IMG/VR virus record: IMGVR_UViG_3300005253_000193
Coordinates: 32,001 to 96,000 of that record
Source of the DNA: a virus
DNA: 64,000 bases
Direction: 5' to 3' (one strand)
Shown in pieces: positions 1 through 64,000 of the stretch. The position numbers and the translations under genes were made by a program. Position 1 is the first letter of the stretch; each line of letters starts with the position of its first letter. The notes under the pieces are model-generated. The model made no database searches. It saw only the letters and a program-made list of their open reading frames with translations, and was not told where the DNA came from.

Positions 1-70
1 GGTTCCCTTGCAAATCGTTTAATAAAATAATTATCCTTATTTGGGACCCAAATGTTGCAGATATATTTCA

Positions 71-892
71 TTATTTTCCTCCAATCGCTCTCCAACAAAT
101 CCCATCACTGATTTCATCCAGGGTCCATTGATTGTTGGCCAAGGTACACGCCCATTTATATCTCCCGTGTGGTTTCCTTGGGTTGTTGATTTCCCTTATA
201 TTTAGAAGTCCCATTGTTGAAGCCGAGCATTGTCCTGTGCAGATGACCGGGATACCAGCAAGCACGGCTTCCACCGCTGAATTGCTTACATAGGTGACCA
301 AGGCCCAAGCCCCTTTGAGATCTTCTGAGAGTGGATTGTGGATATTGAGCCGTTTGCGAATCTTTATTGGGCGGTCGGTGTATCTTTGAATACATTCAAC
401 AGCGTTTTTCTCCCACAGCGTCCCATCAAATTGAAACAGAGCTGAGAAGATATCATCCGGGGGGCATAATATGATATGTCTTTTGTCGATGCGTCCATTG
501 AGAGGTTTGTTAACTCTCCAAGGTTTTATATTTATTCCGAAATGGTTGAATCTCTTTCTATATGGTCTTTTGGATATTCCGGTGTGCATATAGGCGTTCT
601 TTGTTATCCTATAATATTCGAATCTTCCAAAATAGGCGTGATCTCCATAGTACCAGTCTCGACCTTCGGCTTGAGCCTGCTTTAGATTGGGCCATAGATG
701 AACGCTTCCAAATAAGGCTATTGGTCCAGGCCAAAGATTGTCATGTTGGGTCAATTTCTTGCTCCCACACCCTTTGGCAAAGGCTTCACACCATCTTGGA
801 GATGTGGATTCGGTGGTGACTTCATAGACGTTTGGGAGGAGCATCATATTGTTCCAATATGTTGAATTGTGTAGAGTATACAGCGGGGCCAA
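71..892 (-). CDS. Putative glycosyltransferase-like protein (capsule-synthesis/GT-B-like phage protein)
   Basis: 273-aa ORF; C-terminal 'LVTYVSNSAVEAVLAGIPVI' resembles the GT-B nucleotide-sugar-binding segment; real start may be downstream (MMLLPNV). Confidence 0.45.
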   Translation of the reverse strand: MAPLYTLHNSTYWNNMMLLPNVYEVTTESTSPRWCEAFAKGCGSKKLTQHDNLWPGPIALFGSVHLWPNLKQAQAEGRDWYYGDHAYFGRFEYYRITKNAYMHTGISKRPYRKRFNHFGINIKPWRVNKPLNGRIDKRHIILCPPDDIFSALFQFDGTLWEKNAVECIQRYTDRPIKIRKRLNIHNPLSEDLKGAWALVTYVSNSAVEAVLAGIPVICTGQCSASTMGLLNIREINNPRKPHGRYKWACTLANNQWTLDEISDGICWRAIGGK

Positions 893-946
893 GCCTCAGA
901 CCATAAAAAAATAAAGAAGGCTTTCACGACATTCTAAACCTTATTG

Positions 947-975
947 TTGACTTTTCCACCTTCTTCCAGTAAATG
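947..975 (+). promoter_or_regulatory. Possible sigma70-like promoter for the head operon
   Basis: TTGACT at 947-952, 17-bp spacer, weak -10 TAAATG, AT-rich upstream; lies in the divergent intergenic gap. Confidence 0.3.
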
Positions 976-1021
976 ATTGAATGGTCAGTAGCTACGGGCC
1001 ACGGAACACCCGAATCCCGGC

Positions 1022-2434
1022 GTGGTGACGCATCATGTCGGGTTTGTGTCTTTAACCAGAGTGAGATGGCAAATGAACACCCCAGCTCGGCACCTCAGCG
1101 TCGAAGATTTCAAAGAAGCCACCCGCGAAGATGGACTCTCCGGGGAGTCAGTGATTCTTCGAAAGCAATTTGCCTGCGATGAGGTGAGAGCTATCAACGA
1201 AGAGAAGAGACTCGTCGATTTTGTTATTTCCACCGGCATTGTCGATCGTATGGGAGATACGATTGATCCCGCTGGTTGGAATCTCAAGCCATACAAGAAA
1301 AATCCTGTTGTGCTCTGGGCGCACGATTCCAGACAACCCCCAGTTGCCCGTTCCATTCGTATTCGGAGAGAGGGTGACGCTTTGGTTTCCCGTGCTGAGT
1401 TTACGGACCAGGAGCTCAGTCCCTTCGGTTTTTCTATTTTTCAAATGTACGTCCAAGGCTTCATGAAGGCGGTCAGTGTTGGCTTCATACCCACCAAATG
1501 GGAACGTGTTGAAGACGACGATGACCGCCCTTGGGGAGTCGATTTTCTGAAGCAGGAGCTACTCGAATACAGCACCGTCCCCGTACCAGCCAATCCGGAA
1601 GCTCTCATTTCTGCGAAGGACGCGGGGATTGATCTTCGCCCGATTAAGCAATGGGCTGAGGATTTGCTTAGTAATTGGGACGAAAGAGGTGACCTGCTTG
1701 TTCCCAAGGACGTTGTTGAGGAAATCAGGAAGGCAGCGGATCGCACCGGCAAGTCTACTTTTGTTGTGCCGGTTGAGGTGCAAGATGATCTTCTTGCCAG
1801 GAACCTTGCCGCCGTCAAGCACGGAGAGATGGGCTCCGATCAGCTCGATGGGGAGAGGGAAAGCAAGGAATTCGATGATCCTGATCTTGTTCCTTTGGAT
1901 TCTGATGAAGAGGAAAAGGGGGAAACTCCCGTGACCATCACAGGAACAGAAGAAGACTTTGAGTCGGTTGAGCTGGATGACGATCTCGAGGAGGAAAAGG
2001 ATGGAGACGATCTTGATCCGTTTGACGAGAGCGACATCAGCCCCGAGGCCTTCTTAGAGTCAGCAATTTCGGCTACCGACTATATTTCGGATGCCATCGA
2101 GGATGGCACTCTGGAGATCGAAAGTCGTAGTGGACGGAGGTTGGTGGACAACGCTATTTCCGCCTTCCGTTCCGCCGCCGATGACTTGGAAAAGCTCATT
2201 GGCGCGGAGAAGGAGAAGGAGGAAGACCCCCAGCCTTCAAGCAATGATGCATCCTCCGATGTTGAAATCAAGGAAGATAAAGAGACACCGGAGATTCCCG
2301 CAATCAGACAACCCAAGGTGGACCCCCAAGCGGTCGCGGAAGCGATCAAGGAGGTTTTGCCAGGTCTCATTTCCGAAACCATCAAGAGGAAGGTTCGGGA
2401 CAGTGTCAACAAGTTGAGCGGCAAGCTCGACTAA
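1022..2434 (+). CDS. HK97-family prohead protease with long acidic C-terminal (scaffold-like) extension
   Basis: Motifs 'VDRMGDTI', 'NPVVLWAHD', 'AVSVGFIP', 'LLEYSTVPVPANPEA'; likely start ATG 1073. Confidence 0.9.
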   Translation: MVTHHVGFVSLTRVRWQMNTPARHLSVEDFKEATREDGLSGESVILRKQFACDEVRAINEEKRLVDFVISTGIVDRMGDTIDPAGWNLKPYKKNPVVLWAHDSRQPPVARSIRIRREGDALVSRAEFTDQELSPFGFSIFQMYVQGFMKAVSVGFIPTKWERVEDDDDRPWGVDFLKQELLEYSTVPVPANPEALISAKDAGIDLRPIKQWAEDLLSNWDERGDLLVPKDVVEEIRKAADRTGKSTFVVPVEVQDDLLARNLAAVKHGEMGSDQLDGERESKEFDDPDLVPLDSDEEEKGETPVTITGTEEDFESVELDDDLEEEKDGDDLDPFDESDISPEAFLESAISATDYISDAIEDGTLEIESRSGRRLVDNAISAFRSAADDLEKLIGAEKEKEEDPQPSSNDASSDVEIKEDKETPEIPAIRQPKVDPQAVAEAIKEVLPGLISETIKRKVRDSVNKLSGKLD

Positions 2435-2482
2435 ACCCCTTGCAATGATGTCCCTTTGGGGGCAACAGAAAAAGGAACTACA

Positions 2483-3739
2483 ATGAGTGACAACGAAAAA
2501 GACAAGGGCGGAGAGGCTGCGGACACCTCCGAAGCTCCCGACCTTTCGGCTGTGGTCCGTGACGCGGTTGCAAGCGCCATGGAAGGAGCCGAGGATCTCA
2601 TCCAGGCGAAGATCGACGAGTCTTTGGCCCCTTTGAAGGCTCAGCAAACCGACTGGATGGAGCAGATCCGTGAGCGGAGCGACAGCGCACCAAAGACCTA
2701 TGAGAAGGGTATTGGTGCGGCTCGCTTCGTCCGCGCCATGGCTTTTGGCAGGGGTGACGTTGCGCGTTCAGTCTACTTCTGCGAGAAGGCGTGGGATGAC
2801 GATCTCAGTCGTTCCATCGCCAAGGCTCTCCAGGCCGGCGACTTCACCGCTGGTGGTGCTCTCATTCCGCCTGAGTTTGCGGCGGAGATCATCGATCTGC
2901 TTCGGTCGCGTTCCATTGTTCGTGCAGCCGGTGCTCGTGTGCTGCCGATGAACAGTGGCACCCTTACCATCCGCAAGGCGACTGGAAGCTCCACGGCGTC
3001 GTATGTTGGGGAGTCGACCGACATCGCCAAGACGGAACCGACTGTCGGCCAGATCGTGCTGAACAGCAAGAAGCTGGCTGCCATCGTTCCGATCTCCAAT
3101 GACCTCCTGACCTTCTCGAGCAGCCCCGCTGCTGACGAGTTCGTCCGGGATGACTTGGTGCTGTCCATTGCCACCCGTGAAGACCAGGCATTCCTCAGGG
3201 ACACCGGCCTTCAGGATACCCCCAAGGGTCTACGCTACTGGGCGCAGGCGGCCAACGTCTCCGGGACCAACGGCACTTCCGCGGCCAACGTCGAGTTGGA
3301 CTTCAAGGAGCTCATCGACGATTTGGAAGGCAACGACGTCAAAATGATCAGGCCCGTGTGGTTTATGGCACCGCGTTCCAAGAACCATCTGATCAACCTT
3401 CGCGACACCAACGGCAACTTGATCTTCCCGGACGTCCGTGGTGCCAGCCCAACCCTTTATGGCTACCCGGTCTTCGTTTCAACCAACATCCCGGTTAACC
3501 TGGCCGGTGCCGGGAACCAGTCCGAGGTTTACTTCGTCGACATGATCGATGCAATCATCGGTGAAGCCACGGCTCTCGAAATTGCTGTGGATGCTTCCGG
3601 TGCCTACATGGAAAGCGGGACCTTGAAGTCGGCCTTCTCCCGCGACGAGACGCTCATCCGTGCGATCTCACGGCATGACTTCGCCGTGCGGCATGAGGAA
3701 AGCGTCGCCATCAAGACCGCCGTTGTTTGGGGCACGTAA
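2483..3739 (+). CDS. Major capsid protein, HK97 fold
   Basis: 'GGALIPPEFAAEIIDLLR', 'YVGE', 'KKLAAIVPISNDLL', 'TLYGYPV'; SD AAGGA before ATG 2483; strong codon bias. Confidence 0.95.
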   Translation: MSDNEKDKGGEAADTSEAPDLSAVVRDAVASAMEGAEDLIQAKIDESLAPLKAQQTDWMEQIRERSDSAPKTYEKGIGAARFVRAMAFGRGDVARSVYFCEKAWDDDLSRSIAKALQAGDFTAGGALIPPEFAAEIIDLLRSRSIVRAAGARVLPMNSGTLTIRKATGSSTASYVGESTDIAKTEPTVGQIVLNSKKLAAIVPISNDLLTFSSSPAADEFVRDDLVLSIATREDQAFLRDTGLQDTPKGLRYWAQAANVSGTNGTSAANVELDFKELIDDLEGNDVKMIRPVWFMAPRSKNHLINLRDTNGNLIFPDVRGASPTLYGYPVFVSTNIPVNLAGAGNQSEVYFVDMIDAIIGEATALEIAVDASGAYMESGTLKSAFSRDETLIRAISRHDFAVRHEESVAIKTAVVWGT

Positions 3740-3811
3740 GCCTAGCGTTCTAGCAGAACTCAACATGGGGCATATGGGGGCGAACCACCCCCGCCCCAAA
3801 GAGACAAGGAA

Positions 3812-4306
3812 GTGACCATGACCAACAAATCTTTCCAGCAGGACGTCGGCGCATACCTTCATGGTGTCAATGCCCTCAACCCGGCTGTTGTCACGGCTAC
3901 CACCGTGGCGGCAGGTACGGAACTGGACGGCGTCGATATCAACCGCCTGTCCGATCCAGTCAACCTCACCGTTTCCGCCAAGGTTATCATTCCCTACAGC
4001 TACTCGTTGGCTGCGGCGGAGACCGCCACCCTCAAGTCGAACGCGCAGGACGGCGCCTCGACCACGGCATATACAGACTACGACGACAAGGACGGGAGCA
4101 CCGCCAATTCCGTGACTGTCGGTTCGACGGCCACTACCGCCGCGCAGACCGGCAACGGAGTTCTGGAATACGATCTGGATCTCGCCGCCGCACGTCAGTA
4201 TGTGCGAATCCAGCTCACTCCCACCTTCTCCGCCACCTCAGCCGATACTAACGATGTTGGTGGGGTGATGGTCTTTGGTGGTGGGACCGTGCTTCCCGCC
4301 GCCTAG
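3812..4306 (+). CDS. Capsid-associated/decoration-like protein, Thr/Ala/Ser-rich
   Basis: Follows MCP with the same high-expression codon bias; C-terminal 'RQYVRIQLTP' is typical of post-MCP proteins. Confidence 0.55.
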   Translation: MTMTNKSFQQDVGAYLHGVNALNPAVVTATTVAAGTELDGVDINRLSDPVNLTVSAKVIIPYSYSLAAAETATLKSNAQDGASTTAYTDYDDKDGSTANSVTVGSTATTAAQTGNGVLEYDLDLAAARQYVRIQLTPTFSATSADTNDVGGVMVFGGGTVLPAA

Positions 4307-4337
4307 ACCGTGACCGTGCAAAGGGGGTAACAACAAG

Positions 4338-4374
4338 GAAGGCATGGGCGAACGAACCCATGCCTTCTTTTGTT
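4338..4374 (+). terminator. Rho-independent terminator
   Basis: 11-bp stem GAAGGCATGGG/CCCATGCCTTC, 8-nt loop, followed by TTTTGTT. Confidence 0.8.
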
Positions 4375-4439
4375 GGTGAAGGATGTAGTTTCACTTGGTA
4401 TAATCGAGGCACAGAAACACGCATAGAAAGGGGATACCC

Positions 4440-4520
4440 ATGCAAAAGAGAACAAGAAAGCCTCCGAGGCAAAAGAGAACGAGAAAGCCTCCGATGCAAA
4501 AGAGAACAAGAAAGCCTCCG
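4440..4520 (+). repeat. 3 x 27-bp tandem repeat encoding (M/R)QKRTRKPP
   Basis: atgcaaaagagaacaagaaagcctccg / aggcaaaagagaacgagaaagcctccg / atgcaaaagagaacaagaaagcctccg. Confidence 0.95.
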
Positions 4521-5222
4521 ATCAAAAAATTGGCTTTGGTTGGTTCCGCTTCAAATACCAAGGACCTTGTTCCTTGGGAGGATGATTCGGTCGAGATTTG
4601 GGGGCTTGCCTGGAGAAAGGATCTTATCAGGGTTAATCGCCTTTTTGAGATGCATCCCTTTGCAAAGCATCGTTACAAGATTCCCAAAAACTATGTTGGG
4701 TATCTCGCGAGTCTCAGAACGCCAGTTTACCTTCTCCAAGAACACCACCGGATTCCCAATGGGGTTGTTTATCCCATTGATGTAGTTATCCAACGCCTTG
4801 GCCCCATGTTGGATAAAAACTCCGATGGGGATTATTTCGCATCCTCCATTGCTTATCTGTTGGCTCTGGCCATTGTGGAGGAATATGATGAGATCCAACT
4901 GTACGGGATCGACTTCATTGATACCGATGAGTACGGACATCAGCGTCCAAACATGGAATATCTCATTGGGGTTGCTCGCGGCTTGGGGATCAGCGTTTAC
5001 ATTCCACGGAAGGCAGCTCTTTGCTACTTCCCATATCGTTATGGGTATGAGCTTCCTGATTTTGGCCTCATCGATTCTGGCATTCTCAAGGAGAGAGAGA
5101 AGCAATATAATGAACAATGGGAAAAGGCCAGATGCGAGTTCTACACGGCTGATGGTGCTCGTCAGGAAGTGCGGCAGCTTCTGAAGATCACCGAACAAGC
5201 AAAGAAAGGACGCAGAGAATGA
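4440..5222 (+). CDS. Hypothetical protein, possibly sialyltransferase/Maf(DUF115)-like
   Basis: 'LALVGSA' and 'SSIAYLLALAIVEEYDEIQLYGIDF' resemble the I-x-L-x-G-x-D motif of GT29/GT42/Maf-like folds. Confidence 0.4.
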   Translation: MQKRTRKPPRQKRTRKPPMQKRTRKPPIKKLALVGSASNTKDLVPWEDDSVEIWGLAWRKDLIRVNRLFEMHPFAKHRYKIPKNYVGYLASLRTPVYLLQEHHRIPNGVVYPIDVVIQRLGPMLDKNSDGDYFASSIAYLLALAIVEEYDEIQLYGIDFIDTDEYGHQRPNMEYLIGVARGLGISVYIPRKAALCYFPYRYGYELPDFGLIDSGILKEREKQYNEQWEKARCEFYTADGARQEVRQLLKITEQAKKGRRE

Positions 5223-5647
5223 GCAATAACAAAGTCGTAAAGTTCATTATGCCTTGGCGTCAGTACAATACTGGAGAGCTTGCCAGGTTTGCGGGACCGA
5301 CGGCAGATGGACTGGTCAGAAGTGGCTTCGCCGAGTATCACAAATCCGGTGACGCTCCGGCTGCCACCCGCCCAAAACTGAGGCCCGAGCTCGGCGTTCG
5401 GGACAGGCGTGAGACGCCCGATGGCTTACCGGATGACCTTCGGGAACTTCCAGAGGGAGAAGTTCCAGGCGGCGTCATCGTCGAGGATGAGAACGAGGGC
5501 CTCGAAGCCCAACATGCGGGATTTGGCAAGTGGTTCATCTACCGTGATGGTGAACAGATCTCTGGTCCACACACGAGGGCTGCGGTCGTGAAGATGGGCC
5601 TGCTCGAAGAGAAAGCCAAATCCAAGAGGAGGGGTAGGCTCAAATGA
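5219..5647 (+). CDS. Hypothetical head-module protein
   Basis: 142-aa ORF with ATGA overlaps on both sides; 'YNTGELARF...ADGLVRSGFAE' resembles small post-capsid proteins. Confidence 0.6.
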   Translation: MSNNKVVKFIMPWRQYNTGELARFAGPTADGLVRSGFAEYHKSGDAPAATRPKLRPELGVRDRRETPDGLPDDLRELPEGEVPGGVIVEDENEGLEAQHAGFGKWFIYRDGEQISGPHTRAAVVKMGLLEEKAKSKRRGRLK

Positions 5648-5826
5648 TGAAGGCCAAGAAAACGAAGACCGTGAAGACCACCCGCTCACCACCGCCGCCT
5701 CCGAGGTCCGTCCGGTGGCCCCGGCGACATGGGGGGACAGAAGTTCTCCCACGAGAGGTCAAACCCAAGGACCGAAAGACCCGTCAGCTTGAGGCTGGCA
5801 GGTCCGTGGGGTACGAAACCAAATAA
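5644..5826 (+). CDS. Small basic protein
   Basis: 60 aa, K/R/P-rich, coupled to the upstream ORF. Confidence 0.45.
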   Translation: MMKAKKTKTVKTTRSPPPPPRSVRWPRRHGGTEVLPREVKPKDRKTRQLEAGRSVGYETK

Positions 5827-5909
5827 TACGTTCTCCTTGGTGGTCTGGAAGAAATCGGTTAGTCTGTTGGCTGACGGAACCGTAAGGTCTACGCCCGAAG
5901 GGAATTTAG

Positions 5910-6245
5910 ATGGTTCATACAAAGAATCTCGCATTTTATTCGGGAGATGACGTAACCATTAATTCTTCCGCTAAGGATATAAATGGAAACGACATCAATG
6001 TTACTACTGGCGCTTCCTTCAGTTGGAAGATGGCTGTGGATGAATATTCCGCAGCCATAGTTACGAAAACATCAGGTTTTGATACTGCGGGTTCAACTTC
6101 TAACGCTGGTTATTCTTTTACTATTGCTTCGTCCGAGTCGGCCGCTTTGGATGGTGTTTATTATCATGAAGCTCAAGTTACAAAGGCCTCTGTGACTACA
6201 ACCATCCTTAAAGGCTACCTTACCATCATTAGAGATCTTGCGTAG
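5910..6245 (+). CDS. Small beta-rich virion protein (BppU N-terminal-like)
   Basis: 'FYSGDD...GVYYHEAQV...TILKGYLTI' pattern. Confidence 0.5.
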   Translation: MVHTKNLAFYSGDDVTINSSAKDINGNDINVTTGASFSWKMAVDEYSAAIVTKTSGFDTAGSTSNAGYSFTIASSESAALDGVYYHEAQVTKASVTTTILKGYLTIIRDLA

Positions 6246-6253
6246 GTGCTCAA

Positions 6254-6907
6254 ATGCTAACCATTAATACAGCCGCAGTTTCCACGAAGCTCACGACCCT
6301 TTCCAGGGTTAAGAGAGAAATGGATATTGATACAACGGCTTCCTCATCTGATAAGATCTTGGACGAAACTATTCAAGAGGCTTCCGATTGGATTACTAGA
6401 TATACGGGCCGCACGTTTGCTCTTGAAACAGTTACAGAGACAATGGATACGGCTGGTAGGTTTAAGGTCGTTCTGGAAAAGACCCCTATAGTTTCTATTG
6501 TTCAGGTGACTCGTGATGGCACCACCATTTCCTCAACGGTATATGAAGTGGAAAATGCCAAGGCCGGTATTGTTTGGAATGAATCCGGTTGGACCCCCAC
6601 TCAGCTTCTAGCTAATTACATTGAAACCTTTCCAACTCATGAAGGACGTCGTGATTGGTCTTTCAATTATATTGCTGGCTATCAGATGCCTGGAACCACT
6701 GCTTCTACCCACGGGTTGGAGGAAACTCTTCCTAAGGACCTGGAACGTGCTTGCATCGATCTGGTCAAGACCAATTACTTCCGGCGCGGTGACGATCCTC
6801 GGGTCGTGAGGCAGGGAGTTGGTGATACCTTTGAGCAACTCTCCAGAGAAGCCATTCCACCCACAACCTTGCAAATACTGGATAGATGGAAGAGAATTGA
6901 CATCTAG
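6254..6907 (+). CDS. Head-tail connector/adaptor (gp6/gp15-like)
   Basis: 'LTTLSRVK', 'ASDWITRYTGRTF', 'YIAGY', 'LPKDLERAC', 'ILDRWKR'. Confidence 0.8.
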   Translation: MLTINTAAVSTKLTTLSRVKREMDIDTTASSSDKILDETIQEASDWITRYTGRTFALETVTETMDTAGRFKVVLEKTPIVSIVQVTRDGTTISSTVYEVENAKAGIVWNESGWTPTQLLANYIETFPTHEGRRDWSFNYIAGYQMPGTTASTHGLEETLPKDLERACIDLVKTNYFRRGDDPRVVRQGVGDTFEQLSREAIPPTTLQILDRWKRIDI

Positions 6908-6943
6908 CCGGTAGGACCGCAACCGAACAACGGAGGTCGTGCC

Positions 6944-7810
6944 ATGTTCAGAATCCCCGCAAATAGATGCTTCATGGTTGCTGAGATTGGTATCAATCAC
7001 AATTCCGATTTGGATATTGCCTTCAAACTTATCAAGAAGGCAAAGGAAGCTGGTTTTGATTGCGTCAAGTTCCAAAAGCGGACTGTTGATGTGGTCTACG
7101 GCAAGGAAGAGCTCGACAAGCCAAGGGAAAGCCCTTGGGGGACCACCAACAGGGAACAAAAAATGGCCCTGGAACTTAGCCGGGATGATTACGACGAAAT
7201 CAATTCATATTGTGCCTTTCATGACATTTTGTGGACGGCAAGCCCGTGGGATGAGGAATCGGTGGATTTCCTCATGCAGTATGATCCTCCCTACATCAAA
7301 ATTGCCAGTGCTTGTCTGACCGATGCCGGGCTTTTAAGGCGCGCTGCTGAAACCGAGAAGCCGCTTTTTCTGTCCACAGGCATGACAACCCTCGATATGA
7401 TATATCATGCTATGGAGGTTATAACCAATGCTGGCGGGGAAGTTGGTCTTATCTATCATTGCACGAGCACCTATCCGTGCGCTCCGGAGGACATCAATTT
7501 GTTGGGGATCAAGACATTGATGGAAGCCTTCCCTCGCATCCCAATCGGGTACTCAGGTCACGAACCGGGTTTGCCCCCTTCGGTAATGGCGGCTGCCTTG
7601 GGGGCAAGGTCCATCGAAAGGCATATCACATTACAACGTTCCATGTATGGAAGTGATCAGGCGGCATCTCTTGACCCCGAGGGCTTCCGCAGGCTGGTCC
7701 GAGACGTTCGTCTGTGGGAGGCTGTTAGAGGGGATGGCATCCTTCGCATATGTGAGTCCGAGAAGGCAGTTGAAAAGAAGCTACGCCGAAAAAACAATTT
7801 GGGGAACTGA
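6944..7810 (+). CDS. neuB: N-acylneuraminate/nonulosonate(-9-P) synthase, short form without SAF domain
   Basis: 'AEIGINHN', 'VKFQKR', 'KIASA', 'STGM', 'HCTSTYP', 'GYSGHE', 'IERHITL', 'GSDQAASL'. Confidence 0.95.
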   Translation: MFRIPANRCFMVAEIGINHNSDLDIAFKLIKKAKEAGFDCVKFQKRTVDVVYGKEELDKPRESPWGTTNREQKMALELSRDDYDEINSYCAFHDILWTASPWDEESVDFLMQYDPPYIKIASACLTDAGLLRRAAETEKPLFLSTGMTTLDMIYHAMEVITNAGGEVGLIYHCTSTYPCAPEDINLLGIKTLMEAFPRIPIGYSGHEPGLPPSVMAAALGARSIERHITLQRSMYGSDQAASLDPEGFRRLVRDVRLWEAVRGDGILRICESEKAVEKKLRRKNNLGN

Positions 7811-7811
7811 T

Positions 7812-8279
7812 ATGACTGTGATACGAGTTCTGGTTCTTGACTTTGACGGTGTCCTAACTGACAATTTGGTCCATGTTGATTCCGAGGGGAAGGAGTCCGT
7901 GTGTTGTTCCCGAGCGGATAGTCTTGGGATTGCTATGGTGGTGGAGAGTGGTATAAAAGTTTTTGTTCTTTCATCAGAAAAGGATCCGGTTGTTGCCCAC
8001 CGTTGCCAGAAAATGGGACTGGACTATGCGAAGGGTATAGAGGACAAGAGAACGTTTCTTGGGAGTTGGTTGGCCCACAATAATTTCAGTTCGCGGGAGC
8101 TCATGTATATAGGGAATGATATCAATGATATTGGCTGCCTTGAACTGGCTGAAATTGGCGCTGTGGTGCCTGGGTCGCCTCCTGACGTGGTAGCGGTGGC
8201 CAATTGTTTTTTGAATGCACCAGGGGGGCGTGGGGCGGTGCGAGAGGCCTGCGACTTACTGCTCTCCGGGGACATTTAA
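7812..8279 (+). CDS. kdsC: KdsC-family HAD phosphatase (KDO-8-P/KDN-9-P phosphatase-like)
   Basis: 'LDFDGVLTD', 'YIGNDIND', 'GGRGAVRE'; ATG 7812 directly after the neuB stop. Confidence 0.9.
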   Translation: MTVIRVLVLDFDGVLTDNLVHVDSEGKESVCCSRADSLGIAMVVESGIKVFVLSSEKDPVVAHRCQKMGLDYAKGIEDKRTFLGSWLAHNNFSSRELMYIGNDINDIGCLELAEIGAVVPGSPPDVVAVANCFLNAPGGRGAVREACDLLLSGDI

Positions 8280-8929
8280 TGGTCACTGCCATAATTCCGG
8301 CTCGGGGGGGTTCTCAGGGCATAACTCGCAAGAATGTTCAGCCCTTGGGTGACAAGCCTTTGTTTGCTTGGAGCATAGAAGTTGCTCATGAAGCTGGGAT
8401 GCGCGTCGTGGTAAATACGGACGATGCGGAAATAGGCCGTATGTGCGAAGACTTTTGTGTTGAGGTAGTCATGGCCTCATCCTCTGTACATTCTGGCCAT
8501 GCTATTAATCCAACACTTCACACTATTAGTCAATTGGATCTCCTACAAGAGGAGAAGATATTTTTACTCCTTCCTACAGGGCCTCTCAGAAAGGTTGATG
8601 ATTTGATCATGGCCTTGAAAATAATGAAGGCCATGAAGGCTCCTTCTGTAATAGGAGTTTCCAGGACGAAGCCAAAACACAGTTTGAGGTGGATTAGGGA
8701 TGGTAAACTGGTCCGCCTTGAAACGGGAAATCCAAATAAACAAAGACAGGAGGTTGAGCAGCTTTACACTGTGAACGGAAATCTTTTCTTGTCCAGTGTT
8801 GAGGTCCTGGAAAGGGAGAAAACTTTTCATGTTGATGGAGCAGTACCGATTGTCATGAGTGGACCTTGTGTTGACATAGATGATTCTGGTGATTTGGATC
8901 TGGCTCGTATTTTGAAGGAAAGAGAATGA
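8279..8929 (+). CDS. neuA: CMP-nonulosonate synthetase (acylneuraminate cytidylyltransferase)
   Basis: 'IIPARGGSQGITRKN', 'NTDD', 'PTGPLR', 'NGNLF', 'DIDDSGDL'; TAATG overlap. Confidence 0.9.
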   Translation: MVTAIIPARGGSQGITRKNVQPLGDKPLFAWSIEVAHEAGMRVVVNTDDAEIGRMCEDFCVEVVMASSSVHSGHAINPTLHTISQLDLLQEEKIFLLLPTGPLRKVDDLIMALKIMKAMKAPSVIGVSRTKPKHSLRWIRDGKLVRLETGNPNKQRQEVEQLYTVNGNLFLSSVEVLEREKTFHVDGAVPIVMSGPCVDIDDSGDLDLARILKERE

Positions 8930-10026
8930 AAAGGATATTCCATCTAGTTGGTTTTGGGAGAAATTTTGGTGATATGGCCATTCAACTTTCGATGATGGAC
9001 ATGCTTCAGAAAAAGTCCAAGGAAGCACTCCAGTTCATTCCCATCGATTTGAAGACCAACACCCCAATAGACAGAGATCTTGTTGAATATATCAATGAGG
9101 TTGGGGATATGCTTTTGGTTGGTGGTGGTGGTATGATTATGAAGGGAGATGGTTTTGATACTCTTTCCGGTTGGCAGTTCAACATTTCATTAGAGGATCT
9201 AAAACTGCTTCAGGTCCCATTGGTCATTTATGGAATAGGATATAACGATTTTCAATTGGAGGAACTTTCCAGTAGGGTGAACAGTCATCTGATGGCTACT
9301 TTATGGAAGTCCTCCCTGTTTTCTGTTCGCGATGAGGGGACCAGACAACAACTTCTAAAGAGGGGACTCGACATAAGAGATGTAATCCCCGATCCCGCCA
9401 TGTTTTGTCCAAGCCATCCTGTTACCCTTCCTAATATTACTCAAGACTCGTTTTGCATCGGACTTAATTTGGCCGGAGATAGATTGGACCAGAGATTTCC
9501 TCCAATGGGTGATTATTTTGCTGTGATCGAGAAGTTGTGTAGTTCTCTTTCAGTCTTTTCCAGAAGCAAGTCCGACGTAAGACTCTTTTACATCCCGCAC
9601 ATTGATATTTATGACCACAAATTGTGGAAAGTAGTTAAGTCAAGATTTGATGGGAGGTGTCAGAGCATTGCTGATATCTTCCCAAATATGTTCCCCGAAA
9701 GCCTTGCCAGGGTTCCTATGCTGGCTGGTATCTATCAAAGGATGGATATTGTTGTAGGGATGAGAGGTCATTCCAACATCATTCCATTTGGTCAAGGAAC
9801 TCCAGTTGTTGGCTTTGGGTCCCATGACAAGAACAAGTTTTTTGCACAGCAGGCGGGAACAAAGGTGGTTGGGAATGACTGTGATGGTCTTTTGGAGTGT
9901 CTGTCTGAGGAACTGGATTGTGTCAAGAGAGCAGTCAATGTTGATACCTTAGACGATTTGTGGATCAAGATAGACAGATTTAATGAGAAGGTCATTTCCC
10001 TCTTGGAGAACAGAGATGCCACTTAG
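8926..10026 (+). CDS. Polysaccharide pyruvyltransferase-family (WcaK/CsaB-like) protein
   Basis: 'NFGDMAI', 'VGGGG', 'YGIG', 'SVRDEGT', 'PDPA', 'GMRGHSNI'. Confidence 0.85.
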   Translation: MKRIFHLVGFGRNFGDMAIQLSMMDMLQKKSKEALQFIPIDLKTNTPIDRDLVEYINEVGDMLLVGGGGMIMKGDGFDTLSGWQFNISLEDLKLLQVPLVIYGIGYNDFQLEELSSRVNSHLMATLWKSSLFSVRDEGTRQQLLKRGLDIRDVIPDPAMFCPSHPVTLPNITQDSFCIGLNLAGDRLDQRFPPMGDYFAVIEKLCSSLSVFSRSKSDVRLFYIPHIDIYDHKLWKVVKSRFDGRCQSIADIFPNMFPESLARVPMLAGIYQRMDIVVGMRGHSNIIPFGQGTPVVGFGSHDKNKFFAQQAGTKVVGNDCDGLLECLSEELDCVKRAVNVDTLDDLWIKIDRFNEKVISLLENRDAT

Positions 10027-10648
10027 TGAAAGATCAAAAACCCTTTTCGGTTCTCTTTCCTCGAGAGCAATTAATGGGGATAGGTTGGCTATGGATGCTG
10101 TCAAGTATTTGGAAAGACATCATGGATGGGCTGGCAAGAGTAAATTCTTTTTTAAGCCTGCTATCGATAGAACAAATATCTATGATTTTTTTGTCAGAGA
10201 TTTTGTGAAGAAGAATCCAAAGGCCAACATTCTGAATATAGGTTGTGGCTTTTGCACTCGCTTTTATAGAGTGGATAATGGTCATATTATATGGACAGAA
10301 CTTGACGTTCCTGAAGTTATGGATCTCCGAAAAGATTTCTTTGATAAATTAGATAAGGGTCCGAGGCACAGGAACACTAGTTTTGATCTGAAGGGTGGGC
10401 TTGATGCCTCCAATTATGACCTTATTATTGCTGAAGGGGTTCTTGTATATCTACCCCTTGAGTGTGCCCAGAAATTGGTTCAGGGTCATATGATATTTGA
10501 TGCGTTTACGTTAAAAAGAACTGTGAAGCTAGGCGACGACCAGCTTTGGCTGTATAATCCCAAGGATTGGGGATTCCTGAACATTATTCAGGAATGGGAT
10601 TATGACCGCCCTGGTAGGGAAGCCAAGGTTTTTGAGGTGATCCAATGA
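10016..10648 (+). CDS. SAM-dependent methyltransferase (leucine carboxyl methyltransferase-like)
   Basis: 'LNIGCGFCTRFYR', 'WTELDVPEVMDLRK', 'IIAEGVLVYL'. Confidence 0.85.
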   Translation: MPLSERSKTLFGSLSSRAINGDRLAMDAVKYLERHHGWAGKSKFFFKPAIDRTNIYDFFVRDFVKKNPKANILNIGCGFCTRFYRVDNGHIIWTELDVPEVMDLRKDFFDKLDKGPRHRNTSFDLKGGLDASNYDLIIAEGVLVYLPLECAQKLVQGHMIFDAFTLKRTVKLGDDQLWLYNPKDWGFLNIIQEWDYDRPGREAKVFEVIQ

Positions 10649-10980
10649 GCTTTGTTCAAAGAATGCTTAAACAACAAGGAACCTACTGGGCACCCCCAAC
10701 CGCTATCGATGCCTTTGAGGGTTCAACATATGTTGAACCCATAGCTATTAAGACGCGTTGGGAGGACAAGGCCATTCTTTTTCGGGATGAGGCCGGTGTC
10801 GAAGTGACGAGTAGTTCTGTGGTCTACGTTGACAGGGACGTGGTGACACGTGGTTATTTATACAATGGCACGTCAACCGCTGCTGATCCAACCACGGTGG
10901 ATGGAGCAAGAGAGATTCGCCGGTTTGAGAAATGTCCTACGGTCAGCGCCAAAGACTTTGAGAGGAAGGCATTACTGTGA
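10645..10980 (+). CDS. Head-closure/stopper-like protein
   Basis: 'TYWAPP', 'RWEDK', 'GVEVTSSSVVY'; position in the head-tail module. Confidence 0.65.
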   Translation: MSFVQRMLKQQGTYWAPPTAIDAFEGSTYVEPIAIKTRWEDKAILFRDEAGVEVTSSSVVYVDRDVVTRGYLYNGTSTAADPTTVDGAREIRRFEKCPTVSAKDFERKALL

Positions 10981-11537
10981 CGGGCAATCTTCCCACTGCT
11001 GATCTTCAAATAAGGGTTTCTGTTGATACCAAGAGGCTGAAACCCGCCATGGGTAAAGTCTCCAAATTTCTGAGAGAGCTTGATGATTTGTCCAATAAGA
11101 GAACCAGGAGAAAGACATTTAGAGTTGTCCGCCATGGAGGCCGAGAAAGTCTCAAGAAGGTCGAAAAGAAAATAGCCAAGGAATTTGAAGCTATTGAGGA
11201 TGGGACCAAGAGGGCATTGGAAAGAGTGTTGGCTCGGGTCCTGCATACGTCCAAGGGCCTTGTGCCGGTTGATACAGGTCTTCTAAAGAGGACTGGATTT
11301 TCAATGGCCGTAAGGTTGAAGACCAAGGTCGTAGGCATTGTAGGTTACAACATCATTTCCGGCAACGTCCCTCCCGGTGTGGATACGGGTGCTTATTACG
11401 CTGTATATGTTCATGAGATTAATGCTATACATGATCCACCCACTCAGTGGAAGTTTCTATCAGCGGCCCTTGACCAACATAAGAGTTCCATCTCAAGTGA
11501 TATGCAAACGGAGCTTAAGAAGAGGCGCAAAGGATAA
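10977..11537 (+). CDS. HK97 gp10-like neck protein
   Basis: 'VPVDTGLLKRT', 'YAVYVHE', 'KFL'. Confidence 0.75.
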   Translation: MTGNLPTADLQIRVSVDTKRLKPAMGKVSKFLRELDDLSNKRTRRKTFRVVRHGGRESLKKVEKKIAKEFEAIEDGTKRALERVLARVLHTSKGLVPVDTGLLKRTGFSMAVRLKTKVVGIVGYNIISGNVPPGVDTGAYYAVYVHEINAIHDPPTQWKFLSAALDQHKSSISSDMQTELKKRRKG

Positions 11538-11549
11538 AGGAACATTCGA

Positions 11550-11978
11550 ATGGCAAATGCTCCCAGCAAGGACGTGGTTGACGAATTGGTCTCCGCTGGT
11601 GTTGCTACTTACAAGAATACGAGTGGTTGGGGGCTTTGGCTTGCCAGAGAACCAGTAACACCCGATACTGCTATTAGCGTATTTGATGCCGGAGGAGATT
11701 CTCCCAATCCAAAGTATCGCTTGAACGAGCCGACCGTTCAGGTTCGCATTCGTGGAGCGAAGTGGGGTTATAAGGCTGCTTATACCAAAGCCCAAGCCGT
11801 TGTTGATGCCCTGCTTGGGATTGGTAAGAAAACGATTAATTCAACCGTATATGTTGGTATTTGGCAGCTTGGGGATATTATTTTTATTGGCTTTGATGAC
11901 AACAACCGCCCAGTCTTTACCACGAATTGGCGTGTTGTTCGGGAGGTTTCGACGAGCACCTATAGGGCTCAAGCGTAG
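11550..11978 (+). CDS. Tail terminator (minor capsid 3-like)
   Basis: 'PTVQVRIRG', 'GFDDNNRPVFTTNW'. Confidence 0.75.
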   Translation: MANAPSKDVVDELVSAGVATYKNTSGWGLWLAREPVTPDTAISVFDAGGDSPNPKYRLNEPTVQVRIRGAKWGYKAAYTKAQAVVDALLGIGKKTINSTVYVGIWQLGDIIFIGFDDNNRPVFTTNWRVVREVSTSTYRAQA

Positions 11979-11996
11979 GGCTGGAGGCCTTTTGAA

Positions 11997-12155
11997 ATGG
12001 ATATTATCGAGAAGTGGGTAATGGGTCTTCTAAAGGATTTGCGACTCAAACGCTTCTACGGTAAAATTGTTTTCGAAATGAAGTTTGGGAAGATTGTTTT
12101 GGTGAGAAAGGAAGAAACCCTCAAGCCTCCAACTTCCGACGCAAATACTGGGTAA
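11997..12155 (+). CDS. 52-aa protein, DUF2292/YezD-like (not in the ORF track)
   Basis: MDIIEKWVMGLLKDLRLKRFYGKIVFEMKFGKIVLVRKEETLKPP...; GGAGG SD upstream. Confidence 0.55.
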   Translation: MDIIEKWVMGLLKDLRLKRFYGKIVFEMKFGKIVLVRKEETLKPPTSDANTG

Positions 12156-12167
12156 CGGAAGAACCGG

Positions 12168-12206
12168 CCCCGGCCTGCTGAACTAGCAAGCCGGGGTGTC
12201 TTTTCT
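12168..12206 (+). terminator. Hairpin/possible terminator upstream of tail tube genes
   Basis: CCCCGGCCTGCT/AGCAAGCCGGGG stem (one mismatch) then TGTCTTTTCT. Confidence 0.45.
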
Positions 12207-12227
12207 AACAGATGAAGGGTTCGAATA

Positions 12228-12626
12228 ATGTCACAGGCATCGTATGTGAAGGTCGTCAACATCAAGACCACGGGGTCCACCGTCTGGACCGAACTCAAGG
12301 GCATCAGCGGTTCTTTCGGATTGTCTGGCGAGATGTTGGATGACACTGAGTTCTCGAGCACCGGCTACCGCAGCCGTATTCGAGGGCTCAAGGACTACAA
12401 CGTCAGCCTTTCGGGAAACTACACGTCCACAGCTTCATGGTACTCCACGGTCTTCTCGGCTTGGAATGCAGGCACCAAACTGGACTTCCAATACTTGCCG
12501 AATGGCACCAAGGGCTTCCAAGGTCGAGGTATTGTGGATAACTTCTCCCACTCTGGTGATGTTGGAAGTCTCGAGACTGTCGAGGTGTCCTTGCAGTCCG
12601 AAGGGACGGCGCTCACCACGGTCTAA
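12228..12626 (+). CDS. Tail tube protein 1
   Basis: 'LDDTEFSSTGYRSRIRGLKD', 'SLSGNY', 'VSLQSEG'; high-expression codon bias. Confidence 0.8.
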   Translation: MSQASYVKVVNIKTTGSTVWTELKGISGSFGLSGEMLDDTEFSSTGYRSRIRGLKDYNVSLSGNYTSTASWYSTVFSAWNAGTKLDFQYLPNGTKGFQGRGIVDNFSHSGDVGSLETVEVSLQSEGTALTTV

Positions 12627-12655
12627 CAACCCAAAGAGTGGAGGGAGAATAGACT

Positions 12656-13285
12656 ATGAGCGCACCAGGATATCTCACTACCATCAAGAAGTCCGGAACC
12701 GCCACTTCGATGACATCGGAAGCGATGTCGACGAACAGTACGGTGTCAAATACGTTTCAGCTCGACGCGGCTGCCAAGCGAATCCTGAATCGGGACGGTA
12801 CTTTCGTGGTCAGGGAAGCGGGAACTACTGCTCCGGTATCGGCTGCTTCCGTCGTCATTGATTATCTTTTTGGGAAAGTTACTCTCTCGTCTGCAACGAC
12901 TTCGGCGATCACCTTGTCTGGTTCGTACATGCCAATGACAGAAATCGCCGGGGCAAATAGCTTCACTCTTGAACAGATTAGGGATTCTTTGGACGACACC
13001 GACTTTACGAGCGTCGGCTGGCGCAGTCGGATTGTTGGCATCAAGGATGTTTCTCTGACCCTCGGACGATGGCAGACCCTTGGTGATGATTTCTTTTCCC
13101 TCATCGACAGTGGAGAATCAGTCGTGGCCGAAATTCAGCCGGGTGGAGCTGGTGATGTGGGCCGTGGTTGGTTCAAGATTGAGACGGAGGGATTCTCCGG
13201 GGACATTGGCTCCCTCGAATCGGCGGACGTAACCCTTCAGGTCGACGCCTCAACTTTAACCGATTTCAGTTGGGGGTCTGCTTGA
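12656..13285 (+). CDS. Tail tube protein 2 (paralog with an extra inserted domain)
   Basis: 'LDDTDFTSVGWRSRIVGIKD' and 'SGDIGSLESADVTLQ' align with tube protein 1. Confidence 0.7.
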   Translation: MSAPGYLTTIKKSGTATSMTSEAMSTNSTVSNTFQLDAAAKRILNRDGTFVVREAGTTAPVSAASVVIDYLFGKVTLSSATTSAITLSGSYMPMTEIAGANSFTLEQIRDSLDDTDFTSVGWRSRIVGIKDVSLTLGRWQTLGDDFFSLIDSGESVVAEIQPGGAGDVGRGWFKIETEGFSGDIGSLESADVTLQVDASTLTDFSWGSA

Positions 13286-13317
13286 TACTACAACACACTT
13301 GAAAGGGAAAACCTGCT

Positions 13318-13692
13318 ATGACTAATTCCAAAAGAGATGAGATCCGCGCCGCCCTTTTCTCCTCCAAACAGTTCAAACGGAAAAAGGTCAAGATCCTCGA
13401 ACAGGATGTTGAGATAAAGCAACCTTCCGTCGGGGAGCTCACCGGCATTGGAAAGCTGGATGAGGATAAAGACAAGAACTCGGTCTGTCTGCTCATGATC
13501 GAGTATTGCTATGTCCCCGGCACCAATGAAAAGATTTTCACCAAGGAAGACTATGATGGTATCATGGGCTTTCCTTCTGGTGACTGGGTACAAACCTTCA
13601 ATCGGGCTTGGATGGAACTTGCCGGTATCGATTGGGAGGAAGCGGAAAAAAACTTGCTGGAGATAACTTCCGCGTCCTCCTCTTCAGAATAG
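13318..13692 (+). CDS. Tail assembly chaperone (gpG-like)
   Basis: Lies between tube and tape-measure genes; slippery site near its 3' end. Confidence 0.75.
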   Translation: MTNSKRDEIRAALFSSKQFKRKKVKILEQDVEIKQPSVGELTGIGKLDEDKDKNSVCLLMIEYCYVPGTNEKIFTKEDYDGIMGFPSGDWVQTFNRAWMELAGIDWEEAEKNLLEITSASSSSE

Positions 13693-13862
13693 CGGAGGTC
13701 TTGGGGAAATTTGTATGGGAGGTTGAACAACAAATAACTCCAAAGGAAGTCGCCGAGTGGGCTGCTTACTTCACGCTCCAGAGGAAGGCCGAGGAGGAAG
13801 CTTACAGAAAAATGGAGCGGAAGAATAGACCAAGAAAGCCTAGACATCTAAGGGGCAAATAA
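13647..13862 (+). CDS. -1 frameshift extension (gpGT-like) from slippery heptamer A AAA AAC
   Basis: GAA AAA AAC in frame at 13645-13653; -1 frame is open to 13862 and encodes 'IAEVLGK...ITPKEVAEWAAYF'. Confidence 0.8.
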   Translation, partial: KKLAGDNFRVLLFRIAEVLGKFVWEVEQQITPKEVAEWAAYFTLQRKAEEEAYRKMERKNRPRKPRHLRGK

Positions 13863-13865
13863 TAG

Positions 13866-16800
13866 ATGGTAACCACACTCGACGAACTGCAACTGGTACT
13901 TGGCGCAAATACGAAGAGCCTCGATAAAGCGGCTCAGACAATCAGATCTGTCGGTACGTCCATGGATAGGGCGGCTGATAGGATTGATAAAGCCGTCAAG
14001 AAGATCGAGCAAGGCTTCCGCTCCGTGGAAAAGGCAACCAAGGGCGCGGCTGTTGCTCAATCCTCATCTACCAGCAAAATACGTGCTCAACTCCTGAGGC
14101 AAGAAAAGGCCGTTGCATCTGCCAGGGAACAATTCCTGAACATGACAGCGTCCATCAAGCGTGCTGGACAAACAGATCCATCCGCTTTGGGAAGGATTTC
14201 CAGATCTTTCAAAGCTCTTGAGGCCAGGATGCGTTCCGGGGCTATGTCTAGTAGACAATTTGCCGAGGCTCAGATGAAATTCAGGGCAACCCTTGGAAGG
14301 TCAAGAAGGTCCTTGGCTGATTTTAGGGCTACTCAGATGGGGGCAACGGCGGCGACAGTTAAAGGAAGGGGCGCATTGGGAGCCTTTTCTTCCCGTTTTG
14401 ATGAGTTTGGTAGAGCTGTCCGAGTCATTGAAGGACCGCTGGGTGGGATAGCCGCTCGTTTCCAAACTTTCGGTGCTGCTATTAAGACTGTCAATCTCAA
14501 GATGTTGGCATTTATTGGTATCATTGCTGGTATGATTCTTGGATTTGTGAAATTATTTCCTGCTATTATAAGGGCACATTTGGAATTAGATAAAATAAGA
14601 AGGACGTTGAAATTCGCCACAGGGTCGGCGGCATTAGCGGGGGAGACATTTGAGTTTTTGCGGGAGGTGACAGGTAGGCTTGGATTGAATTTTGTTGCTG
14701 CTGCTGAACAATTTTCAAAATTTGCGGCGGCTGCAAGAGGGACCAGTCTGGAGGGAGAAAAGGTAAAGGAAGTCTTTGAAAGTGTCTCGATGGCGGCGAC
14801 AGTTCTCAGCCTTACCGCTGACGAGACTGCTGGCGTTTTCAGGGCTCTCCAGCAAATGGTTTCCAAGGGTACAGTGCAGGCTGAGGAATTGAGGGGGCAG
14901 TTGGGTGAAAGACTTCCTGGTGCTTTTATACTTGCTGCAAAGGCTATGGGGGTCACCACCCGACAGCTTGGGAAGATGCTTGAGCAGGGCGAGGTTTTGG
15001 CTGAGGAGCTTCTTCCCAAGCTGTCCAAGCTCTTGAAGGAAGTTTTTGGACCAGACGTTATTGGTGCATCTAACAGTTTACGTGCTGCTATAGAAAAACT
15101 GAAAAATGAATGGATATTTTTGCTTGACGCCACCAATGCGTGGACTGGTGCCAGTGGTCTTGTCAAGAGCGTTATGAATGGTATTTCGTCGACGATGAAG
15201 GATATGTCCGACACGATTAATATGTCCCTGTTGGAGAATAAAAAGTTCATGGAGCTTTTGCCTTATGAACTCTCTAAGATGCTTGCTTCAATGCAGAGGC
15301 GGCTTGTCCAATTAAAAGCTGCGGATAATCCCATTAAAGATTGGATTGTTGAGCTTTTTGGCGGAGGGACAATGAAGGAAGCTGTTGCCAAATTTGAAGC
15401 AGAGATACTTAAATTACAGAAACGTATTGGTGAGTTGAAGAAGCAGGGATTTGTTTTTGAGGACATGATAGATTTTGAAGTTGATAAACTCATGAGATCA
15501 TTTTTCGACATTCGAGATGAACTATTGGAGAATGAAAAGGCGATTCGAGATTACAATATTGGGATGAAGAAGCTTCTTGACATACTTGCAAGAGCACCAG
15601 AGGTAGCCCATGCCGCTGGAATGAGTCTAGAGGAACTCCGGGAAGGAGCTGAGAGAATAAGGGATGCATGGATAGCTTCCCTACCTCCGGCAATAAGGTA
15701 TGTAGAAGCTTTGGAAGCAATGGCCAAAGCGGAGGCAAAACTTTCTAAAATCAAAAGAAAGGAGTTGAAGGTTGCTGATCCAAGGGCGGCTTTTATTGCG
15801 TCAGGGATGGCAGAGTTAAATGATATATTGAAGGATATTCAATTTACCGCGAAGGAACTCCCGGCCGTCCTGAATATGGTCAGTGCTTGGGGCGTTGCTC
15901 TTGCGGATGCTTTCGATGCAAAAGCCCTTGCCAAGTATAATGAGGAATTGGCGAAGACCGAGAAAAGAATTGCAAAGATGATGTCTGCGTTTGAAGGACG
16001 TCTGGCTGCCGCAAGTGGTCAAGCAACGGGAACTGAGAAGGAGCAGTTTATTGATAAGGAAATAAGGAGATTCATGAAGGGTCTTGATGCAGCTACATTT
16101 ACTATTAGAGAACTGGAAGAGGCATGGGACAGGGCTGGGATTGCTGCCCTAAGATCATGGAATAAGAAGGAACTCCTAAGCTATACTGAGGCCTTGGAAA
16201 AGGCCAGGGCAAAAATAGAGGAGTTTGCGGGGAAGGAACTGGCTACCACTGACCCCCGACAGAAGGCGTGGAATGATGCTGCAAGGCAAGTCGCTTCTTA
16301 TTTTGCCAAGCTGGAACTGCTTCCAGAACAGCTTGCTTTGGTTGGGGATCTTATCAGACAAGCTGGGAATGCAAATGCTAAAGCCTGGGATGTGAAGAAT
16401 CTTGCCGCTTTTATTGAAGAGTTGGAGAAGGGAAGGGACAGGCTGGCAAAGATGATGTCTGCGTTTGAAGGACGTCTGGCTGCCGCAAGTGGTCAAGCAA
16501 CGGGAACTGAGAAGGAGCAGTTTATTGATAAGGAAATAAGGAAACTCCTAAAAGGTCTGGATACAACAAAGTTTTCCATTAGGGAGATGGAAGAGGCGTG
16601 GGATAGGGCCTCCGTCTCAGCCAATAGGTCTTGGAGCAGAAAGGAGCTTGACAAGTACAACACGTCTTTGGACAAGGCTGTAGTATCCGTTGATAAATTA
16701 ATAGCTGGTTTCCAGGCACAGATTGATACTGCCGGAATGACCGAAAGAGAAAAGGCTGTTCATGCTGCTGGCTTGGCGGCTAAAGCGGCGGCGAAGGACT

Positions 16801-17669
16801 ATGTGGAGCTCGGTACTGAAGTGGAGAGGGCTGCGAGACTTTCTGGGGATGCTTGGGATGCTGTGCGATTGGACAAGATTTTTGATGAGACCAGAACCCC
16901 ACTTGAGGCTTTTAACATAGAAATGAAAGAGCTGAGTAGGCTTTCCGATGAATATAGTGATACCTATGGGCCAGCTCTTGAACGCGCCATGAAAAAATTG
17001 CGAGTGGATCTTGGCAAGACCGATCCTGTTTTAAAGTCCATTTCGAAGGGATTTGGTGATTTGGCGGATGGCATTGTAGATGCTATGAATACGAGTGGCA
17101 GTGCGATGGAGAAGTTTGCCAATGTTGTTGATTCAATTTTCATAGATATTCAGAAAGCATTTTTAAGAATGGCTATAATTAAGCCTCTTCAAGAAGCCAT
17201 ATTTGACTTTGGATCCTCTTTTTGGGATTCAGGAAGTGGTGGTGTTCAGACAGAACTTGGGCCGGGTGCCCAGATGAACAGTGCTCTTGGCAATGTTTTT
17301 AATAGGGGAAGGGTTGCCGCGTTTGCTGCCGGGGGTGTAATAAACACTCCGACTGTGTTCCCTATGGCGAAAGGTGCCGGACTCATGGGCGAGGCTGGCC
17401 CCGAGGCGGTTATGCCCCTGAGGCGCACTTCGAGCGGCCGACTCGGCGTTGAAATGGCTGGAGGGGGTGGTTCACAGGTAGTAACGGTAAACATAATCGA
17501 CAATGCTGGCAATGACATCAATGCTGAAAGCAGTCCAGACGGCCGTGGGGGTGTCAGATTAGACGTTGTCATTGATAAAGCTGTGGCTAACAAAATCCGT
17601 AGTGGGGGTTCAACCTTCCGAGCTATCAAGGACACGTTCAACACCACCGTAAGGACGTCCAGGAGATAA
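13866..17669 (+). CDS. Tape measure protein
   Basis: 1267 aa; 'ALQQMVSKGTVQAEELRGQLGERLPGA' tape-measure motif; C-terminal 'FAAGG...MGEAGPEAVMPL'. Confidence 0.95.
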   Translation: MVTTLDELQLVLGANTKSLDKAAQTIRSVGTSMDRAADRIDKAVKKIEQGFRSVEKATKGAAVAQSSSTSKIRAQLLRQEKAVASAREQFLNMTASIKRAGQTDPSALGRISRSFKALEARMRSGAMSSRQFAEAQMKFRATLGRSRRSLADFRATQMGATAATVKGRGALGAFSSRFDEFGRAVRVIEGPLGGIAARFQTFGAAIKTVNLKMLAFIGIIAGMILGFVKLFPAIIRAHLELDKIRRTLKFATGSAALAGETFEFLREVTGRLGLNFVAAAEQFSKFAAAARGTSLEGEKVKEVFESVSMAATVLSLTADETAGVFRALQQMVSKGTVQAEELRGQLGERLPGAFILAAKAMGVTTRQLGKMLEQGEVLAEELLPKLSKLLKEVFGPDVIGASNSLRAAIEKLKNEWIFLLDATNAWTGASGLVKSVMNGISSTMKDMSDTINMSLLENKKFMELLPYELSKMLASMQRRLVQLKAADNPIKDWIVELFGGGTMKEAVAKFEAEILKLQKRIGELKKQGFVFEDMIDFEVDKLMRSFFDIRDELLENEKAIRDYNIGMKKLLDILARAPEVAHAAGMSLEELREGAERIRDAWIASLPPAIRYVEALEAMAKAEAKLSKIKRKELKVADPRAAFIASGMAELNDILKDIQFTAKELPAVLNMVSAWGVALADAFDAKALAKYNEELAKTEKRIAKMMSAFEGRLAAASGQATGTEKEQFIDKEIRRFMKGLDAATFTIRELEEAWDRAGIAALRSWNKKELLSYTEALEKARAKIEEFAGKELATTDPRQKAWNDAARQVASYFAKLELLPEQLALVGDLIRQAGNANAKAWDVKNLAAFIEELEKGRDRLAKMMSAFEGRLAAASGQATGTEKEQFIDKEIRKLLKGLDTTKFSIREMEEAWDRASVSANRSWSRKELDKYNTSLDKAVVSVDKLIAGFQAQIDTAGMTEREKAVHAAGLAAKAAAKDYVELGTEVERAARLSGDAWDAVRLDKIFDETRTPLEAFNIEMKELSRLSDEYSDTYGPALERAMKKLRVDLGKTDPVLKSISKGFGDLADGIVDAMNTSGSAMEKFANVVDSIFIDIQKAFLRMAIIKPLQEAIFDFGSSFWDSGSGGVQTELGPGAQMNSALGNVFNRGRVAAFAAGGVINTPTVFPMAKGAGLMGEAGPEAVMPLRRTSSGRLGVEMAGGGGSQVVTVNIIDNAGNDINAESSPDGRGGVRLDVVIDKAVANKIRSGGSTFRAIKDTFNTTVRTSRR
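15972..16542 (+). repeat. 97-bp identical direct repeat within tape measure (15972-16068 and 16446-16542)
   Basis: gcaaagatgatgtctgcgttt...gataaggaaataagga occurs twice, 474 bp (158 codons) apart. Confidence 0.95.
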
Positions 17670-17672
17670 CCA

Positions 17673-18023
17673 ATGCCAGCTTGGCCCGCAAATCTTCCAC
17701 AGAATCCTCTGCTCGAGGGATATCAGGAGCAGGCACCGAATCTATCAATTCGGACCCAAATGGATTCTGGTCCGGCGAAAGTCAGGAAACGATTTACTTC
17801 CGGAGTGCGAAGTCTTGTATGGAACTTTATTCTTGGTTCAACGGAAGTGGACAATTTGGATGCTTTTTATCTGACCACTATAGAAGGGGGTTCATTGTCC
17901 TTTACACATACCGACCCAAGAACCGGGACTACTGGAGTATCCTATCGCATTGTAGAGGCTCCAACGTATGTTACGTTCAGTAATAGATTCAAAACCTCCC
18001 TAAAATTGGAGATGCTGCCGTGA
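17673..18023 (+). CDS. Distal tail/minor tail protein
   Basis: 'WPANLP', 'IRTQMDSGPAKVRKRFT', 'GGSLSF..TDP'. Confidence 0.75.
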   Translation: MPAWPANLPQNPLLEGYQEQAPNLSIRTQMDSGPAKVRKRFTSGVRSLVWNFILGSTEVDNLDAFYLTTIEGGSLSFTHTDPRTGTTGVSYRIVEAPTYVTFSNRFKTSLKLEMLP

Positions 18024-18484
18024 CCACTCAAGCTCTAAAGGAACTCCTCTACGATCAGGAGACGGAAGAGGTCTTGGTGGTACTCATAACCATCAGTCAT
18101 GATGATTTGGCCTCTCCAGTTCGGGTTTGCAGTGATTCCGAAAACATTACGAGCAGATCCGATCTTTTTGTGGCTTATCCTTTTGAAATAACTTTGCCCA
18201 CTGATGATCCTGAAGATCTTCCCAGTATTAACCTGCGGATTGATAATGTAGACAGAACAATTGTTCAGAATGTGAGGTCCATTACCTCTGCCCCATCGGT
18301 GCTTGTGGAAGTCATTAGAGCTTCAGCTCCAGATACGGTTGAGGTTTCATTGCCGGACTTCAAGATTGAAAGAATCAATTTTGATGCTTTAACAGTTTCC
18401 GGGAGTCTGACTCTTGAGAGTTTTTTGCAGGAGCCTTATCCGACAGCCACATTTGACCCTGCTAGATTTCCAGGGGGATTTTGA
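18020..18484 (+). CDS. Tail tip protein (DUF1833-like)
   Basis: 'LITISH', 'AYPFEITLP', 'LRIDNV', 'FDPARFPG'. Confidence 0.75.
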   Translation: MTTQALKELLYDQETEEVLVVLITISHDDLASPVRVCSDSENITSRSDLFVAYPFEITLPTDDPEDLPSINLRIDNVDRTIVQNVRSITSAPSVLVEVIRASAPDTVEVSLPDFKIERINFDALTVSGSLTLESFLQEPYPTATFDPARFPGGF

Positions 18485-18933
18485 TGGTAGCATTCCCCTC
18501 CTGGACTGAAAAGTATGTTGGGATACCTTTTGTCCTCCGTGGTAGGAGTATCGAGGGGGCGGATTGCTGGGGTTTGTTTGCCCTTATTTTGAAGGAGCAA
18601 TTTGGGATTGAAATTCCCGCACACGACACTGATCATTACGAGGAGTTGGCTGCAAAGGAAAGATGGAAACGTCTTGCCGCTCTCATTGTGGAGCAAAGGG
18701 AACGGGAGAAACAAATTTGGATACCTATAGATATCTGTGACGCTACGATTGGAGATGGTCTCATACTCAGAATGCTCAATCTTCCTTTACATGTGAGTTT
18801 TGTTGTTGCTCCTGGATGGATGATTCATACTGAGCTTGGGATAGATTCTGTTCTTGAGAACTTTGAAAGGTCCAATTGGAAAAATAGAATTCTTGGTGCA
18901 TATAGACATGAGCAAATTGCTTCCCATTCTTAA
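18481..18933 (+). CDS. NlpC/P60 tail-associated peptidase
   Basis: 'YVGIPF..RGR...GADCWGL', 'HVSF', 'MIH'. Confidence 0.85.
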   Translation: MMVAFPSWTEKYVGIPFVLRGRSIEGADCWGLFALILKEQFGIEIPAHDTDHYEELAAKERWKRLAALIVEQREREKQIWIPIDICDATIGDGLILRMLNLPLHVSFVVAPGWMIHTELGIDSVLENFERSNWKNRILGAYRHEQIASHS

Positions 18934-21900
18934 CATACCAGAGTCGGAAATCATACTTCCTTCTGACAAAGGGGTCATGATCTCGGCGGCTCCCCATCCC
19001 TTTAGAGCGAGCAATGAAATTTTCTTTGTTCAAGAAGGTGATACTATCGGTGAAATCTTTGAGAGGGTTCAACCAGATAGCGTTCTAAGAAAATACGCCC
19101 ACATTTTTGTGGGTGATGTGTACATTCCAAAAGCATATTGGGGAAAGGTAAGGCCCAAAAACGGAGCGACGGTTTCTATACGAGTAGTTCCGATGGGAGG
19201 TGGTGGTGGGGGGAAAAAGAATCCGCTTAGAACGATTCTTACCATTGCTGTTATTGCCGCTTCATGGTGGGCGTCTGCTGCTTGGGGTCCAGCTATGGCC
19301 CAGTCTATGTTTGGCCCCGGTTTTGCTGGAATGTCGTTTGGAGGAATTTCTGCTGCTAGAATAGGTGGTGCGATTGTTGGTGGCATGGTCTCCATGGCTG
19401 GCAATCTGTTGATAAATGCCATCGCACCCCCTCCAATGCCAAAGATGAGGAGCATGACCACTGGGCGTATATCATCGGAAAGGGATAGCCCAACCCTGTT
19501 TATTCAAGGAGCAAGAAATCAATTTCACCCATTTGGGGTTATTCCGAGAGTGCTTGGAAAGCATCTGATGGTTCCCCCCTATGGTGCCAGGCCCTTCACT
19601 GAAACAGTTGGGGATGATCAGTATGTTCGGATGATTTTTTGTTATGGATATGGCCCTATCACTATTGAGGATAGAAGAATTGGTGAGACTACTATCTCAG
19701 CTTTTGAGGAGGTGGAACGTGAGTTCCGCCGTGGGTTTAAAACGTCTCAAATAACGGACCAGGGCAATTGGGCTGCTGGGGTTCAGAAAACATTTTCTAC
19801 TGGTGATGTGAATACTGCAACTGATGTTATCACTGTGACCAGCCACGGTTACAACGATGATGATGAGGTGTTCTTTCTCTCATCGGAGGTGCCAGAGGAT
19901 CTTCCGGCGCCTCTAGTCGAGGGAAAGCCTTATTATGCTTCCAGTACCACAACTCATACCCTCAAATTGGTTACGGCCGTGGAAGACCCGGTGCTGACCG
20001 AAATTGATCTATCGGATGTAGGAACAGGAACACATACCATTACAAAGTCCGATTCTGTTTCATATCCAAGCTCCCCCGACTTCGGAGACAAATATACTGT
20101 TACAACTCCGGGAAGAGTTGATGGTGTAGATTACATAACGGGGGATGTTATTATCTTCAATGATACCGCTGCTGATAGTTCAAGCGATTCTTGGGACAAG
20201 AATGGGGATCAACCGTTAAAACTCTACACGGATGATGTTTACGAGGAATCCTTATCAATCCTTCTTACTCAGGCATCAGGTTGGTCCTTGAGGACTACCC
20301 AAGCCTCCACGGATGATATTTCGATTGACATTACGTTTTACAGAGGTCTTGTTCAATTCAGTGGTGCTGGAAGCAAAGGGGATCAGACAGTAGAACTCGA
20401 GATTGAGTCGAGCCTTACTGGTGTGGGCGATTGGAAGAAGCACGAGGTCACCTACGACGATGATGGAGAAGAGATTTCTTATTCTGTTACTGCTCGCCAA
20501 ACAAACGCTGTTCGTAGGAGTATTCATTGGCGGGTAGATACTCAGGGACAATATGATGTTCGTATTAGACGAACAACCGCTGATACGGAAGATACAAAAA
20601 TCTTTGACGAGATGACCTGGTCGGCTTTGAGGTCCATCACTGACCAGGATCCTATTAATATGTCCGGGATTGCTCTTGAAGCGGTTCGCATTAAAGCTAC
20701 GGACCAATTGAGAGGTGTTGTTGATCAGTGGAATGCAATAGTTCAGAGTATCATTCTTGATTGGACCGGCTCTGCATGGGTTTTGGCTCCGACGAGTAAT
20801 CCCGCTAGTTGTTATAGGGAAGTTCTTCAAGGGTCGGCCAATGGCAAACCTGTTGCTGATTCCAGGATGGACCTTTCTAATCTTCAGGACTGGCATGATT
20901 ATTGTGCCACCAATGGTTTTGAATTTAATATGGTCAGGGACTTTGTTTCCACTGTGCATGAAACCCTGATGGATATTGCAGCCGTTGGAAGATCAGCCAA
21001 GTCGGTTATTGATGGAAAGTGGGGGGTGATTACAGATCAGGTTCAGTCTACTTCCGTCCAACATTTTACTCCACGAAACTCCTGGGGATACGAAGGCACA
21101 AGAAATTATTATGATCTTCCTCATGCGTTCAGAGTGCGTTTTATAAACAGAGACAAGAGATGGAGGGAGGATTCTAGAATCGTCTATGATGATGGTTATG
21201 ACTCCGACAGCGCAACAGAGTTCGAGGAGCTGGAGCTTTCAGGTATCACCGATTCGGACCATGTTTGGAAGGACGGACGTTATCATATTGCTTCCATTAG
21301 GCTCCGCCCGGACGAACACAAGTTTAGCACCGACTTTGAATATATCATTGCAACTCGTGGACAGAAGATTCTTTTCACTCATGATGTTATCAATATTGGT
21401 ATTGCGGCGGGGAGAATTAAATCTGTTGCTGTTGATGGGGGAGACGCTACTGATATTACAGTGGATGAAGCCTTGGATATGGAGCTTGGAAAGAATTATG
21501 GAGTATCTATCCGGACAGATGATGACAATGAGTTGACTGAGCAAATTATTACCAATGCCGGATCTCAGACTACCGTCACTTTTACTACTCCTATTCCTGC
21601 TGCCAATATACCAACGGCTGGAGACCTCTTTGGTTTTGGTGAATTGGGATCAGAAACGATTGATTTGGTGATTAAGAGCATCAATCCTTTAGGTGATTTT
21701 GCTGCTCAGCTTACTTGTGTTGATTATAACAGTGCCCTTTACACCGCTGATTCTGGGACTATCCCCCCATGGACAAGTAACGTCACTATCCCGGTGGAGA
21801 TTTCCTATCCGGCCGTGACGGATATTGTTTCTGATGAATCGGCGATGGCTTTGTTCCCAGGCGGCCTCCTTATTTTGAGGGTCCAGGTTATTTTTGGATT

Positions 21901-23137
21901 CTTCGAAAGACGTCCCACCGAGGTTACATCGATAGAAGCGCGTTTCCGCCCGTCTGGTTCTGAGGGGGCGTGGCTTAATACGATCGCAAACGGTCAAGCC
22001 CCGGAGATTTTTCTCGAGCCAGTTGAGGAAGGAGAAGTGCTTGAGTTTCAAGTACGCGCAAGGACTGGTACAGGTGATGGTCCTTGGGGTCCCCTTCTGA
22101 TCCATACTGTGATTGGAGGATCTACGCCGCCGGATGAGGTTGACTCTGTTTATATTGAGAGTGGATCCCTTCATTGGGTGTTTGCCGATCCTCCACGAGA
22201 TTTTGATGGTTATATTCTCAAAACTCGTGGCGGCTTCTCCGTAAACTGGTCAGACGCGATGCAAGTTCATGATGATATATACAGAGAGCAGTCATTTGAA
22301 ATAAATAAGCTTCCCTCTGGTCCAAGAACTTTCATGGTAGCTACCATCGACAAGTTTGGAAATGAGAGTACGTCAAAGCCATTTGTGTTTCTTACCGTTC
22401 CGGATGCTTCAACAAACAATATTCTTGAGACGTTCGACTTTAAGGCGTTGGGTTTCCCAGGCACCTTAACAGACTGTACCATTGTGTCTGGAGATCTGAA
22501 GGCTGATAGTCATGGTGATTTATATCTTCCTATAGATTCGGCCCTTTATTTGAGCGATGGAGCTGCTTTGTATCTTCCCATAACCTACAAAGATATGACC
22601 TATCAGTCGTCCTTAGTTCCAAATTATTGGCCTTCAGAAATTTCATTTGAAATCACCATAGCCGGTAATTCCTGGACGATGGAATATCGTACACAGGGGG
22701 ATTCGATTTATCTTCCAGCAGGAGCCAACATATATCTTCCTATAGGAACTGATCCTTTTTTGGAAAGTCCTTCTTCTTGGCGAGTAATGCCAGTGAAATT
22801 CAGTGCAGCGAGACAAAAATACGACATTCGAATTTCCATTTCTGGTGGTTCAACGAGAGGAGTTATTTCCGAGGATATTGCGACGATGGATGTTGAGGAT
22901 ATTGTTGAAAGATTTACAGATGTAGTTCTATCTTCTGGAGGAAGTAGATTGCCTATTACGAAAACATACCGTAGTATCGTTTATGTCGAGGATATAGTTC
23001 TTCAGAGTGCGGCCAATGTGGCTTCAATTCAGGTTGTGGATATGAATGCGACACTTGGACCTTTGGTTAAACTTTTGGACTTCTCCGGTTCTGACATTGG
23101 GGGAACCCTTAACAATGCAGCCGTAAGAGGTTACTAA
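18908..23137 (+). CDS. Tail tip attachment/host specificity protein (J-like, with N-terminal I-like region)
   Basis: About 1410 aa; 'GARN...PFGVIPRVLG', 'TSNPA', FN3-like C-terminal repeats. Confidence 0.9.
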   Translation: MSKLLPILNIPESEIILPSDKGVMISAAPHPFRASNEIFFVQEGDTIGEIFERVQPDSVLRKYAHIFVGDVYIPKAYWGKVRPKNGATVSIRVVPMGGGGGGKKNPLRTILTIAVIAASWWASAAWGPAMAQSMFGPGFAGMSFGGISAARIGGAIVGGMVSMAGNLLINAIAPPPMPKMRSMTTGRISSERDSPTLFIQGARNQFHPFGVIPRVLGKHLMVPPYGARPFTETVGDDQYVRMIFCYGYGPITIEDRRIGETTISAFEEVEREFRRGFKTSQITDQGNWAAGVQKTFSTGDVNTATDVITVTSHGYNDDDEVFFLSSEVPEDLPAPLVEGKPYYASSTTTHTLKLVTAVEDPVLTEIDLSDVGTGTHTITKSDSVSYPSSPDFGDKYTVTTPGRVDGVDYITGDVIIFNDTAADSSSDSWDKNGDQPLKLYTDDVYEESLSILLTQASGWSLRTTQASTDDISIDITFYRGLVQFSGAGSKGDQTVELEIESSLTGVGDWKKHEVTYDDDGEEISYSVTARQTNAVRRSIHWRVDTQGQYDVRIRRTTADTEDTKIFDEMTWSALRSITDQDPINMSGIALEAVRIKATDQLRGVVDQWNAIVQSIILDWTGSAWVLAPTSNPASCYREVLQGSANGKPVADSRMDLSNLQDWHDYCATNGFEFNMVRDFVSTVHETLMDIAAVGRSAKSVIDGKWGVITDQVQSTSVQHFTPRNSWGYEGTRNYYDLPHAFRVRFINRDKRWREDSRIVYDDGYDSDSATEFEELELSGITDSDHVWKDGRYHIASIRLRPDEHKFSTDFEYIIATRGQKILFTHDVINIGIAAGRIKSVAVDGGDATDITVDEALDMELGKNYGVSIRTDDDNELTEQIITNAGSQTTVTFTTPIPAANIPTAGDLFGFGELGSETIDLVIKSINPLGDFAAQLTCVDYNSALYTADSGTIPPWTSNVTIPVEISYPAVTDIVSDESAMALFPGGLLILRVQVIFGFFERRPTEVTSIEARFRPSGSEGAWLNTIANGQAPEIFLEPVEEGEVLEFQVRARTGTGDGPWGPLLIHTVIGGSTPPDEVDSVYIESGSLHWVFADPPRDFDGYILKTRGGFSVNWSDAMQVHDDIYREQSFEINKLPSGPRTFMVATIDKFGNESTSKPFVFLTVPDASTNNILETFDFKALGFPGTLTDCTIVSGDLKADSHGDLYLPIDSALYLSDGAALYLPITYKDMTYQSSLVPNYWPSEISFEITIAGNSWTMEYRTQGDSIYLPAGANIYLPIGTDPFLESPSSWRVMPVKFSAARQKYDIRISISGGSTRGVISEDIATMDVEDIVERFTDVVLSSGGSRLPITKTYRSIVYVEDIVLQSAANVASIQVVDMNATLGPLVKLLDFSGSDIGGTLNNAAVRGY

Positions 23138-24285
23138 TGACCAGCATTCCGGCAGAGGGCTACTTCACTGTTGAAGCTCGAACGAATGCAGAGGCAAAGA
23201 CAGCCCATGACGATGGGCTTGAAATTCACCGAGAGCATTTGGGTGGCAATGCCATAGCTGAACTCACTATTTCATCTGGCTCTGTGACAGCAACCCAGGG
23301 CTTCCATTCGATTGATACGGAGATTGATGCGGGCAGTGACTTTCTGGACAACATTGTTCAGACCAATCTGGATGCAGGCCATCTCCTTCTTATTCGTGCT
23401 CAGGATTCCGGCAGGACTGTCAACGTAAGGGATATACAGGGAGGTGCTGGTGAGATTCTCACCGCCGACGGTGCCACTTTTGCTCTTGACAATATTGATA
23501 AGTGGCTTCTTCTTGTTCGAGAGGGTGCTCAGTGGTTGGAGGTTTTACGATCCTATGGAACGGATTCTGCCAGCGCGGCAGCCTTTTTGGGTGCGGCCGT
23601 TCTAGGAGCAAATATTTTTACGGGGGTCCAAAAATGGGATAAGGGTGGTGATGTAGCAAGCACCGCTTCGATGTCCTTGGGTACAGATGGGAATTCCTTC
23701 GACATCACTGGTACGGATGCCATAACCTCGATCGCCACCCTCGGTCTTGGAACGTGGGTACTGCTCCGATTTACTGGAATATTGACATTTACACATCACT
23801 CTACAGATCTGATTTGTCCTGGGGGACAGAACATAACGACAGCGGTGGATACTCGCATACTGCTGTGGGAATATGCTGTCGGAGATTGGATGGTGATGGG
23901 CCATGAGCAGGCTGGAGCGAGAAATTATGAAGACCGCACACTGCAAAGGGTCAACTTCAAGGACACTGGCGAGATCACCGTCGCCAAGGGGAACCTCGGG
24001 GCCACTCCGGATTTCGATATGGAGGACGGTAACAGTTTCCTCGGGACCCTCGACCAGGCCGCGAGCCCGACGTTCAGCAACCCGACGGCGAGCGACGAGC
24101 TGTGCGGGTTCGCCCTGGGCCTGACGAACGGCGAGGCGTTCACCATCACCTGGCCCGCCAGCGTAGACTGGGAGGGTGGGTCGCCACCGACGCTCACCGC
24201 CTCGGGCTACGATGAATTGATCTTCTGGACCCGCGACGGTGGGACCATCTGGCATGGTGCCGTCGTGACCACGGACAGCAGTTGA
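23137..24285 (+). CDS. Tail fibre/accessory tail protein A
   Basis: N-terminus paralogous to 26271..27725; C-terminal 'ITWPASVDWEGGSPPTLT...DGGTIWHG'. Confidence 0.7.
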   Translation: MTSIPAEGYFTVEARTNAEAKTAHDDGLEIHREHLGGNAIAELTISSGSVTATQGFHSIDTEIDAGSDFLDNIVQTNLDAGHLLLIRAQDSGRTVNVRDIQGGAGEILTADGATFALDNIDKWLLLVREGAQWLEVLRSYGTDSASAAAFLGAAVLGANIFTGVQKWDKGGDVASTASMSLGTDGNSFDITGTDAITSIATLGLGTWVLLRFTGILTFTHHSTDLICPGGQNITTAVDTRILLWEYAVGDWMVMGHEQAGARNYEDRTLQRVNFKDTGEITVAKGNLGATPDFDMEDGNSFLGTLDQAASPTFSNPTASDELCGFALGLTNGEAFTITWPASVDWEGGSPPTLTASGYDELIFWTRDGGTIWHGAVVTTDSS

Positions 24286-24983
24286 TGACGATCCTTCGTA
24301 GGATGATGATGGCGGCGGCGGGTGGGGTAACTCCTGACTTACCCGTGACCTCTGATCTGGTGATGCACTTCCGGGCCGATCTGGGAATAACCAAAGATGG
24401 GAGCGATTACGTTTCCCAATGGGACGATCAGAGCGTCAACAATCGCCATCTGACTGAGGCGACGAACAAGCCTTTGTGGGTCGATGGCTTGGTCAATGGT
24501 CGCCCAGCCGTCCGGTTCGACGGGGCGAACGACCAACTCTCGGAGGCTGGAGGGACCGTAGCCCAGCCGGTACACGTTTTCACTGTCGCCAACTACCTGA
24601 CTTGGACCAATGGCGAGACTTCCTTCGGGTACAGGACCGTTCCGGGGGCCATGATACAACAACGAACATCCACCCCCCGCGTGTATCAATTGATCGACAA
24701 TATTTCGGGTGGTTACGTGTCCCCGACACTTGGCACGTTTTTTCTTATCCATCACGTCATCAGCAATGCCTCGTCATCGCTCGCACTCAACGATGGGGGG
24801 GACGTTGGTGGGGCCACTGGGACACGCACAATGAATGGTGGTTTCACTATGGGGGCGGAATTTCCGGGCGCCGGCTGGTGCAACGTGGAGGTCGCCGAGG
24901 CCATTGTCTACGACGCGATCAAGTCCGGCGGTGATCTGACCTCAATCAAGAATTATCTCAACGATCTATACGCCCTTTGGTAG
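24282..24983 (+). CDS. LamG/concanavalin-like (lectin-fold) tail protein
   Basis: 'VSQWDDQS', 'NGRPAVRFDG', 'VAEAIVYD', 'IKNYL'. Confidence 0.65.
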   Translation: MMTILRRMMMAAAGGVTPDLPVTSDLVMHFRADLGITKDGSDYVSQWDDQSVNNRHLTEATNKPLWVDGLVNGRPAVRFDGANDQLSEAGGTVAQPVHVFTVANYLTWTNGETSFGYRTVPGAMIQQRTSTPRVYQLIDNISGGYVSPTLGTFFLIHHVISNASSSLALNDGGDVGGATGTRTMNGGFTMGAEFPGAGWCNVEVAEAIVYDAIKSGGDLTSIKNYLNDLYALW

Positions 24984-24994
24984 GAGGTTGAAAC

Positions 24995-25459
24995 ATGACT
25001 GATTATTGCCACATCGATGACGGCGCCATCGACGATGGGCCGCGAGCTTTGCCAAGAGCCTGGCGCAACGTTAGTGGCTTGCGTCGGGGGACACCTGAGT
25101 TTTTGAAAGACAAGGGCTGGTTGCCCGTGCGCTACGTCGATGAGTCCTTCGACCCCGCAACGCAAGTGCGGACGGGGCCTGTTGGGTGCAACGTCGGTGA
25201 CCCGGTGCCACCTGATGCCGACGAGGTTGTCGGGATCTACACCGTCAAGGACAAGACGCAATTGGAGCTGGATGACGACCAGCAGGCCGTCGACATCGCC
25301 AAACTTTCAACATCGGTGGACAAGATCGCGTTCATTCTGACCGAGCTGACTCAGAAGTTGTTCGAGAAGAACGTTATCATCCCTGATGATTTTACCCAAC
25401 CTGTGCGGCAGATTTATCGGGAAATCGAAGAAATCGTGGGTAGAGCCAAACCAAAGTAG
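24995..25459 (+). CDS. Tail fibre-associated protein
   Basis: 'LPRAWRNVSGL...LKDKGWLPV'; GGAGG SD. Confidence 0.5.
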   Translation: MTDYCHIDDGAIDDGPRALPRAWRNVSGLRRGTPEFLKDKGWLPVRYVDESFDPATQVRTGPVGCNVGDPVPPDADEVVGIYTVKDKTQLELDDDQQAVDIAKLSTSVDKIAFILTELTQKLFEKNVIIPDDFTQPVRQIYREIEEIVGRAKPK

Positions 25460-25467
25460 GAACAAAC

Positions 25468-25770
25468 ATGGTCGAAGAAGTACTTACCGACTGGCGCTTT
25501 TGGATCGTTGCCGTTGGAGTCATCCTCGCCATCGCCGAGACCCGGTGGACGGTGAAGCGACATAACAATATCCTGAACGGTGGCAAGCCTGGCGAGAACT
25601 TGGCGACCATAGTCATACTCACCGCAAAAGCTGTTGAAAGGCTTGAGAAAGACATCCGTGACTTACGTAAGGAGTTCACGGAGGAGCGCGGTGTCCGTAG
25701 CTTATGTGCAAGACGCGTACACGATAGAATCGACAATTTAGGGGTGGAAAACCGATCCGATAGCGGGTAA
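25468..25770 (+). CDS. Small membrane protein (holin/antiholin candidate)
   Basis: N-terminal hydrophobic segment plus coiled-coil. Confidence 0.4.
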   Translation: MVEEVLTDWRFWIVAVGVILAIAETRWTVKRHNNILNGGKPGENLATIVILTAKAVERLEKDIRDLRKEFTEERGVRSLCARRVHDRIDNLGVENRSDSG

Positions 25771-25799
25771 TTAGAATTATAACAATTGGGGAATGAGTC

Positions 25800-26153
25800 A
25801 TGCGTGCGCGAGACAAGGCAAAAGAGTGGGCAACGTCGGTTAAGTTCTGGATCACATGCGCGGTCCTCGTTGTAGGAACATTGGGGGGCCTTGGATATGC
25901 GTTTGATCGCCCGGTGTGGCTTAGTGAATTAAGAGCGCATGAGGTGGCGGCTGGAGAGGTAATGGATAACCTCCAGCAGCAGACTACCATCAACGTGGAA
26001 AATATTCTTGAGATCAAAATTGATCAGATGCAACTTCGTATTTGGGATCAGGAAGATCGCCTCGAGGATTACAATACTAAGGATGGTTGGAGCCGACTTC
26101 GCGATCTGAACCAACAATTGAAGAGGTTAATTCGTGAACGGAAAGATAAATAG
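25800..26153 (+). CDS. Membrane-anchored coiled-coil protein
   Basis: TM 'FWITCAVLVVGTLGGLGYAF' then helical domain. Confidence 0.45.
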   Translation: MRARDKAKEWATSVKFWITCAVLVVGTLGGLGYAFDRPVWLSELRAHEVAAGEVMDNLQQQTTINVENILEIKIDQMQLRIWDQEDRLEDYNTKDGWSRLRDLNQQLKRLIRERKDK

Positions 26154-26154
26154 T

Positions 26155-26274
26155 GTGCTTGTTGCTGTATTTGCTTTTATGGCAATGTCACTCGCCACAC
26201 AGACTGTATGTGGCTCCTACAATGACGTGGTGGTCAACTTGGCGAATGACAAATTTAGGAAAAAAGTAAAATGA
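26155..26274 (+). pseudogene. Truncated 39-aa paralog of the 27732..28028 gene
   Basis: 'AFMAMSLATQTVCGSYNDVVVNL' versus 'FFMFLATLPATAQMLCGPRADVLTNL'; ends in ATGA overlap with fibre B. Confidence 0.45.
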
Positions 26275-27725
26275 CCAGTATTCCGACAGCAGGCTATTTT
26301 ATAGACGGGGCAAGGACAAATCTTGAGGCAAAGACAGCTCAAGATGAAATGCTTGAGGTCCTCCGGGAAGAATTGGGTGGCAATGCCATAGCTGAACTCA
26401 CTATTTCATCTGGCTCTGTGACAGCAACCCAGGGTCTTCACTCAATTGATACAGAGAGTGATGCAGGCGACGATTATCTGGACAATATTATTCAAACTAA
26501 TCTGGATGCAGGTCATCTCCTTCTCATCCGTGCCGAAGATGCTGGTAGGACCATCAATGTAAGACATTCTCAAGGTGGTGCTGGAGAGATCATCACTGCC
26601 GAAGCTTCAACTATTGTCCTTGATGATACAAACAAGTGGATTCTCTTGGTCCGTAAGGGAACCCAATGGTTGGAAGTGTTTAAATCTTATAGGGCTGTCA
26701 AGGGCGCGGATATCACTTCGGCCTCGCCGCTGGTGATCGGGCCGGTCGGCAATTATTTCGACGTGGTGGGTGCCGTGGACTTCGCCGTGATGACAGTCGC
26801 GGCCGACCGTTGGTTCATGCTCCACTTCGACTCCGCGCTGACGATCACACATGGCGGCTCCCTAGCCCTCCCGAACGGTAGGGATATCGAGACCGCCGCA
26901 GGTACTGAGCTCACGTGCATGTCGATCGGCGTTAACTCCGTCCGTGTGTTGTCCGTGTCCCCCCCGGTCACCCAGCCCGTCTTCTTCGAGGAGAGCTCCG
27001 ACATCACCCTCGTGGAGACGGACCACGGGCGGACCCTCCATATCACCGATACTGCGACCGTCACCCTGCCCGACGCGGCCGCCGCCGGTCCGGGGTGGAC
27101 GATCCGCGTGATGAAGTACAGCGCCGGTGTTGAGCGCCCGGCGACTATCGTTCCTGCCGGTGCCGACACCATTGAGCTTTGGGCGGACCCCGGCCTGACA
27201 TCGATCCTGCTGTTCACCTCGGGCGACTACCTCGACCTGATATCCACCGGGTCGGGCTGGGTCGCGTCGGGTGAGGTGATTGTCAAGATGAGCGTGATTC
27301 TCAACGCGGAGACCCAGGTGGTCGCCAACACCACCAACACCGTGGTGGAGTTCGATGCCGTCGGTGCCGACACGCACTCGGGCTGGGAGGGGGTGCAGCC
27401 TTACCATTACGAGATACCTTTCTCGGGCTACTACCTACTGAATACCGTGGTGATCGTGGACGAGGGCTCTTCGCCCCACGGGTGGGATGTGTCCATCAGG
27501 AGGGTCGTATCCGGGCCGTCTACAGAGTGGATCGCGCTGACCCGTAACCTCATGCCTGGGACCGGTGATGAGGATAATCTGTCATTGCTCAGTATGTGGA
27601 ACTGGTTGGCCAAGGGAGAAGAGGTGCTTGTCATGGTGCGGCAGGACAGCGGCGGCAACCTGAACATACAGGGATCGACTGTTAGGCAGGAACAGACTCA
27701 GTTCGAAATCGTCCGGCTGGGATGA
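26271..27725 (+). CDS. Tail fibre/accessory tail protein B
   Basis: First ~140 aa paralogous to fibre A; distinct C-terminal region ending in a C1q/TNF-like beta domain. Confidence 0.7.
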   Translation: MTSIPTAGYFIDGARTNLEAKTAQDEMLEVLREELGGNAIAELTISSGSVTATQGLHSIDTESDAGDDYLDNIIQTNLDAGHLLLIRAEDAGRTINVRHSQGGAGEIITAEASTIVLDDTNKWILLVRKGTQWLEVFKSYRAVKGADITSASPLVIGPVGNYFDVVGAVDFAVMTVAADRWFMLHFDSALTITHGGSLALPNGRDIETAAGTELTCMSIGVNSVRVLSVSPPVTQPVFFEESSDITLVETDHGRTLHITDTATVTLPDAAAAGPGWTIRVMKYSAGVERPATIVPAGADTIELWADPGLTSILLFTSGDYLDLISTGSGWVASGEVIVKMSVILNAETQVVANTTNTVVEFDAVGADTHSGWEGVQPYHYEIPFSGYYLLNTVVIVDEGSSPHGWDVSIRRVVSGPSTEWIALTRNLMPGTGDEDNLSLLSMWNWLAKGEEVLVMVRQDSGGNLNIQGSTVRQEQTQFEIVRLG

Positions 27726-27731
27726 TTCTAT

Positions 27732-28028
27732 ATGGTACGAGCATTAGCCTTTTTCATGTTCCTTGCCACCCTGCCAGCGACCGCACAGATGCTGTGCGGT
27801 CCCCGCGCCGACGTGCTGACCAACCTGACGGAGGGCCATGGTGAGTATTCAGCGTCGATGGGCCTGGCCAGCAACGGCGCGGTGATTGAGGTATTCGTAT
27901 CCGCGATCGATAGGGATGTCGGTGGGCGATCCTTTACCATCGTCATGACCCGGCCCGACGGTTTGAGCTGTTTGATGGCGGCGGGCAACAACTGGGAAGA
28001 CCTACTGATAAGGATGAACGGGACATGA
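27732..28028 (+). CDS. Small secreted protein
   Basis: Signal peptide; 'CGPR...GE...E.F.S...SFTI...CL.AAG.NW'. Confidence 0.55.
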   Translation: MVRALAFFMFLATLPATAQMLCGPRADVLTNLTEGHGEYSASMGLASNGAVIEVFVSAIDRDVGGRSFTIVMTRPDGLSCLMAAGNNWEDLLIRMNGT

Positions 28029-28510
28029 TCCCCCCAATTCAATTTCTCCAGGACGTTATTGGCCCAACGCTCACGCATCTGGCCGCCATGGAGCCCCGGC
28101 TGGACACACCAGCGGCTCGAGCACTTCTTCTTGGCACGGCGATCCAGGAATCCCATCTGTCGGCTTATAAACAACTCGGCGGCGGACCCGCAATGTCGTT
28201 TTTCCAGATCGAGCCGGCGACATTTGAGGACATCTTCGACCGCTACCTCAGCCGCCCTGATAAGTCCGCTCTACGTGGTGCTGTTCGCGCCCTACTGATT
28301 CCAGCATTCGAGCCCGGCGAGCAGTTGGACACGAATCAACACTTGGCCTGTGCGATTGCCAGGATCCGGTATTGGATGGTTCCCGAGAGGATGCCCCGCC
28401 CGGATGACATCGATGGCTTGGCGGTCTACTGGAAGCTCCACTACAATACGACCGGCGGCGGCGGCTCTGCGTCGGAATGGGCACTTAATTTTCGAAAGTA
28501 CGCCAGTTAG
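28025..28510 (+). CDS. Endolysin candidate (lysozyme-like fold)
   Basis: 'LLLGTAIQES', 'QLGGGPA.SFFQIEPAT', 'YWKLHYNT..G.G'. Confidence 0.7.
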   Translation: MIPPIQFLQDVIGPTLTHLAAMEPRLDTPAARALLLGTAIQESHLSAYKQLGGGPAMSFFQIEPATFEDIFDRYLSRPDKSALRGAVRALLIPAFEPGEQLDTNQHLACAIARIRYWMVPERMPRPDDIDGLAVYWKLHYNTTGGGGSASEWALNFRKYAS

Positions 28511-28519
28511 GAAAAAATC

Positions 28520-28777
28520 ATGAAACGCCTTCTTATCCTCGCCTCCCTCCTCCTCATCGCTGGCTGCGGGCTGACACCTGTTGGTGATCAGTACAGGGAA
28601 GCCGCTCGCATGGCCGCTAAGACCGTCGCCGATCAAACCCTGGCCAACGTCGAATGGGCATTGTGCAATGCCATGACGATTGGTGCTATCACCCGTCGCT
28701 ACGGCCGCATCCCGACAAAGGCTACGGCCTATCGGAATCTGTGCCGCGAGGCCCCGACTTTATTGTTGACGCCATGA
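28520..28777 (+). CDS. Lipoprotein (spanin-like candidate)
   Basis: Lipobox LIAGC after a basic/hydrophobic signal; follows the endolysin. Confidence 0.6.
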   Translation: MKRLLILASLLLIAGCGLTPVGDQYREAARMAAKTVADQTLANVEWALCNAMTIGAITRRYGRIPTKATAYRNLCREAPTLLLTP

Positions 28778-29415
28778 TGGATCCGCTGGCCCAGGTCTGC
28801 GCGTCGCTGTCGCGGCGGGCTTACGATGACAATCCGGATTTTGCTGGCCTTGGGTTTGATCTGCTTGCCACGTTCGATCGCTTTGGCACCCAGGCGTTCC
28901 TGATTACAGATGGTATCAAGGTGATCCTCGTCTTTCGAGGCACCGAACCCGACGAGCCAACGGACCTGATTTCCGATGTATGCTACGTCAAGACCGACTT
29001 CCCCGGTGGTGGGCGGGTTCACTTGGGGTTTGAGCGGGCGTTCGAGCGCGTCTCAGAGGCCATCGGGGCAAGCCTGCCGTCTATCCCCCTGATTATCGTT
29101 GGACACTCCCTGGGGGCCGCTTTGGCGCTTGAGGGGGCCGCTACGTGGAAGACCGAGGCGGTCTATCTGTACGGCTGCCCGAGAGTCGGCAACCGGGCCT
29201 TCGTCAAGCGCATCACCTGTCCGGTATTCCGCTTCGAGAATCACGCCGACCTCGTTACCCACATCCCGCCGCCGACATCGTTTTTGCAGGTCGCATGGTC
29301 GCTGGCCCACTGGCGTCGACCAACCCTCTACCGCCATGCCGGGAAACGGATTCGCCTGTCCGGCCTGGGCCACCGCTCGGCCGCCTACGAGGCGGCGGCG
29401 ATGGGAGCGGGCTGA
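28774..29415 (+). CDS. Class 3 lipase (alpha/beta hydrolase)
   Basis: 'VFRGTE', 'VHLGF', 'GHSLGAALA', 'YGCPRVGN', 'DLVTHIP'. Confidence 0.9.
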   Translation: MMDPLAQVCASLSRRAYDDNPDFAGLGFDLLATFDRFGTQAFLITDGIKVILVFRGTEPDEPTDLISDVCYVKTDFPGGGRVHLGFERAFERVSEAIGASLPSIPLIIVGHSLGAALALEGAATWKTEAVYLYGCPRVGNRAFVKRITCPVFRFENHADLVTHIPPPTSFLQVAWSLAHWRRPTLYRHAGKRIRLSGLGHRSAAYEAAAMGAG

Positions 29416-29445
29416 CGCTCCTCAATCAAACACATCCACCCTTGA

Positions 29446-32256
29446 TCAGTAATCTTCCAGGATTTCTATTGACGAGCCTTCCACGGTTTTAGTGACACGT
29501 ATCACTTGCTGGAATCCTCCATAATCCAGGCTGTGATGCTCAACAACCCAAACTTGTCGCTTCAGTTCCTCGGCCCGTGATTGGAGAAGCTCAAGTAAGT
29601 CTTCTACCCCCTCCGGGTTGAGATGTTGAGTTGGTTCATCAAAGACCTCAATGTTGGACTTGATTCCACTCTTTCCTAGAATGAGATTTGCAAGGCCCAT
29701 GGTTCCCGCCAACCTCAATCTTTGTGACTCGCCGCCCGACCAGGCTTCCCAAGGAACGAGGTCTTCATTGTAGGGGGACTTGATAAAGACCGTGAAGCCC
29801 TTTGTTATGGAACCAGATTTTGTTTCCCGTTCTACATCAAACGCAATCTCCCAATTGTGAAGCCCAAGCTGCATCAGACTGTTGCTGACCTCGACTTCCA
29901 ATTGGTTGAGAGCCTCTTCAATCATGAATAACCTGACTTCCTTGAAGCCCTTTATCCAATACTTGTTACACTCATGTTTGGTCAGGAGATCGTCCAAATG
30001 AAGTACGAGCAGTTCGAGTTCCTTTTCAAAACCAATGAGCTGTTCTTCTGCAGTCGCTATTAAATCCTTGTGGGGGTTTTTTTCTTCCAAGACCTGGTCT
30101 AGATCCTCCTGCGCATCATCCACTTTTTCGGAGAGGTTGTTTAATTCATTTTCATATGTCCTTTTTTCAAGGATGAGTTCTCTTATTTTGTTATCGACCT
30201 TCATCCTGTCATTTTGAAGGTCCTTCTTTTCCTCCTTGAGTTCCTTCAGTTGTTTTTGGATGTGTTCCAAATCCTCGTTTTCATCAGATAGTTTATCCTT
30301 TAATTTATTACCTTCACTTTCAATCCTTTTCTTTTCGTCACGTAAATGCTTGGCGGAGACCTTCTGCCCACAATGGGGACAAGTGTTGCCGACTCCATCC
30401 AGTTTTTTCCATTCCTTTCTGCTTGCATCGATTTTGGTCTCTAGCCGGGTGATTTTTTGTTCCACAAAACCCCTGCTTGTGTTTTCTTCATCAAGATTGT
30501 CCTGCACTTCTTTCACTGCGAGATCAAACTCGGCCAGATCATCCTCAACTGTTTTCATTTCCTTGTTATGGGAGCATCCTTTCCCTTTCTTTTCCTCGAG
30601 CTTGTTCTTGTGGTCCTTTAGAACGTTCTTCAATACTTTGACACGTTCCCTCTCAGTTTTTAAATACCCTTCATTGCTATCATAATAATTTTCCAGATTG
30701 GTCTCGGTGAGGGTTATGTTTCCCTCCAAGGTTGCTATATCAGATTCGCAGGAACTTATCTTGCCAGCGATCTCGGTTGTCCACTGGGTTGCTTCCTGAC
30801 TTTTGTCCAACCAAAAGTCAAGTTCAAACATGTCGGAAAACAAGGACAGTTTTTGAGCCGGTTTAAGATCAAAGAACATGGGGGAGAATTGTCCGGTAAT
30901 GATAGAGTGTTGAAAGGATTCTGAATTGAGGCCAATCAAATCTTCCACAACTTGTTGGTCCACGGTCTCACCGTCAAGCTCCAGATTATTTGGGTTCCAT
31001 GTACGGATCAGTACGTGCTCCTCCCCTGACCTCTCAAAGAAGAGATGACCTGCACATCGTCCTTTAACACCCCAGGTGCAAACGTCCCCTGCCTTGAGAT
31101 TGCGAAGGGTCTTTCCGTAGATGATCCAAAACAATCCATCCCAAATGGTACTTTTGCCGCTATTATGAACAACGATTCCATTTGCCACAAAATTATGACA
31201 ATCTTCAACTTCCATATCGTATACATCTTCATACCCATAAAACTCGACGCTGATAACTTTATGGTTTGTCTTTCTTATGACTACTCCAAAATCAGACAAT
31301 CTATTGTAGACGGTCTGTGTGCTGCATTCACAAATTTTGGCTATTTCTTTTCCGGTTGCACCGGATTTGTAAATATTTTCAAGCCATGCTTTATTATTTA
31401 TTTTTTTCCCCGATTTATTTCTTTTTGCGATCCCAGCATTTTTAATAGCAAGAACCCTTCTTTGCCTATCTTCTTTCCATTGATATTTTATTGTGCTACT
31501 GATTTTAGCTTTTGTGGTAGAGCTGTGTTTCTTTCCCTTCATCCCTTTTGGATGTATGTTCCACATGAAATTTTCTTTTTCATGATTCTTATAAGCATGA
31601 AGGCTTTGATGCTCCACAGAGGATAAACCCTCCAAATTTTCTATTGAATTGTCCCATTTTTTATGATTTTTGTGGTGATGAACATCGTATTGACCACAAA
31701 CCAGTTCACCAATGAATTTATGTTCATATTTTGATTTACACTTAGAATCGTTCAGAACTAAATGGACATATCCATCATATGTTTTTCTATACAAAGATCG
31801 TAAGCTATCACCTCTCTTTAATTCCCCCAATTTACAGTATGATCCGTCGGTCTTTAGAATTGGATGGTCATAAGTTCCTATAATGTAATCATATGAATGA
31901 AAATGCTTATAATCTTTGCCCTCATATGACAGTTTGTAAACTGGCTTTCTTATTCCTGTCTTGCGAACGTCCTTTGCCCTTTTCAAAGTAAAACAATTAT
32001 TTATTTTGTCATAACAGAAAACGTGAAATGTTTTCCCAATAAGCTCGCGGATTGGGATTCCTCTAGTTGAACCAGACAAATCTCTTGGAACATCTACTTC
32101 GGTTGATCCAATTAGACATCCATTGGCTCCGAGAGAGGGTTCGGCTTTGTTATCCCCGATGAGGAAATACAGCCCTGGTGCCTGGTCAGGAAACTCGAGT
32201 GTATGCTTACCCCTAAAGGACTTGAAGTTCTCAAGAACTAGTTTTTGCATCTTCAT
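29446..32256 (-). CDS. sbcC: SbcC/Rad50 (gp46-like) ATPase, intein-containing
   Basis: 'LENFKSF', Walker A GANG|SGKS, zinc hook CPHC, 'WSGGE', 'VFDEPT', 'VEH'. Confidence 0.92.
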   Translation of the reverse strand: MKMQKLVLENFKSFRGKHTLEFPDQAPGLYFLIGDNKAEPSLGANGCLIGSTEVDVPRDLSGSTRGIPIRELIGKTFHVFCYDKINNCFTLKRAKDVRKTGIRKPVYKLSYEGKDYKHFHSYDYIIGTYDHPILKTDGSYCKLGELKRGDSLRSLYRKTYDGYVHLVLNDSKCKSKYEHKFIGELVCGQYDVHHHKNHKKWDNSIENLEGLSSVEHQSLHAYKNHEKENFMWNIHPKGMKGKKHSSTTKAKISSTIKYQWKEDRQRRVLAIKNAGIAKRNKSGKKINNKAWLENIYKSGATGKEIAKICECSTQTVYNRLSDFGVVIRKTNHKVISVEFYGYEDVYDMEVEDCHNFVANGIVVHNSGKSTIWDGLFWIIYGKTLRNLKAGDVCTWGVKGRCAGHLFFERSGEEHVLIRTWNPNNLELDGETVDQQVVEDLIGLNSESFQHSIITGQFSPMFFDLKPAQKLSLFSDMFELDFWLDKSQEATQWTTEIAGKISSCESDIATLEGNITLTETNLENYYDSNEGYLKTERERVKVLKNVLKDHKNKLEEKKGKGCSHNKEMKTVEDDLAEFDLAVKEVQDNLDEENTSRGFVEQKITRLETKIDASRKEWKKLDGVGNTCPHCGQKVSAKHLRDEKKRIESEGNKLKDKLSDENEDLEHIQKQLKELKEEKKDLQNDRMKVDNKIRELILEKRTYENELNNLSEKVDDAQEDLDQVLEEKNPHKDLIATAEEQLIGFEKELELLVLHLDDLLTKHECNKYWIKGFKEVRLFMIEEALNQLEVEVSNSLMQLGLHNWEIAFDVERETKSGSITKGFTVFIKSPYNEDLVPWEAWSGGESQRLRLAGTMGLANLILGKSGIKSNIEVFDEPTQHLNPEGVEDLLELLQSRAEELKRQVWVVEHHSLDYGGFQQVIRVTKTVEGSSIEILEDY
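31162..32118 (-). mobile_element. Intein (319 aa) carrying HNH endonuclease, NUMOD3-like and HTH motifs
   Basis: Starts CLIGSTEV, ends 'VYDMEVEDCHNFVANGIVVHN' before Ser; internal 'VHHHKNHKKWDNSIENL' and 'KGKKHSSTTKAKIS'; AT-rich. Confidence 0.92.
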
Positions 32257-32467
32257 TTGCTAATTCCTCGAAGTTGGTCCACTTGTAATACTCATGATCA
32301 CATTCAGGACATCTTGTATCTGGACCCCGTGGTTTCTCACGCCATTCGTGTCCACAGCCCAAGCATTTATAAGCCACGATGGTTAGTTCGGTTATTTTAG
32401 GGGCCATGGTACTAGGGTTAATGGGTGAGTCGCGCGTGTCGGGGCTGATATCAGCCCCCAGGACCAC
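32231..32467 (-). CDS. Small zinc-ribbon protein
   Basis: CLGC...CPEC. Confidence 0.55.
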   Translation of the reverse strand: MVLGADISPDTRDSPINPSTMAPKITELTIVAYKCLGCGHEWREKPRGPDTRCPECDHEYYKWTNFEELANEDAKTSS

Positions 32468-33473
32468 CCCCCAACAACCTCAATCCAGCCTTGAGCACAT
32501 CTGACCCCACCTCCTCGCGTTCACAGTAGGCTTTTAGGATATCGACTGGGTCCGAAATAACCATATCCCTGTCGGACTTTTTGGGTTCACCTTTGGCTTT
32601 TAATTTGTTGCGGACCATCTCTTCAAGTTCCACTGTGTAGAGATCCAATCCCATTTCGGAGCAGATCTCCTCCACTCTACGTTTTAGGGATCTCCATTCA
32701 ACAAAGGAGGACCTTGGGAGCAGCATCCGAACTTTGACCTGGTCTCCCTCAACAAGTTGCTTCATGTCCCACAACTTTTCTGGATCTTTGATGCTGACCG
32801 TATGCTTCTTGATTGTGGGGAAATGGATATCATGGGTTTCGCCGTATTCATCAATGTGGATGACCCTTGGTTCAAAATTATCCCCGAAGCGGATTTGATA
32901 GGGTGAGCCAACATATTCTATCTTTCCAATTTTTTGTGGTACGTGAATATCACCGCTGTATATTTTGGACTTAACGCCTTTGAATATATCCTCTGATGTT
33001 CCCTCTAACTGCTTGCCATTGGAAGCAATTGCCCCAGAAATGGTTTGGTGGAGGAAAACATATTCAACATTCTCAAAGTCCAAGTCTTTCCAGTCCTCCT
33101 CCGGACAAGATGTGTGGGGGAGAAACCATCCCAACTCTTCATATTCAAGGTCGTGAAATTCTGGCTTGTTGATGAATCGAACTCTTGGCACACTACTCAC
33201 AAAACGGAAAAAGGGATTGTCCTGGTCGACATAGTCGTGATTGCCTTTGAGTAAAAAGAGATTGATCTCCTTATCGGTTAGGCTACAAATCTCCCGCATG
33301 ATACGATTAACCAGATAACTCGAGTGCTTGTCTTTTTCGTCTGTGAGATCCCCAAGAAGAATGATTGTGGATGCGTTGAGTTTATCACATTGTTTTAGCA
33401 GCCAGGGAAAAAGCTCAAAGCGATAGTCATCTCGTGCCCTGCTGGATAAGTGAAGGTCACCTGTGATCAACAT
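32451..33473 (-). CDS. sbcD: SbcD/Mre11 (gp47-like) nuclease
   Basis: 'GDLH', 'LGDLTD', 'GNHD', 'SGDIH', 'YVGSP'. Confidence 0.92.
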   Translation of the reverse strand: MLITGDLHLSSRARDDYRFELFPWLLKQCDKLNASTIILLGDLTDEKDKHSSYLVNRIMREICSLTDKEINLFLLKGNHDYVDQDNPFFRFVSSVPRVRFINKPEFHDLEYEELGWFLPHTSCPEEDWKDLDFENVEYVFLHQTISGAIASNGKQLEGTSEDIFKGVKSKIYSGDIHVPQKIGKIEYVGSPYQIRFGDNFEPRVIHIDEYGETHDIHFPTIKKHTVSIKDPEKLWDMKQLVEGDQVKVRMLLPRSSFVEWRSLKRRVEEICSEMGLDLYTVELEEMVRNKLKAKGEPKKSDRDMVISDPVDILKAYCEREEVGSDVLKAGLRLLGGGPGG

Positions 33474-33660
33474 ACTTTTTCCAATCACCAGATTTGAGTA
33501 ATATGTAAAAGAAGTAAGGATACAATAGTACGAACACCAACACTGTGACATAAGAAACGATCTTGCCACGTTTTTTAAGAAGCTTGATACTCATACGGGG
33601 AACACCAAACCAAGCAAGAACGATTCCGATGGTTAGATATATAAGAATGCCGGTTCTCAC
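33457..33660 (-). CDS. Small two-TM membrane protein
   Basis: Two hydrophobic segments; coupled to neighbouring ORFs. Confidence 0.5.
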   Translation of the reverse strand: MRTGILIYLTIGIVLAWFGVPRMSIKLLKKRGKIVSYVTVLVFVLLYPYFFYILLKSGDWKKYVDHR

Positions 33661-34235
33661 TTCAATAACTTCCTTCTAGTCCTTTTTGTAGTATAGTCAG
33701 AACAGTCGACGTGCCTTGCTTTCTCCAGGAACTCATCCCAAATGTAGATAAACAAATCCCACTCTGGGAAATAGGCCATCAGAATATCGTCAATATGTGA
33801 GTCGTGGTTATCGTTCTCATAAATTTCGGAACCTCTGGTATCAAGACAGAGTATGGTTGGCATGAAGTTTTGCTTGGCAACCATGAAGGGGACCTTTCCA
33901 TGAGCTTTGGCTTCTTTTTTGGCCTTCCACCAGAAAGATACAATCCCGGTTTTGCCCCCAAAGAATAGTTTGTGAAGTTCCAGATCCTTGTAGAACTTGC
34001 ATTCCACAACAAAGGTTCCAATAAACAGATGACCAAGGACATCGATAGCACTAACATCACCCGCCTGGGAGGATGCCAGCTTATCCTTTTTGAGGGATAA
34101 CGTGGCCCTGCCTCCTGACATGGCAGAGCGCCAAAACAGATCATCTCTTTCACCATCACTGATCCAAAGGGAGAGTTCTTTGCAGGTCTTTCTTTCAAAT
34201 TCTCCACCTTTTGGATTACCCCCTCCTTTTCTCAT
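33657..34235 (-). CDS. PD-(D/E)XK nuclease, Holliday junction resolvase-like
   Basis: 'KGGEFER', 'WRSAMSGG', 'GDV', 'VECK'. Confidence 0.75.
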   Translation of the reverse strand: MRKGGGNPKGGEFERKTCKELSLWISDGERDDLFWRSAMSGGRATLSLKKDKLASSQAGDVSAIDVLGHLFIGTFVVECKFYKDLELHKLFFGGKTGIVSFWWKAKKEAKAHGKVPFMVAKQNFMPTILCLDTRGSEIYENDNHDSHIDDILMAYFPEWDLFIYIWDEFLEKARHVDCSDYTTKRTRRKLLK

Positions 34236-34636
34236 TTAAGTGTCCCCCGTTTTTGTCTAAGCCTGGGCCTTACTTTCTTTCTCTTAAACTTCTTGAGCTC
34301 GGCTTTTTCCAGGAGTATCCAGTCCCCAATGTTGGACGAAAGTCTGCTTCTAACCCATCTATATTTGGGGGTAAATCTCTTTCCCCCATAGTATTTCATG
34401 ATGATGTAGTGTTTCCTTGAGTAGCCCCTATTTTCTTGCATTGCTTGGTGAGCAAAGCTGAAAGGACCTTTTACGATTTTAAACTCGTCGTCTTCCCACA
34501 GCCCTATATAGAACTGTTTTTTGTCGGCGTCGTTCATATCAGAGAGAATCCAATCGAATCCAATCGGATTGCTAAAATCAAGAACATCACTGCTGCAATT
34601 GCTATAACAATGACGAGAGGATTTCTTGCCACCCAC
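34232..34636 (-). CDS. Hypothetical protein
   Basis: ORF in operon; real start probably MNDADKK. Confidence 0.45.
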   Translation of the reverse strand: MGGKKSSRHCYSNCSSDVLDFSNPIGFDWILSDMNDADKKQFYIGLWEDDEFKIVKGPFSFAHQAMQENRGYSRKHYIIMKYYGGKRFTPKYRWVRSRLSSNIGDWILLEKAELKKFKRKKVRPRLRQKRGTLK

Positions 34637-34655
34637 ATACGAAAATATGGTTCCT

Positions 34656-35243
34656 TCATGATAGAGAAAGCTCCTTGGCTCGGGCCTTGAATTTTCTTTT
34701 GGCCTGATGTGGGGTCAGAAGCTGGAGGCCTTTTGCAATTGGCTTCTCCACGAAGCTCGGATGCATCACAGACGATCCCCATTCATCTCGGGGGTCTTGC
34801 ATGGGTTTCATTAATTGGTTTTTTTCCACATGCAGCATATAGGTGTCAAGTTCTTTTACCCTTCCGGGAATTGTGGGGGGAAGATAAAAGTGCTTCGCTA
34901 TCCGTAGAAGCAGTTCCTTTTCCAACTTCACAAACCATTCAAACTCGGGCAGCCTTTTGAGTGGTGTTTGTAAATCAGGAAGATATGCTTCGGATGCGTC
35001 ATGAAGTAGACCCCATTCCCTACAATTATTGGGGCAAAGATCGCTAATGTGTATGGAATGTTCAGCTATCGAATAAAAACTTTGGCAATGGCCATTGAAA
35101 CGACATTTCATTGACAGGACGTGAGCAATTTCTTCGATTGTGATTATGAGGCTGTCCAAATCCAAGAGGTCTAGTTTTCTTCCCTCGTAGGTTTGGATCC
35201 ATTCTTTAGTATTTCCTTTTGGTTGGCAGGAATCCAATTTCAA
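34656..35243 (-). CDS. HD-domain phosphohydrolase (YfbR-like nucleotidase)
   Basis: 'IAHVLS..CRFNGH...FYSIAEHS', 'LLHDASEAY..D...PLK'. Confidence 0.85.
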   Translation of the reverse strand: MKLDSCQPKGNTKEWIQTYEGRKLDLLDLDSLIITIEEIAHVLSMKCRFNGHCQSFYSIAEHSIHISDLCPNNCREWGLLHDASEAYLPDLQTPLKRLPEFEWFVKLEKELLLRIAKHFYLPPTIPGRVKELDTYMLHVEKNQLMKPMQDPRDEWGSSVMHPSFVEKPIAKGLQLLTPHQAKRKFKARAKELSLS

Positions 35244-36222
35244 TCTCCTTCCATGCGTCTTGCACTAAGGATGCAATATCAGATAGAAGCTCCTTGTATT
35301 CCTCATCGGGAAGGTCCCAAGCATCCGTGCAAATTTTCACAATATCCTTGTCGTCCAAACCGATCTCATCCAATTTCTTGACTGTCTTCAGCCACTCTAG
35401 ATTTGCTTTGAGATCGTCTATTCCATAACCAAACAGGATGGGGAACTCACATTCCCTAAAAGGCAATCCGATCTTGCACTTGTCACACTTGGCCTTGATA
35501 TTAATGCCTATGGGCCGCTCTACGCCCTTACGTGTACGCTTGAGCGTTTTGATGTGGGAGAGGTACACGACTTGGCTGGCGTAGAAGTCAAGGGCCTTGC
35601 CGCCGCTGCGTGCCGTTTTCCGCCCAAAGGACACTCCTATCCTGTCCCTCACCTGGGAAATAATCATAACGTGTAATTTTTTGCTTTCAATGTTCTTGAT
35701 CTGACGTCGGAATAACTCTGACAACTTCTTGGCCTTAGCAGCGCCATAAGATCCTTCTCTTACATCACGATCAAGTTCGGCCTGGTCCGACAATGCGTCG
35801 AGAGAATCAAGAATGTAAAAGGCCGGGGCATCAGTGTTGAGTTTTTGAAAGATCTCTTCCAGGTGGTCACATAAATCCTCGACGGTGTAACAGTCACTTA
35901 CGAATGTTACTTTGTCAATGGGCATACCCAAGGCGGCAGCATAATCTTCATCAAATGCAGCCTCCGCTTCGTTGAACCAAATACCTCCGTTGTCCGGGAA
36001 CTGATGAGCAAAATTGGAGACGGCTTCGATTCCGAGCAGGGTTTTTCCGGTCGACTTGTCACCGACGACATTTGAGATCCTGCCAAGAGGCCAGCCGCCC
36101 CCAATTATGCAGTTTAGAAGTGTACTTCCGCTGTGGACAAACTCAACATTGGGAGAGGGATTTGAGAAATAGAGTCCGCTCTTACCGGCGCCTCTTTTCA
36201 GTTTTCCTCTTTTTGCCATCAT
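35206..36222 (-). CDS. recA: RecA/UvsX recombinase
   Basis: 'SGSTLLN..IGGGWPLGRI', 'GDKSTGKT', 'SQVR', 'GGKALDFYAS'; likely start MMAKRG. Confidence 0.92.
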   Translation of the reverse strand: MMAKRGKLKRGAGKSGLYFSNPSPNVEFVHSGSTLLNCIIGGGWPLGRISNVVGDKSTGKTLLGIEAVSNFAHQFPDNGGIWFNEAEAAFDEDYAAALGMPIDKVTFVSDCYTVEDLCDHLEEIFQKLNTDAPAFYILDSLDALSDQAELDRDVREGSYGAAKAKKLSELFRRQIKNIESKKLHVMIISQVRDRIGVSFGRKTARSGGKALDFYASQVVYLSHIKTLKRTRKGVERPIGINIKAKCDKCKIGLPFRECEFPILFGYGIDDLKANLEWLKTVKKLDEIGLDDKDIVKICTDAWDLPDEEYKELLSDIASLVQDAWKEIEIGFLPTKRKY

Positions 36223-36301
36223 CCCTCTCCCATTTGTCGTAAGGGATATTATCCCCGTTGAGTGTTTCGTCCAGGGATTCAGCGTCCTGACGCTGTGGCC
36301 T

Positions 36302-37636
36302 TCATTTGCGTGACCGGCGACCCTTGAGTCCTTGAAGTTTCTTGTTGACCCGGCTTCTGCGGTTCTCGTCCGGATCCTCCTCGGGCTCCTCCTCATCCCG
36401 ACGACTCCGACCTCGACGAGGTTTCTCAACATCGTCCTCGTCGTCATCCTTCAGACGACTGCGGCGACGAGGTTTCTCATCCTCGTCCTCATCCCTCCCA
36501 CGGCGGCTGGAGCGCCGCCTGGGCTTTTCCTCAGGCTCGGGCTCCTCCTCTGGCTCGGGTTCATCTTCCTGAAGACCAAGGTCCTCGATGATTTTCTCGC
36601 ACAGCTTCTCCATGCCACGTCTGGTGTCAGGAAACTTGGAAAGGTCGAGGTCGATACCTTCCCTGTTCACGGTGTCCTCGAGGGCGTCATAGTCCATTTC
36701 CCCAATCTCTTTCGCCGTATAGGGATCGTCCTTGGGCTCAGGCTCAGGCTTGGGCCAGGGACCGGGCTCAGGCTCTTCCTCGGGCTCCTCATCCCGACGA
36801 CTCCGTCCCCGGCGACGAGGTTTCTCATCCTCATCCTCAGCCTCGTCCCGGCGACCCCGACCAGGCTTTTCATCCTCGTCCTCTGATTCCTCCTCGGAAG
36901 ACGAATCGCTGGTGCCCATGTGAACCGACGAAATGTGTTCGTAGTCAAAGTAGTTCAGACAGTCGGGGATGGGATGATCGACGACGAAGTCAACCCACTC
37001 GTCGAGCAGATCTTCGTCATCGCAAAGATCCGACGGCTCGCGGGCGATGTCGACCTGAGAGTATTTTGTCTTGAGACCGGACCCCGCCTTGTGAAACTCA
37101 ACGTCGTATCCTTCGTAGGGGTTGTCGATCTGGAGGATTTTGCCGGTTCTCTTGTGGGTCATGCGACCGGCGATTTCCTTGTTGATGGTCCAAGGCATGG
37201 CCCAAAGCAGGGGACCTTTATCTTCCGCCTTGCGGTCGATGACCCACATGACGCACTTCTTGGTTGGTGAGTACTTCTTGGCCAGTTTGCCCTCACCCTC
37301 CTCCTCGGCGCGGCGGCGATCTTCGGCGATGGGATCCTTCTCACCCAGCATCTTGTCCAGGGACAGATATGCTTGCTTGTCAGCGCCGATGCCATAGTGG
37401 ATGAAAATGTTGAAGCCAAAGTGATCGGCGTCGTCCCAGGTGGGAGGAAGGATGCGGATGTCATTATCCCCCTCGTGGGGGACAAACGTGTCGACACCAT
37501 CCACGAAGATGCTGTCAAAGACGCCGCCCTTTTGGGTAGCCTGCTTCCGAACCTCCTCCTTGGTACGAGGCCGGTACTTGAATTTGGGCCGGTCGCCGGA
37601 ATCCCGGCTTCGGCCTCTACTCGGTTTTCTCGCCAT
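36302..37636 (-). CDS. ssDNA-binding protein (gp32-like) with long charged repeat tail
   Basis: 'IRILPP', 'GYDV.F.K.G.GLKTKY'; C-terminal DEDEKPRRR repeats. Confidence 0.75.
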   Translation of the reverse strand: MARKPSRGRSRDSGDRPKFKYRPRTKEEVRKQATQKGGVFDSIFVDGVDTFVPHEGDNDIRILPPTWDDADHFGFNIFIHYGIGADKQAYLSLDKMLGEKDPIAEDRRRAEEEGEGKLAKKYSPTKKCVMWVIDRKAEDKGPLLWAMPWTINKEIAGRMTHKRTGKILQIDNPYEGYDVEFHKAGSGLKTKYSQVDIAREPSDLCDDEDLLDEWVDFVVDHPIPDCLNYFDYEHISSVHMGTSDSSSEEESEDEDEKPGRGRRDEAEDEDEKPRRRGRSRRDEEPEEEPEPGPWPKPEPEPKDDPYTAKEIGEMDYDALEDTVNREGIDLDLSKFPDTRRGMEKLCEKIIEDLGLQEDEPEPEEEPEPEEKPRRRSSRRGRDEDEDEKPRRRSRLKDDDEDDVEKPRRGRSRRDEEEPEEDPDENRRSRVNKKLQGLKGRRSRK

Positions 37637-37781
37637 TTTCGTGTCCTTTCCTGTACTGGTTTAGAAACTCCGTTTTAGCTTTGAAGTAGGCTGTGGAAAC
37701 AGCCCTTGCCACAAGGTAAGCAACGGGAATGCAGATTACAATCAAGATAATTGCGGTCACCCAATTTGTGATATTACTCAT
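37617..37781 (-). CDS. 54-aa membrane protein (not in the ORF track)
   Basis: MSNITNWVTAIILIVICIPVAYLVARAVSTAYFKAK...; GGAGG SD. Confidence 0.55.
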   Translation of the reverse strand: MSNITNWVTAIILIVICIPVAYLVARAVSTAYFKAKTEFLNQYRKGHENGEKTE

Positions 37782-38323
37782 TTATTCCTCCTCCTTTTCA
37801 GAGGAGGTCTTTTCTTCCTTTCCTCAGTTGCTACACGTATGTTGCGTTGGGCTACTCGTTCTCCGGCTTCACCTCTTGATACAGACTCGGTTGCAAAGTA
37901 ATTGGCCATAAATAGATTGACCATTTCCCGAAGCATGTAGGCCCTTTGGGAAAACGCATCCCTCAGAGCCCCCAACTCATCGGCTTTGCGTTTTGTTTCA
38001 AGGTAAGCCTGCATATCGGCCCCGTGATCTTTGTGAGCTTGTACTTCGGCGGCAACCAAGTCCATAGTAGCTTTCGTGCCCTCTTTTTCCAACGCATTAC
38101 GAACCTCGAAGTTAAGGCTTGCGTCCGTGACAGCCAAATCCTCCTTGGCTCCATCCCTTTCGGATATAGCCAAAGCGTGAGCTTGCCCGACCCTAAAGAA
38201 AAGCTCAGGCTGTCTGATTAGTTCCGTGTCCAGGTCGTTCGGATTAATCTGGAGCATGTCTCCAAATTCCTTAATGTCCATTTTTATCGCTCCTTCAATC
38301 GTAGATTGCCCGGCCGATGGCAA
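37778..38323 (-). CDS. UvsY-like recombination mediator
   Basis: 'LQINPNDLDTELIRQP', helical, 'AFSQRAYML'; next to SSB and RecA. Confidence 0.55.
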   Translation of the reverse strand: MPSAGQSTIEGAIKMDIKEFGDMLQINPNDLDTELIRQPELFFRVGQAHALAISERDGAKEDLAVTDASLNFEVRNALEKEGTKATMDLVAAEVQAHKDHGADMQAYLETKRKADELGALRDAFSQRAYMLREMVNLFMANYFATESVSRGEAGERVAQRNIRVATEERKKRPPLKRRRNK

Positions 38324-39236
38324 TCATGATGGGCGCTAACTTCTCGGACGAATTACAAGGCAGGCTAAAACAATCCAAGATCTCGAGGACCCTCCCCGCC
38401 GCATCATCATTGTCCGTCCTCAAAAGAACGGGTTGGAAGTAATTGATAACTGTCAGACGTATACTTTCCGGGTCCATATCCTTCAAACCCTTCAAATGTT
38501 TGCACGCCCCTTCCCAATTTAGATTTTTACCCTTGAGAAGCCATCGGCAAAGTTCCAGTACATCCTCCGACCCGGTAGCCGTGCGAAGTATTTGAGCAGC
38601 TTCCTTCTTGTTCTTGCAGCCGGAGCATTTTTCCAAATAGACCAAAGCCCTTCTTGGACTGCCAAAAGATTCCTTGCTGATGAGGTCGATTACATCATTC
38701 CCAATGTCCATTCCCTCTCCATCACACACGTCCTCCAAGAGAAGGACAATGTCCTTTCTGCTGACGGGGTCAAGCACATAGGCGAAGGATCTCGTTTTTA
38801 TTGTTTCCGGGACTTTGGCAACCACGGTGGTGCAAAGAATGAAATAGACATGGGAGGGAGGCTCCTCCAATGCCTTCAACAGTGATTGCCACGCTTGTTT
38901 TGACAAGGCGTGAACCTCATCAATAATAATGGCTCTGTTGGGATGTTTCCCCATTGCCCTGTATTTAAGAAGATCAGTGACACTCCTCATAGCGTCAATG
39001 CCGGTGTAGGTTGCCGCATCAATTTCGATTAAATTTTGTGAGTCGCATCCGATGGTATTGGCAATGATCCTGGCAATGGTTGTTTTGCCCACACCGCTTG
39101 GGCCTGTTAAAAGAAAAACATGACCTTTGTCATCAGCCAACACCTTCTTTATTGATTGGATAGCCGTCCACTGCCCCAAGACATCATCAAAGTTGTCTGG
39201 CCGATATTTGACGTGCAGGTCGTCGTTCGTTCGCAT
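38295..39236 (-). CDS. dnaX: Clamp loader AAA+ subunit (DnaX gamma/tau-like)
   Basis: 'KYRP..FDDVLGQ', 'GPSGVGKTT', 'EIDAA', 'IIDEVH.LS', 'LLKALEEPP'. Confidence 0.9.
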   Translation of the reverse strand: MRTNDDLHVKYRPDNFDDVLGQWTAIQSIKKVLADDKGHVFLLTGPSGVGKTTIARIIANTIGCDSQNLIEIDAATYTGIDAMRSVTDLLKYRAMGKHPNRAIIIDEVHALSKQAWQSLLKALEEPPSHVYFILCTTVVAKVPETIKTRSFAYVLDPVSRKDIVLLLEDVCDGEGMDIGNDVIDLISKESFGSPRRALVYLEKCSGCKNKKEAAQILRTATGSEDVLELCRWLLKGKNLNWEGACKHLKGLKDMDPESIRLTVINYFQPVLLRTDNDDAAGRVLEILDCFSLPCNSSEKLAPIMIAIGRAIYD

Positions 39237-39442
39237 TTCAATCTCCCGTCTCTTTGGGTTTAATTCCTTGGCCTGTAGATTCCCTAATAGAAAAGCCTTC
39301 GAATAAGATGTGCCGTGTGTAAATAGGTAGTTGGATAGTGACTTTGCGTTTGTATGCTTCTGCCATCACATCAGTTGGGGTAGCAAACGGTTCGCTAATC
39401 TGCTGTCCTTCTTTGAACAAGGCGTACATCAGAAGATATCTC

Positions 39443-39682
39443 TCATGGTAGTGGTCCTCCATAGTCGCAGATGAATCTGACACCCCTGGGCATCCGATCG
39501 CAAACTTCCTTGGCCTCGTCGAAGGTGTAGGGACCCGAGACCTGAGGCCTGCCATCCTGGATGTTTTCCGCTACCATGAATCTTTCGTGCCCTTTCAACT
39601 CGGCACGTTCTATTTCATGGGCTTGTGCGTCCAAGGCTTTTGCCTGTTCCCTCAATTCTGCGGGTGTGGGTACATCAACCAT
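39443..39682 (-). CDS. Hypothetical protein
   Basis: 79 aa; AAGGAG SD. Confidence 0.5.
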   Translation of the reverse strand: MVDVPTPAELREQAKALDAQAHEIERAELKGHERFMVAENIQDGRPQVSGPYTFDEAKEVCDRMPRGVRFICDYGGPLP

Positions 39683-39693
39683 GGCTTCACTCC

Positions 39694-42222
39694 TTAATTT
39701 GATTTGAAGGTGCCAACCTTTTTCATGGCGAACCAGTTGTGTCCGACCTCAACTTCAATTGAGATGGGAACATTTATGAAGTCAAAAGGCACGTCCAACA
39801 TTTGATCAATTATATCCTCTAAGTCATCATCCAAGGAATCTACGGGAATATTAAAGGTTAAGTCATCATGGACATTCATGATAGCCTGCAACTGAGGCAT
39901 GTTTTCCTCCTCAGCAAATTCTGATAATCTATCCATTGCATTGATAACGATGTCGGAAGCCGTGCCTTGAATTGGATGATTGAGAAGTTGATTGACCGAC
40001 ATGGGAGCACGGCGGCGTCTATTTGTTAGGGTCTCGGTATATCCATGTTCATTATAGAAATCCAATAGATCATTCTGCCATTGTTTCACTTCGGGGAAGG
40101 TATCCCAGAATTCTTTGAGCAGCCCATTACGTCCGCAGAATATACTTTCAGGTACACCAAGATATTCAGCTATCGACTCACCGGCTGCCCCAAAGAAGGC
40201 TGGGAATACAAACTTGTTTTTGACCTTTTGTCGGAGTTCTTTCATGACGTCATTATCACTAATAAATTTCTTTCCTCCAACAATCTTGGGATATTTATTG
40301 GCGATACGTTTTGCCCAATCTGCGTGAATGTCATAATCCTCCCAAAGGGCTTTACATAGGAATTTATCTTCGGAGGCCATGCCAAAGACCTTGGCTTCAA
40401 TCTGTCCATAATCGGCACTTACCAAGACACAATTATCGGCCGCTACAATTTCTTCTCTGACCCACTTATTTTTGTGCTTGACAAAATTCTGCTGATTGAA
40501 TGCCTCACTGGAAGTACGACCGGTTGCCGTGAACATTGTGTTTAATTGGCTATGTGCCAGACCATCCGGATAGACATCGGAGCCTACCCCCTGTTCAAAA
40601 TTATCAACATATGTGGATTTCAGTTTGGTCAACTCTCTATGCAAGAGAACAAATTTTGCTAATGGGTGTTTTATTTTAGATAGAATTGACTCGCCGACGG
40701 AACTCTTGCCAGTTTTCTCATCGATGACCTCCCCACATTTCAACATATTTTTGAAGACGTAGAGTACTTGTTGATTTGATCCTGGATTAAATTTCTTTTG
40801 CTTTCTTTGTTCATATTCCTTAACAGCTTCAAGCTCAGCTATTTTCTCTTCAAGGGGCTCAATCCTTTTCCGAAGTTTATCCTGAAAACGCTTAACGGTC
40901 TTTTGGTCGATGTTAATTCCTTTTTGCTGGGTGAGAACGATCGTGGATGCCCTTCGTATCTGTACATCATATACCTTTCTCAATCCCTCCGCTTCCACTA
41001 AATCCATTTGCACCAAAGACAGATGGTGGGTGTACTTTGTGTCCAAGGCATTGTATCTTAGAACGTCAGGCAACGGCGCATTGTCAAGATTCTTTCTATC
41101 GAGATTCGATAGTGCTTTGAGATTAAATCCAAAATGCTGTAGACATAGAAAGTCAAGGCTTGAGGAGTTTTTTCTTTCATCAAGCACATAAGCCTGTGCC
41201 ATTGTGTCTCCCCAAGGAGAATTTCGAAGACACTCATTCCCATAGAAAAAGGAAATCCACTCCATCTCAAATGGAAGATTGTGTGCAAACTTGATACACT
41301 TGGAATCCCTGAGGAACTTTCCAAAAATAGCCTCAAGTTTTTTGAGTTCTTTCCCCGGCCACTTATTTCTTTTGTGCCGGAGAGCGAAGGCTATAACCTC
41401 ATCTTTTGTTCCTACGGATGCTGTGATTATTTTTGCCCCTTTGGAATAGGGTCTCAAACAATTTGTTTCGAGATCAACTCCAACACTTTCTTCTTTCCTC
41501 ATTTTATTGAGGAAGGTAGATATTATTTCGAGATCAAAACTTCCTGACCCATCAAAAATTCTAATGTTCTCATAGTGTTTGTTTATGATGACTGGATCGG
41601 GGAGTGTTTTTAACTCATCAAAGGCGCGTTCCATGTCCTTTATGAAGACTTTGCCAAGGTCAGAATTTTCAGGTCTTCTCCGAGAGCCCCTTATAATAAA
41701 GGCGGGATGAAGCATGGGATAGTACCAACAAACATGCTCCCCTATTTTGACGGGAGTTCTACGGCCTCTCCAGGTGAGTATTTTTGATTCATTCAGAGTC
41801 CATCTTAGAGGTATACCACCTAACCCAAAAACTGCCAGGGGTTTTGTTTCCTCAATATCCTTGATTATAGAAGGGCGGCAACTCTCTAATTCATTCCATT
41901 CCGGGTTGCGGTTTTTAGGTGGACGACATCGAACACAGTTACTTAGCCTGACCTGGTCCCTATACTTCCTGGGTATACGCGCACGTAGGAATTGACCGGA
42001 GTCCCCAACGAAGGGTTTGTCCTGATCGTCCTCGACTCGGCCAGGAGCCTCGCCCAGCATGTATACAAGGGGTTTATTTGCCCCCGTGGGGGGCATTTCA
42101 GGCGATCCTATGCGTTCTTTGCCGAGTGAGCACCCCCTACACCCTAATTTGTGGAGAGTGCCCGTGGACACCTTGTGTTTGGGTGCCGTGACAGTCGTGA
42201 CTCCCTTGAAGTAAAAGCTCAT
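39694..42222 (-). CDS. polA: Family A DNA polymerase with N-terminal uracil-DNA glycosylase (family 4-like) and 3'-5' exonuclease domains
   Basis: UDG: 'CRGCSL', 'GEAPG', 'PFVG.SG', 'CRPP.NR', 'HPA'; exo: 'DLET', 'HN..FE', 'YNALD'; pol: 'TGR.SS', 'DYGQIE', 'IQGTA', 'VHDDL'. Confidence 0.93.
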   Translation of the reverse strand: MSFYFKGVTTVTAPKHKVSTGTLHKLGCRGCSLGKERIGSPEMPPTGANKPLVYMLGEAPGRVEDDQDKPFVGDSGQFLRARIPRKYRDQVRLSNCVRCRPPKNRNPEWNELESCRPSIIKDIEETKPLAVFGLGGIPLRWTLNESKILTWRGRRTPVKIGEHVCWYYPMLHPAFIIRGSRRRPENSDLGKVFIKDMERAFDELKTLPDPVIINKHYENIRIFDGSGSFDLEIISTFLNKMRKEESVGVDLETNCLRPYSKGAKIITASVGTKDEVIAFALRHKRNKWPGKELKKLEAIFGKFLRDSKCIKFAHNLPFEMEWISFFYGNECLRNSPWGDTMAQAYVLDERKNSSSLDFLCLQHFGFNLKALSNLDRKNLDNAPLPDVLRYNALDTKYTHHLSLVQMDLVEAEGLRKVYDVQIRRASTIVLTQQKGINIDQKTVKRFQDKLRKRIEPLEEKIAELEAVKEYEQRKQKKFNPGSNQQVLYVFKNMLKCGEVIDEKTGKSSVGESILSKIKHPLAKFVLLHRELTKLKSTYVDNFEQGVGSDVYPDGLAHSQLNTMFTATGRTSSEAFNQQNFVKHKNKWVREEIVAADNCVLVSADYGQIEAKVFGMASEDKFLCKALWEDYDIHADWAKRIANKYPKIVGGKKFISDNDVMKELRQKVKNKFVFPAFFGAAGESIAEYLGVPESIFCGRNGLLKEFWDTFPEVKQWQNDLLDFYNEHGYTETLTNRRRRAPMSVNQLLNHPIQGTASDIVINAMDRLSEFAEEENMPQLQAIMNVHDDLTFNIPVDSLDDDLEDIIDQMLDVPFDFINVPISIEVEVGHNWFAMKKVGTFKSN

Positions 42223-43334
42223 TCGGTTGGCGTTGCGTCTGATCCGTTGGAAATCAGATGAAGGTATGCATCACTTTCACCAGAGAGTAGAATGGTGTCC
42301 TCAGTGACGTAGAACATGTCACATACTGCCAAAGCCTTTTCAAGCATAGTAGTATCGATTGAGGCTACCACATCAGGATGATCGGCTTTGAGAGGAATGA
42401 CGGCGTGTGTGTCTCCCTTATGAGTTTCCGTGTCCATGTGGAGCTTGTTTTTGACGATCTCAAGTCTTACTTCCCAACCATATACCCCAGAAGTGAGAAC
42501 CTGAGAAGCCTTGATGGCTTGTCCGATGCTGGTGGGTAAGGGTACAAGGTCACGGGGGTCGACGTCACCCCACTGCTCGTCGATGACTTCCTCGAAGTTG
42601 ACGGAGGAGTCGTCCTCCAACAATTTTGAGAAGAGGGTAACGCTGTCGATTATCGCTATAACGTGGTCCTCGCCAATGAACAGCTCACCATCTTTTTTGA
42701 GGGATTTCACCGTGCGTACCAGGGTTTTACAGAAATCGGGGGGCAAGATAACCGCCCGCTCCTTCTTGGATTGGATATCGAGTTCAAACCTGGAAACGGA
42801 GACTGTGTCCGAGGAATACAAAACACAATCCTTCTTGCCCAAGGAAAGGGTGATGCCAAGTAATGATGGCCGTGTGCTGTCTATCCCCATTGTGCTGAGG
42901 CACAACTCAATTCCCTTGATGAGAGCATTGTCAATGTTGACCATCAAAGAGCTCTTGATGTCCGGGAGTTCAAAAATGAAATCCTCCGGAGGCAGGGTGG
43001 GGAGTTTGGAATTGCTGCGCCCATATTTCATATGAACCTCACCATCCTTCTGCTTGAACTCTACTTCCTTGGCAGAGGAGGCTTCCAGAAGTCCGATGAT
43101 CCGGGCTCCATCAATGGCGTCGTTCATGTCACACTCATGATCGACCAACACCGCCATCACGTCATTATAGGAAGTGATGGTCACGCCATCGAAACAGAAG
43201 TGTGTGTAGACCGGAAGTATTGATCCCTTGGAAGCAAGTGCGGGCTTGGCAAGGTTCAATTTTTCCAAAAGCAGTTTTCGTTCCATGGTCGGACTCCCTA
43301 TCGTCCTCACTAAGATTTGAGGTCCATGTGCCAA
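42219..43334 (-). CDS. dnaN: Sliding clamp (DnaN beta-like)
   Basis: About 355 aa; 'ILPV', 'LPTLPPEDF', 'RPSLLG', 'SSDT..R', 'ILP', 'SKLL'. Confidence 0.75.
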   Translation of the reverse strand: MAHGPQILVRTIGSPTMERKLLLEKLNLAKPALASKGSILPVYTHFCFDGVTITSYNDVMAVLVDHECDMNDAIDGARIIGLLEASSAKEVEFKQKDGEVHMKYGRSNSKLPTLPPEDFIFELPDIKSSLMVNIDNALIKGIELCLSTMGIDSTRPSLLGITLSLGKKDCVLYSSDTVSVSRFELDIQSKKERAVILPPDFCKTLVRTVKSLKKDGELFIGEDHVIAIIDSVTLFSKLLEDDSSVNFEEVIDEQWGDVDPRDLVPLPTSIGQAIKASQVLTSGVYGWEVRLEIVKNKLHMDTETHKGDTHAVIPLKADHPDVVASIDTTMLEKALAVCDMFYVTEDTILLSGESDAYLHLISNGSDATPTE

Positions 43335-43519
43335 TCATCGCTGAACAGTCCAGTTTTGTTCAAGGACTGTACAATGAGTCTTGCCGTGGTCTCATTCTTT
43401 GTCTCACAGACGTAGCGGCCAGATCCTCTTGGCGTCGTCCCACTGTAGCGGGCAATGATGAATCTGGTGCTAGACATCTCAATATAGGAAAACTCTTCTC
43501 TTGTCGACATTACGGTCAC
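43310..43519 (-). CDS. Hypothetical protein
   Basis: 69-aa ORF coupled in operon. Confidence 0.45.
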   Translation of the reverse strand: MTVMSTREEFSYIEMSSTRFIIARYSGTTPRGSGRYVCETKNETTARLIVQSLNKTGLFSDDWHMDLKS

Positions 43520-44364
43520 TCCCTATTTCTAAAAACCAGCAAATGCTCATGACGCGGGACAAGTTTCATTCCTTTCCAGGAGTTGGCTGCTCTTACGGCG
43601 GCGGACCCCGCGCTTCTCGAAAGGATGATATCCTGCCAGAGAATAAATCCAGCAAGATGAAAATTGATGACCGTATCCCCACGAAAGTCAACCAAGGCTT
43701 TCGATTTATCCCGGAAGTTACCAACATTGACACAGGTGAAGGCATCAGGCTTCAGCTTTTCTTTGATGGCCACTGCCGCCTGCCCCATAGCTTCATCGAA
43801 GTCCAGGTAGTCTTCCAGGTTGGAGATGTCGTCGTCCTGGTCGCTGTAGACTTCCAGGTTATGATAGGGTGGACAAGCAAAACATAAATCAAAAAGCTCG
43901 GAGTCAAGACAGTCCAGTACAGTGCCGTCCCCAAGATGGTAATGAGCGTCCAAACCGAGCTCTTCAATAATCTTTTCGTTCTCAGTAATAGCTTCCTGCC
44001 GCACGTCAATTCCATGATATTCATACCCCATGATGGAAGCAACAACTCCACGAACCGGACCGCCAGCAAATGGGTCGAGGATCCTGTTTCCTTCTTTGCC
44101 ACCGTACCTCAACAAAACCCATTCCACTAATGGTGCAGGATAGACAGAATATGTCCCTGAATAGGCAGTCTCCTCCTTACGCATAGCCCCGGCACGGGAA
44201 CCGGATCGTCCATCCTCCCCGGTAAGTTCCTTCCAATGCTTGGTCCGCTGACTGATGAGTTCATCAGCAGGCCAGATGGTCGTGCTTGTGTGAAAGTTGA
44301 GGGCGGGGCGAATATAGGTTTTCCGAAGATCACTGATGCTACCCCTGAGTTTGGACCTCTTCAT
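43516..44364 (-). CDS. DNA amino-methyltransferase-like protein
   Basis: 'ILDPFAGGPVRG', 'CPPY.NLEVYS', 'HEHLLVF'. Confidence 0.8.
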   Translation of the reverse strand: MKRSKLRGSISDLRKTYIRPALNFHTSTTIWPADELISQRTKHWKELTGEDGRSGSRAGAMRKEETAYSGTYSVYPAPLVEWVLLRYGGKEGNRILDPFAGGPVRGVVASIMGYEYHGIDVRQEAITENEKIIEELGLDAHYHLGDGTVLDCLDSELFDLCFACPPYHNLEVYSDQDDDISNLEDYLDFDEAMGQAAVAIKEKLKPDAFTCVNVGNFRDKSKALVDFRGDTVINFHLAGFILWQDIILSRSAGSAAVRAANSWKGMKLVPRHEHLLVFRNRE

Positions 44365-44647
44365 TTTTCCCCACCTTCTTGACTTTTATTTCGATGTCCC
44401 ATCCTCGATTCCTGGCCTTGACTTTGATCTTGTCGGCCCAGCCAATAGCCTGACCGATGACCTGGATCTCTCTTGGGAAAGGTTCATCTCTGAGGCAATC
44501 GGCACACAGGAGCTCGAAAGCTCCATTCCCATCTACCTGAACAGGATGAACCCCTGTTTCGTTTATTTGTTGAGCTTCGGACGCCGTCTCTTCAGCTTCG
44601 GACGTTGAGCCTTTAGTTTCATATTCGGGATCGTCCGCGATCTGCAC
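44339..44647 (-). CDS. Hypothetical protein
   Basis: 102-aa ORF with CADC. Confidence 0.4.
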   Translation of the reverse strand: MQIADDPEYETKGSTSEAEETASEAQQINETGVHPVQVDGNGAFELLCADCLRDEPFPREIQVIGQAIGWADKIKVKARNRGWDIEIKVKKVGKNEEVQTQG

Positions 44648-45228
44648 GATGCTTCTCCCTTGAGTAACAGTTCCCTTCCCATAAGACGAACATATATTGT
44701 CTTGTCCATCTCAGCAATTATATCTCCCCCTCCCCCATCTAAGTGCCGGACTATTTTAGAAGCCTCTTCCTCACCAAAGATGAGATCTAAACTTGGTCTG
44801 AAAATCTCATAGGCTGGCCTTCCTTCATTATCGTAGCAAGGAAGCCTTTTGTATCTGTTCCTTATTACGAGAGTTCCCCTATTGGTTAACTTGAATGGGC
44901 TTGCAATACAGCCAAAGGGTTTATCAGGGGTATCATGAAGTATGCAAAGTCCTTTATCCTTGAAGGGACAACCTAGTTCTTCTGGTACGGGTTGCAATTC
45001 CCCGTTTATGACCCTGACCCCAAGCCTCTTAATTCTTTCCTCTTCAAAGGGAAGGATAGTGACTTTCATGCCCCCTGGAAGTGTGGGGGCATCACAGCAC
45101 TTTCCGGTACAGCCCTTCTTTTTGATGCAGTCTGGCCCGCAACTGATGAACAGAAGGCGGGCCATTTTTGAAGATATTCTGACTGGGACTTTGTCACTAA
45201 AGATGTTTCCTTTTACCCTAATTGTCAT
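44563..45228 (-). CDS. Cys-cluster (YkgJ/CxxCxxCC-like) protein
   Basis: 'C...GCTGKCC', 'CPF...LCILH..KP.GC..SPF'. Confidence 0.65.
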   Translation of the reverse strand: MTIRVKGNIFSDKVPVRISSKMARLLFISCGPDCIKKKGCTGKCCDAPTLPGGMKVTILPFEEERIKRLGVRVINGELQPVPEELGCPFKDKGLCILHDTPDKPFGCIASPFKLTNRGTLVIRNRYKRLPCYDNEGRPAYEIFRPSLDLIFGEEEASKIVRHLDGGGGDIIAEMDKTIYVRLMGRELLLKGEASCRSRTIPNMKLKAQRPKLKRRRPKLNK

Positions 45229-45244
45229 TTTGTTCTCCCCAGGA

Positions 45245-45278
45245 AAGATAAGGGCGGGACATAATCAAGTCCCGCCCT
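45245..45278 (-). terminator. Terminator-like hairpin after the 45304 gene
   Basis: 10-bp perfect stem AGGGCGGGAC/GTCCCGCCCT; TATCTTT follows on the minus strand. Confidence 0.6.
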
Positions 45279-45303
45279 CATTCACTCGCCGGCTGTCTCC
45301 GGC

Positions 45304-45837
45304 TTACTTGACGGTGAGAGTGATGACGCCGTCTTCCTTCGTGACCTTGTGACCCTTCTTTTCGAGGTTGGTCAGGAGATTGTAGTGGGTGGTGCCGGTG
45401 GTTTCCTTCACGTCCTTCATCTTGGCACCTTTGGCAAACAACGCTGCCGCCTCGGAAGCCTTGGTGCCAACCTTCAGGCCGAAGTCGTCGCGTTCCACTT
45501 TGGTCTTGCCGCTGCCTTTGGCTTTGTCCTTGGGGGCTGAGCGCTTGGCGGCGGATTTCTTGGCTGGCGACCGGCTACGTGGCTTTCCTTCCTCGGTTCC
45601 CCCCTCGGATTCCTCGTCGGGAAATTCCTCCGGGTCCTTGTTGTCGTTCATGTCGTCGATAGCTTGGATGACCCACTTCTGGGCACCGTCGGTGAGGCCG
45701 AGGCTTTCCCAGTCGTCTTCGCTCAGGTCAGCACAGTGACGAACAAGGCGGGCACGGTAGGCGATGTCCTTCTCGCCACGCTTGCGTTTGATCTTTGTCA
45801 CGCTTTCGAGTTCTTCTCTCAAGCTCTTTTTAGCCAT
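45304..45837 (-). CDS. Charged, probably DNA-binding protein (C-terminal wHTH-like)
   Basis: Strong codon bias, K/A-rich linker, own terminator. Confidence 0.5.
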   Translation of the reverse strand: MAKKSLREELESVTKIKRKRGEKDIAYRARLVRHCADLSEDDWESLGLTDGAQKWVIQAIDDMNDNKDPEEFPDEESEGGTEEGKPRSRSPAKKSAAKRSAPKDKAKGSGKTKVERDDFGLKVGTKASEAAALFAKGAKMKDVKETTGTTHYNLLTNLEKKGHKVTKEDGVITLTVK

Positions 45838-45896
45838 AGTTTGAACCTCTCGCTTCAAGTTGGTGGTTGAAAACTGTCGGATGGATATACGTCGTG

Positions 45897-46088
45897 TCAA
45901 TCCATCCTATCTGCCAAGTTTAGTGCCTTCACAATCTTCTCCGCACAATCTCGACTAAAAGTCTCGGCAATTTTCCCATCAAGACCTCTTTTATGATCCA
46001 ATATTTCGTAGATACCACGATCGCGATGGTCTATGTACTGGTAATCATAACGCAGTGACTTTTTCTTCGGAGCTTGTGAAGTAATCAT
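45897..46088 (-). CDS. Hypothetical protein
   Basis: 63-aa ORF. Confidence 0.4.
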   Translation of the reverse strand: MITSQAPKKKSLRYDYQYIDHRDRGIYEILDHKRGLDGKIAETFSRDCAEKIVKALNLADRMD

Positions 46089-46674
46089 GGCACAACCTCA
46101 ATATATTGATATTTTCTGGATCCAATCCCAGAATACGACAAAACTTTTCATTTGTAGTTTCCCTGTTGAAGCGTCTGTTCCCCTTCCTGTATCTCAGGTA
46201 CGGCTTTCTAAATTCCTTTAGCTTGGCTTCATCAAGAAGGGAAAAAAGTAATAGTTTTATCTCCGCTGGGGCCTTTAGAAGTAAAATGCTTAATGAGCCC
46301 TCATGATAGCTTATCGTATTTGCCCTTTCAAGCAATTCCTCAAAGTCCAACTTGGGGAGGGAGATCTCAGCACTTTCGGTTCGTTGATTGGCTAAGTTAT
46401 GAATATGATTTTCGAAGGATCTCTTAAACAGGGACATGAAATGTTTTGGGTTTGTAACCTGAGGATATTTCTCCTTGCATTGAAGAAATTTTAGATAAGC
46501 GTCTTGATGGAGATCTTCGAATTCGTGGTAAGCTCCTACCCTCCAATAATTTCTTGTTATGTGATTGATTGCCCAACCTTCGATGGCTCCCTTAAATACA
46601 GGAGTGAAGTGAAGACTTCTCCTCTTCAAGCGCAGCTTATTTCGCTTCATGAAGATGCTCCCCGTAAACCTCAC
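46045..46674 (-). CDS. Sigma-factor-like protein (region 2-like)
   Basis: 'EFEDLHQDAYLKF', 'FMSLFKRSFENHI'. Confidence 0.55.
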   Translation of the reverse strand: MRFTGSIFMKRNKLRLKRRSLHFTPVFKGAIEGWAINHITRNYWRVGAYHEFEDLHQDAYLKFLQCKEKYPQVTNPKHFMSLFKRSFENHIHNLANQRTESAEISLPKLDFEELLERANTISYHEGSLSILLLKAPAEIKLLLFSLLDEAKLKEFRKPYLRYRKGNRRFNRETTNEKFCRILGLDPENINILRLCHDYFTSSEEKVTAL

Positions 46675-46715
46675 CGCCCATGATAGGGGCTTAAAAAGAG
46701 AGGAGCAAATGATTT

Positions 46716-47720
46716 TTATGGCAGTTGCAGGACTTGTTTCTTCGACAAATCCCCAGGGTCAGTGACGCCTTTTGGAAGAGAAGATATCTTAACTCCAAGA
46801 TGTGACAGGTCGCTGGCAGCTACAAAGGAGTTCACAAGCTGGCCCGCATCCAGAAGAAGTCTGGTCTGTCCAAACTTGGGAACAAGCTCCGATAGAAGCC
46901 AGAGTTGTTCGTCAGTAATGTCCGTGCTAAAAATGCAGGTAGCCCGAACTCCCAGTTCCCTAGCATAGAAATCAATTTTGGTTGCATCAAAGAATCCCTC
47001 GGTGATGTAGAGCGTTCGTCCTCCTCCTTTTTTGAGGTTTGTGAAATTGTACAGGATGTCCTTCACACTCATTAGGGCTACTGGGTCCCCACGAAGGTTG
47101 GCTTTTTCTGGCTCGTGTGACAATGATTGGTATCTGAGCTCCTCGTCCTTTCTGATGGTTCTGCCCGTCCAACCAACCAGTTCTCCTTCCATGTAAAAAG
47201 GAATAATGATTCGCCATTCCCATCTATCCTCCATGCAGTAATGAAGTTTGTACTGGCGGGAGAAACGTAGAGCCTCGGGAAGTGAGAATCCTCTCTCCCT
47301 CCTGAGATATGAAATGAAACGCTTCCCAAATCCCTTATTGATTATTCTTTTGAAGTTGCTGGGCATCTCGAGCCTTGCTGTCTTTTCCACTTTCTTGTCC
47401 GCTCCTTTCAATTTGGCCAGTGTCATTTCGAAGTCAGTAAGATCCGGTTTTGGCCCCTCGCCTACAATATGATTGGCCTGGTCATGGGAACAACTCAGAA
47501 TTTTCATTATGAGTCGTTGGGGTCTCCTCCCACGATGAGACTTCACGCGCCAGCAACCCCACATGATCCCTTTCCTTAACAGGCCCATATGTTCTGAAGG
47601 ATCACTATCTCCGCAGAAGGGGCATTGGATGGCTATGTGTCCCCTGGACACGTTGGATCCGCTTTCCACGTAGCGGATTTTATTTGTATCACAAAATTTT
47701 TGCCAGTTGAATTGCATCAA
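46716..47720 (-). CDS. DNA primase
   Basis: Zn finger CPFC...CW, 'RIIIPF...G.LVGWTGR', TOPRIM 'TEGFFDA', 'DPGDL'. Confidence 0.85.
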   Translation of the reverse strand: MMQFNWQKFCDTNKIRYVESGSNVSRGHIAIQCPFCGDSDPSEHMGLLRKGIMWGCWRVKSHRGRRPQRLIMKILSCSHDQANHIVGEGPKPDLTDFEMTLAKLKGADKKVEKTARLEMPSNFKRIINKGFGKRFISYLRRERGFSLPEALRFSRQYKLHYCMEDRWEWRIIIPFYMEGELVGWTGRTIRKDEELRYQSLSHEPEKANLRGDPVALMSVKDILYNFTNLKKGGGRTLYITEGFFDATKIDFYARELGVRATCIFSTDITDEQLWLLSELVPKFGQTRLLLDAGQLVNSFVAASDLSHLGVKISSLPKGVTDPGDLSKKQVLQLP

Positions 47721-48004
47721 AACTTTCCAATGTTTTGTTCAATTTTTAGTGCTTGTTTAAAAGTAAGAGCTATTAAAACCCTCATCAAACTGACAAGTAA
47801 GATGAAGAACGCGGAAATGGACGCGACAATTTTATACTTCAGATCGATTTCATTGGTGGCTGTAACCGTTCCAACTGTAATTGCGAGTAAGTTTGTAAAA
47901 CCCATTAATACTTGAAATTTGGACATGGTCCACCCATTCCAAAAGTCTTTTCTCTTATGCGTAGCGTAGACAAACAAAATCCATCTACTCCTGAGACTCT
48001 TCAT
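47717..48004 (-). CDS. Small membrane protein
   Basis: Two hydrophobic segments. Confidence 0.45.
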   Translation of the reverse strand: MKSLRSRWILFVYATHKRKDFWNGWTMSKFQVLMGFTNLLAITVGTVTATNEIDLKYKIVASISAFFILLVSLMRVLIALTFKQALKIEQNIGKF

Positions 48005-48306
48005 TAATCGTCCTCTCTTGTGAAGGTGTCTTTTGGAAGCCCTATCAGTTCCGCTACCTCTTCCCAGGCAAAATGATACCCATCACCAAAACTGGTTCCG
48101 TCACCGCGATCATACGCGGTTTTCTCCTCACGGAGATGTATCCGCGTGGCCTCAATAACGGAGCGGGCTTGCTTACGATGGTCTTCCCATGCTGGATAGC
48201 TATGACTAGAACGGCCATATTCTTGGATTCGGCGTTCGGGTTGGTCACCGGCAGCGACACACAAAGCTCGCGCCAGCCTTTCTTCCAAGGACATTTCCAT
48301 GGTCAT
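48004..48306 (-). CDS. Hypothetical protein
   Basis: 100-aa ORF, coupled to neighbours. Confidence 0.55.
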   Translation of the reverse strand: MTMEMSLEERLARALCVAAGDQPERRIQEYGRSSHSYPAWEDHRKQARSVIEATRIHLREEKTAYDRGDGTSFGDGYHFAWEEVAELIGLPKDTFTREDD

Positions 48307-48671
48307 TTTTTGTCCTCCCTCACAATCGTCAGCTCAACGCCAACGATTTCCATATCCTCGACATTGCGCTCAGGGCAAGATGTGGTCTCCCACCTTTCAT
48401 CATCATCACCATCAAACGAATCATAGATATGAACCACCTTTACTTTACCCTTCAACCACCAACCCAAAGCACAATAAGCAGCATGTGATGTGCTAAACAA
48501 TCGAGGCTTGCGATTGTCTGTTGGTTCGCAATGGGTGAAGCCACGATTTCCACGGCCAGGACCTTCCGGCATCAGTTTATCAGTTGGCCTGTGCAAGATG
48601 GCATACATCATCATGTTAACTCTCCCGCTGAGATAGATACGTGAATGTCTTCCAACCAGCCCAAAGGGCAA
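48303..48671 (-). CDS. Hypothetical protein
   Basis: ORF; likely start MMMYAI. Confidence 0.5.
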   Translation of the reverse strand: MPFGLVGRHSRIYLSGRVNMMMYAILHRPTDKLMPEGPGRGNRGFTHCEPTDNRKPRLFSTSHAAYCALGWWLKGKVKVVHIYDSFDGDDDERWETTSCPERNVEDMEIVGVELTIVREDKK

Positions 48672-48731
48672 TCAGGATAACTCCCGTCAAATAAGCTGGC
48701 CACCAGAGATTAATCCAGAAGTCGATCATGA

Positions 48732-49118
48732 TCATCCTTCCTCATCAAGATTGATGACGGCCAGCTTTTTGGCCCCAGCTCTTTCAAGCATATCCCTAGT
48801 ACCCCTGTCCCCAGGGAAAGCTATCAAGGCGTCAGCACAGTCAGCCATGGCCTTATTGCGGATGGGACCTGCTCCCCTACCAAAGCGACCCCAATTTGCC
48901 ATGAACATTTTGACAGGTATGCTATTTTCTTCGGCCCATACCTTCCCAAAACTGTCGGCCCCTTTTGCACCCCCACAGACAACCTCAGTTATTTTCATGT
49001 GTTTGTGAAGTAAGTCCAGAACTTTGTGGGCGTCACGATGCCCCGTACTCCAAGAAAAAACTCTATATTCACTTGGTTGGAAGTCCCTGCCCCCGGCTAT
49101 GATGACTTTCATATTCAC
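48732..49118 (-). CDS. SLOG-family (YspA/DUF2493-like) protein
   Basis: 'KVIIAGGRDF', 'GGAKGAD', 'AGPIRN..MA', 'AFPG..GT.DM'. Confidence 0.85.
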   Translation of the reverse strand: MNMKVIIAGGRDFQPSEYRVFSWSTGHRDAHKVLDLLHKHMKITEVVCGGAKGADSFGKVWAEENSIPVKMFMANWGRFGRGAGPIRNKAMADCADALIAFPGDRGTRDMLERAGAKKLAVINLDEEG

Positions 49119-49124
49119 AATTTC

Positions 49125-49415
49125 CTATTTTTTAAGAGTACTCCTTTCAAAAACTTTACGTCCATTAATTACTTTGCTTTTGTAGAGCCCCCTTCTCCTC
49201 ATCACTCTTAAATTGTGATGGTATTCACTGTATAATCCTTGGATAGCTTGTCGGACACTTGGTTTGTGTTCATCATCGTAGTGAGGTAATTTACCAAGAT
49301 CTTCACCACCATTTATTGGAGCCACATATGCCGGTGGACATTTGGTCACTCCTTGTACTTCAACATATTGTTCTATCAGGTCGAGCTCCTCCTTCCGTTC
49401 TTCCTTATCTGTCAT
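49125..49415 (-). CDS. Hypothetical protein
   Basis: 'GVTKCPP' small phage protein. Confidence 0.5.
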   Translation of the reverse strand: MTDKEERKEELDLIEQYVEVQGVTKCPPAYVAPINGGEDLGKLPHYDDEHKPSVRQAIQGLYSEYHHNLRVMRRRGLYKSKVINGRKVFERSTLKK

Positions 49416-50206
49416 TTTCTACCCCTTCCTGCTCCGTGCTCAAGAAACATCACGTTACCATCGTCTGTCCAACATTTTGTGCAGTTACCACAGAATGAGG
49501 AGTCACGCTTTTGGGCCGAGCATAGAAAACTTCCCGGTCTCCACTTCAATGCATCAAATAATCCGCCCTGGATTGTGATTGCTTCCCGCTTCCCCTCTGA
49601 TGGTTTTTCCAAACTCGTTCGGATTGCAAATTTATCCCAATTCCGATCCGACCAAGAACGTATTTCCTTGCCGATCTCACCCTCCACGCTATGGGCCGTA
49701 CTTCCATAGGCACGGAGTTGTGGGATTGTTCCGATCCAACACTCCCAGGCAAGGGCGTATTCTATGCTGTAGAAATCGCCCAATACGTGGAGACGAACGA
49801 CGAAGCCCTCCGCGTGCTTAATTGCAAGTTCCGTCAATTCGACTTGTAGTTGGGGGATAAGGTGGTGGTCGTTTGCCGTTCGGATCGCCCACGGCATTCC
49901 GTGTCCATAGCATGTCCTCCAATGATGGCATGTCCGAGGGCACGTTGCTCGCTCTTCCAACGTCAATGTGTAGATTGGCATTTCAGCCCAGCGCCCCTTC
50001 AGAACCTTACGTCCAATCTTTCGATTGCTGTAGCCCGAGCGGAGTATATTCGTTTGATCGTGGGCGCTTATTACTTTCTTTGGAAAAATGGTCCGTCCAT
50101 CGATGACGGCAAGTAGGTCACCCCTCAATATCATAAGTCCTCTTGGTCGATAACCTTTCGGGAAGCGCCTATGTGCGTGTGATTCTTTCCTTTTCACCAA
50201 TCTCAA
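49412..50206 (-). CDS. gp88-like Cys-cluster (radical-SAM-related) protein
   Basis: 'TCPRTC.....CY', 'VRLHVLGDF', 'CGNCTKCW'. Confidence 0.65.
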   Translation of the reverse strand: MRLVKRKESHAHRRFPKGYRPRGLMILRGDLLAVIDGRTIFPKKVISAHDQTNILRSGYSNRKIGRKVLKGRWAEMPIYTLTLEERATCPRTCHHWRTCYGHGMPWAIRTANDHHLIPQLQVELTELAIKHAEGFVVRLHVLGDFYSIEYALAWECWIGTIPQLRAYGSTAHSVEGEIGKEIRSWSDRNWDKFAIRTSLEKPSEGKREAITIQGGLFDALKWRPGSFLCSAQKRDSSFCGNCTKCWTDDGNVMFLEHGAGRGRK

Positions 50207-51777
50207 AATACGTCCTTCCCTGATACGATTGCTTTGTACAAATCCCTTCCCTCCTTCAGGTAGGCTTTGATACGAAAATCAATGGTCCCTATACCAAGTA
50301 TGTCGAAAAAGAACACTTTCTTTGTTTGGCCGGTTCTGTGACACCGTTTCTCTGCCTGTTTCCTTATTCTGGGAGACACTGGAGATTCAAAGAACACAAC
50401 GTAATTAGCCACCTGTATGTTAAGGGATTTTGATCCGGTTTGACTGTTAAGAACGAGGATAGTAATCTTTGGGTCCGTCTTGAATTGCTTAAGCGTACCC
50501 CCTTTGTCCTTTGTGCCGCCCCAAAGTCTTACAGAGCCTACTCCAAGTTTGTCAAGAGATTTTTTAATCAATTCTCCTGTGTGTGTAAAATCATGAAATA
50601 CCACCATCTTTGAAGTGGTGGGCAATTCCTTAACAAGCTGTATGAGTGCTTCAATTTTTGGGTTCTGTTTGAAGTCAACGTATACCTTTTTTCTTTTCCT
50701 GCCCACAGGCTCATCTGTCTCCTCCCGAAGTCCCAGAAAACCAGAGGTTATAGTCCTCATGTTTGTGTAGGCATTGTCAAGCATGGTGAAGTTTCCACGG
50801 ACCATTTCTAGGTCACCTTTTATGTTGTCGTGGAACTTTTGGGCTTCAGTCGAGAGTCTGACTTTTATTATCTGAAATGACTTTTTGGGCAGGTCCGAAC
50901 ATTCACTCTCGTCATAAAATATTGACCTGTTTTTTATAAATTTATGAAGCTTGTTCTTTTTACGCTCGTCAAATACCCACTCCCCATAAGGATTCCAGAA
51001 ACTTTCCTCTTCAATAAAGAATGCCGATCGATACATCCCAAGAGTTTTTCCAAGGGTGTCACCGTGGTCAATACAATAGAATTGAGCCCAAAAATCTATG
51101 GGGTCCCGACCCATGGGAGTCCCAGTAAGGGCAAAACGGATTTTGCAGGACCGAGATAGAATCCGACATATCTGATGTGTTAGACTGAGATGGTTTTTTA
51201 CTTCATCCGACTCATCCCACACGACAGCATCAAATTGACGGCAGAAGTCGCTAACCAATTTCCAATCAAATTGTCGCTCTCTTCTTTTGCCCTTTTTCTT
51301 TTTGATAGGAACTCTTAATTCAGTTACCATGGCAACCAAGCCACCGTAATTTAGAACACAAATGTCAAAGTCCTGTTTGAGAAGCTCCCAACGCTTCTTG
51401 CTTTTTCCGTGGAATAGAACGTATTTCAGATGGGGGGCGTGAATTTGAATTTGCTCTTCCCAACCATCTATAGTTACGATGTTTGGAACAAGAACCAAAG
51501 CCCTACCTGTTTTCCCGGCCCGTTGAAAATAGGAGATCAAATCGAGAACAATCTTTGTCTTTCCTGTTCCAAGATCGAGCAAGAATAGGAAACTTGGGAA
51601 ATGCACCCCAATTAAGAAACAAGCCTTTTGATGGAGGAAGGGTTTTGTGTGAAAATTGGGGGCTAGGGGGAGCTCAGCCAGAGCCTTGTCAAGCTCCTTG
51701 CTTGATTCCTTTTTTATCCAGTCGAAGTCATCCAGCTCCCTATCAAGAAAGTCCTTTATGGCAAATTCAGAAATCAT
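50203..51777 (-). CDS. SNF2-family helicase
   Basis: 'DLGTGKT', 'WDES', 'LTGTP', 'QAEKRCHRTGQ'. Confidence 0.9.
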   Translation of the reverse strand: MISEFAIKDFLDRELDDFDWIKKESSKELDKALAELPLAPNFHTKPFLHQKACFLIGVHFPSFLFLLDLGTGKTKIVLDLISYFQRAGKTGRALVLVPNIVTIDGWEEQIQIHAPHLKYVLFHGKSKKRWELLKQDFDICVLNYGGLVAMVTELRVPIKKKKGKRRERQFDWKLVSDFCRQFDAVVWDESDEVKNHLSLTHQICRILSRSCKIRFALTGTPMGRDPIDFWAQFYCIDHGDTLGKTLGMYRSAFFIEEESFWNPYGEWVFDERKKNKLHKFIKNRSIFYDESECSDLPKKSFQIIKVRLSTEAQKFHDNIKGDLEMVRGNFTMLDNAYTNMRTITSGFLGLREETDEPVGRKRKKVYVDFKQNPKIEALIQLVKELPTTSKMVVFHDFTHTGELIKKSLDKLGVGSVRLWGGTKDKGGTLKQFKTDPKITILVLNSQTGSKSLNIQVANYVVFFESPVSPRIRKQAEKRCHRTGQTKKVFFFDILGIGTIDFRIKAYLKEGRDLYKAIVSGKDVF

Positions 51778-52033
51778 TTGCTAGTTCCAGAAGGACGTCT
51801 CCGTGGCAGGCTAATGGAGCACACCAACAGACAAGGTCTTTGCCACGTAGCTCATGAAGGGCTGCCATTAGCTTTGGACTCTGAAGCAAGTAAGCACGAT
51901 ATTTCCTGATGACCTCTTCTCTGGTTCCATCAGGACCGATCCTGTAAGGATTGCCCCACTTGCTCCCCCGTCCAATATAAACGGCGTTCTTTGGTATATC
52001 GCCGTGGCGTCTGTTAAGAACCTCAATTACATT
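51767..52033 (-). CDS. DUF4326-family protein lacking a canonical start (not in the ORF track)
   Basis: 'VYIGRGSKWGNPY', 'ELRGKDLVCWCAPLACHGDVL'; in-frame TAG at 52034-52036 immediately upstream. Confidence 0.75.
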   Translation of the reverse strand, partial: NVIEVLNRRHGDIPKNAVYIGRGSKWGNPYRIGPDGTREEVIRKYRAYLLQSPKLMAALHELRGKDLVCWCAPLACHGDVLLELANDF

Positions 52034-52081
52034 CTACTCCTCAGAGTAAAAATTCCTTATGGCAAATTCAGAAATCACTGC

Positions 52082-52531
52082 TCAACCAGATACCACCTTC
52101 AACTGTGGTTGAGACATTGCTTCATCAATCCATTCTCTAATCTGATTTGGTGTAGTAAATCCTTCAGCGATGCGGTTGGCAATGTTTACCTTTTCATCAT
52201 CCAGTAGAGGGAGTGATTCCAAAGCTGCCAATACCCTACCAAAGTTTCCGCCTCCATCCTCCCCTGTTTGGGCATTGTAGGCACCCCACATCACACCATC
52301 AAGATCAAGTTTCAAAACCTTCTCCAAGACTTGCATCCCCTCTTCAAACGAGGGTGTTTTGTCCAGAGCTGCCGTAAGAGTGCAAAAACGAGAGTGCATA
52401 CCCGGCACCACACATGATTTGCAGTGCATACGATCAACCTCACCTAGTTCCGTTGCTGGCCTGTGATCATACATTGCATCACTGAGGGCCTTATGTTGTT
52501 CCTCTGTCATCGTATGTGTCCAATGTGGCAT
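52082..52531 (-). CDS. Hypothetical protein
   Basis: 149 aa; GGAG SD. Confidence 0.55.
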   Translation of the reverse strand: MPHWTHTMTEEQHKALSDAMYDHRPATELGEVDRMHCKSCVVPGMHSRFCTLTAALDKTPSFEEGMQVLEKVLKLDLDGVMWGAYNAQTGEDGGGNFGRVLAALESLPLLDDEKVNIANRIAEGFTTPNQIREWIDEAMSQPQLKVVSG

Positions 52532-52608
52532 GATTGCTCTCCCTTAATTGAGGCACCAACAAATAAGGCCCTTCCCCGTGGACCCAAACTGTCCATCCAG
52601 GACAATGT

Positions 52609-52884
52609 TTAACTTGCCCCTCCTGATGAACAAGTATTAGAACTTCGGATCTCGTTGGGGGCCGCCGGATTTTTTGGGCTTAGGGGGGCATTGGCCGATT
52701 TGACAAGTGTGAGTCTCTTCTCGTCGAGCCACTCCTCCTCCAGAACCTTGCCCTCCTTCGTGAGCTTCTTCGACTGGACCGCGAAACGTGTGCATCCATT
52801 GTGTCAGTCCGTTCTGGCAACGACGACCCCGGTGAACCCGGTGACTGTATCCTTCACCATATCGTTGAGGCGAATGTCGGTCAT
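52609..52884 (-). pseudogene. Small conserved-looking phage gene with in-frame TGA (codon 27) and probable C-terminal frameshift
   Basis: MTDIRLNDMVKDTVTGFTGVVVARTD*HNGCTRFAVQ...WLDEKRL; GGAG SD; -1 frame ends SGGPQRDPKF*. Confidence 0.65.
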
Positions 52885-52937
52885 GTCTTAATCTCCTTCA
52901 GCCCTGTTGTCTCTATCAAGTTTCCTAATCGCCGGAC

Positions 52938-53939
52938 TCACATCTTGAAGGACGGAGCCTGCATCCACACCCCATCCTTGAACCAAGTATGGGTGGTGAC
53001 TAGGCTGATGTAATGAACCCGCGCCCCGTCGACGACGATCTGTCCAACGAACTGATCGTTCTTGATCGTGATGAGCACAACGTCGGGGAAGGTGGTAGAT
53101 GCTTCCTCCCGCTTCTCCGTGAATTCATCGTCCAGGAGGCCGATGATGATGTTTTTCGTGTCCTCCCGTTCCGCTTTGGAGACGGATTCAAGCGCATCCC
53201 CCAAGCCCCCCAGATTGTCGACTTTGGGGAGAGGACGACGCTGCGGCTCCTTGCCGATGCCCAGCTTGATTTGACGGACTGCTTCACTTCCATAGCACTC
53301 CCTGATGAGAGCTTCCCAAATCTCACGGAAGTACCGTCGGGAGGGGGAACGCTCAATGCCAACCAGCCGCCCACCGATGATGATAAGAGCCCCAACCTGT
53401 TTGGGCACACGCTCGAACTCGGCCACAAACAAGTCCAGTTCCTTTTGGAACTTGTCCATGAAGTCGATCAGGTCTCCAGGGCCGCTTAGTCCAGCCTCGG
53501 TCTTGAAGTTCCTGATGTTACCCCAGATGGCGGAGAAGTCGGGGTTGGCATTGGTGAGAGCTGCTTCCCTGAGGGACCAAGGGAGCAAGGAAAACTTGTG
53601 CTCACCACGCGGGATAGTTCCGCCTTGGGTTTCCTGGACACACAACGCATTGTCGAAGACTCGCCTGCCCTTGACGAAGCCACCCTTGCGGAGAGCATGA
53701 TCTTGAGCTCTCTCGCGGACGAGGTAGGCGGTTTGTGGCGGGACCAGGATCTCCTCGTCCGGGGACCTTGCGTCGATGTTCAGGTTTCCATAGGTGCTGT
53801 TATGAACCGTGGCCCCCTCAGGGCTGACAAATCTGTCATCCTCCAGGTCACTCAGCAGGGGAATGACCTGCATGATGCCGACGGTCTGCATCCGCCCAGG
53901 GGTGCATCCCCTGAGCATTTCGGAAATGTTGCGGGTCAT
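52938..53939 (-). CDS. ARPP-like (DUF6569/ARPP-1 or ARPP-2-like) protein
   Basis: 'MQVIPL', 'AQDHAL', 'CVQETQGG', 'FVAEFE.VP.QVGA', 'GIE..PS'; family recalled from memory. Confidence 0.55.
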   Translation of the reverse strand: MTRNISEMLRGCTPGRMQTVGIMQVIPLLSDLEDDRFVSPEGATVHNSTYGNLNIDARSPDEEILVPPQTAYLVRERAQDHALRKGGFVKGRRVFDNALCVQETQGGTIPRGEHKFSLLPWSLREAALTNANPDFSAIWGNIRNFKTEAGLSGPGDLIDFMDKFQKELDLFVAEFERVPKQVGALIIIGGRLVGIERSPSRRYFREIWEALIRECYGSEAVRQIKLGIGKEPQRRPLPKVDNLGGLGDALESVSKAEREDTKNIIIGLLDDEFTEKREEASTTFPDVVLITIKNDQFVGQIVVDGARVHYISLVTTHTWFKDGVWMQAPSFKM

Positions 53940-53960
53940 GATGTTACCTCCTCTTATCGG

Positions 53961-54128
53961 TTAATTCGCATCTGGCGCATCATCGTCGTCGCCGGTCAAC
54001 CAATTGAGCATGGCGACCAAACCATCTTCGTAACTCTTACCTTCGTAATGAGTTCCTTGGTCCTGGCCTTCATTTGCCCAATTCGCTACCCTATCGATCT
54101 CATCATCAGAGCGTTTGATGACACGCAT
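53961..54128 (-). CDS. 55-aa acidic protein (not in the ORF track)
   Basis: MRVIKRSDDEIDRVANWANEGQDQGTHYEGKSYEDGLVAMLNWLTGDDDDAPDAN; GGGAG SD; fills the gap in the operon. Confidence 0.7.
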   Translation of the reverse strand: MRVIKRSDDEIDRVANWANEGQDQGTHYEGKSYEDGLVAMLNWLTGDDDDAPDAN

Positions 54129-54140
54129 TTAACGTCTCCC

Positions 54141-55778
54141 CTATTCAAACCACCCAAGATCACCAAGCCGATGCTCCTTGATGGTGCTGGTGAGGATCAT
54201 GGTGATAGCTTTCTTGATGTCCGTATTGATGAACAACTTCAGGGCGGAACTCACCAAAGCTTCGGGGCTGACTACGGGTATGGCTGCGCTGACCCCACCA
54301 AGGACCCGGATACCCTCGGACTCGGCCCCTGTAACCGGCGAGACTTGGATCACAGGCGTATCTATGCCCATGTCCCTAACTCGCTCCAGGGTGTCGCCGA
54401 AGCGGCCAGCCGGGGCATTTTCGTAGCCGTCGGTAATGACGAAGACTGCATCGGGTTCGTGCTCCAGGAGACCAACCAAGGAAAGTGCCAGATTGGTATC
54501 ACCCTTGGGCTGAATAAGGGCACCCTGACCATTCCCTCCGACGTAGTGGACAGTGGACAGATTCGACGCTGCACGCAATACATCCTCGACTGCCAGAGCG
54601 ACGGCAATGGGATGAAGCTTTTGGGTCTTATGTCCATACATGGACGCCGATGCATCGACTATGATACCGACGTTCTCATAATGGAAGGGAAGCGTTTTGG
54701 CAACGTCCTCAGCCTTCTTGTCTAGGGCTTTCCTGATCTCAGCCGTCATGCCCATCTCGTAGGCGTAGATGTACAGCTTGACGGCATCATGCTTGAGAGG
54801 ATCGAAGGCAACCTCGACACCTTCCCGTTTGGCTTGGGCCTGTACGTTGATACGTTGCTTGGAAGACATCTGGTCCTTAGCCAGCTCAAGGACTTCCCCA
54901 CTTTTCACTTCCTTGTGGAACTGTCCACGGATTCCCTCCAGGACCTCTGGGGGAAGCCTTTCACCCTTGCTCAGATCATTACGCGCCTTGCGTACAGCCG
55001 CAATGATTGGAGCATCAGGATTTTCCGTTACATAGGGAACGGAAGATCCCAAGGCGTAGGCGATGGCCAAACGAGACTCGATGCCGGGGGAAGGAAAACC
55101 AGGAATATATCTGTAAACATTTTCCCTGATCAGTTTGGTCTCATCCGGCTCCCACTCCTGATAAGGGCGTTGAAGAATGGAGCGAATGACACCGGACAAC
55201 TTCTGGCCCCACACATGTCGGAGGATTGCCCCGTACTTGCGTCGATACCTGACTGCCCTCATTTCGAGGGAACCCACCGCCCCGGTATGGAGAAGGTGGC
55301 GGAGGATCAGCTTCCTCGTCCGCATGTTGTTGATCCTGGCCTGCCCAGCCATGACAAACGTCCTGAGCTGGCGCGGGACGGTGATCCCGTCGCACAGATA
55401 TTCCAGGAGATTCCGCTCCATCTCGGCGTGATGCTTTTTGGTGGTCTGAAGCATCCCTCCGCTGTGCTTATCCGAAAGCAGGCGAAGGATGCCTTGCTGC
55501 CTCGACCTGTCCATGACACCCGGCAGGGCCAAGACCGCACCATATAGGAGGCGGTCGTACAGGAACATCTTTTTGTGCGCCTCCAACTCGGCGGCTTCCT
55601 GTTCCTCCTTGGAGTTGTAGAAGGTCGCTCGGCCCTTGGCGGTGATCACGAAGTCCAGAAAGGACTCCAGGTCCTTTGAAAGACTGACGAACTGGCTGTT
55701 GGGAAGATGGATGGGAACCATAAGCTGGCTCCTGACGGCGGGCAGAGACGCGGACACTGCGGGGATGTTCTGGTTCAT
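54141..55778 (-). CDS. Helical N-terminal + vWA domain protein (Ro60/TROVE-like architecture)
   Basis: MIDAS motifs 'IVDASASM', 'GDTNL', 'ITDGYEN'; about 370-aa basic helical N-terminus; 545 aa, similar in size to Ro60/Rsr. Confidence 0.65.
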   Translation of the reverse strand: MNQNIPAVSASLPAVRSQLMVPIHLPNSQFVSLSKDLESFLDFVITAKGRATFYNSKEEQEAAELEAHKKMFLYDRLLYGAVLALPGVMDRSRQQGILRLLSDKHSGGMLQTTKKHHAEMERNLLEYLCDGITVPRQLRTFVMAGQARINNMRTRKLILRHLLHTGAVGSLEMRAVRYRRKYGAILRHVWGQKLSGVIRSILQRPYQEWEPDETKLIRENVYRYIPGFPSPGIESRLAIAYALGSSVPYVTENPDAPIIAAVRKARNDLSKGERLPPEVLEGIRGQFHKEVKSGEVLELAKDQMSSKQRINVQAQAKREGVEVAFDPLKHDAVKLYIYAYEMGMTAEIRKALDKKAEDVAKTLPFHYENVGIIVDASASMYGHKTQKLHPIAVALAVEDVLRAASNLSTVHYVGGNGQGALIQPKGDTNLALSLVGLLEHEPDAVFVITDGYENAPAGRFGDTLERVRDMGIDTPVIQVSPVTGAESEGIRVLGGVSAAIPVVSPEALVSSALKLFINTDIKKAITMILTSTIKEHRLGDLGWFE

Positions 55779-55804
55779 GGTCAGTTCCCTTTATCCAAAC
55801 AAGA

Positions 55805-55881
55805 GGCCCGGTAAGGTCGTTCGTCAGTTTTGCGTAGACACTCCTGAAGTGTATGCTGTACTGACAGACTAGTTCCGGGCC
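55805..55881 (-). ncRNA. Structured RNA unit 1 (Y-RNA-like stem with mini hairpin payload)
   Basis: GGCCCGG/CCGGGCC end stem, AACUAG/CCUUA internal loop, GUCAGU/ACUGAC stem, UACAG, hairpin ACAC-UUCAGGA-GUGU. Confidence 0.75.
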
Positions 55882-55904
55882 ACTTGGTCGTTCATTTTAT
55901 TACA

Positions 55905-55985
55905 GTCCGGTAAGGTTGTTCGTCGTGGTGCGTCATTGATCGACTTCAACGTCGAGGATGCTGTAACGGCGATCTAGTTCCGGAC
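55905..55985 (-). ncRNA. Structured RNA unit 2
   Basis: GUCCGG/CCGGAC end stem, same internal loop, CGCCGU/ACGACG stem (one mismatch), UACAG, hairpin UCGAC-GUUGAA-GUCGA, payload ends ACCA. Confidence 0.75.
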
Positions 55986-56010
55986 CTTTTTTAACAATTG
56001 GTTTAGGCGA

Positions 56011-56132
56011 GCCGGTAAGGATGTACGTTGTATTTGGTGGATGTGATTGGAATCGAACCAATTACACACTGATTGAAGTCAGTTGCTCTACCGAATGAGC
56101 TACATATCCTGTAACAACGTTCTAGTTCCGGC
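56011..56132 (-). ncRNA. Structured RNA unit 3 enclosing a complete tRNA-like cloverleaf
   Basis: GCCGG/CCGGC end stem, same internal loop, ACGUUGU/ACAACGU stem, UACAG. Confidence 0.8.
56035..56109 (-). tRNA. tRNA-like element (75 nt, encoded CCA) with non-canonical 6-nt anticodon loop CUUCAA
   Basis: GGATATG TA GCTC ATTCGGTA GAGC A ACTGA CTTCAA TCAGT GTGTA ATTGG TTCGATT CCAAT CACATCC A CCA. Confidence 0.85.
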
Positions 56133-56210
56133 CCTCCCAGCAACAAAGGAGTTGAAAATGGCGGGAGCCACTTCCATTGGGATGGTCTGCCAAAACCACC
56201 ACCAAAAATG

Positions 56211-56240
56211 ATACTACTACGCCCCCAAATGCTTTGGCAA
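56211..56240 (-). promoter_or_regulatory. Putative sigma70-like promoter for the RNA array/vWA operon
   Basis: TTGCCA-18 bp-TAGTAT on the minus strand, with a very AT-rich tract upstream (56245-56275). Confidence 0.45.
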
Positions 56241-56277
56241 CAGATTTTTTTAACTTAATTTATATACACTATAGTTC

Positions 56278-57714
56278 CTAATCCACATCTGACTTGGGGC
56301 ATACTTCTTCAAGTAGATCCCAGTAATCGCTCATCATCATATGGGAACTAAGAACAAACTGACCAAGTGTATAGTTCTGGGAAATCAGAATTGTAAAGTT
56401 ATCCATGTCGGTTCTTGCATTGGACACGAACAGGCGGGCCAAACCCATCCTTTTCTCTTGTGGTGACTGACTATATGTTATGACACAATCAACAGTTGCT
56501 ACCTTGGAAATGTCTTCCGCCGCATGTATGTCACGCACCTTGGATGATTTTACTCCTTCCTTGCTAGACTGAGAAGCCACCACGGCAGCAACATTTAATT
56601 CTACGGCCAGTCCCCTTATATCGACATAGATGTTCCCAAGGTCCCTCCGATAGTTTCGTGGGTCAATCTTCATGAGATCCGGATAATCAATGAGCAGCAG
56701 GTCTGGCCTCCACCCTTCTATTACACTAAGGAGGTCTAGGAATCCTCTCAACTCATTGACAGTTAGTTGTCCCGTTGGGAATTGCTTAACCAATAATTTC
56801 CTTTTTAAACGGTCTTCCCAGAAGTCCATTTCGTCCCTTATGTGCTTCTCAATTTCAGGGTCTTGAAGGGCTATATCTGGATTTATTTTCACACGTTCAA
56901 AGTCCAAGAACTCCCCGGTTCTGCTATCTTCCTTGAGAATTGTATTTACTATGGGTTCCCTTGAGCTTCCATATCTTTTGGGAATAGAGAATAGACTCTG
57001 AAAATACCTTCCCATAATTTTCTTTTCAGACATTTCCATGGTAACATGACAGACGCGCTTGCCTTGCAGCATGGCCATCTTTGCCAAATGCATCAGCCAC
57101 CAAGTTTTTCCTCTTTTCATGAAGGCTATAAGCAGAAGGATTTCCCCCGGCGACGGACCAAGCTCGTGGAAGTCAAGTTCCTTAATACCAGTAGCGATAG
57201 CTTGGCTGGAAGCATCCAGGAAGCTCAGACTCTTGTTCAGATCTGTGAACCAAGTACCGGGGGTAAACAAATCAGCTCTCGGCTTTGCTACCTTGGTGAG
57301 TATTTCCTCCACTTCGGTTAAGTTTTTGTCGTCTTCCTCCTGTAGCATTTCGCCAGCTTCAATAATACTGGCCTTGAGCCGCTGTCTTCTGATGAAGTCG
57401 TTGACACGATTGAGGGTATAGTCTGCCTGAACCGAGTCCTGGGATTCGTAAAGATTTTGTAGGATGAGATCGTAGGCTGCCGCCTTGCGTTCATTTTTTC
57501 CCTCAAGGATAGTATCAAATACAGTGGCAAGCTCTCCTTCAGGAGCTTTACCCTCGGTATCAAGGAAATCATATATCCCCGCCGCAACCTGTCTATATTC
57601 CCCCTCGAAGAGGGATAGTTCAACCGTATTGCGAATGATCTTCCCACTCTCATAGTCAAATGCGAGCAGGATGAGAAGGTTCTGCTGTAGTAGATTGCCT
57701 AGCCCGTCAGGCAT
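56278..57714 (-). CDS. dnaB: Replicative DnaB-like helicase
   Basis: 'IATGIKELD', Walker A 'AFMKRGKT', 'TMEM', 'IDYPDLM', 'ASQ', 'AEDISK'. Confidence 0.85.
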   Translation of the reverse strand: MPDGLGNLLQQNLLILLAFDYESGKIIRNTVELSLFEGEYRQVAAGIYDFLDTEGKAPEGELATVFDTILEGKNERKAAAYDLILQNLYESQDSVQADYTLNRVNDFIRRQRLKASIIEAGEMLQEEDDKNLTEVEEILTKVAKPRADLFTPGTWFTDLNKSLSFLDASSQAIATGIKELDFHELGPSPGEILLLIAFMKRGKTWWLMHLAKMAMLQGKRVCHVTMEMSEKKIMGRYFQSLFSIPKRYGSSREPIVNTILKEDSRTGEFLDFERVKINPDIALQDPEIEKHIRDEMDFWEDRLKRKLLVKQFPTGQLTVNELRGFLDLLSVIEGWRPDLLLIDYPDLMKIDPRNYRRDLGNIYVDIRGLAVELNVAAVVASQSSKEGVKSSKVRDIHAAEDISKVATVDCVITYSQSPQEKRMGLARLFVSNARTDMDNFTILISQNYTLGQFVLSSHMMMSDYWDLLEEVCPKSDVD

Positions 57715-58689
57715 TTACTCCCCCGAGTCGTCATAGAGTTGATCTATAAAGTCCTGAATTTTGTCTTTGCCGTGGTCTTCATCCGCTACCGCCTCGTTCC
57801 ACAGAGTATTATCTCTTATTTTCAGAATAGCATCCTTAATGAGGGCATTGATGACACCTGGGTCCAGAGCATCAAGCTCCCAAGAATCTGTTCCAAAATG
57901 ATCAACGTAGTTCTTGACTCTCTTATCGGCAAACTTCACATAATTGGGCGGCGGGTTATATCGGCTTATCTGACTAAAGTTGAGTCCAAGGCGACGAATA
58001 ATTGGAGCGTCATGAAGGAGTCCATCACCATCAAATTCAATTATAGTATAGGCAGTCTCCGATTTATAAAATTCTTTTATCTGATCGTAATCGTACCCGG
58101 TAAAGACCGCGAGCCTCTTCCAAAGATCCCAGGTCATGTCCAACCCCGAAGGATCGTGATCCCCAAGATGCAAAACAACGACCTTTTGCCCATCCTTTAT
58201 ATACTGGTTAAATCTCTGTCCGGCTTTCCACACTTCGGAAGCTGAGGGATACCCTCGACATGAAAAATAAGGGACATCCAACTGTACACAGATGCCTTCG
58301 ATAACACCCACCAACGCATCCTTCTCAATCCAAACTTCAATTCTGGTGGTCTGATTGGCCCATTTGTCGATAGCGTAACCACGGCGAGCAGACTCAAGAA
58401 TTTCCATTGGGTTGTCCCAGTGTTGGTTCTCCCTGACAAATCTGGTCCTATCCTCGAGGGAGGTCCAATTTATGAACCCAGCCATCCGAGCATTCTTGAT
58501 GATGTCTCCCAACTTGTTGTAGGATTCCTGGTCGTTTGGAAGAAGGTCCCTGGACACAAACTGATAGAAAAGCTGCCGCAGGGTCAGGATATATCCCTTT
58601 GCTTCATACTCATCAATGATATCTATAGCCTTCGCCACAACGCCAGCGGTTTTGGCTTGCGGCTTCCATTCCTTATAGGATATTTTCAT
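57715..58689 (-). CDS. TOPRIM protein resembling Topo VI-A/Spo11-like (DUF2399-like) family
   Basis: 'TLRQLFYQ', 'EVWIEKDAL', 'RGYPS', 'GDHDPSG', 'WELDAL'. Confidence 0.75.
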   Translation of the reverse strand: MKISYKEWKPQAKTAGVVAKAIDIIDEYEAKGYILTLRQLFYQFVSRDLLPNDQESYNKLGDIIKNARMAGFINWTSLEDRTRFVRENQHWDNPMEILESARRGYAIDKWANQTTRIEVWIEKDALVGVIEGICVQLDVPYFSCRGYPSASEVWKAGQRFNQYIKDGQKVVVLHLGDHDPSGLDMTWDLWKRLAVFTGYDYDQIKEFYKSETAYTIIEFDGDGLLHDAPIIRRLGLNFSQISRYNPPPNYVKFADKRVKNYVDHFGTDSWELDALDPGVINALIKDAILKIRDNTLWNEAVADEDHGKDKIQDFIDQLYDDSGE

Positions 58690-59210
58690 GGCTTCCTCCT
58701 CGCAAGATCATAGTCCATGCTTCCCCCCATGGAGTCGAGCAGTACGTGAAAAAGCCCCGCTCTTATATATCCAGGGAACGCTTTACCAAACAAGGAAGGG
58801 ATCTTGCTTGCGTTTGCCGACACAGTTTTGATGGTGACTATAACACCAAGCATGTCCAAATGATCAACAACCAATTGAGTTGTTATGACGTAGAGGGAAT
58901 ACCTCTGTACCTTTTTTATACCTGGGAAATTATCTTCAACAAATTGCTCCACCACCTCCCAATTTTTCTGGAACACGGGGTAGCCCCTCGTCCTTTTGAA
59001 CTGTTGCCAGGGGCCGGGCCGGATATTGCTGGCCTGGGAAACTGCCTGAGCCAAGGCTTTGTAGAAGAGTTCTACATCCTCCTGGTCAGAGGATTCCTTC
59101 TCAACCAAGCCCTGATGTTTGAGCAAGTGCTCAACGGTAGCCTTGACTTGAAGGAGATCTTGTTTGCCAAGAGTGCTCAAAACATCCAACAATTCCGATG
59201 CTTTGGTCAT
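58686..59210 (-). CDS. Hypothetical protein
   Basis: 174 aa, coupled; 'FPGY..AG'. Confidence 0.6.
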   Translation of the reverse strand: MTKASELLDVLSTLGKQDLLQVKATVEHLLKHQGLVEKESSDQEDVELFYKALAQAVSQASNIRPGPWQQFKRTRGYPVFQKNWEVVEQFVEDNFPGIKKVQRYSLYVITTQLVVDHLDMLGVIVTIKTVSANASKIPSLFGKAFPGYIRAGLFHVLLDSMGGSMDYDLARRKP

Positions 59211-59392
59211 TTTAACAGGCGTGCAGTTATAGATTTACTTATATCACGTATTGGCTTGAATCCAAATAGCCGCCATAACCAACCAACACGCTTCAGTGGC
59301 GCGGTAATTTCAATAACATCTGGCGATGTGGAAACCACCCTCGTTCCCTCCTACCACTTGATATTTGTGGGCCACTTGATTGTTTTATTCAT
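59207..59392 (-). pseudogene. 61-codon ORF interrupted by in-frame TAG
   Basis: AAGGAGG SD, MNKTIKWPTNIKW*EGTRVV...; read-through frame ends in ATGA overlap with the next gene. Confidence 0.5.
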
Positions 59393-59402
59393 TTCGGCCT
59401 CC

Positions 59403-62115
59403 TTAATGCAATGCCCAAAGGATGTTTCCTTCGAAATCCTCAACCCGGATCGTGCCAGGGTTTAGTTCCGCGTTATCCCGTGCGACCTCCTCGGGGGTTC
59501 TGCCAATCAGGACTTCATCGGGGACCTCAATTGGGTAAAAACGTTCCTTACCCTCGAACAATCGAAAAAAGATGTAAATTTGCATCACTTCTGCCCCCAA
59601 GCCTTGATGCAGGCTATGCTGAGGGCGAGGGCGGGGGTGGGGGCATAAGTGGGTATGTATATTTCATCTGGCTCACCCCAATCCCTTAAAACCGCGTGAT
59701 TCTTGGGTATCCCCGTATCAGGTGCGTCGCTCTCGCCGACCCTCCAATCCCACCCCTCCGGCACCAGCGTTCGGGCGGCGTCGAGGAAGGCACCAGCAAC
59801 AACAAACAGTACAGCCTTTTGATGTACGGTCTTAGTTATCCACCCTCGGGTGTAGGCGTACTCCACGGCGTCCATGAGTGTAGTACTCTGATCTGCTTCC
59901 GTCGCCGCTTCCAGCTGTGTGATGATGTCACTTGTCATAGCTCTATTTCCCTTAACACCTTAATCAATCGCTCCAAATTACACAGGTCGCCCCGATTTAC
60001 TTGCAGGTCGAACACCCCGTCCGCTTCGATGCAGAGCCTCTTGATATTGAACCCTCCATCGTGTTCTACCGGCTCTGGTAGAATACCGCCGCACGCCTCC
60101 CTCTTCTTCCAGCTTTCCTGGGTGTTCAACACGAAATGACAATCCGGATGTGGACACCATCCGGGGCGTTCATGACTGCGAAAGGTAGAGTCACTTGTCA
60201 TGGCCTCTATCCCTCTCTATCGAAACAAGTCGCGAAAGAAGAATAGTATGCCGCTCACAAGGAACAGATAGATCAGAATGTCCCCAGTGGGGCCTAAGAT
60301 AAAGTCCATCGTCTTTCCCTCCCTATCGATCAGCCTGAAAGTATCCGTCTGGGTTGACTATCCGTACCCGAACCCAAGTCCATTTTGCGCCTCGACACTC
60401 CTTGATTCGTATCCACCGCCCCCGGCTCGAACTTCTCATTTTTGCGGACACGGACGACGGCGGGCACGGTGCCGATCTTGCACGGGTGGTCAAATTGTTC
60501 AGGGCCTTGGGTTCGCATCTTCGGCTCCTTTACGTTACATCCATTTCGGCGAGATATGCGTCAATCTTTGGACTTCGTTCAATACTCTTAGGACCGTCGA
60601 AGGCAACCGATTCGACCCAGTCGAGATAATCGAGGTATCTGCAAACCTGACACTCGCCACAGCCGTCACCTTTGCAGTCAAATTTTCTCGTCATGACGGC
60701 CTCTTCAGTGAGACGCCACGGCGGCGAGGCCAGCGTCGGTAACGTCGTATCGGTATTGCTGGCGACCATCCCACCAACCAACATCGTTGATTACGATCAG
60801 CCCCTTCCTCTCCAACGCCCTCGCTGTGCGTTCCTCTCGGGTCCATCTTGAGAAAAATGGGCGACCATGATCTTCGAGGAACAAAAGTTGGGTGTTACTC
60901 AGCTTCATGGTGGCTCCTTCTGCGTGGGCCGCCCCAAAGGCGAAGCCCTATTGCTGTATTCAGGCTTCCGCCCTCCGTAGAGGGACGGTATCTGACCCCA
61001 GGGCGACCCAACCTCATTCGCCGTCTCCTGTCCGCTTGGGGCACACGGCTGGGATTGCCTCAGTAGAGGCTAGGCTGGCAACGGTGCGTTTGTATAAGGC
61101 GCTATCGCTGTATTCGGCCCCATTGTCGATTTCTACCCATCCACCACTGCCATCGGGCAAGCCGATAGTTCCCTTCCGCATATGGTGTAGGTGGTGTTCT
61201 GTCAGCAGCAGCATCAACTGGGCGATCTTGACGTCCTTTTCGGTCACCATTTCATCGTGGATTTCCTCGGTGACATAACCTTCCGGGCAGATGTTCCCTT
61301 CGTCGCCGAATGTGTCCATCATTTTCCGTCTCCATCTGTACGCTTGGGGGACGCCTTCGCCTTGCGCTTTCTTTTAAGCGCAGCGACTAGTGCTCTCGGG
61401 GCAACGTGTTCCAACGTATCCCGAAGGTCTTGAGCCAGAAGTGCGAGCGACCAGAACCGCTGCTCGTCGTAATCAGCCTGGATGTCTTTGTCGAATTTAC
61501 CCATTGGATTCTGTCCGCTTGGGGGACCGGGGGTGATCGCGCCCGCAGGCAATTAACGGCCCGACCATGTCGTGAAACGTCAAGCCATTGCAATGCCATA
61601 CAGGGTTGCCGAATCTTTCTCCTGCAACCAAATGACCATCACAATGCGGATCAGGACACCGGCTGGGAAGGAAAAGTCCGGTTTCTCCATCCTTCTTTGG
61701 TTCACGATACATCACTCTCTCCTGTTCGCAAGAGGGACCAAGCCGCATACCGCAGCCGCTTGTTCTCCTTCGCCAGCGTATCACATCTGTCATAAAGTCC
61801 TTCATTCTCTTCCAGGAGGTCTGCGTTAATCTTTGCCATCTCTATGAAGCACTCGGACTTGGCCGCTAGTTCCCGCGCCAGCGCGGAGTGGTCGGCCTCG
61901 ATGGCGGTAAGAGCAACTCGTCTTAAATCACCAGGCGATACGTTGTAGCAACTAAGAACGAGATAAAGCCTATCTATCATCCGCTCCACGCGCTCGTCAA
62001 TGGTGGAGGATGCTTCTGGCTTTGGTTTGCCGCATTTAAGACAGGTCTGCCCTCCATCGTTATCGCTCACAACAGGAAGCCAATCTTTGCATTGGCATTC
62101 ATCCATGGTGGTCAT
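59403..62115 (-). other. Run of small hypothetical early-type genes (59403-59600, 59585-59938, 59935-60201, 60705-60908, 61014-61322, 61319-61552, 61497-61805, 61702-62115)
   Basis: Closely packed or overlapping minus-strand ORFs, several Cys-rich; no function recognised. Confidence 0.5.
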
Positions 62116-62306
62116 CGCTCGGTTCCTCCAAAACCAACAACTTGATCTCCATACGATCTACTCAGAAGGCAACGCCGGGACCCCGATTACGGCCAGCACC
62201 ACACGGGACGGGCTCGGAGCGTTTCTGGTGTGGTTCCATGTCGCCGAGAAGATTGGTCATACTCTTCTCCATCGCAATCCACCACACCCCCACCACTCAT
62301 CAAAGG

Positions 62307-62714
62307 TCATACTGGTTCTCCTTCCTCTGGAATCTGAGGGGTCCGTTTTATATTCCAACTATCGACGGCTTCTCTTTCCCCCTGCGCACGAGGACCAACC
62401 GCTCTGCATTCTGTACACGCGACCCAGGTCAAATTACCTTCCGTCGAGATATGCAGAGTTCTAGAACCACAAATGCAGGGTAGCAATTCAACTGCGGGCT
62501 CGCTATCTCCCAAGCGCCGTGTCGGCTGCATCGAGGATATTCCAGGTCGATCCAGAAGCTCCCGCGCTTCCTGCTCGGCTTGATAATCACCCCCACATTC
62601 ATCACCTCGCATCCAGGTCCAAATCAGATCAACCTTGTGTCGCCAGTGAGCCAATTCTGTTCGTAGTAGTTTGTTTTCTTCTTTTAGGTCGTCCGGCATT
62701 TCAAATATCTCCAA
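62307..62714 (-). CDS. Protein with C-terminal Lar-like restriction-alleviation zinc finger
   Basis: 'LLPCICGS...VACTECRAVGP...EAVDSWN'. Confidence 0.65.
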   Translation of the reverse strand: MEIFEMPDDLKEENKLLRTELAHWRHKVDLIWTWMRGDECGGDYQAEQEARELLDRPGISSMQPTRRLGDSEPAVELLPCICGSRTLHISTEGNLTWVACTECRAVGPRAQGEREAVDSWNIKRTPQIPEEGEPV

Positions 62715-63381
62715 ACAGTATTGGCAACTCCTTCTTTAGTACCTTGAGGAGTGGTAGCATTAGGTCCCGCATCTGCGGATGGGCTGCCTTGGACGTACGC
62801 TGTGTCAGGATGTGCATCCACTCGCGGATGTTAGCCATCACGTCCAACTCGGTTTTCAATGACTGTGGAAGTTGCTCACGGGCTTCTTGCGGGGGGGCTC
62901 CAAGGGCAATGTCGACGAAGTATCGTTTTTCACAATCAATCATGCCCTTCAGCCAATTATCTTCGCGCTCACTAAAAGATGCCTCAGGGATTTTCCACCG
63001 CTGGATAAGGCCAGGGAACCAGCAGGGCTCGATGAATGTAATTTGAGAGCCGTGCTTCCCTTTTGAATAATTACAGTAACGGGTGCTCTCCATCGCAAAA
63101 GAACCGCACTCCCAACTTCCGCACATATGACAAGGGCGATGTCTTACCAACTCGTGGGAAACGCCCCGATTGGTGATGAAGCGAATCTTTATAACTCCCC
63201 CAAGTTCTATCATGGGGTAATGACCGCGTTCAGTAAGGGAGGTGACCAACTTATCGGCCGAGCCAGGACCGATCTTGTCCTCGGATTTATAACAAAGGCG
63301 AGCCGAGCGTTCAATCTCACGCATAATGACATCACCATCGAGGGGTGAAAGAATCTCGAAACTCTGTCGGATTAATTTCAT
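62701..63381 (-). CDS. thyX: FAD-dependent thymidylate synthase
   Basis: 'RGVSHELVRHR', 'ESTRY', 'PQEARE.LP', 'N.REW', 'AHPQMR'. Confidence 0.93.
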   Translation of the reverse strand: MKLIRQSFEILSPLDGDVIMREIERSARLCYKSEDKIGPGSADKLVTSLTERGHYPMIELGGVIKIRFITNRGVSHELVRHRPCHMCGSWECGSFAMESTRYCNYSKGKHGSQITFIEPCWFPGLIQRWKIPEASFSEREDNWLKGMIDCEKRYFVDIALGAPPQEAREQLPQSLKTELDVMANIREWMHILTQRTSKAAHPQMRDLMLPLLKVLKKELPILFGDI

Positions 63382-63796
63382 TGATTCGTCTCCCTTACCT
63401 GCCGCCGGGACTCCCTGCGGGCTTCCCTATCAGCCTTCCGAGAAGCTATATCACGTTGAAAGGCTTCATGTCCTTGCCGCTCTTCGTGGGTCCAGTATTT
63501 GTGCCCACGATGAGATACTTGTTTGCCGTCGCCTTTGAAATTCTTGGAGGAGTTCTTTCCTTTGCTCATTCGTAATCTCCATTGATCTGAGACATCACAT
63601 CTATCAAATATTCAGTTGCCTGAACCTGCGTCTCCTGACGCAGCACCAACAAATCCATGTGTCTGCGTATTTTTTCCTCGCTGTAAAGATTGGCCTCACT
63701 CATTATACATGCGGGTGACGCTCCTCGTCCTATAATGTACCCAAGGACAAAACCAAGAATCAACACACCCATCGACAGCTGAAGGATTCTACTCAT
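63378..63796 (-). other. Two small ORFs (63378-63569 basic; 63566-63796 with N-terminal TM)
   Basis: Coupled ORFs upstream of thyX. Confidence 0.5.
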
Positions 63797-64000
63797 GAGT
63801 TTTTACCCTCTTCTGTTCGAGCCAAATCCGTCTATACTTCTGAACAGTACTCAGATTAAATCCAGTCTTCACTGCGACCTTCCGCTGCGACAATCCTGCT
63901 TCAAGCCTTCGGATTATTTTGCCGATGTCCATTACTGTAAGCCCTGGCGGGCCGGGGCGGCTGCCAGGGCTCTTCCCTTTACTGCTTACCTTCTTGACAG

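What the first reader, a model, noticed from the sequence alone, without database searches (positions are those of the whole stretch)
56035..56109. Complete tRNA with a 6-nt anticodon loop nested inside a carrier stem
The cloverleaf has an acceptor stem (one A-C mismatch), a D arm with GG, a T loop UUCGAUU and encoded ACCA. Its anticodon loop is CUUCAA (6 nt, not 7). From memory, the arm ACUGA..UCAGU and D arm resemble tRNA-Thr(UGU)/Lys-type tRNAs with an altered, shortened loop. Both tRNA ends run into the flanking stem, so it is either a non-decoding mimic or must be excised (RNase P plus 3' trimming). The loop contains UCA, which would be an opal anticodon if it decodes at all.
Basis: partly seen in the sequence, partly recalled or inferred. 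Interest (0 to 1): 0.8.

Follow-up and report, generated by a model that had tools for sequence, protein, structure and literature searches.

The report
tRNA look-alike on a Ro60-type handle
The odd "tRNA" with a six-base anticodon loop is most likely not a decoder: it looks like the tRNA-shaped head of a small Y-RNA-like RNA whose stem is the probable docking site for a very diverged phage Ro60-type ring protein encoded just downstream, a module that recurs in about a hundred phage and bacterial loci and that I did not find described in the papers I could search.

Summary
Observation confirmed. On the minus strand at 56109-56035 lies a full cloverleaf: ARAGORN calls tRNA-??? with a 2-base anticodon, Rfam tRNA scores 58 bits. 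It has a 6-nt loop CUUCAA and an encoded ACCA, and it is nested in a two-part stem.

It is the first of three tandem RNAs that share one handle: P1, a conserved internal loop, P2, then UACAG. They lie 26 nt upstream of a 545-aa protein that no sequence library recognises. Its predicted structure matches Ro60 over the full length (Z 18.3).

The same RNA handle, the Ro60-like gene and an ARPP-1 gene recur in about 100 loci, often inside large tRNA arrays. The handle shows strong covariation. The anticodon loop varies freely: many triplets, A34 in 11 of 68, and lengths of 5, 6 and 8 nt in separate clades. The payload here matches a phage tRNA-Thr(UGU) whose loop CUUGUAA became CUUCAA. TGA is the genome's commonest stop.

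Best reading (about 0.75): a non-decoding tRNA mimic on a Y-RNA-like scaffold. It is wired unlike YrlA, because the acceptor end joins the handle. That makes it a new variant of a known kind.

This scan found the same system before in at least 8 other genomes.

The parts
56009..56134 (-). Unit 1, the whole Y-RNA-like RNA. In order: P1 (56134-56128 with 56015-56009); internal loop AACUAGA / ACAUCCUUA; P2 (56120-56114 with 56031-56025); internal loop UACA / ACCAAAU; tRNA-like payload.
   Evidence: Read from the sequence. RNAfold gives a nested closing stem, z -2.75. CM R1 scores 91.3 bits over the full model. P1 and P2 covary across 37 loci.
56035..56109 (-). tRNA-like payload: a complete cloverleaf with a 7-bp acceptor stem (one A.C mismatch), D, anticodon and T arms, a 5-nt variable loop and an encoded ACCA.
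   Evidence: ARAGORN tRNA-??? (tc). Rfam RF00005 at 58 bits. 85.5% identical over 54 nt to a phage tRNA-Thr(UGU).
56073..56078 (-). 6-nt anticodon loop CUUCAA, closed by the 5-bp stem ACUGA/UCAGU.
   Evidence: The aligned tRNA-Thr(UGU) has CUUGUAA on the same stem. The same CUUCAA occurs in the unrelated locus L075.
55904..55986 (-). Unit 2: the same handle (GGUCCGG-AACUAGA-UCGCCGU-UACAG ... ACGACGA-ACAACCUUA-CCGGACU) with a short non-tRNA payload, a 5-bp hairpin CGACG/CGUCG... with a 6-nt loop.
   Evidence: Alignment of the three units. Fold. CM R1 with filters off gives 29.7 bits, E 3.6e-6, as a handle-only match.
55805..55881 (-). Unit 3: the same handle with a short hairpin payload. It ends 26 nt before the start codon of the Ro60-like gene.
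   Evidence: Fold z -4.31. CM R1 gives 36 bits, E 1.3e-7.
54141..55778 (-). 545-aa Ro60-like protein (P0001): a helical-repeat ring plus a C-terminal vWA domain with the MIDAS motif D375-x-S377-x-S379.
   Evidence: No hit in Pfam, PHROGs, NCBIfam, PADLOC or PDB sequences. AF2 model pLDDT 88.5. The top 13 Foldseek hits are all Ro60. VIA-align Z 18.3 with 412-415 residues aligned to X. laevis Ro60, Z 15.5-16 to Thermus phage Ro60, Z 12 to D. radiodurans Rsr. The MIDAS residues are invariant in 35 homologs.
53961..54128 (-). Small 55-aa ORF between the Ro60-like gene and the ARPP gene.
   Evidence: Translation. Its conservation was not tested.
52938..53939 (-). 333-aa ARPP-1 domain protein, the constant downstream partner gene.
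   Evidence: Pfam PF20208, E 2.8e-21. A homolog lies directly downstream on the same strand in 93 of 104 related loci. Invariant Q79, H81 and C100.
56211..56240 (-). Sigma-70-like promoter match upstream of unit 1 (weak evidence).
   Evidence: 9 of 12 consensus matches. Two such sites were found in the region against 1.0 expected by chance.

Best explanation
The element is the tRNA-mimic 'head' of a Y-RNA-like small RNA. It is not a decoding tRNA.

Three tandem RNAs on the minus strand share one handle: a GC-rich closing stem P1, a conserved asymmetric internal loop (5' G-N-A-C-U-N, 3' A-A-C-Y-U-N-C type), a second stem P2, and the motif UACAG. Each carries a different payload. The first payload is a complete cloverleaf derived from a tRNA-Thr(UGU)-type gene whose anticodon loop has shrunk to 6 nt.

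Inferred steps:
- The handle is the docking site for the Ro60-like ring protein encoded 26 nt downstream, as the conserved stem of Y RNAs is for Ro60.
- The tRNA-shaped payload is displayed to recruit, occupy or bait tRNA-binding factors such as processing, modification or repair enzymes, or anticodon nucleases.
- The ever-present ARPP-1 protein is the enzymatic partner.
- The RNAs are made from one promoter together with the operon and then processed.

Shown here:
- the RNA architecture and its covariation;
- the synteny of RNA, Ro60-like gene and ARPP gene;
- the Ro60-like predicted fold;
- the freedom of the anticodon loop.

Not shown here: binding, processing, expression and the biological role.
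For: (1): P0001 matches Ro60 structures over its full length (Z 18.3, 412-415 residues), well above the vWA-only hits (Z 12 or less); the top 13 Foldseek hits are all Ro60.

(2): in 93 related loci the covariance model finds full-length handle-plus-tRNA-like units. All are on the gene's strand and most lie 100-600 nt upstream. About 68 loci score at least 60 bits, and many have 2-3 tandem units or a short handle-only unit.

(3), on an alignment that was not fitted to a structure: 93.4% of cells are paired against 68.8% in shuffles (0 of 500 reach the observed value). Double changes occur in 6 of 7 P1 pairs and 4 of 5 P2 pairs. Sliding the partner columns lowers pairing to 28-44%.

(4): anticodon loops keep Y-U...R-A flanks, but the triplet changes even among near-identical Pirellulaceae RNAs (CUU, UUU, AUU, AUG, UAG). 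Of 68 distinct calls, 11 have A34. Loops of 5, 6 and 8 nt occur. Only 10 of 68 have 7 acceptor pairs, and ARAGORN does not of 113 units as tRNA at all.

(5): the 6-nt loops (window, L075, L037) sit in separate clades.

(6): the payload equals a tRNA-Thr(UGU) D arm and anticodon stem, with the loop changed from CUUGUAA to CUUCAA.

(7): TGA ends 64 of 140 long ORFs.

(8) Precedent in the literature: Ro60 orthologs bind Y RNAs encoded next to them, at least one of which carries a tRNA-like domain, and this includes phages (PMC4201824; 10.1101/312249; PMC12135203).
Against: - No sequence method links P0001 to TROVE. Pfam finds nothing even at E 10. hhalign of the family profile against two canonical TROVE proteins is not significant. 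The Ro60 relation therefore rests on a predicted structure.
- The canonical Ro-binding motif (GNCGAAN0-1G or CGAA on the 5' strand) is absent from the 5' strand of the handle.
- No expression, processing or binding data could be obtained.
- Most payloads keep a canonical 7-nt loop with U33 and a purine at 37. A phage clade, including this one, keeps a good acceptor stem plus ACC(A). Some released, tRNA-like activity is therefore not excluded.
- The RNAs could act in cis as a leader that regulates the operon rather than as trans-acting Y RNAs.
Confidence: 0.75

Rival explanations
1. Caged pre-tRNA. RNase P and 3' trimming release the 75-nt payload, which then acts as a charged tRNA. With a 6-nt loop it would be, for example, a frameshift-promoting or UGA-reading tRNA.
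For: - A 7-bp acceptor stem with a single A.C mismatch, discriminator A and an encoded CCA, and all tertiary-interaction nucleotides of the D and T loops.
- Related phage units also keep ACC(A) after the acceptor stem.
- M. smegmatis YrlA, which has a 7-bp acceptor stem, is cut by RNase P and receives CCA in vivo (PMC4201824).
Against: - A 6-nt loop cannot present a normal 3-base anticodon.
- The loop is a shortened UGU loop, not a designed UCA.
- TGA is the main stop codon.
- Relatives carry unnatural A34 triplets, loops of 5 to 8 nt and poor acceptor stems. Decoding is therefore not the conserved function.
- The conserved parts are the handle and the tRNA elbow, not the anticodon.
Confidence: 0.07
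2. Cis-acting leader. The three structured units are not stable trans-acting RNAs. They form a 5' leader through which the Ro60-like protein, or a tRNA-related signal, controls transcription or translation of the operon.
For: - The units lie directly upstream of the gene on the same strand. The last one ends 26 nt before the ATG, and its GC-rich P1 is followed by a U-rich stretch.
- Only one weak promoter-like site lies upstream.
Against: - In other loci the units lie up to about 2 kb from the gene. Some are separated from it by ordinary tRNA genes or lie downstream of the gene pair, e.g. L078 6104-6243. That fits independent RNA genes better.
- Canonical Y RNAs are likewise encoded beside Ro60 yet act in trans (PMC4201824).
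- The two roles are not mutually exclusive.
Confidence: 0.1
3. An ordinary tRNA gene with a one-base assembly or sequencing error in the anticodon loop.
For: - Everything except the loop length is canonical.
- Reads could not be inspected.
- No near-identical contig was found.
Against: - The site has no homopolymer longer than 2.
- Compared with the tRNA-Thr(UGU) loop, both a deletion and a substitution are needed.
- Six-base loops recur in independent assemblies and clades: L075 has the identical CUUCAA, and L037, L063 and L096 also have 6-nt loops. Loops of 5 and 8 nt occur as well.
- The gene is embedded in a conserved handle that ordinary tRNAs lack.
- The phage already has its own tRNA-Thr(UGU).
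Confidence: 0.03
4. A decaying tRNA pseudogene caught between repeated palindromic elements, with no function.
For: The loop is defective, the acceptor stem has a mismatch, and the flanks are repeats.
Against: The handle and payload architecture is conserved with compensatory changes across phyla and phages, and it is always linked to the same two genes. Among Pirellulaceae genera the RNA is more than 90% identical apart from the anticodon.
Confidence: 0.03

Closest known systems
Bacterial and phage Ro60 (Rsr) with YrlA/YrlB Y RNAs (Salmonella rsr-yrlBA-rtcBA, M. smegmatis, mycobacteriophages; PMC4201824, 10.1101/312249)
   Same: - A ring protein with a vWA domain.
- Small RNAs encoded beside it, often several in tandem.
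- One RNA has a stem as the protein-binding module plus a domain that mimics the tRNA D/T elbow.
- Companion RNAs carry smaller payloads, as YrlB does.
   Different: - YrlA is a circularly permuted mimic. The Ro-binding stem takes the place of the anticodon stem, the acceptor stem is a closed hairpin and there is no anticodon loop.
- Here the order is that of a normal tRNA (acceptor, D, anticodon, T). The handle extends from the acceptor end and an anticodon arm is present.
- The GNCGAAN0-1G motif is absent from the 5' strand.
- Pfam TROVE does not recognise the protein.
- The operon partner is ARPP-1, not RtcB/RtcA.
Deinococcus radiodurans Yrn1 Y RNA (PMC4201824)
   Same: It was modelled with the Ro-binding helix at the end that corresponds to the tRNA termini, and with an 'anticodon arm' of 5 bp and a 6-nt loop. 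That is the same wiring and the same loop length as here.
   Different: - Yrn1 lacks a full D arm and a variable arm, and its Ro-binding helix resembles that of metazoan Y RNAs on both strands.
- Here the cloverleaf is complete (58 bits to Rfam tRNA) and the handle has its own conserved loop.
- No homology between the two was tested.
Thermus phage phiLo Ro60 with Yrl1/Yrl2 (PDB 9KOP, 9L5Y; PMC12135203)
   Same: - A phage-encoded Ro60 that has diverged far from cellular ones.
- Two Y-like RNAs lie just upstream of the gene.
- It is a structural match to P0001 at Z 15.5-16.
   Different: - The phiLo RNAs are stem-bulge-stem with a CGAA motif and no tRNA-like domain is reported for them.
- No ARPP partner and no tRNA-array context is reported.
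Ordinary phage tRNA-Thr(UGU), e.g. Aeromonas phage LAh10
   Same: The D arm and anticodon stem are identical and the T loop is canonical: 85.5% identity over 54 nt.
   Different: - The loop is CUUGUAA (7 nt) in the real tRNA and CUUCAA (6 nt) here.
- The acceptor stem is different.
- The real tRNA has no flanking handle and sits in a plain tRNA cluster.

Membership tests
Functional elongator tRNA | 7-nt anticodon loop with a 3-base anticodon | tested here: not met
   The loop is the 6-nt CUUCAA. ARAGORN reports a 2-base anticodon, and Rfam needs a deletion in the loop.
Functional elongator tRNA | Cloverleaf with a 7-bp acceptor stem, D/T-loop tertiary nucleotides, a discriminator and CCA | tested here: met
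   Rfam tRNA at 58 bits. The ARAGORN drawing shows 6 of 7 acceptor pairs, GG in the D loop, T loop UUCGAUU and an encoded ACCA.
Functional elongator tRNA | Free 5' and 3' ends after processing; aminoacylation | not testable with these tools
This needs northern blots, RACE and acid gels.
Ro60 / TROVE protein family (for the partner protein P0001) | Sequence match to Pfam TROVE (PF05731) | tested here: not met
   - No Pfam hit even at E 10.
- A six-frame search of the whole genome finds none, while the control genomes do give hits.
- The family profile finds no Ro60 in PDB sequences.
- hhalign against two canonical TROVE proteins gives probabilities of 0.3% and 5.6%.
Ro60 / TROVE protein family (for the partner protein P0001) | Helical-repeat ring followed by a vWA domain, matching Ro60 over the full length | tested here: met
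   AF2 pLDDT 88.5, pTM 0.86. Z 18.3, rmsd 4.6-4.7 A, 412-415 residues aligned to 1yvr and 2i91. All the top full-length hits are Ro60. This is a predicted structure, not a solved one.
Ro60 / TROVE protein family (for the partner protein P0001) | MIDAS motif in the vWA domain | tested here: met
   D375, S377, S379 and D450 are invariant and T428 is nearly invariant in 35 homologs. The motif aligns with the DVSGSM motif of a canonical TROVE protein.
Ro60 / TROVE protein family (for the partner protein P0001) | Binds a stem of an adjacent small RNA | not testable with these tools
   Only synteny and covariation support it. There is no protein-RNA docking tool.
YrlA Y RNA family | Permuted tRNA mimic: the Ro-binding stem is at the anticodon-stem position, the acceptor hairpin is closed and there is no anticodon loop | tested here: not met
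   The order here is acceptor, D, anticodon, T. The handle joins the acceptor end and the anticodon arm has a loop. The YrlA description is taken from 10.1101/312249 and PMC4201824.
YrlA Y RNA family | GNCGAAN0-1G motif on the 5' strand of the Ro-binding module | tested here: not met
   The 5' strands read CCGGAACUAG... in all three units. GACGAACG occurs only on the 3' strand of unit 3. The family consensus on the 5' strand is G-N-A-C-U.
YrlA Y RNA family | tRNA-like D/T elbow, and encoded next to a Ro60-type gene | tested here: met
   Canonical D and T loops. The unit lies 230 to 350 nt upstream of the Ro60-like gene on the same strand.
Any curated Rfam family other than tRNA | Match to a covariance model that covers the handle | tested here: not met
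   At E up to 10 in the window region, and E up to 0.1 in nine related loci, only RF00005 matches the payload apart from chance hits.

The most novel reading that the evidence does not exclude
The handle is a universal adaptor that lets a diverged Ro60-type ring, together with the ARPP-1 enzyme, display interchangeable tRNA-shaped baits whose anticodon loops evolve fast. This includes shortened loops such as CUUCAA. The particle would sense, soak up or repair damage from anticodon-loop-targeting nucleases, or would select particular damaged tRNAs for turnover. That would make it an undescribed arm of the phage-host conflict over tRNAs, and it would explain why the module sits inside large mobile tRNA arrays.
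Probability: 0.25. Interest if true: 0.85.

Novelty: new variant of a known kind. Interest (0 to 1): 0.6.

Why it matters
Ro60/Y-RNA particles are a conserved but poorly understood RNA-surveillance machine, and in humans Ro60 is a major autoantigen.

This locus belongs to a large branch that sequence annotation misses. More than 260 protein homologs were found, in phages, Planctomycetota, Myxococcota, Bacteroidota and Actinomycetota. In this branch the partner RNAs carry whole, normally wired tRNA look-alikes on a common handle.

The free variation of the anticodon loop and the placement inside tRNA arrays tie the system to tRNA damage or tRNA-directed conflict. That makes the long-open question of what tRNA-like Y RNAs are for directly testable.

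There is also a practical point for annotation. These elements are called as tRNAs with odd or undetermined anticodons, and they should not be counted as decoders or suppressors.

Tried and rejected
**Sequence searches that found nothing**
- P0001 has no hit by sequence in Pfam (also at E 10), PHROGs, NCBIfam, PADLOC or PDB, either as a single sequence or as a family profile.
- hhalign of the family profile against two canonical TROVE proteins gave nothing significant.
- Rfam at loose thresholds gave only tRNA, plus chance matches to CRISPR repeats and Plastid-ycf2.
- Simple word searches for CCGGAACTAG or CCTTACCGG in related loci mostly failed, because the handle is conserved in structure more than in sequence. 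A loose regular expression was too unspecific.

**Assembly-error test**
- Exact-pattern scans of viral and metagenome contigs that allowed 5-8-nt loops found no near-identical copy.
- blastn against GenBank phages found only an ordinary tRNA-Thr.

**Other**
Nothing can be said here about whether they dock.
- Opal-suppressor reading: rejected because of TGA usage and the origin of the loop.
- Recent copy of one of the phage's own tRNAs: rejected, with only 46-49 identical positions to its Lys, Thr and Pro tRNAs.
- Literature searches found no paper that describes this RNA, protein and ARPP module. The ARPP paper lists other neighbourhoods only (PMC9503650). The held library is incomplete, so this is not proof that the module is undescribed.

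Full report
**Observation**

ARAGORN reports a single tRNA-like gene in the 64-kb window, at exactly the given coordinates but on the minus strand. It calls it tRNA-??? with a two-base 'anticodon'. Rfam's tRNA model matches 56038-56109(-) at 58 bits and needs a deletion in the anticodon loop.

The ARAGORN drawing shows these features:
- a 7-bp acceptor stem with one A.C mismatch;
- a canonical D arm with GG;
- anticodon stem ACUGA/UCAGU closing the 6-nt loop CUUCAA (56078-56073);
- a 5-nt variable loop;
- T loop UUCGAUU;
- an encoded ACCA.

Both ends run on into two flanking helices. P2 is 56120-56114 with 56031-56025. P1 is 56134-56128 with 56015-56009. The tRNA part is separated from P2 by an internal loop, UACA on one side and ACCAAAU on the other.

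**Surroundings**

The element is the first of three tandem units on the minus strand: 56134-56009, 55986-55904 and 55881-55805. All three share the frame 5' CCGG-AACUAG-(stem)-UACAG ... (stem')-A-C-N-N-CCUUA-CCGG 3'. Units 2 and 3 carry only short hairpins in place of the cloverleaf.

Twenty-six nucleotides after unit 3 a 545-aa ORF begins (55778-54141). It is followed by a 55-aa ORF and a 333-aa ARPP-1 (PF20208) gene. The neighbours are phage replication genes: a DnaB-like helicase, a topoisomerase-like protein and an SNF2 helicase. The record is a 105,963-bp virus contig rated complete. It has three ordinary tRNAs elsewhere and no further handle units.

**The protein**

P0001 has no hit in Pfam (even at E 10), PHROGs, NCBIfam, PADLOC or PDB sequences. 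It does have more than 260 homologs at about 40% identity, almost all unnamed.

An AlphaFold2 model built on 35 homologs is confident, with pLDDT 88.5 and pTM 0.86. The top 13 Foldseek PDB hits are all Ro60. VIA-align gives:
- Z 18.3 over 412-415 residues to Xenopus Ro60;
- Z 15.5-16 to Thermus phage phiLo Ro60;
- Z 12 to D. radiodurans Rsr;
- Z 12 or less for hits that cover only the vWA domain.

The vWA MIDAS residues are invariant in the family. Sequence-profile methods still fail to connect the family to TROVE. The Ro60 assignment therefore rests on predicted structure and architecture.

**The RNA family**

I fetched 104 loci that encode homologs: 74 from bacterial genomes or MAGs and 30 from IMG/VR. 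ARAGORN showed a tRNA-like call just upstream of the gene in most of them, with odd and variable 'anticodons'. Many loci lie inside very large tRNA arrays, with up to 36 tRNA genes in 7.4 kb.

The flanks of these upstream calls form the same two helices and the same conserved loop as in the window. RNAalifold recovers P1, P2 and the three tRNA arms.

I ran the covariation count on the MAFFT alignment, which was not fitted to any structure:
- 93.4% of cells pair, against 68.8% in shuffles (0 of 500 reach the observed value).
- Pairing falls to 28-44% when the partner columns are slid.
- Six of 7 P1 pairs and 4 of 5 P2 pairs show compensatory double changes.

A covariance model built from this alignment finds full-length units on the gene's strand in most loci. 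About 68 loci score at least 60 bits. Units are frequently present as 2-3 tandem copies or are followed by a shorter handle-only unit. The window scores 91 bits for unit 1. With filters off, units 2 and 3 score 30 and 36 bits as handle-only matches.

An ARPP-1 homolog lies directly downstream in 93 of 104 loci. No Rfam family other than tRNA matches these RNAs.

**Is it a decoder?**

Across 113 full-length units the anticodon loop usually keeps the Y-U...R-A frame, but the triplet is highly variable.
- Among near-identical Pirellulaceae RNAs from different genera, almost the only variable block is the anticodon: CUU, UUU, AUU, AUG, UAG.
- Eleven of 68 distinct ARAGORN calls have A34.
- Loops of 5, 6 and 8 nt occur.
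- Only 10 of 68 have seven acceptor pairs.
- Thirty-eight units are not called as tRNA at all.

Six-base loops occur in the window, in L075 (the identical CUUCAA), in L037, L063 and L096. In a protein tree the window, L075 and L037 fall in separate clades (quick tree).

The window's payload is 85.5% identical over 54 nt to a genuine tRNA-Thr(UGU) of Aeromonas phage LAh10. The D arm and anticodon stem are identical. The real tRNA has the loop CUUGUAA and the mimic has CUUCAA. The 'UCA' is therefore a remnant of a shortened UGU loop.

TGA is the commonest stop of long ORFs in this genome, 64 of 140. An opal suppressor is therefore neither needed nor likely to be tolerated.

**Mechanism**

I commit to this reading, at about 0.75. 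The unit is a Y-RNA-like small RNA. The P1/loop/P2 handle binds the Ro60-like ring. The cloverleaf is a non-decoding tRNA mimic displayed to tRNA-binding factors.

Shown here: architecture, covariation, synteny, fold prediction and anticodon freedom. Inferred: binding, co-transcription from the weak promoter match at 56240-56211, processing and role.

The link to tRNA arrays, and the published link between Salmonella rsr-yrlBA-rtcBA and damaged tRNAs (PMC7790460; only its title and abstract were seen here), suggest a role in the response to tRNA damage. The particle may serve as a bait or decoy for anticodon-loop nucleases. That part is speculation.

Excision by RNase P remains possible, because the 7-bp acceptor stem and ACCA resemble M. 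smegmatis YrlA, which is cleaved and receives CCA (PMC4201824).

**Comparison with the known**

It works like Ro60 with YrlA/YrlB, but it is not a YrlA family member.
- YrlA is circularly permuted, lacks an anticodon loop and joins the Ro-binding module at the anticodon stem (10.1101/312249; PMC4201824). Here the wiring is that of a normal tRNA joined at the acceptor end.
- The GNCGAAN0-1G motif is absent from the 5' strand.
- The wiring recalls D. radiodurans Yrn1, which was modelled with a 5-bp anticodon stem and a 6-nt loop (PMC4201824). Yrn1, however, lacks a full cloverleaf.
- Thermus phage phiLo Ro60 with Yrl1/2 (PMC12135203) is the nearest phage precedent, but no tRNA-like domain or ARPP partner is reported for it.
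- The ARPP paper (PMC9503650) lists other gene neighbourhoods and none with a Ro60-type gene.

I found no description of this module in the held literature. That library is incomplete.

**Earlier notes of this scan**

After I had formed this reading, the index showed that the same three-part system had already been reported by follow-up agents on at least eight other genomes. Their conclusions agree with mine. I did not use them as evidence.

**Limits**

**Verdict**

The feature is real. It is a new variant of a known kind: a Ro60/Y-RNA particle with a tRNA-mimic RNA. The 6-nt loop is one expression of a relaxed or diversifying anticodon loop, not a sign of exotic decoding.

Noticed in passing
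L039 and L112 (Minicystis rosea CP016211.1, about 8,256,684-8,263,368): A canonical Pfam-TROVE gene (565-aa ORF, 125 bits) lies about 3.5 kb upstream of the diverged Ro60-like gene. The two are separated only by a run of about 22 tRNA genes. Both Ro60 types therefore flank the same tRNA array.
   Followed up: partly
L001-L059 and L080-L089: About 23 of 93 related loci sit inside dense tRNA arrays, with 7 to 36 tRNA genes in 7.4 kb on both sides of the Ro60-like/ARPP pair. In Pirellulaceae a tRNA-Cys(GCA) always directly precedes the mimic.
   Followed up: partly
window 56153-56176 (-): A 10-bp hairpin followed by a U-rich tail lies between the promoter-like site (56240-56211) and unit 1. It could be the terminator of the upstream DnaB-like gene or a leader element. 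Its position after the putative promoter is odd.
   Followed up: no
window 53961-54128 (-): A 55-aa acidic ORF sits between the Ro60-like and ARPP genes. The spacing between these two genes in other loci ranges from about 110 to 430 nt, so a small gene may be present in some of them.
   Followed up: no
L075 5632-5795; L011 3688-3763; L078 6139-6499: Related loci contain further unusual tRNA calls: two adjacent ones with 4-base anticodons (ggga), one with ccaa, a 2-base 'ta' call and a CUA (amber-reading) call. These suggest more non-standard tRNA-like genes around this module.
   Followed up: no
genome C1:26833-27354 (outside the window): The phage's three ordinary tRNAs, Lys(UUU), Thr(UGU) and Pro(UGG), are clustered and all encode CCA. 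The mimic is not a recent copy of any of them.
   Followed up: yes
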